The notes under the pieces were generated by a model. It was given only the letters and a program-made list of their open reading frames with translations. It had not been told where the DNA came from and searched no databases. 24,660 nucleotides of DNA, from assembly GCA_019057635.1 (NCBI GenBank), contig DXJL01000058.1, positions 1 through 24,660 of the forward strand. Reading direction: 5' to 3'. Below, one piece after another: positions 1-24,660 of this stretch. Position 1 is the stretch's first letter. Each line of letters opens with the position of its first letter. This DNA is from Candidatus Heimdallarchaeota archaeon. Its GTDB lineage: Archaea > Asgardarchaeota > Heimdallarchaeia > Hodarchaeales > Hodarchaeaceae. The position numbers and the translations under genes are program-made.

Positions 1-755
1 AACCTGCTCGTGGACATTATGCACAATTGATCTTTCATGCAAACTACCAACGTTTACTAACGGGAAGCTTATTCTTTGCATTGGGAACTGTATTTTCTTT
101 TTCGGTGGGGATTTTCATCCCACCTGAAGTTAGTCTTGGTACTCAGATCGCGTCCCTCATTAGTCTTGTTTGTTTTGCTATTTTCATCTACAGCATTTAT
201 TCTTTTTCCCAATTAGACCCTCGATCTTTAAATGACAAGCTTTCCCGTGTCCCATTATTTTTTGGAATTTATATGCTAGCAGATGTTATTTCTTCGATTT
301 TTTTTACTTTGCTGCCTCAAACCATTGATCTATCCCTTCCTGAAGGTAGAGAAATTTTACTCCAAGCTTCTGGAATCGTATTAATTGAAGCAGTTTCTGG
401 AATTTTTCTATTTATTGGTGCCCTCAAATTTACTAGTTGGTTCAGAGATCTTGTGTTGATGTTAAATGCACCTGATAAAGACTCTACAAATCGTATAAAA
501 TGGTTTGCTACCTGCGCATTAATTGGAAAGGGATTGTTGCTGATTTTCTATATCATACTCATAACAGCCGCAAGTACTCAGTTAGATTCCACTGCTGAGA
601 ACGCTATAACTATTTTTAATTTAGCAGCCTTTATTCTCCTCACGGCATCCGTTCTCCAAGTTGCTGGTGGGTACAAGGTGTATTCCGTTTTAAACAATAT
701 TCGTCGGGGTAAATATGATTCTGCAACCCAGCAACAAAGCCAGTCCAAAAACTAA
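1..755 (+). CDS. Hypothetical multi-pass membrane protein, 5'-truncated by the window edge
   Basis: About 6 hydrophobic segments. The frame is open from position 3 (PARGHYAQLIFH...) to the TAA at 753-755, so the true start probably lies left of the window. Confidence 0.75.
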   Translation, partial: PARGHYAQLIFHANYQRLLTGSLFFALGTVFSFSVGIFIPPEVSLGTQIASLISLVCFAIFIYSIYSFSQLDPRSLNDKLSRVPLFFGIYMLADVISSIFFTLLPQTIDLSLPEGREILLQASGIVLIEAVSGIFLFIGALKFTSWFRDLVLMLNAPDKDSTNRIKWFATCALIGKGLLLIFYIILITAASTQLDSTAENAITIFNLAAFILLTASVLQVAGGYKVYSVLNNIRRGKYDSATQQQSQSKN

Positions 756-1083
756 TAGCAATGGAAATTTTTTTAAGTTAAATTAGGTATGTAGAGAATC
801 TTCACTATCAGTTATTTGATGCCTGTATTTTTTTCTTCCTTGTAAGTCATACTTCTGTTCTGTAACTGTTCAATGAGAGGTGTGGCTGTATGTTCTGAAG
901 TCCCATAATTATCCCAATGACTCATACTTCCTAATCGAAAAATAATTAGCGTAAAACGATTATCTCTTGGTACAAGTATTTTATTTCACCTTTTTCTCTA
1001 TGCGGGGTCCAATCTCTGGGTTTCTCCTCTGTCAATTTTTGGTGATTATAAAGAAAAGGAGAGATGTATCTAATGACGATTTT

Positions 1084-1962
1084 ATGTCTTCTATGACTCC
1101 TCAAATCACCACATTCATATCAAGTTTAGAGACTCATCCTCGAGCTACTGAATTAATCCCTCTCGTTGAACAATTGTTGAATGTGGACGATTTCTCTGTG
1201 GAATCTCAACTTGTTGCTATTCTACTCGACATTTGCATAGATAACCCTGCATTGATCACCGAATTATGGCTATTACGTGGGACAATTCTTTTAGAGGAGG
1301 GACTTCCTACTCGCGCAGTTGCCACCTTTTGGGAGGCGGTTCATCTTCAACCTGAGGTGTCAACCCCGTGGGATCAGGTCATTGCGGTTTTTATTCAGAG
1401 AGAAGAATTAATTCATGCTTCTTTTTTTCTTACCAAGGCTCAACTTCTCTTTCCTGACAATGAAGATTTCTCCTCTTTACTCCTACAAGTCTCCCAGCAA
1501 ATACCGATCACCCTTCGGAACCCTCTAGGAGTTTCTCTCGAGGGGAGGAATAGTCACGAGCAATCATCCTCCACTATTCCTCCGAATGAATCTAATTCTT
1601 CGATTTTATATGACCCACCTGATATTTTTCCCGTCACATTCCATAATCCATGGAAAATGATGCAGGAATGTTTCAACGCTAGTTTGTCCTCTGCTAGCCA
1701 GAAAGATCTGCAATCATTTGTAACTTATGCCCATTCAGCCATCCGAGAACTCCTGGGTCTTGATGGTAATTTCCGTGATGGTTTAGATCAAGTGCTTATT
1801 CGCCTTCAGCTTACTGATTATAAACAGCCTCTTATGCGATTGAACCATATACATAATCGTGTTGCTCATGCTAACTATATTCCCCCGAAAAAAGAATTAC
1901 GCAAACTCTATAATTTAGTTCAAGAGATTGTTGATCAGTATGAACTTCGACATACAGATTAA
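1084..1962 (+). CDS. Hypothetical protein: TPR-like helical N-terminus plus HEPN/DUF4145-like C-terminus
   Basis: TPR-like segment LWLLRGTILLEEG...AVATFWEAVHLQPE. The C-terminus has AHSAIRELL...LNHIHNRVAH. ATG at 1084 preferred over the TTG at 967. Confidence 0.6.
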   Translation: MSSMTPQITTFISSLETHPRATELIPLVEQLLNVDDFSVESQLVAILLDICIDNPALITELWLLRGTILLEEGLPTRAVATFWEAVHLQPEVSTPWDQVIAVFIQREELIHASFFLTKAQLLFPDNEDFSSLLLQVSQQIPITLRNPLGVSLEGRNSHEQSSSTIPPNESNSSILYDPPDIFPVTFHNPWKMMQECFNASLSSASQKDLQSFVTYAHSAIRELLGLDGNFRDGLDQVLIRLQLTDYKQPLMRLNHIHNRVAHANYIPPKKELRKLYNLVQEIVDQYELRHTD

Positions 1963-2828
1963 ATCTTGCGAATAATGTGTATGTCGTCTACAAAGTGGTG
2001 GACACCTGGAGCAATTGATTTTATTACACGTTGTTTGGTATCTTTCATTTTAAAATATGGAAATTCTTCCAAGATTAGTTTATTGATAGCTTGACGCCAA
2101 TTGAATGGTTGCCTTGCAGTTGTCAATCCATGGGTGTGCAAGATTCCTCCTTGATCTTGCTTTAGGGCCTGCAGGGCAACTTCTAATTGTCTCGGAGTCA
2201 ATTCGAAATACCCCAGCAATACTCGATCCGCCCAATTTATGGGAGTATGGGTTTGATTATCCCCGAAAATTGGTTGATAACGGTCTTTTAGATGATTAAC
2301 CTGTATATTTTTCTCTAAAAATGAATAGGCATAGGGATTGATTTCGATCCCTTTGACTTCTACTGTCGGATGATGAACACTAATAGGTACTGACAGATTT
2401 CCGACACACGCAAACATATCAATGATCTGTTCCCCTTCTGTTGTTATTTTTATTAAGCGTTGTCGTTCTGCATGATTTCCTGTAGAAAATGTAAGTCGTA
2501 ATGCATCTATCCAAAATTTACATCCAAGTTCTTTATGGAGGGTTACTGTGTCAGGGTTCCCTGCTAGTACTTCTAACCCTGGAGTACGTATAGTCGTGGT
2601 TGTTACGCCCACTTTTTGCATTATTGTGGACAGCTCGCTTATACCAGATAAATAGTTTTGGCCTATTTTTTCTTTCCAGGGCCACAAACTTGTATGCAGC
2701 TCAATAATTCCCACCGTCCCTATCCGTCTCCAATGTTTTGGAAGACGAGTGATTAATTCTGTAGGAAGATAGCCTTCATTCTCTACAGACTGTTTTATAT
2801 ATTCAAAAGGTGTTTTTCGTGGGCTCAA
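1959..2828 (-). CDS. taw2: Trm5/Taw2-family SAM-dependent tRNA modification enzyme, most like the wyosine aminocarboxypropyltransferase Taw2 (TYW2)
   Basis: Motifs [30 protein letters not shown] (SAM motif I), IEINP and ADRVLLGY. Confidence 0.75.
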
Positions 2829-2983
2829 TATTTCCGAAAACCTAAATCTCCTGCGATTTCACGGATGCACCTACGACAGATGTTTAACCCATATTTCCGA
2901 ATAATTGCTCTATGTGTTCCACATCGGCGACAGGTACGTGCCCCTTTGCCCATTGTTTTCTGTGTTTCAGGTGTTTTTTGCAT
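2825..2983 (-). CDS. rps14: 30S ribosomal protein uS14 (zinc-finger type), absent from the ORF track
   Basis: Translated by hand: [52 protein letters not shown]. It has CxxC...CxxC and sits at the canonical position after uL5. Confidence 0.97.
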
Positions 2984-2985
2984 GA

Positions 2986-3582
2986 TTATTCGACTCCGAG
3001 ATTGTATTCATGTTTAAAAAAGGCAATTCCTTCTTCTTTTGAGATTTTATGTCGCATAGGTATTTTATGTGGACGAATGCGTCTTTTCTTAACTCGGAAG
3101 CCATTTCGTTCAAGAACTACTGTCGTATTGAATCCATGGACACCAATTTTTGGATCATATTTGATGTTGGGTAAATTTAAATGATCAGCAATTCCGAATG
3201 ACAGATTCCCATGCATATCAAATTTTTTTGAAGATATCAGATCTTCAATGGCCCAAAGTGATTTTTTCAAAAATTCTTTGGCGAGTTCACCCCTTAATGT
3301 CGTAAAAACTGCAATGGGTTCATGTTTTCGTATGGCAAATCCTCTTACCGATTCTTTTGCTTTTCCTTCTGCAGGGACTTGTTTGGTTAAGGTTTCACAC
3401 AATTCTCGTGCCTTTTCCAGCTCGGGACCCGAGGCTCCAACGCTGAAATTGATGCTTACTTTCTTCACTAGGGGTTTTCTCATTGGGTTGGCTTGCCAAT
3501 CTTTAACAAATTTTTGTTCTTCTTCCGTTAATGGAACGGGTTCTCGTTCTTCTGCAAGTTTTGCTTTACTTCTACGACTCAT
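2986..3582 (-). CDS. rpl5: 50S ribosomal protein uL5
   Basis: [37 protein letters not shown] and YDPKIGVHG motifs. Confidence 0.97.
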
Positions 3583-4348
3583 CTTTCGTCTCTCCAGTTG
3601 GCTCTGGTAATGTTACCATTGCCTTATCTATACCCACAATGAAGATATGTGTGTCAGATGTCTTTATTTCTCCTTCTTCTGTTTGTAAAGTAATTGTGCG
3701 CATTTTTCTTCCGAGTTGTGATTCAATTTCGGTAATTGTTCCCTGCAGACCGACATGTCTGCCACCTGTGATTAATCCGAAATTCCCTTCAGCGAACGGA
3801 TAGTGTTCGACTACTTCATTTGTTTCTAGATTGAATAAAATGGAATCTTTGGGTGAAATTTCCTGAACTGGTATGGTTGTTTCTTCTGATGAATTCACTG
3901 CAAGGGTTCTTCCATCATGAAAAGTAAATTGGGTTAACCTTCCCCGCAATGAATTTTTCTTTTTCACTTGGAGGATTTTCAGTTTTGCTTTTTCCTCAGT
4001 GATTGGATGTAATGTATATAATCTCTTTCCTTTATAAGGAACTAGGCGGAAGAATTCTTGTGTTTTGGTGATTTCTAAGACGTCCATTGGTCCGATGGCG
4101 AATTTATAGTCGGTTCTTACTTTTCCATCTACTTTTACCACTTTCTTAGCGAGGATTTTTTTGACTTCATTCAGTGTTTTTGCATACCCTAAAATCTCTC
4201 GTAATACAATACCTAATGGAATCGCGGTTTCATATGATCCTCGGGTGGGGTGGGGTCTTATCGTAAATTTACCATGTTTTCGTTTGATAGCGTATGTAAT
4301 AGGGGCACTTAATCGTTTGCTATGCCTTGTACTTCCTTTACTTCCCAT
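3572..4348 (-). CDS. rps4e: 30S ribosomal protein eS4
   Basis: HSKRLSAP, VKVDGKVRTDYKFAIGPMDV, HDGRT and TGGRHVG motifs. Confidence 0.97.
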   Translation of the reverse strand: MGSKGSTRHSKRLSAPITYAIKRKHGKFTIRPHPTRGSYETAIPLGIVLREILGYAKTLNEVKKILAKKVVKVDGKVRTDYKFAIGPMDVLEITKTQEFFRLVPYKGKRLYTLHPITEEKAKLKILQVKKKNSLRGRLTQFTFHDGRTLAVNSSEETTIPVQEISPKDSILFNLETNEVVEHYPFAEGNFGLITGGRHVGLQGTITEIESQLGRKMRTITLQTEEGEIKTSDTHIFIVGIDKAMVTLPEPTGETKDES

Positions 4349-4362
4349 AATATTTCTATCCT

Positions 4363-4797
4363 TTATTCTTCCTCTTCTATCTCACTGATTACTTCGCTTA
4401 TATCCTCATCATCGATTTCTAGGTCTTGTTTGGCTTTTCTTTCTAAACTGGCTTTTCGCTTAGTTCCCACCTTCCCAAACCTGCGAATAACGACTTTGGA
4501 TGTATGAATTGGATACATAATTTTTGATTTATCCGCTTTCTCACGTGCAATACCTTCAATATAGAGTTTTTGATTTTTGTAATCAGCGGATTGTACTTTT
4601 CCCTCTGTTCCTACAAAGTCCCCAGCTGTCACGTACACCGTATCCCCCTTACGAACTGATATTTTTTTGACTTTGTATTTTTTTCTTAAATCTTTGGAGA
4701 CACGGACTGACATGAGTTTGTGTCTATGAAATGAACTTGCCTTATTAATTCGATTCCGTTGTTTGGACGGATTCTTGGTTTTTAGATGAGAGCCCAT
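4363..4797 (-). CDS. rpl24: 50S ribosomal protein uL24
   Basis: NPSKQR, VRKGDTVYVTAGDF..EGKV (KOW) and YPIHTSKV, followed by an acidic tail. Confidence 0.96.
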   Translation of the reverse strand: MGSHLKTKNPSKQRNRINKASSFHRHKLMSVRVSKDLRKKYKVKKISVRKGDTVYVTAGDFVGTEGKVQSADYKNQKLYIEGIAREKADKSKIMYPIHTSKVVIRRFGKVGTKRKASLERKAKQDLEIDDEDISEVISEIEEEE

Positions 4798-4812
4798 GAT
4801 TATTCACTTATC

Positions 4813-5229
4813 TTATGAAATGATTCGTGCTGCGCTTGCAATTCGTGGCCAAGCATCAGCTGCTTCCTTTGATACGGTACCTCGTATCTCACTCCCACGC
4901 GGTTCCCCGGTTTCATTTGTGACTACAACGGCATTATCTTCAAACGATATCCAGCTTCCATCTGCGCGTTTGTATGGTTTTCTCTGACGGATGACAACAG
5001 CATGAACAATTTGCCGTCGTAACTTTGGCGATCCTTTTTTGACTGAACATACAATCAAATCACCCACTTTAGCTGCCGGTTGTCTTCTTAATCGTGTTTT
5101 ATGGCCTTTAACACTGATAATCATGACCATTCTAGCGCCTGAATTATCAGCTACAGGAACAATGGCCCCAGTAGGTAAAGCACGCGTTATTCTGCGTGTA
5201 ATCAACCGCATTGCTCTTCGTTTTTTCAT
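4813..5229 (-). CDS. rpl14: 50S ribosomal protein uL14
   Basis: ADNSGAR, AVVIRQRKPYKRADG, FEDNAVV and WPRIASAA motifs. Confidence 0.98.
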   Translation of the reverse strand: MKKRRAMRLITRRITRALPTGAIVPVADNSGARMVMIISVKGHKTRLRRQPAAKVGDLIVCSVKKGSPKLRRQIVHAVVIRQRKPYKRADGSWISFEDNAVVVTNETGEPRGSEIRGTVSKEAADAWPRIASAARIIS

Positions 5230-5233
5230 GAGC

Positions 5234-5578
5234 TTATTCTCCTAACTCAATCTTTTCTATTACAACAAATGATACTGTTTTGGATATGGGACGGCATTCA
5301 CCAATTCTTACACGATCTCCAGTTTTCACATCTATACAGGGGGGATTATGTGCGTGCATTCGTGTGCTCGACCGACCGTATCGTTTATATTTCCTATTTA
5401 ATTCCAACTGTGATCGTTCAACAGTGACAGTTTTGTCCATCCTGTCTGCAATCACATCGGTTTCAATAACTCTTCCACGAACGGACAATGTGCCATGGAA
5501 CGGACAATTATTATCATCACATGTCCTTTTTGGCAGTGGGGCTATCCCTATTTGCCTTGAGTATTTTTGTTTCACCAT
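5234..5578 (-). CDS. rps17: 30S ribosomal protein uS17
   Basis: CDDNNCPFHG, HAHNPPC and IGECRPISKTVSFVV motifs. Confidence 0.98.
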   Translation of the reverse strand: MVKQKYSRQIGIAPLPKRTCDDNNCPFHGTLSVRGRVIETDVIADRMDKTVTVERSQLELNRKYKRYGRSSTRMHAHNPPCIDVKTGDRVRIGECRPISKTVSFVVIEKIELGE

Positions 5579-5832
5579 TTACGTTTCATCCTATGTTTTA
5601 TACGGTCTTCGTGTCTGCCTTTCAGTTGATTCCCGTGAATATTGATTTTTTGATCATTAATGTGAATTTGTATTATTGCTTGATCTTTGGGGATTATTTT
5701 GACCCCTTTTTTGGTCCTTATTCGTATTGTATTTTTTGACTCGTTAAGTATCTCACCCGTATAGGTATTACCATAACAGGTAACCTTAGATTGGATTCCG
5801 ATCAAGCGTAATTTTGCTATATTCTTCTGTAT
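5572..5832 (-). CDS. rnp1: Ribonuclease P protein component 1 (Rpp29/POP4); start uncertain (TTG at 5805 or an upstream ATA)
   Basis: LIG...GEILNESKNT...KIIPK...GNQLKGRHEDRIK, at the canonical position between uL29 and uS17. The frame stays open upstream as IQKNIAKLR-LIG. Confidence 0.88.
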   Translation of the reverse strand: MQKNIAKLRLIGIQSKVTCYGNTYTGEILNESKNTIRIRTKKGVKIIPKDQAIIQIHINDQKINIHGNQLKGRHEDRIKHRMKRKW

Positions 5833-5848
5833 TACCTCTTTATGATTA

Positions 5849-6052
5849 TTAAAGGGGCTGACCTTCTTCTTTACTAATGGTATAAATTCGGGCGATGGTT
5901 CGACGAAGCTCGCGAACTCGTCCTGCCGACTCGATTGCGCTAGTTTGAGCTTTTGATCGTGAAGTGAGTAGTTCAGTTTTTAGTTCCTGTAACTTTTTTT
6001 CTCTTTCTTTGGCGTTCATTTCCCTGATTTTTGCTTTTCTCAGAATTGCCAT
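5849..6052 (-). CDS. rpl29: 50S ribosomal protein uL29
   Basis: MAILRKAKIREM and GRVRELRRTIARIYT motifs. Confidence 0.96.
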   Translation of the reverse strand: MAILRKAKIREMNAKEREKKLQELKTELLTSRSKAQTSAIESAGRVRELRRTIARIYTISKEEGQPL

Positions 6053-6057
6053 TGTCT

Positions 6058-6846
6058 TTATTCTTCCTCTTCTAAATCTTCTTTTTTCAGCAAACTTTCG
6101 TCTGCAATGTTATCTTCAGCTACTGTTTCGGGGACAGCTACGACGTCTTTTTCTTCGGTTGGTTCAACTTCATCTACTTCGACTTTTGCTTCGTCAACTG
6201 GTTCAAGAGCGTCTTCACTTTCTTCATCAGGAGAGCCAAATACATCTGGAATCAGTTCTGCATAATCTGGTAACACTGCATCTGGTTGCATAATCTTAAC
6301 ATGTACTCCGATCACCCCTTGTTTGAGTGTTACTTCTAATACTGCTTCGTCAACGTAAACTTCAGCAGGTTCTCCACATTTTGCTACAAAACCCTCTCTG
6401 AAGACTTCTGTTCGTGCTCGTTGAGATGTTAACTTACCCTTAATTTGGATTTCACATCCCCGGGCATTGGCAGACATTATTCTGCGCACTAAGGCGTATC
6501 CTGCTCTACGGAAGTGAAAACCTTTCTGAATCTGAGAGATCAGTCGTCCAGCCATTACCCGTGCATTCAAACGAGGTTCATCCAAATCTCGAACTTCGAG
6601 TTGTGGGGTTTCCAAACCATATTTATGCTCTAAAGTTTCTGTTATTTTTCGGATATTTCTTCCTCGTCTTCCTATAACCATACCTAATCTTACTGCATGG
6701 ATTATAACTCGATGACCCATTGGAGTTTTATGTATTTCAATTGCTCCCTGACCTGCGAGTGTTAATTCACGGTTGAGGTATTCATTGACTTGAACATATT
6801 TCAAGTTCCTTGTTATAAACGCTTTCTGTGCAGCTATGATTATCAC
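6058..6846 (-). CDS. rps3: 30S ribosomal protein uS3
   Basis: KH domain GMVIGRRGRNI, FRRAGY, GCEIQIKGKL and GVIGVHVKIM, then an acidic tail. The start is either GTG at 6846 or ATA at 6837. Confidence 0.97.
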   Translation of the reverse strand: MIIIAAQKAFITRNLKYVQVNEYLNRELTLAGQGAIEIHKTPMGHRVIIHAVRLGMVIGRRGRNIRKITETLEHKYGLETPQLEVRDLDEPRLNARVMAGRLISQIQKGFHFRRAGYALVRRIMSANARGCEIQIKGKLTSQRARTEVFREGFVAKCGEPAEVYVDEAVLEVTLKQGVIGVHVKIMQPDAVLPDYAELIPDVFGSPDEESEDALEPVDEAKVEVDEVEPTEEKDVVAVPETVAEDNIADESLLKKEDLEEEE

Positions 6847-7319
6847 TCTTCTGTTACTACAACTTCAATATGTGTTAATGTATTATGACTTGGTGAGGAA
6901 CGGCCATGCGCCCTAGGGGTGAATCCTCTTATTTTTTTGCCACGTTGGGCAGCCATATGGGTAATACGTAATCGACTGACTTCTAATCCTTTAAATGACG
7001 AATTCTGTTCTGCATTTTCCAGAACACGTAGGATTTCTTTTGCCGCTTTCTGAGGATAGCGTCCTATAGGCCATTTGATTAGATCGCTTCTATGGGGTAC
7101 TTTTTTCCGATAGCGTCTGAATGGCACACTTCTTTCCAGATTTATTACTTGCCCAAGATATTCTTGAGCTGCTTCTAGATATTTTCCCTTGCATTCGCGA
7201 CAAATCTCGCGCGCATGTTTGGGAGAAATGCGTAGATTTCGGCCTGTAGCGACGGCAGTTCGATCTGCGTCCAGTCCAAAGACTGAGATCTTGTACTCTG
7301 GCAATTTATATTCAACCAT
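6843..7319 (-). CDS. rpl22: 50S ribosomal protein uL22
   Basis: RISPKHAREIC, VPFRRY, GRYPQKAA, PRAHGR and THIEVV motifs. Alternative ATG at 7328. Confidence 0.97.
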   Translation of the reverse strand: MVEYKLPEYKISVFGLDADRTAVATGRNLRISPKHAREICRECKGKYLEAAQEYLGQVINLERSVPFRRYRKKVPHRSDLIKWPIGRYPQKAAKEILRVLENAEQNSSFKGLEVSRLRITHMAAQRGKKIRGFTPRAHGRSSPSHNTLTHIEVVVTEE

Positions 7320-7707
7320 TATTATCATTTGAGAGTAGAGATATTTTTCCTGTTATTTTCTCCTCTCTAGCCATTTCCTTAAGGTTCTGGCTTATTTTTG
7401 ACATTTAAGGTTACATTTAGAGGATTATAAAAAGTATCTCCTTCCGCTGTATGTATTATTCATTGATTCTTGGTATTTTTTTGGGAAGTACGTGCTTTTT
7501 ACTATACCAATGAATAAATCGTCAATTTCTTCGTTATGAAATTTCTCCATTTTGACCTTTAGGCTTACACAAAAAGAAACATTTTCCTATTATCTTACTT
7601 ATGCTAAGATTTATTTATTCCTGTTATAATAGTGTATTTTACGGTATAGCCTCATTTTTTTAACCCCACCTTGCTCTCCCCTTAAACAAGTATACTTGTG
7701 ATGTATC

Positions 7708-8103
7708 ATGTCCTCCCGTCGTGTTTTTCAATATCGTGGATTTACGTTAGACGAACTCAAACAAAAATCTATGGATGAATTCATTTCATTACTTCCTTCA
7801 AGACAACGTCGTTCTTTAACTCGTGGAATGAGTACTCAACATATTAAACTTATGGAGAGGATAAGTGCTTCTAAAGATTCAAAGCGTCCTGTAAGAACCC
7901 ACTGTAGAGATTTCATCATTCTACCCGAATTGATTGGTGCCATTGTACATGTTCATAATGGCAGAGAATTCCTTAGGGTTTCCCTTATTCCTGAAACACT
8001 GGGACATTTCTTGGGTGAATATGCTCCGACATGTAAGCAAGTGAAACACTCCGCGCCTGGAATTGGAGCAACCCGTGGTTCACAATTCGTTCCTTTAAAG
8101 TAA
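7708..8103 (+). CDS. rps19: 30S ribosomal protein uS19
   Basis: FQYRG, RTHCRDFIILPE, GHFLGEY and PGIGATRGSQFVPLK motifs. Confidence 0.98.
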   Translation: MSSRRVFQYRGFTLDELKQKSMDEFISLLPSRQRRSLTRGMSTQHIKLMERISASKDSKRPVRTHCRDFIILPELIGAIVHVHNGREFLRVSLIPETLGHFLGEYAPTCKQVKHSAPGIGATRGSQFVPLK

Positions 8104-8311
8104 ATTATATTTCTTTCTATCTATTAACACTAATCCAGTCTTCTCCTGGTGTTAAAACCTTTTTATTTTATCTGATTTTTTCACAATTTTTCTCGTTATT
8201 TTCGGAAAGTTGTCTATGTAAACTTGCCAATTGAGAATTTGGAAAAGAAGGGTGCTTTGCACTACTTTCTGTATTAGTATATTTATTTGATTAGTTGTTC
8301 AGAAAAGATAG

Positions 8312-8416
8312 TGGGCCGGAGCAGACTTGAACTGCCGACCTCCTCCGTGTCAGGGAGGCGTCAATCGCAGACTGACCAGATTCTCCGATCAGTTTACCGG
8401 ACTAGACCACCGGCCC
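8312..8416 (-). tRNA. tRNA-Val(GAC) with a 30-31 nt D-loop intron (about 8364-8394)
   Basis: Acceptor GGGCCGG/CCGGCCC, anticodon arm CCTCC-CTGACAC-GGAGG and T arm GGCAG-TTCAAGT-CTGCT. The insert between GGTA and TGAC folds as ACTGATCGGA-GAA-TCTGGTCAGT. CCA is not encoded. Confidence 0.93.
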
Positions 8417-8483
8417 ATCGATATTTTTTTGAGTATTGAACGATTTTCTTCTGTTATTTCACAGATTAAATATGTTATCTTGT

Positions 8484-8927
8484 TTATTCTTCTACTGTTT
8501 CAGTAATGACTTTTCCACCTGCAGATTCAATTTTTTCCTGGGCGGTTGGGGTTATTGAATTAGTTTGTAGATGAATCGGATGAGTTACTAGCCCTTTTCC
8601 TAAGACTTTAATCGGCCCCAATTTATTCATATCTACTGTGATTATCTTTCCATCCTTTTTAGCAATTTCTACAGCCAGGAGGAAATCAAGTTGTTCATTT
8701 ATTTCTCCAACATTGATAAACATAGACGCAGTTGGATTGGGAGAGGTAAATCCTTTCTGATCCAGGATCATCTGGCTAATTTTACCAATTCTATGATGTC
8801 CTTTACTCCCTGCATTGCCTACTCCTCCTCTGGAACCACCTTTTCTGTGACCTCCTGAAATTCTTCCATAACCATAAACTCGGCTCCCTCGTTGTTTACG
8901 TACTTTTTTCTGTCTTCTTACGGTCAT
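8484..8927 (-). CDS. rpl15: 50S ribosomal protein uL15
   Basis: RKQRGSRVYGYG, GSRGGVGNAG, KVLGKG and AQEKIESAGG motifs. Confidence 0.97.
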   Translation of the reverse strand: MTVRRQKKVRKQRGSRVYGYGRISGGHRKGGSRGGVGNAGSKGHHRIGKISQMILDQKGFTSPNPTASMFINVGEINEQLDFLLAVEIAKKDGKIITVDMNKLGPIKVLGKGLVTHPIHLQTNSITPTAQEKIESAGGKVITETVEE

Positions 8928-8938
8928 TGCTAGTCACT

Positions 8939-9436
8939 TCACGCCATTTTTGTGATTAACTTATCTATTTCAGAACCTCGATATCCTAATGCTCCCCCAA
9001 GCGTAAATGCATATTTTACTCCCTTGCGGTAGTGTCCTTTAAGAGGGGGGTGCAAACGGAAGACTGGTTTCAACCCCTGGATATCAGAGAGGTTCGCTTC
9101 AAAGTTCAAGAATTTTGTTACAAAATTATCCAGACTAGAAAATTTTGTGTTTTTCTTGATGTATTCCTCAGTAATTCTCTTATTACCTTCTAATCGTCCA
9201 CGTTTTAATAACAATTCACGTACACTATCGTGAGAAAGCTCTCCCCATGCGATAATATCTTTCGCCTTTTGTAACATTCCTTTATATGTGGGACGATCGT
9301 CAAGAATCACGCAATGATTTGTTCGATTAAGACGTAATAAGTGGAGTGTTTTTGTCAAAGAAGAACTTCTACTTACTGTTCCTCGTACTCTTATTACTGC
9401 AATTCGTTTACTAGCTTCAGAAGTATTCATAGTCAT
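8939..9436 (-). CDS. rpl30: 50S ribosomal protein uL30
   Basis: AVIRVRG, YKGMLQK, KPVFRLHPP and GGALGYRG motifs. Confidence 0.97.
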   Translation of the reverse strand: MTMNTSEASKRIAVIRVRGTVSRSSSLTKTLHLLRLNRTNHCVILDDRPTYKGMLQKAKDIIAWGELSHDSVRELLLKRGRLEGNKRITEEYIKKNTKFSSLDNFVTKFLNFEANLSDIQGLKPVFRLHPPLKGHYRKGVKYAFTLGGALGYRGSEIDKLITKMA

Positions 9437-9438
9437 TA

Positions 9439-10113
9439 TTATTCACCCCAATCTGAGATATGAGAGATTTCGTAAGTGGATCGTAATGCTTCAAAAATGG
9501 CTTTACAGAAGTTTTGAGTCGTTCTTGTATCTCCAAAAGTCTTGCTCCAGATGTCTGAGACTCCAGCCAACTCTAAGACACTTTTGGCAACGTCACCAAT
9601 AACTAAACCTAGACCTTTTGGTGCGGGTTTAAGTATAACTCTCACACTTCCTACTTTTCCTTCAACTTGAAAAGGTATCGAATGTGGATTTCTACATGTA
9701 CATTCCCAGCTCCCACATCCTCTTTTCACTGGAACGATATTTAATTTTGCAAGAATAATTGCGTTTCTAATTGCTGTTCCGACCCCAGCTGCCTTTGCTT
9801 GAGCAACACCGACTATACCGTTTTTATTCCCAACTCCAGCTGTAGCAACGAATAATGTTTTCCGACCTGCATCTGTTTGACGTTGTACTCTCCCAACATC
9901 AAGAACTGTTTCGGTCAGATTAGGGACAAGAAAATCAACGATTTTTACATCTTCAATTTTTAATGAATCACGAAATATATCATAAATCGAGGTAATTGTC
10001 CCATCTTTTACCAACCGTCCAACTTGTGTTCTGGGCACCCATGCCTCCAGATCGGGAGCGGATTGTTCATGGTCACGACCTCTTCTTCGACCTCGTCTTT
10101 GACTTCTACTCAC
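9439..10113 (-). CDS. rps5: 30S ribosomal protein uS5
   Basis: WVPRTQVGRLVK, QRQTDAG, RGCGSWEC and PAPKGLGLV motifs; GTG start. Confidence 0.98.
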   Translation of the reverse strand: MSRSQRRGRRRGRDHEQSAPDLEAWVPRTQVGRLVKDGTITSIYDIFRDSLKIEDVKIVDFLVPNLTETVLDVGRVQRQTDAGRKTLFVATAGVGNKNGIVGVAQAKAAGVGTAIRNAIILAKLNIVPVKRGCGSWECTCRNPHSIPFQVEGKVGSVRVILKPAPKGLGLVIGDVAKSVLELAGVSDIWSKTFGDTRTTQNFCKAIFEALRSTYEISHISDWGE

Positions 10114-10145
10114 TTTTCTACACTTCTTTAATCATTTGTGATAAT

Positions 10146-10733
10146 TTAAACTTTACGTTGAATTTCTTCTTTTGATTGAGTAAATAGTTTAGTCATATTT
10201 ACTGGATTAACCTTATTCTTTTTATATTGCGAGAACTGCCGATCGAATTTATCTTTATCATCGTCTTTGAGCATTTTTGCATAATTAACGATATGTTCAC
10301 CATTGATTCTTTCTTCTGTTGGAAAAACCTTATCAGAATGGGGGATTTCGAGCCCTGAATCAACTAGTCCTTTCAAGACTGCAAATACTCGTGATCCATA
10401 CACAGGTGGATTTAAGCCAATGTCAAAAATAACATTTGAAATTTTTACTTTTTGGGCTTTCTTCCCTGCTAATAACCCTGTTAAATAGGCGCTTGGTAGA
10501 TTTGAAGTACCTGCTGACCATTGGTAATTTTTTAACTCCCTGGAATGTGCCGAGGAAAGAGTGATGTCTCCTTCAATCTTGGGTTCTACAAATTGTACTA
10601 TGCAGTGATTATTAGATAACCGTACGGCTGCACGAACCTTTTTCCCCGAAACTAATCGTCGGCGAAGATGATAATTTGTCTTTCCTTCCCTTCTACGTCT
10701 GAATGGTACGCGATAACGAGCATTTCTTGCCAT
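10146..10733 (-). CDS. rpl18: 50S ribosomal protein uL18
   Basis: RRRREGKTNY, NLPSAYLTG and FAVLKG.VDSG motifs. ATG at 10733 follows GGAGA, just after the eL19 stop. Confidence 0.97.
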   Translation of the reverse strand: MARNARYRVPFRRRREGKTNYHLRRRLVSGKKVRAAVRLSNNHCIVQFVEPKIEGDITLSSAHSRELKNYQWSAGTSNLPSAYLTGLLAGKKAQKVKISNVIFDIGLNPPVYGSRVFAVLKGLVDSGLEIPHSDKVFPTEERINGEHIVNYAKMLKDDDKDKFDRQFSQYKKNKVNPVNMTKLFTQSKEEIQRKV

Positions 10734-10737
10734 TGGC

Positions 10738-11205
10738 TTATCTCCTTTTACCTTTGGATTTTTTAATAAAGCCAGATTCATGAATTGTGTTTCGAAGATG
10801 TGCTACGCTTCGATACGAATTTCCTTTGGCTTTTGCATATAATTGTCGGTAATTTGTCGGTGAGATCAAGTTATTATCTCGTAAACCTCGTAAATATCTT
10901 CTTTGACTTCGAATTTTAGCAATCCAAAGCTCTTTTCCCGGTTGACGAGCTCCCTTTCTTCCTTTTCGACTTCCATGCCCTCTTCGCTGACCTCTTTTCT
11001 TCTGGATTGTAATTAATCGTGCACGTCCACGAGAAACCCCAACTATTGGTTTTTTACGAATTATGTGATCATCGATTAATTTTCGGACGTCTTCGCGAGT
11101 TAAAGCAAGAGAAAGATCTTCTTCAACATCCGGATCAATCCATACACGATTAACACCAATACCCAATATTCTGGCAGCAATTTTCTTTTGGGGAGTAAAA
11201 TTCAT
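10738..11205 (-). CDS. rpl19e: 50S ribosomal protein eL19
   Basis: QKKIAARILG, RVWIDP, GHGSRKGRKGAR and YRQLYAKAKG motifs. Confidence 0.97.
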   Translation of the reverse strand: MNFTPQKKIAARILGIGVNRVWIDPDVEEDLSLALTREDVRKLIDDHIIRKKPIVGVSRGRARLITIQKKRGQRRGHGSRKGRKGARQPGKELWIAKIRSQRRYLRGLRDNNLISPTNYRQLYAKAKGNSYRSVAHLRNTIHESGFIKKSKGKRR

Positions 11206-11732
11206 TCTTCTTCACCTTGGTCTTCATCGGAAGAAATATCAAGATCATCTATGGCAATATCATCTAAAAGATCTTCATCGAGTTCTAATTCAGCATCAAG
11301 ATCTCCTAGATCAATTTTTACTGAAATTGGATTTAATATGTGAATGTTTAATAATTCTGCTTCCATCAGTATCTTTTCTTTCTTTTTACGTCCGATTGTT
11401 GCTGAAATTCGTCCGACCTGTTGTTCAGGGTCGATCAATGACAAGTCTATCGAAGAAGTAATGAGGACCTCTTCTTTTCCCGAGGCTAACGTATAACGAA
11501 CCTCTTTAGGGCTACGAAAACCGATTTGGGGTGATATTGGCCACCCACCTACTTTTTCTCGAACATGTGAGTCAATCCCACGCGCTCGTCTCCATCGTTC
11601 TGGGACTCGGTTGTACCGCCAAGATTCATATCGACGGAAATTTGGCCTTTTACGTTTTAGATTTTTTCGGATTCTTTGGAGACGAAGTATCCGTGAATCG
11701 GTTTTTTCTTTTGTAATACTAGTCATTGTCAT
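11202..11732 (-). CDS. rpl32e: 50S ribosomal protein eL32 with an acidic C-terminal extension
   Basis: KRPNFRR, WRRARGIDS, GFRSPKEVR and HILNP motifs, then a D/E-rich tail. Confidence 0.95.
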   Translation of the reverse strand: MTMTSITKEKTDSRILRLQRIRKNLKRKRPNFRRYESWRYNRVPERWRRARGIDSHVREKVGGWPISPQIGFRSPKEVRYTLASGKEEVLITSSIDLSLIDPEQQVGRISATIGRKKKEKILMEAELLNIHILNPISVKIDLGDLDAELELDEDLLDDIAIDDLDISSDEDQGEEE

Positions 11733-11894
11733 TCTATCCGATTTTTAAACGTGGGGTTGTCATTGAATAATTACGAGTAATATCTGGACTATTATTTTTC
11801 ATAAATGAGTAATATAATCCTGATAGCATATCTTTGTCTGGCGATCCACTGTTGAGGTTCAACCAGAACGCCGAGGAAGCGACTATTATCAGTC

Positions 11895-11902
11895 TATTTA
11901 AA
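11895..11902 (-). promoter_or_regulatory. Putative TATA box of the eL32-uL15 operon
   Basis: TTTAAATA on the minus strand, about 23 nt upstream of a GC-rich hairpin (11840-11872) that could begin the leader. Confidence 0.4.
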
Positions 11903-12554
11903 TTATACAGGAAAAATAGAATTTTTCAAAATAACGTTTAGCAAATGAATTTCACTATTATACGTTATTTCAATCTTTCTGTACGGATATGTAGTCGTCT
12001 TAATTAATAAAATAAGATGGTATGTTTATTACACATCATTTTCTTTACACCCATTAATTTAAGTTCTATTCTGGTTACAGATATTTCATTAGTTTTAAGT
12101 AGACCAATAGATTTGCTAATCACTGGAGTAAATAATGGGATTTTCTCCAATATAAAAAGCGAGAGATTTCACCAAGATTATTCAGTTAACGCTCTACACC
12201 TATTTGGGGGAATGCACTTTCTTAATATCTATTTTTCTTTTTAGTATGGAGAGGAAAAAGTGTATTATCATATTGATGCAATCAATCAGCCTCGATACCT
12301 TCAAATTTCAAATTAAATGAATAATCCACTTCCCATGGATAATATAGAACCTATTTATGGAATATATCTCTTGAATGTAGGGTTTCTGAATATAGAATTT
12401 AAATGATTGATAGCTAGGGGGAAATACTACGTAATCTAATACGCTGAATACTTAGCGAGAGTTACACCTTCATTTAAGTAAACGTTTATCGAATATCCGT
12501 TGTTAGCACATAACTTCCTCCTCCATTTTGAACAAGGATAGAAATATCGGGAAA

Positions 12555-13070
12555 AATTGGACTTATTTGTTTTCTTCTAAAAATGATCTCAATTTTGTTG
12601 AGTTGATAGAACCAGGTAAAATCGTAGTCCTGAGTCTTGCTGATATTGCGAGTGTACGGAGTCGGGGAATTTTAACACTTCATTTCTTAAGAATCTTTAT
12701 TGTCTAAGAACAAATAATAAAATTCCTCCGATTGTATTTGTTATCGAAGAAGCACATCAATTTTTGTCCTCAAAATTCTTCCTCAGTTTTAAAAAGGATT
12801 ATTGAGACTATTGCACGAGAAGGAAGAAAGTTTTATGCTTTCCTTTGTTTGATATCGCAACGGCCTGTTAATTTGTCAGTAACGGCTCTTTCACAATGTA
12901 ACACGAATATTATTTTGCGTATACGCAATCCATATGATCTCGGCTATATCGGAAAAACTTCAGAGATTATAGATACATCTGCATTAAATTTCCTTCCCAG
13001 TCTAAACATTGGAGAAGCGATTAATTTTCCAACATTTTTCCAGATTCGGAAACGAAAACCTTTACATTGA
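12555..13070 (+). pseudogene. HerA/DUF87-like ATPase C-terminal fragment with frameshifts
   Basis: LIEPGKIVVLSL, then a shift near 12690 to KIPPIVFVIEEAH (Walker B). An extra C at 12758 then shifts to NFCP...IAREGRKF..FLCLISQRP..LS...LSQCNT. No Walker A segment found upstream. Confidence 0.8.
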
Positions 13071-13278
13071 TGATATCAACCCTAATTCTGCAACCATGGC
13101 TGAGAATTATACCAAGACTTGAATATCGAAAGTGAATAGAATAACTAGGCCATAAGTTCTTTATTTCTTTTTATTACGGATATTTTAGTGATTACTGGGG
13201 TAAAACATCTTATTTAAATATGTCCATGTAAAAAGCTTTGAACAGTCAAAATAATCAACAGTTTTTGAGATATGATTT

Positions 13279-13410
13279 ATGGCTCTCATCAATTGGTTTT
13301 ACGCAACGTTTATTGCAAGTGTTTTAGCTTTCGCTTCGGTAGGACTCATCATACTATATTTGCTTTTTTATCATGATGATGAGTTTGAAGAGGACGATTT
13401 AGGTAAATAA
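13279..13410 (+). CDS. Small single-pass membrane protein (43 aa) with an acidic tail, below the ORF-track cutoff
   Basis: MALINWFYATFIASVLAFASVGLIILYLLFYHDDEFEEDDLGK*: a clean hydrophobic helix followed by a D/E run. Confidence 0.55.
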   Translation: MALINWFYATFIASVLAFASVGLIILYLLFYHDDEFEEDDLGK

Positions 13411-13469
13411 AAACTAGCCGTTATGGTCTTTCTGATTCAATTTTTCTGTTTGTATAGCACTTGAGCTAT

Positions 13470-14148
13470 TTAATTTTTAAGTGGTTTTACTAGGTTCACG
13501 AGAAATTCATACGGATCTTTTTATGAGACAGAAGAAATATCCAAGACGGAACATCTACTTGCAGTTTTAATGCTCTTTCAATATCCATCTTTTCATGAAC
13601 TTCAATACTAGAAAATACAGAAACTTTGAAGTTTTCGATGTGTATGCGTTTGACGTGATTTTCTATCATTTCAGGAGGAATTTTAGAAAGAGGGGTCCCC
13701 ATGGACGACATGTCAGGTAAACTGATTACAATGGCGTTGGGATCAAACTTCGATAATGCATCAATAATAGCAACATTGTGAGAGTAAACAAGAGTATAGA
13801 GCCGATTGGTCCTCGAATCCCTTACATTTCTTTCCAGATCTCGTATAGGCGTCGAATCATCGTTAAAGATCAGTCCTTTAATATCGAGCGATTTAAGAAA
13901 GGCAATTGAGTTTTGAAAATAACTCTTTTGATTCCCTGAATGATAATGAAATTGTGAAAAGAAAGGAATATCAAAATTGTCTTGAAATTTCGCCAAAAAA
14001 GGGAAAGGAGGACACATCCCAATTATAATCCCAAATTCCCCTGAAATTTTCTCTACAATTTTTGCAAGCTGATTCCCCTGTTCCTCAAATATCCCCTGGC
14101 AGTTGGTAAAATCCAAAAAAAACTAGGCTTTTCTTTCTACGTCATCAT
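13470..14148 (-). pseudogene. Archaeal-type triosephosphate-isomerase-like gene, catalytic residues lost and reading frame disrupted
   Basis: Colinear with archaeal TIM (LAKIVEKIS, DIPFFSQ, GTPLSKIPPEMIEN, DIERALKL). 5' end reads MMT*KEKPS with a shift at the T8 run (14115-14122). 3' end has a shift and TAA before KDPYEFLVNLVKPLKN*. Confidence 0.7.
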
Positions 14149-14511
14149 TCCAAGAGCTCCGAATGTCGTTGGATTTATAATTTCATATATTCTTATCATC
14201 GGAAAAATTCTGAGTAGTTGTTTTAAATTTTTTTGATTATGCACAATCTTATGATTGATGACCATTGTAATCCTTATTGCTGATAAATGAAACTGAAACA
14301 ATACGACAGTTTAAATCAAATACAATGAATTTCTCAGTGAAATAAATATAAACAAGAGTTTCTTAGCCAGTGAATTAATGTATTAAAGATCCACTACCTT
14401 CTAAAAATATATAGGAGTCATATCTTTGGCCTTACGTAACTCTTAAAGATTACGCATATTCTCGTCCAAATATACTGCTTTATAGCTATAAAAACAAGGA
14501 GCTAATGTTGT

Positions 14512-15117
14512 TTGAGTCGTCGAGGTCGGACACCTAGAAGAACGGTAGACAAATGGTCTGCTAAAGAATTATATCAGATTTATAGTCCCCCAGGCTTTCT
14601 TGAAGGGGATGAAAAAATTGTTGGTGAAACAGTTGCAGATGATCCAGAAAAAATAATTGGTCGTGTTATTGAAGTTTCTCTTGCTGATATAATCAATGAT
14701 TATTCAAAAATGCACGTAAAATTAAATTTTCAAATTACTGAAGTAACTGGGAACGTAGCACGAACACGGTTCAAAGGTCATACTTTCGCAAGAGATTATC
14801 TTCGATTTTTAGTTAGAAGACGACGAACCAGAATTGATAGCATCAGTACAGTTAAAACTAAAGACGGTGTACCCTTTAGAATCACCGCTACAGGCTTTAC
14901 ATTAATTAGATCGACAACGAGTAAAAAAAATGCGATCAGACGAGAGATGCTCGATATAGTAAAGGCAAGAGCCGAGGAACTTGACAGTTTAGAGTTTATC
15001 CGTGAAACCACTAATGGAAAATTGGGATCACAAATTTATTTTAAATGTAAAAATATATATCCACTTAAAGGGGTCGAAGTACAAAAAAGTAGACTCTTGA
15101 CACCGATTTCAGCCTAG
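14512..15117 (+). CDS. rps3ae: 30S ribosomal protein eS1 (S3Ae)
   Basis: DKWSAKELY, IGRVIEVSLAD, RDYLRFLVRRRRTRID and IYPLKGVEVQKS motifs; TTG start. Confidence 0.97.
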   Translation: MSRRGRTPRRTVDKWSAKELYQIYSPPGFLEGDEKIVGETVADDPEKIIGRVIEVSLADIINDYSKMHVKLNFQITEVTGNVARTRFKGHTFARDYLRFLVRRRRTRIDSISTVKTKDGVPFRITATGFTLIRSTTSKKNAIRREMLDIVKARAEELDSLEFIRETTNGKLGSQIYFKCKNIYPLKGVEVQKSRLLTPISA

Positions 15118-15366
15118 AGCGTCGCTAATTTTCCGAAGAATTTGGTCGTTGAGATTATAAGAGTCGAGGAGATCTACTACTGTTGCATTAGCCGTATTAA
15201 GACTAGTTAAACCTTCAATATGAACTTCCAATGTATTATCATAGTGTTGTGATGTAATTTTCATTGGTGGATTAGCCAGATTATCTGGTTTCAAGGAATC
15301 GTGGATTATTTGAGCTTCCTCTTTTGACTGAGTAACAAATACTATTTTGAGATCTATCCTATCAAT
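15109..15366 (-). CDS. pcc1: KEOPS complex subunit Pcc1; start non-canonical or uncertain
   Basis: Extending the frame upstream gives IDRIDLKIVFVTQSKEEAQIIHDSLKPDN...LEVHIEG..SLNTANATVVDLL. It sits in the canonical uS15-DHH-Pcc1-eS1 neighbourhood. Confidence 0.8.
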   Translation of the reverse strand: MDRIDLKIVFVTQSKEEAQIIHDSLKPDNLANPPMKITSQHYDNTLEVHIEGLTSLNTANATVVDLLDSYNLNDQILRKISDALG

Positions 15367-16780
15367 TACCAGTTTCTTGACTCTCCAGTAGCATGTTATT
15401 GAGATGATTCTTAAATGAACTCAGCTCTTTCTCAATGAGAATTGCGCCTGCTGCGGAAGAATGTCCTCCTACTTCCGTGTCAAGGTTTAATTTCTTAATT
15501 CCTCGCTGTAAAAGCTTATCAAGTTCGGTTTCATTGTCTGAAGAATGTGCTTTTCGGATACTAATTTTTACTCTAGTCTCGTCAATTTTCGCGCAGCTTA
15601 GAATTGGCTTTGCACTATACTCTTCCATGGAGGATAAAATTGATGTGATTGGTCCAATAATATTTTCTTCTATTTTACTCCTTCCATCTATGAAGTAAAG
15701 AGCTGCTAACTCTTCAAGATTATTATCTGATAAAACCCATTTTATTCCCTCGCCAATTTGCTTTGAATATGCCTTTAATATTGGTTTTAACTCGGTAAGA
15801 GCTTGATTACGATCTCCCATACACAGTGCGATTCCAACATCGGGACGGTTCATCCGTCCACAGGCGTTTAGTCGATTAGCAAATACTCGAGCATCTTGTA
15901 TCTGGACTACTTGCTCCTTCAATAACTGATAATCATGCTTGTATATTACTTTTGGATCCACCAAATTTCTAACGATTAATTCTGAAGCTAATTTTTTCTT
16001 CTCTTCCTCGTCTAATTCCAATACAATCCTTCGTCCAGTCTTTCCAGTGAATGGTATTCCAATCTCATTAAGGAAATAGTGAATCGCAATTTCTTCATTA
16101 AATTCCTCGATGTTTAACCGTTTTAAACAGCTGATTAAATCTCGAGTTCTGTCGTAGAACCAAACAGAAACAAAATCTGTACATAACCGGTTATCAATGG
16201 CATCTTTCACGATTTTCTGATTTAATCCGATTAATGAAGAATTTTCTCCCTGATCCTGACGGTCTCCCAATGCACCAATAATTGCTAAATGTGCTAAATT
16301 AGTATTTGATGAATTGATATGAATAGCTACGAAATAGGACACTCCAGAACCACTTACCTTGTTTGATCCATCAATAGAATAACAATGTGGATTTATTAGG
16401 TGAATATTCTCTTGTAATTTGCACTCACTTACCAAAGAATGATGATCTAGTATGTAGATCTGTATCGATGGATCCCATGTTTTAAAAGCTTCAATTACAC
16501 CTGATCCCAAATCGCAAAATATAACTAGTGCGTCCTTAGGTAATGATGCACCAATCACGTTTAATTGTTTAATTTCCAATCTTTTTAGAATTTTAAGCTG
16601 AAACGGTATCTTTTCTCGTTTGAATGCTATTGCTAATATTGATGCTGCTGTAAGTCCATCTGGATCAAAATGTGAAAATATATACAAAGGAAACTTGATT
16701 TCTCTTTTACGAATTTCTTCTGCCGCTTCTTTACATGCAATCAAAAATTCTTTAATTTCCTCCTTCATAATTGGATCCAC
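15362..16780 (-). CDS. DHH/DHHA1 phosphoesterase (archaeal RecJ/Cdc45-like)
   Basis: HFDPDG, CDLGSG, LDHH, GALGDRQ, NACGR and GGHSSAAGA motifs are all intact. Confidence 0.92.
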   Translation of the reverse strand: MDPIMKEEIKEFLIACKEAAEEIRKREIKFPLYIFSHFDPDGLTAASILAIAFKREKIPFQLKILKRLEIKQLNVIGASLPKDALVIFCDLGSGVIEAFKTWDPSIQIYILDHHSLVSECKLQENIHLINPHCYSIDGSNKVSGSGVSYFVAIHINSSNTNLAHLAIIGALGDRQDQGENSSLIGLNQKIVKDAIDNRLCTDFVSVWFYDRTRDLISCLKRLNIEEFNEEIAIHYFLNEIGIPFTGKTGRRIVLELDEEEKKKLASELIVRNLVDPKVIYKHDYQLLKEQVVQIQDARVFANRLNACGRMNRPDVGIALCMGDRNQALTELKPILKAYSKQIGEGIKWVLSDNNLEELAALYFIDGRSKIEENIIGPITSILSSMEEYSAKPILSCAKIDETRVKISIRKAHSSDNETELDKLLQRGIKKLNLDTEVGGHSSAAGAILIEKELSSFKNHLNNMLLESQETGN

Positions 16781-16866
16781 TCCTGGTGGATAAAGAATAC
16801 AAACAACTGATTATGTCGGTACAGATTTTTTTGAGGTGTTAAAACATTCAATCTTCTTTTATCAGT

Positions 16867-17790
16867 TTAAATCATTCCTTTATCTATAAGCGTCCGGAAT
16901 TCTTCAAATGATAACTTTCTCCCCTCATCAAATTTCTTTTTAGCGTCCTCAGTTTTTTCCTTTATTTTTTCTCGTCTCTCGGCATCTTGCTGTTGACGCA
17001 TATTTTGCTTATTCTTACTAATACTATGTCTAGTTTTATTAATCTCACGAATATGGGTAAGATATTCATTATGTATTAAGTTTGCTTGTTCTTTTGCATC
17101 TAAAAACCGAGCATGTAATTCATCTGCTTGTTTCCTTAGTACATCAGCATTTTTAAATGCTTGAATCATAGTTTTGTGATGAAATCGACTTTCATGTGCA
17201 TGTGTCCTAAGATCTCTGTCTAAACCTCTTAATTTCCCTTTTAGTCCTCTTATTCTATTTGAGATTGTGTGTAAATCTCGTGATAATACATCTGATTCAC
17301 GAACTTCTCTGAATCTAGATTCTAAGCGTTCAATCTGATCAACGATATCTCTTTCATCGTTAATTGCTAAATTTGAAGTTGTTTGAAGCTTCCATTCGAG
17401 ATCCTGAATCTGTTTCCGGATTCTTTTTGCAGAAAAATTAGAATGATGCCTTGTTTGTGTCTTTTTTTCTTGAGCGTTGTTGAATTGCTCCTCTAACCTT
17501 TGTATTTGTTCAGTGAACCCTTCAATTTCTTTTAATTGAACATTTTTCTTTTCTTTAATTTCTGAGATCGTTTGATTACACTGATCACGTTTCTCCCTCT
17601 CATCCTTTGCTGTTTGGATCAATTCTTTGACTTGCTCATTCATCAGATTCCTTTTATTCGCAATGGTCGTTACCTTTCTATTTAGTTCTTCTCGTTGTTG
17701 CTTAATATCACGAGCATTTGATTCAATGTTCGATATTTTAAGGAGTAACGATTCGATATCCTGTTTTTCCAAGGGAGAACCTTCGTTCAA
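16867..17790 (-). CDS. Conserved archaeal coiled-coil protein (COG1340-like)
   Basis: Long heptad coils with a central IQDLEWKLQTT..L...ERDIVDQIERLE and a C-terminal KFDEGRKLSFEEF. Confidence 0.8.
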   Translation of the reverse strand: MNEGSPLEKQDIESLLLKISNIESNARDIKQQREELNRKVTTIANKRNLMNEQVKELIQTAKDEREKRDQCNQTISEIKEKKNVQLKEIEGFTEQIQRLEEQFNNAQEKKTQTRHHSNFSAKRIRKQIQDLEWKLQTTSNLAINDERDIVDQIERLESRFREVRESDVLSRDLHTISNRIRGLKGKLRGLDRDLRTHAHESRFHHKTMIQAFKNADVLRKQADELHARFLDAKEQANLIHNEYLTHIREINKTRHSISKNKQNMRQQQDAERREKIKEKTEDAKKKFDEGRKLSFEEFRTLIDKGMI

Positions 17791-17884
17791 TTTGGGTACG
17801 CTTAGTAATTGAAAATTTGTGTTTTAATTTTGATAATAAGATTCTATTAGGAATTTTCCTAATTTAAACAATACATACTCGTTT

Positions 17885-18343
17885 CTAGCGTAGATATAAC
17901 GTTGCTTGAGAAGGTTCGTATTTGAATTCTGTTTCAAAGATCCCAGTTTTTCGATAATACTTTACTAACCTTCTTATTTTTGATTCAAGTAATTGTAAGC
18001 CTCGACGTGAACTCTTATCTTTTTTATTTCCACCTTCCAAATGTTTACGAAGGTTTAATGCACGACGAACTAGATTTAAGAAATCTTCAGGCATCTTCGG
18101 TCCTAAATTATTCTCTTTCATAATTGATGTAATTGATTTAGAACAGATTTTTTTTACGCTAGGAATTGCATACTCATCCCTTAGAATCAAACCGATCAGA
18201 GCAGAACTCAATCCCTCTTTAGCTTTCTCAAGAACAAGGTTTTCGATCTCTTCTGCCGAGTAGGGAACCCACTCGGGTGTTTTTCTCCATATAGGCCTTG
18301 TAGATCCGCTTTTTCCTTTTCTCCTTGCGTGCATTCTAGCCAT
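17885..18343 (-). CDS. rps15: 30S ribosomal protein uS15 (archaeal/eukaryotic S13e type)
   Basis: [21 protein letters not shown] and [17 protein letters not shown] motifs. Confidence 0.98.
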
Positions 18344-18590
18344 TTAAATCTCCACTAGATGATTATATTGATAACTTAACTTCAAAGACGTTCTAATCGT
18401 TTAATGTTGATTAGCAGTCAATCTGAGGAGATTTGAATTAATTGATAAACCTTCTTTCTTAGACTAAATTCTCTTGACGAATTCTGAGGGTGTACAGAAA
18501 CTAGATAAATCCTATCTGCTCATCTAATTCTTATAGAAAATCAACAAATCATTTTTATTTTAATTCTCCAACCCATTGCTTTAGAAGAAG

Positions 18591-19280
18591 ATGGTAAATT
18601 TCTCTAATATTACACTCGCTTCCTATGAAGAATTATGTTTTCTACTGGATAACGGGTATCCCAAGAAAAGTGCTCTAACATTTGTCGCAAATCATCATAA
18701 CTATGCTGAAAGCGAGAGATTTATATTAAATCGCGTTGCAGTTCCCCGTCATTTGGTTGAGAAAATCAAACATAACAAGATTACAGATCCAAGCAAATTA
18801 GTTAATCAGGTTTTCACTATTGATATTTATAATCAATTTACGACGTTCCAATCGTTATTCAATAATGAACCCATAATTCTCTGTCGTGATGGGGTATTTC
18901 GAGATATATTTTCACTTTTGCATTCAAAGAAGGAATTACTTTTCCGAAAAGAAATGATACAGAAATTTCTGTTAAATGTCTTTAAACTAAAGCCCCACTA
19001 CATCTATCTATATTTTGATAAACAAAGGAGTAAGAGTGGAGTTCATTCTACTAAATTTCAAAATATTCTAGACAAATTCGAATTACCAGGAAGATGTATT
19101 GTTACGAAATCAGTTGATCACTGTTTGAAGGTTCAAACTGATGTTATTACATTTACACATGATTCAATAATCTTAAACGAAGTTCAGGCAAGTTTTGATT
19201 TTATTAGATGGTATATTGAGAATAACAACCTGAAAACCCAGCTAATTGACAGGTTTTTCAATTATCGCTTCGGTGAATGA
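18591..19280 (+). CDS. DUF434-family protein
   Basis: FLLDNGYPKKSALTFVANHH, IDIYN and CRDGVFRD resemble the DUF434 N-terminus and its PIN-like C-terminal part. Confidence 0.75.
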   Translation: MVNFSNITLASYEELCFLLDNGYPKKSALTFVANHHNYAESERFILNRVAVPRHLVEKIKHNKITDPSKLVNQVFTIDIYNQFTTFQSLFNNEPIILCRDGVFRDIFSLLHSKKELLFRKEMIQKFLLNVFKLKPHYIYLYFDKQRSKSGVHSTKFQNILDKFELPGRCIVTKSVDHCLKVQTDVITFTHDSIILNEVQASFDFIRWYIENNNLKTQLIDRFFNYRFGE

Positions 19281-19359
19281 AAAATCTCAGTTAGAAAATT
19301 ATTAAAAGATCTAATGTATTTCAATAACATGAGATACTAAAGAATGCTCCCCCTTTAAA

Positions 19360-19558
19360 GGGAACGTAGCGAAGCTAGTGGACTCGCTAGTTTCTAGCGA
19401 GACCGGACAAGTATCGCGCCGGGCTCCAGAACCCCCTGTGAACTCCACTGGGTTGACTGAAACTCATGATGAAGTTCTGGAACAATGAGGAAACTCGGTG
19501 TCATTCTTGCATGTCGCAAGGTGAACGAAAATCGCCAGTTCAAATCTGGCCGTTCCCA
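19360..19558 (+). tRNA. tRNA-Trp(CCA) with three inserts: D-loop, 37/38 and 45/46
   Basis: Acceptor GGGAACG/CGTTCCC, D stem GCGA/TCGC, anticodon stem CCGGG/CTCGG with CT-CCA-G|A, T arm GCCAG-TTCAAAT-CTGGC. The gene spans 199 nt versus about 75 for the mature tRNA. Confidence 0.9.
19430..19492 (+). ncRNA. Intron-encoded box C/D guide RNA within pre-tRNA-Trp
   Basis: CTGA at 19457-60, ATGATGA at 19466-72 and ATGA at 19485-88. Guides CACTGGGTT and GTTCTGGA are complementary to AACTCGGTG and TCCAGAAC of the same pre-tRNA. Confidence 0.8.
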
Positions 19559-19896
19559 CTTCCTTTTTTAATTAGATTAGATCTCTCTAGAAAGACTTTC
19601 TAATACTTCCACCATAATATCCACTAGCGACATTGTGCAAATGGAGAGTTATCCGAAACTGAGCAATTAATCGATTTTAATTTGTTTAAAAACGATTTAA
19701 TTATTGATGAGGTAGTTTTAGAGAAAGAAAGCCAATATCGATAGATTCGGTATTTTGGGTCTTTTTTCTAAAATCAGGAGTTTATTAAAAGATGCCCCCA
19801 GATGATGGTCCAATCGGTCTTTAAGAATCCACAGGTCGAATTACCTGATTCCCTTCCTTTTTTTTAGAATGAATCTACAAATAAAAAGAGATATTA

Positions 19897-21420
19897 TTAG
19901 CTCGTCAATATCGATGGGGATCTCCATCGAAGGTTTTCACTGTCGAACCATTGATATCTCAACCTTTGGGGATATAAATACCCCATAACAGGCCAAATAG
20001 TCCATTTCATTTCATTTTCAATCCATTGTACCCATTCTGGCCGCAGTCGTACATAAAGATATAGATTTTGATCACTAGTAAACAATTGACCAAAGGGAAG
20101 CCACTGTATCATTCGTAAAAGCTGTTCGTCAGGTAGTATCGGTAGTTTAACGAAATATGTATCTAAACTCCATTCATTAAGAAGCCTATGAGATCTGAAA
20201 CTAACATTCAACACCATTTTTCTTTGTAGATCCCTAATTAAGGATAAGTACTTTGGAGTTAGCAGGAATGAAGATTGTGGGTTTGAAAAATTGAGAGGTA
20301 AATTTTCTAAGGTAAATTCTCTTGAAACTTCACAAAATAGTTTGATTAATTCCTCTGGTTGATCATGTTGTTTAAAGTGCCAAGTAGAATCAGAGGAGGG
20401 AGAGAGATAAAACTGGTGTAAATTATTTTTTCGCTTTTTCCTTGGATTTTTTGTTAATAATCGCCTAGTTAATACCTTGCGTTGCGTTTTATTTAAATCT
20501 CTCCAACCTTTGTCAGGTTTATAAAGAGCTAGAGATTGATGAAGATGAGTTAAGTTAAGATTCATCATTTCATGTATGATTATCTTTCCCTGTCGATCTT
20601 TTTTTTTAAAATAAGCTTTTAGCGAATCATGACATGTAATCGGGGAAGTTAAAAGCCCGATAAATGAGTTAGAAGTTTCTCTTACTTGTAACACATTGCT
20701 ATTGCTGAGGAGAGTATTTGCACCATCTTGCAAATCTACTACCTCTTTGAGAGATGTATTCTCTGTAAGTTGAAAATTGATGTAAAAATGCTCTAGATCA
20801 AAAGCGTGTCTATGAAAGAAAAGAATAATTCTTATGTCGAGAAGTTTGAAGAATGTAGAAACGTCAGGATAAATTTTTGTTCCACCCCTATTCTTATAAT
20901 AAACAGTTTTAACGTGTAGAGGATCTAATGCTAAATATCCACTATTAGTAACCTCAGAAAATAACAATTCCACATTTTGAAGCTGTTCACGTGAAAGAGG
21001 AACTTTAGATCTATTATATTTATATTGTAGGGATTCAAAAGCATCTATATCCAGTAAGGAGGTATAACTATGCACTAATTTGAAAATGGCTCTTAAATTA
21101 TTAATAATATACGTGTAAAAGTCTTCAGCATGGTATTTAGCTTCCTTCAATATCAAATTGGCTTTTGTACAGAATTCCCGAGAAAACCATAGGAATGGAG
21201 TTTGTAGGTATAGATTTGTTCCTGTATTTTCTTCAATATAATCGTCGAGTCGAGTTATAAGTTTTTCACGTTGGAATTCGGCTTCTTGGTAATGCATAAG
21301 AACTGATGTAAATTTAAATAGGATTTCTTTTTCAAATATAGGATAATTTTTTGCGTATAAAGAGATTCTACTTAGTATCGTGTGAATATTATTCCTTAGG
21401 ATCTCATGGCGCCGAACCAC
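19897..21420 (-). CDS. Hypothetical protein (507 aa)
   Basis: Long uninterrupted ORF with a GTG start; no motif recognised with confidence. Confidence 0.75.
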   Translation of the reverse strand: MVRRHEILRNNIHTILSRISLYAKNYPIFEKEILFKFTSVLMHYQEAEFQREKLITRLDDYIEENTGTNLYLQTPFLWFSREFCTKANLILKEAKYHAEDFYTYIINNLRAIFKLVHSYTSLLDIDAFESLQYKYNRSKVPLSREQLQNVELLFSEVTNSGYLALDPLHVKTVYYKNRGGTKIYPDVSTFFKLLDIRIILFFHRHAFDLEHFYINFQLTENTSLKEVVDLQDGANTLLSNSNVLQVRETSNSFIGLLTSPITCHDSLKAYFKKKDRQGKIIIHEMMNLNLTHLHQSLALYKPDKGWRDLNKTQRKVLTRRLLTKNPRKKRKNNLHQFYLSPSSDSTWHFKQHDQPEELIKLFCEVSREFTLENLPLNFSNPQSSFLLTPKYLSLIRDLQRKMVLNVSFRSHRLLNEWSLDTYFVKLPILPDEQLLRMIQWLPFGQLFTSDQNLYLYVRLRPEWVQWIENEMKWTIWPVMGYLYPQRLRYQWFDSENLRWRSPSILTS

Positions 21421-21914
21421 TCCAGAACCCGCCTTAAAGTTATAAAAAAGATTTTTCTACCCTTATTATAGAGTTTATTCTGGATATATTTAAACTTTTC
21501 ATATATTTATATAGGGCTTATAAAACATAGTCAATCGTTATTGAAATAAATATTGACATTCGAATTAAAACAGCCTCTACTACTATTCTTATTCTTAAGG
21601 ATAGTATTACATTTTTATCTTGTCTCTGTTAACGAAAAACTACATAGTAAAGAAGTATATAATCTAAGAATTAGTAATTTACGCAATTTGATCTATTTGC
21701 TTCAATTTTTATCTGTGAAATGTGCCCTAGGAATTGGTGAGTACTACAGTAAACAGATAAACATCATTAGGAAAAAGCATAAAACAGAAGAAAAGCAGTT
21801 CTAGCAGATAGAAAGGCTTCTTTGAAAGCAGAGAAAAAATTCTTGAGCTGCTACCAACTAATAAATCTGAACGCATTAGTAAATTCATAAGAACGCATTT
21901 GGAAGTGACAATTG

Positions 21915-22214
21915 ATGCAATATTTACACGCTGCACTAGTATTACACTCATCAGGAAAAGGAGTTTCTGAAAAAGGAATAACAGCAATTATTAAAGCGGC
22001 TGGTGACAAACCAGACGAAGCTAAGATTAAGGCTTTGGTTTCAACACTTGAATCATTAGACATTGATGAAGCCATTAAAGGGGCAAGTTTTATGACTGCA
22101 GCTTCACCTGGAACTACAGCTGCAGCAGATACTGGCAAGGAAACTGTAGCTAGTTCAACAGAACCTGAAGAAGAAGCTGGGGACGATCTCGGTTTATCTT
22201 CATTATTCGGTTGA
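21915..22214 (+). CDS. rpl12: Ribosomal stalk protein aP1 (archaeal L12)
   Basis: MQYLHAALVLH, KAAG..PDEAKIKALV..LE..DIDEAI, an Ala/Thr hinge and the C-terminal GLSSLFG. Confidence 0.93.
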   Translation: MQYLHAALVLHSSGKGVSEKGITAIIKAAGDKPDEAKIKALVSTLESLDIDEAIKGASFMTAASPGTTAAADTGKETVASSTEPEEEAGDDLGLSSLFG

Positions 22215-22526
22215 AAACTTTCTTTTAAATCCTTTATACTCCCTACATGGGCATTGAGTGGCTCATATTCCATAATAGAGCCATTTTCTCTTTCTTTTTA
22301 TTCTTGTCAATAGCATTGGACTAGCTTTATACAACTTTCCAGATATTCAGCTCGTTTAAAGTAAAAAAATTCGAATTTTATTGGGATTAAAGGTATCTGA
22401 TCTAGTTAAGATAAACTAAAATCTGATAAATCAAATGAAAAATATAGGAGTTATGAAAAAAAATTTGCGAAATAAGCAATAAGTTCTTATCAACTTATAA
22501 TCATCTATGACTATAGATAATGTTAA

Positions 22527-22623
22527 GGGCCGATGGTGAAGCTGGTATCACGCCGCCTTCGCAAGGCGGAGATTGCAAAAATGCGACCGTATCCCCCGAG
22601 TTCAAATCTCGGTCGGTCCACCA
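22527..22623 (+). tRNA. tRNA-Ala(CGC) with a 21-nt intron at 45/46 (22572-22592); CCA encoded
   Basis: Acceptor GGGCCGA/TCGGTCC with G3-U70, anticodon arm CCGCC-TTCGCAA-GGCGG, T arm CCGAG-TTCAAAT-CTCGG. Removing 21 nt gives exactly 76 nt. Confidence 0.95.
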
Positions 22624-22659
22624 CATTCATAGTAACAGAAAACCTTGTATGGAATATAA

Positions 22660-23745
22660 ATGTCAGTTAAAGAAGATACCCATAGAAATGAGCTATTAAA
22701 TAGTGCCAAGCTGGAATTCCGTAATGCTGGGTATACGCTGAGTGATAATGATATTAGCTCCTCCTCTTTTGACTTCATAGTGAAGAAGAAAGAAATTCAG
22801 ACACCTTTAATAACGAAAAAAATGATCATTCGTGTATTAGCTGAATTAGATTTGTTTAAAAGACACACATCCCAAGAACTTCAGTTAATTGCCAAATTAA
22901 TTCAAGGAAAACCTTTACTAATAGCAAAATTTGCTACTGGAAAAAGAATTAAACCAGCCACACTTTATAGACGGCACAATGTTCCTGCTATTTCGTTACA
23001 AACTCTGAAATCTTTTCTTCAAGATGAATTATCCAAAAAATCTCCACAAATTACTAAACTCACAAAGAGAGGGGGTATCTTTGTCAATCTATCAACTTCA
23101 CGCTTTGTTGAGAGAAGAAAACAGCTTGAGTTGGATATTAGTCTTTTAGCTGAAAAAATTGGGGTATCACGTCAATCCCTCTATAAGTATGAGCGGGGTA
23201 AAAGCTCACCTAAATTAGATAGTTACGCTCGTATCTTAGAGATCATGGGTATTGATCTTGAACAGCCGATTAACATATTTGAAAAACCTAAAAAATCTTC
23301 AAACGACTTAGATTTTACAATCAAAGAACTTTGTAAACCTAAATCACAACGACAAAAAGAAATCACTGGTTACCTTCAAGAAAAAGAGATCCAGATTTTG
23401 TGGTTAAGACAAGAACCTGTTGATGGCATCATTGTTAACGAACAAAGAGAGATTATCGACAAGAGTGAAATAAATCCAGGAAACTCAATTGTCACAGGTG
23501 TTTCTTCAACAAATGAGGAAAAAGACCATGATCGTCTCCTCTTACTAAACAAACTCGCACGCTTCTTAGGAAAAAAAGCAATTTGGTTTGAAGATGAAGA
23601 ATCAGACAAAGAATCGAAATTTATTAAGACTACGGATTTTTTTACAATATTGACTATTTCTGATTTAGAACGTATGGGAAATGAAGAACTATTAAAATCT
23701 TTGAAATTATCGGACACTTCTCATCAAACTAAATCCAAACGTTGA
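22660..23745 (+). CDS. Archaeal XRE-HTH transcriptional regulator (COG1395-like)
   Basis: SFDFIVKK, LYRRHNVPAIS, KRGGIFVNL and the HTH LAEKIGVSRQSLYKYERG. Confidence 0.85.
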   Translation: MSVKEDTHRNELLNSAKLEFRNAGYTLSDNDISSSSFDFIVKKKEIQTPLITKKMIIRVLAELDLFKRHTSQELQLIAKLIQGKPLLIAKFATGKRIKPATLYRRHNVPAISLQTLKSFLQDELSKKSPQITKLTKRGGIFVNLSTSRFVERRKQLELDISLLAEKIGVSRQSLYKYERGKSSPKLDSYARILEIMGIDLEQPINIFEKPKKSSNDLDFTIKELCKPKSQRQKEITGYLQEKEIQILWLRQEPVDGIIVNEQREIIDKSEINPGNSIVTGVSSTNEEKDHDRLLLLNKLARFLGKKAIWFEDEESDKESKFIKTTDFFTILTISDLERMGNEELLKSLKLSDTSHQTKSKR

Positions 23746-24070
23746 GAAGGATTCTTGAATTCATGACTAAATTTGTCAGACAATGCAGTAAAACTGCGTT
23801 CTGGACAGGATGAGTCACACATCCGCTATCCGGCAGGTTGGCAACAAGAGAATGTTTGCTTTCCATTGGGACTACTTGAATCAGATCTGCTTGCGACATC
23901 CCAAACACTAATGAATTTCGACCAGATTGGGCCATTCTTCTCTTGCCTTTGACGGGTAACTCGTCTAACATAATTACAATGGAATATGACCGAAGAGCTA
24001 AGTGAATTTTTTTATCACCACCTCGGGGTTGAAGAAGTAAAGGAGGGAGGCCTTTTAAGGTTGTTAGAGA

Positions 24071-24660
24071 CAGTCTTCACGCATCCCCTCCTTGAAAAGT
24101 CAGCAGTGATAATATTTCATCACGTAAGTAACGACAAAACCACCGAGCAATGCATACTAAGCTAAAAGTAAGTTGAACATAAAAACGAGTGTTCTCATCA
24201 ATAGAAAAGTGACCGACCTTCACCAATCTATTTTGAAGGATGGAAAAGACCACCCAAAGCACATTAAGAGTTACTGCAAGCCCGAAGAGGATGATTCGGA
24301 GTTGGGGAGAAATACTGTTTGTTATGGCCTGGAAATCGTTAATACATCGATAATCGGTCTCAATCATCCATCTTTTCCCATAAAGCTTGACAATATACCG
24401 AGCAGAGACATCTAAGTTGGTAAGATACATAAATAACTCATAAGTAAATCGTTGGGAGGAATCTCGCTGATTTGTCTTGAGTCGTACCAACGCAGCTACT
24501 AGGGGGACACGAATGCCTTTCTTGCTGGTTAAGACCTGCTCGACTCGAAAGGTATCCAGCCCCTGTTTACGAGCCCATTTTCCTAGCGCAAACCTGTCCT
24601 TGATGTTTACCCCTGCTTCTGTTGCTAGATTTTCAATGCATTGAAGTATTTCATTGTGTG
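24071..24660 (-). mobile_element. Downstream end of an ISH3/IS4-type insertion sequence
   Basis: The transposase stop lies 6 nt inside a candidate terminus that reads CAGTCTTCAC on the + strand from 24071. The other end is outside the window. Confidence 0.65.
24077..24660 (-). CDS. DDE transposase C-terminal part (IS4 superfamily, ISH3-like), truncated by the window edge
   Basis: YLTNL...LYGKRWMIETDYR (Y-x2-R-x3-E signature), followed by TNS..PQLRIILFGLAV. The frame is open up to 24660. Confidence 0.88.
   Translation of the reverse strand, partial: HNEILQCIENLATEAGVNIKDRFALGKWARKQGLDTFRVEQVLTSKKGIRVPLVAALVRLKTNQRDSSQRFTYELFMYLTNLDVSARYIVKLYGKRWMIETDYRCINDFQAITNSISPQLRIILFGLAVTLNVLWVVFSILQNRLVKVGHFSIDENTRFYVQLTFSLVCIARWFCRYLRDEILSLLTFQGGDA

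Follow-up and report, generated by a model that had tools for sequence, protein, structure and literature searches.

A tRNA-Trp(CCA) gene with three introns in an Asgard archaeon, one of which has the layout of a dual box C/D guide

RESULTS

Organization of the tRNA-Trp(CCA) locus

The window, i.e. the whole stretch of DNA that was analysed (24,660 nt), contains a tRNA-Trp(CCA) gene with three introns on the plus strand at 19360–19558, in which all four tRNA stems are present. The acceptor stem is formed by GGGAACG (19360–66) and CGTTCCC (19551–57), the D stem by GCGA (19369–72) and TCGC (19414–17), which enclose 41 nt, and the anticodon stem by CCGGG (19419–23) and CTCGG (19494–98), with a loop that reads CUCCAG...A. 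The enclosed D-loop region contains a perfect hairpin, CTCGCTAG-TTT-CTAGCGAG, at 19383–19401. The variable region (19499–19533) is 35 nt long and includes a second hairpin; removal of 19501–19530 reduces it to TGATC. These features had been described in the initial annotation as four stems with three oversized regions, i.e. the 41-nt D region with its hairpin, a 63-nt anticodon insert at 19430–19492 and the 35-nt variable region from which TGATC is restored, and each was recovered here.

Exon 1 (19360–19378) comprises the 5' strand of the acceptor stem, U8 and A9, the 5' strand of the D stem, and D-loop residues A14 to G18. It is followed by intron 1 (19379–19410, 32 nt), which lies between G18 and G19 and consists of an h' hairpin and a weak central helix with the bulges AG|U and AA|G. 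Exon 2 (19411–19429) contains G19, U20 and A21, the 3' strand of the D stem, G26, the 5' strand of the anticodon stem and loop residues C32 to G37, including the CCA anticodon at 19426–28. Intron 2 (19430–19492, 63 nt) occupies the canonical 37/38 site and has the layout of a dual box C/D guide. Exon 3 (19493–19500) supplies A38, the 3' strand of the anticodon stem (residues 39–43), U44 and G45. Intron 3 (19501–19530, 30 nt) interrupts the gene at site 45/46 and is made up of a central helix and an h' hairpin with the bulges UG|U and AA|A. Exon 4 (19531–19558) provides A46, U47 and C48, the T arm (19534–50), the 3' strand of the acceptor stem and the discriminator A19558; it does not encode the CCA tail. 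All of these features are on the plus strand.

A BRE/TATA-like element, AGAAAATTATTAAAA, was identified on the plus strand at 19293–19307, approximately 52–67 nt 5' of the mature 5' end, and an equivalent element, cgAAAAtTATTAAAAg, was present at equal distance in 14 of the 14 orthologous flanks shown. This element would act as the promoter and give rise to a 5' leader of about 30 nt. An oligo-T tract is read on the plus strand at 19564–19569, just beyond exon 4, and T-rich tracts follow most of the orthologues. This tract is likely to be an archaeal transcription stop.

The three inserts (19379–19410, 19430–19492 and 19501–19530) were removed in silico, and ARAGORN identified the product as tRNA-Trp(CCA) with a score of 123.2. 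The spliced model has stems of 7, 4, 5 and 5 bp, the anticodon CCA, G18 and G19, the T-loop UUCAAAU and a discriminator A. All three removals were required: when either the D insert or the variable-region insert was retained during scripted removal, ARAGORN made no Trp call, and the unspliced locus was missed by both ARAGORN and Rfam. The initial annotation had proposed a tRNA-Trp gene with three introns. This proposal was borne out with the type of D cut that it contained, which scored 114, as well as with the revised cut used here, which scored 123.

Host genome and candidate processing enzymes

The genome assembly comprises 3.19 Mb in 214 contigs, with 36% GC and an estimated completeness of 91.6%; the window corresponds to its contig C22. 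It encodes Vps28 and an ESCRT-II subunit no more than 6 kb apart on one contig (C20), neither of which was matched in 14 control genomes, as well as a eukaryote-like actin. From the presence of Vps28, the ESCRT-II subunit and actin we conclude that the genome is that of an Asgard archaeon. Among solved structures, its actin was closest to 'HC1 actin' (716 bits), and HC1 is a cultured Hodarchaeales strain. This match is no more than a hint of the class, which looks to be other than Atabeyarchaeia and Jordiarchaeia/Freyarchaeia. The profilin Pfam model had no match in this genome and none in the control genomes either, and was thus uninformative.

Two paralogues of the splicing endonuclease EndA are encoded on contig C82, an alpha subunit of 189 aa at 49329–49898 and a second protein of 215 aa at 80650–81297. 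The alpha subunit was closest to the catalytic subunits of crenarchaeal heterotetramers (3p1z, 3ajv, 2cv8 and 2zyz; E 1e-32 to 1e-42). The Tyr/His/Lys triad is retained in this subunit, and the lysine of its specific loop, K46, aligned to K44 of Aeropyrum (A.) pernix. The second paralogue has Val in place of the catalytic His. The RNA ligase RtcB (554 bits) and fibrillarin (270 bits) are encoded as well. Asgard archaea are reported to have an (alpha-beta)2 EndA with a specific loop, a lysine of which confers broad specificity and cleavage of relaxed motifs (PMC5829648).

Conservation of the locus and copy number of tRNA-Trp

A DNA search for the locus was carried out in 41 genomes, i.e. the genome itself and 40 relatives. 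The whole locus was found in 19 of 21 same-genus genomes at 74–99% identity, and the two genomes with no match were 70% and 90% complete. Among the 19 loci, 14 were complete with three inserts, two contained four inserts, and three were truncated by contig ends. The fourth insert (G005 and G006) is a T-loop intron with a canonical hBHBh' motif, which was read by hand. One genome (G001) also carries partial 5' and 3' copies alongside the full gene.

Orthologous genes were aligned, as the initial annotation had recommended, and the alignment contained compensatory changes in both the tRNA stems and the intron hairpins. Over the 15 complete rows, 98% of the alignment cells in the cloverleaf and the intron hairpins pair, versus 32–44% when the partners were slid. 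Changes on both sides of a pair were found at nine pairs and in 29 cells, values that were reached by 1 and 0 of 500 shuffles, respectively; all rows come from one genus and most of the events derive from two or three divergent genomes. The acceptor pair 4:69 appears as three pair types (GC in eight rows, AU in four and CG in three), and the T stem contains compensatory changes at two pairs. Since in-silico splicing gives a tRNA-Trp, the locus is conserved in 19 of 21 genomes and covariation exceeds that of the shuffles, we conclude that the locus is more than a chance arrangement. It is a real tRNA-Trp(CCA) gene with three introns.

We also looked for additional tRNA-Trp genes. No other tRNA-Trp was present among the 31 calls made by ARAGORN with the -i option on the 91.6%-complete assembly, and the Rfam tRNA model gave 23 hits in the assembly with no further tRNA-Trp. 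A scan for CCA-containing loops with accompanying stems, T arm and acceptor identified seven loci, of which the present locus was the sole convincing, GC-paired one. A simpler second tRNA-Trp, which the initial annotation had named as evidence that would count against three introns, was thus not found in this assembly; a second gene may lie in the remainder of the genome. Two relatives assembled as single contigs, G010 (96% complete) and G007 (71% complete), each contained one match, which was the present locus, and a third single-contig assembly, G015 (70% complete), contained no match.

The D-arm intron

The h' helix of intron 1 (19380–86 with 19398–404) has both-side changes in four of its seven pairs, and the spacing between this hairpin and the cuts corresponds on both sides to exact BHB geometry. 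The central helix (19373–76 with 19405–08) is weaker. Only 60% of its cells pair, no compensatory change was found, and two of the four pairs form in 12 of the 15 rows, including the present genome; all four pairs form only in G021 (L008) and G001 (L020). When the D stem forms, the 3' bulge becomes 5 nt, so that strictly this is no BHB. No candidate that fits a normal D-loop emerged when the D region was scanned for a strict hBHBh' motif.

A short D-arm motif with room for 0–40 nt at the insertion site was used to search 83 genomes from the class. In G022 (L193), which belongs to a sister family, this search identified a tRNA-Trp gene with an uninterrupted D-arm that is identical to the predicted splice product. 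The gene has an acceptor stem, a CUCCAG loop, a box C/D anticodon intron and a variable-region insert that is longer than in the present locus; introns 2 and 3 are both present and differ in length from those described here. As the D-arm of G022 is compact, the 18/19 intron site is fixed independently of any motif. This distribution suggests that the D-arm intron was gained or lost within the order. Neither the same-genus relatives nor G022 provided a case without intron 2 or intron 3. A further match to the D-arm motif, L194 in G031, was rejected as coding sequence.

We considered whether the D-loop insert might remain unspliced as an extra hairpin in the mature tRNA, such that the gene would have two introns only. 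The weak central helix (60% of cells) is compatible with this reading, as are the strongly conserved structure of the D hairpin and the RNA runs described below, in which no spliced read was found. However, the G18/G19–T-loop contacts needed for tRNA folding would be broken by a 41-nt D-loop. The sister-family orthologue in G022 has no D insert, the hairpin-to-cut spacing fits a BHB exactly, G021 and G001 have all four central pairs, and ends or junctions of RNA contigs coincide with 19379/80 and 19411. D-arm inserts have also been reported as intervening sequences of Asgard tRNA genes in a recent preprint (10.64898/2026.10.13.758758). Retention of the D insert is very unlikely when these observations are taken together.

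The positions of the cuts were examined by comparing five models of D-arm splicing in the 15 aligned rows. Cuts at 19378|19379 and 19410|19411 leave a 9-nt D-loop with G18 and G19, and this G18|G19 cut gave the top ARAGORN score in 15 of 15 rows (123–125.5). Of the four other models, cuts like those of the initial annotation scored 114–117 and a third model 119–121, and hairpin-based cuts reached about 101 or produced no call. The alignment columns that flank the G18|G19 cut are invariant (A19377 and G19378 on the left; G19411, U19412 and A19413 on the right), and 19379 and 19410 vary freely.

The initial annotation had called the D-loop boundaries ambiguous, with a loop that is too long after strict BHB cutting and A at position 18 after the alternative cut. 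Boundaries of its type would either remove about 30 nt, so that 11 nt remain in the D-loop, or follow the strict hairpin, so that the loop remains too long. In favor of the former, TCGC recurs at 19384–87 and 19414–17 in this genome, so that a 30-nt deletion gives a perfect D arm and an ARAGORN score of 114. However, the first TCGC is not conserved in relatives, the cut scores lower than the G18|G19 cut in every row and leaves variable bases in the mature D-loop, and G001 retains G18 and G19 only under the G18|G19 cut. The compact D-arm of G022 matches the G18|G19 model exactly, and no tRNA call, or a score of about 101, results from the strict and hairpin-only cuts. We regard these boundary sets as very unlikely, and the comparative data place the cuts at 19378|19379 and 19410|19411. 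A reading with an intron at 25/26, in which the D stem would take its 3' strand from TCGC at 19384–87, was also rejected, as these bases are not conserved in relatives.

The anticodon-loop intron as a box C/D guide

The 63-nt insert at the 37/38 site contains a box C/D guide that was absent from the initial annotation. In 5' to 3' order on the plus strand, it consists of a C-like box, GUGAACU (19438–44), a 12-nt spacer (19445–56) directed at C39 (nucleotide 19494), a D' box, CUGA (19457–60), a C' box, AUGAUGA (19466–72), a second 12-nt spacer (19473–84) directed at C34 (nucleotide 19426), and a D-like box, AUGA (19485–88). The internal D' and C' boxes are canonical and near-invariant. The terminal C and D boxes (GUGAACU and AUGA) are degenerate with the GA cores kept.

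The first guide segment (19446–54) can form 9 bp with 19492–500, which places C39 at the fifth pair upstream of D', and the second (19474–81) can form 8 bp with 19425–32, which places C34 at the fifth pair upstream of D. In the alignment, 100% of the cells pair in the C39 duplex and 98% in the C34 duplex. One compensatory change was found (GC to AU at 19450:19496), together with one change from GU to GC. The splicing motif of this intron uses the anticodon stem as helix h. It has three of four central pairs, an invariant C.A mismatch and an h' helix of 1 bp. From its boxes, spacers and duplexes, the 63-nt intron is a dual box C/D guide that positions C34 and C39 for predicted 2'-O-methylation.

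A permissive Rfam scan of the locus gave chance-level matches only, the C/D match being sR3 (10 bits, E 3.3). A 14-base guide pattern was also used as a query. In a species-level genome collection, the archaeal matches listed (L022, L075 and L078) were coding sequence and the other matches listed were due to chance. In 301 genomes of the phylum, the pattern matched in 67, and nine of the 11 out-of-genus loci that were read were chance matches in coding sequence or lacked a tRNA context.

The variable-region intron and competing helices

The central helix of intron 3 pairs the 3' strand of the anticodon stem (19495–98) with 19525–28, and 91.7% of its cells pair. Compensatory changes occur at two pairs, from UA to CG in one row and from CG to UA in two rows. 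The helix has 4 bp in 10 of the 15 rows and 3 bp in the present genome, where one pair is G.A. The h' hairpin is formed by 19502–10 and 19516–23 and helix h is absent, giving an HBh'-like motif. The boundaries of intron 3 agree with those in the initial annotation. All three introns are bounded by relaxed BHB forms. The same design is found elsewhere in the window, where tRNA-Ala(CGC) (22527–22623) contains a 21-nt intron (22572–22592) whose central helix has 4 bp.

Covariation links nucleotide 19496 to three other positions, 19421 in the anticodon stem, 19450 in the guide and 19527 in the central helix of intron 3. C19496 is replaced by U in two genomes, and 19421, 19450 and 19527 have all changed from G to A there. 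Therefore, one exon base is read by three mutually exclusive helices. The initial annotation had proposed that the BHB motifs compete with the tRNA fold and that splicing possibly proceeds in ordered steps. The competition holds for the variable-region intron, since the anticodon-stem 3' strand is also one side of its central helix, and the order of the steps is only hinted at by the data.

RNA-library contigs at the locus

Six metatranscriptome runs matched part of the window, and four of them (X15–X18) were aligned to the locus; the data are assembled contigs with a depth of 2–4.6. The X15 contig covers 19411–19558 plus a 50-nt trailer and starts at the first base 3' of intron 1. Two X16 contigs cover 19375–19491 and 19415–19491 and both stop 1 nt before the end of intron 2; the limit at 19415 reflects divergence from the window and is not a contig end. 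The X17 contig (19380–19530) ends at the last base of intron 3. The X18 record reads 19472–19499 and then 19378–19501, i.e. it contains a circular junction. Five contigs thus cover the locus, and seven of their eight ends lie within 1.5 nt of a predicted cut, versus 12% expected; the corresponding binomial probability of 2.7e-6 is naive, in that contig ends are non-independent, unitig ends may reflect strain branching and 19410 is a variable column.

No exon–exon joint was found in the four runs, and exon 1 and the leader were uncovered. This carries no weight as a sign of absence, since mature tRNAs are poorly captured and the data consist of contigs; RNA libraries can also contain DNA. The 37/38 intron was retained in all four runs, which hints that it is removed last or is itself the most stable product. 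The contigs lend moderate support to transcription of the locus and to cleavage at the predicted sites, and fall short of proving splicing. That the locus is a decaying or silent pseudogene, with a working tRNA-Trp in the unassembled 8% of the genome, is very unlikely: the assembly is 91.6% complete in 214 contigs and partial copies do accompany the full gene in G001, but the stems are intact and co-vary across 15 genomes, the promoter element is found in 14 of 14 flanks, the single-contig assemblies G010 and G007 have the present locus as their one match (G015 has none), and the RNA-library contigs cover the locus and include a circular junction that DNA could not give.

The 151 letters of the X18 record were reproduced only by 122-nt circles closed at 19499/19378, 19500/19379 or 19501/19380. 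The circle is 121 nt in the X18 strain, and 121 + 30 equals the length of the record, which we take to be the length expected for a cycle in a k=31 graph. At the junction, the 5' cut site of intron 3 is linked to that of intron 1 to within 1 nt. The short side of the junction is 28–30 letters, below the 31-letter rule of the tool, and the junction contains a 3-nt microhomology (GTG); a template switch by reverse transcriptase is a possible source. We also inspected by hand whether a circle of 19379–19500 could be the intron of one BHB formed between the two 5' bulges. This candidate was rejected, as its central helix is unpaired.

There is a small chance that the 122-nt circle, which would run from intron 1 through exon 2 and the box C/D intron to exon 3, exists as a genuine, abundant RNA and is not a by-product. 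In that case the cuts of two introns would be combined and the ends ligated, giving a stable circular box C/D RNP in which both guides are linked to copies of their own targets. Such an RNP could work in trans, on further pre-tRNA-Trp molecules, or could set the yield of tRNA from the precursor. Multi-intron tRNA genes would then have a product of a new type, which would provide a reason to keep the extra introns.

DISCUSSION

A model for maturation of the tRNA

The explanation that best accounts for these results as a whole, and one that we hold with considerable confidence, is that the locus is an Asgard tRNA-Trp(CCA) gene with three BHB-type introns, of which the one at 37/38 doubles as a dual box C/D guide. 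In our model, a precursor with a leader of about 30 nt would be transcribed from its own BRE/TATA-type promoter. Each intron would be flanked by a BHB-type motif composed of a 3-nt bulge at each cut, a central helix that pairs the final exon bases with the 3' end of the intron, and an intron hairpin. An (alpha-beta)2 EndA with the Crenarchaea-specific loop and its lysine would cut these motifs, and RtcB would join the exons. The two spacers of the 37/38 intron would each base-pair with an exon target, i.e. the anticodon loop or the anticodon-stem 3' strand, and fibrillarin would thereby be directed to ribose methylation at C34 and C39. The anatomy of the gene, its conservation and covariation, the boundaries of the D intron, the presence of the enzymes and the RNA-library contigs with ends at predicted cuts have been shown, and the chemistry of cleavage, the methylations and the sequence of steps are inferred.

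Exon bases 40–43 take part in three mutually exclusive helices, as they belong to the anticodon stem, to the duplex with the guide and to the central helix for splicing at 45/46, so that maturation would have to pass through successive folds. One exon segment that serves stem, guide and splicing, with compensatory substitutions common to all three, makes the order of maturation directly testable.

The D-arm intron, which gene finders miss, could be located at single-nucleotide resolution with no more than its relatives as a guide. The D-arm and T-loop introns are present in some of these relatives and absent from others, which provides a natural series for dating intron gain. The results also bear on annotation, in that the only tRNA-Trp found in this genome is invisible to ARAGORN and Rfam.

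Comparison with known systems

Several introns per tRNA, up to three BHB introns at non-canonical sites, are reportedly found in Thermoproteales (Sugahara 2008; Fujishima 2010). The present locus resembles those genes in having several introns at non-canonical sites and a host with an (alpha-beta)2 EndA that has the specific loop. It differs in that its host belongs to a different phylum and has a mesophile-like genome (36% GC). By eye, nothing indicated that the three introns had arisen as copies of each other. A eukaryotic nuclear tRNA gene offers a more distant parallel, as it has three introns spread over different arms and a modification tied to the presence of an intron; there the modification is pseudouridylation by protein enzymes, whereas here it would depend on an intron-encoded guide.

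The box C/D guide intron of euryarchaeal pre-tRNA-Trp(CCA) is said to have been described in primary papers by Clouet d'Orval (2001) and Singh (2004). According to a later review (PMC4090602), the pre-tRNA-Trp intron of Haloferax volcanii and its relatives is a box C/D RNA that selects C34 and U39. The H. volcanii system and the present locus share a dual box C/D RNA in the 37/38 intron of tRNA-Trp(CCA), with guide pairing that overlaps the exon–intron junction and competes with the splicing motif. Unlike the H. volcanii system, the present gene resides in an Asgard host with an (alpha-beta)2 EndA and has C instead of U at position 39, degenerate terminal C and D boxes, and a fixed C.A mismatch in the BHB central helix. 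In addition, there are two further introns here, one of which uses the target strand of the guide for its splicing helix. A tRNA-Trp box C/D intron of the euryarchaeal type thus exists in an Asgard lineage.

The statement in the initial annotation that tRNAs with three introns are known mainly from Thermoproteales is outdated, as multi-intron Asgard tRNA genes have been published (PMC11291895; 10.64898/2026.10.13.758758). The first of these (2024) gives introns in 92–95% of the tRNA genes of Asgard genomes and several introns in over half (PMC11291895). The second, a preprint by Goswami et al. (October 2026; 10.64898/2026.10.13.758758), describes up to five intervening sequences per Asgard tRNA gene, D-arm inserts that are missed by tRNAscan-SE, and BHB motifs that are weaker at D-arm and variable-region sites. 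The terms 'Trp', 'methylation' and 'transcriptom' do not occur in the main text of that preprint, whose supplementary tables may still list the gene.

The present locus agrees with these published cases, in which the BHB of some inserts is canonical, in having several inserts per gene, a D-arm insert that escapes standard finders, relaxed BHB motifs in the D-arm and variable region, and a two-paralogue EndA. Those papers center on Atabeyarchaeia and Jordiarchaeia/Freyarchaeia, whereas our genome seems to represent a lineage other than those studied so far for multi-intron Asgard tRNAs. As multi-intron Asgard tRNA genes were already known from the 2024 and 2026 studies, the gene described here is a further, well-resolved example. 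It adds to the known cases the presence of a box C/D guide in Asgard archaea, covariation among three helices, relatives with four introns, and the ends of RNA contigs at the locus.

Additional tRNA introns in the host genome

Only 31 tRNA genes were found in the whole host genome (G000) using the tRNA finder ARAGORN with introns allowed. An intron was called in 18 of these; some of the 31 gene calls are dubious (Pyl, 'Stop'), and under the same setting many isoacceptors had no call, among them Trp, Cys, His, Phe, Tyr and Asn. The small number of genes found, together with the many missing isoacceptors, suggests that many further multi-intron tRNA genes are hidden in this genome.

The tRNA-Ala(CGC) gene of the window (22527-22623, plus strand) contains one intron of 21 nt at site 45/46 (22572-22592). 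In its BHB motif, the central helix GCGG/CCGU forms 4 of 4 pairs, alongside a 5-bp intron helix h' and the two bulges AG|A and AU|C. In silico removal of 22572-22592 yielded an ARAGORN value of 121. Unlike the tRNA-Trp gene, this gene encodes its 3' CCA. ARAGORN, with introns allowed, also called an intron-containing tRNA-Asp on the minus strand of the window (8311-8416).

tRNA-Trp introns, fragments and guide-like loci in relatives

A fourth tRNA-Trp intron of ~31 nt, at T-loop site 59/60, was observed in two same-genus species, G005 (locus L016, about 1501-1733) and G006 (locus L017, minus strand). It has a canonical hBHBh' motif in which the central helix is UUCA/UGAA and the outer helix is the T stem.

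In a third same-genus relative, G001, contig C16 carries a full tRNA-Trp gene and two fragments (L195, L185 and L162). The 5' fragment, ~110 nt upstream of the full gene, holds the acceptor, the interrupted D-arm and the 5' strand of the anticodon stem, ending at U33. The 3' fragment, ~22 kb away, extends from the interior of the box C/D intron to the discriminator; the anticodon is absent from both. A past duplication could have left these fragments behind, or they could represent a free-standing box C/D unit.

In two loci of the sister family, L170 (G022) and L171 (G023), a C-box precedes the Cm34-type guide found in the tRNA-Trp intron, and a box containing GA comes after it; tRNA exons are absent from the surroundings. 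Each locus may represent an independent box C/D sRNA gene or may have matched by chance.

Processing and ESCRT genes

Contig C82 of the host genome carries an EndA paralogue, fibrillarin and several tRNA genes. On another host contig (C20:12347-18732), ESCRT-II (Vps25-like) and ESCRT-I (Vps28-like) genes lie <6 kb apart, an arrangement typical of Asgard ESCRT clusters.
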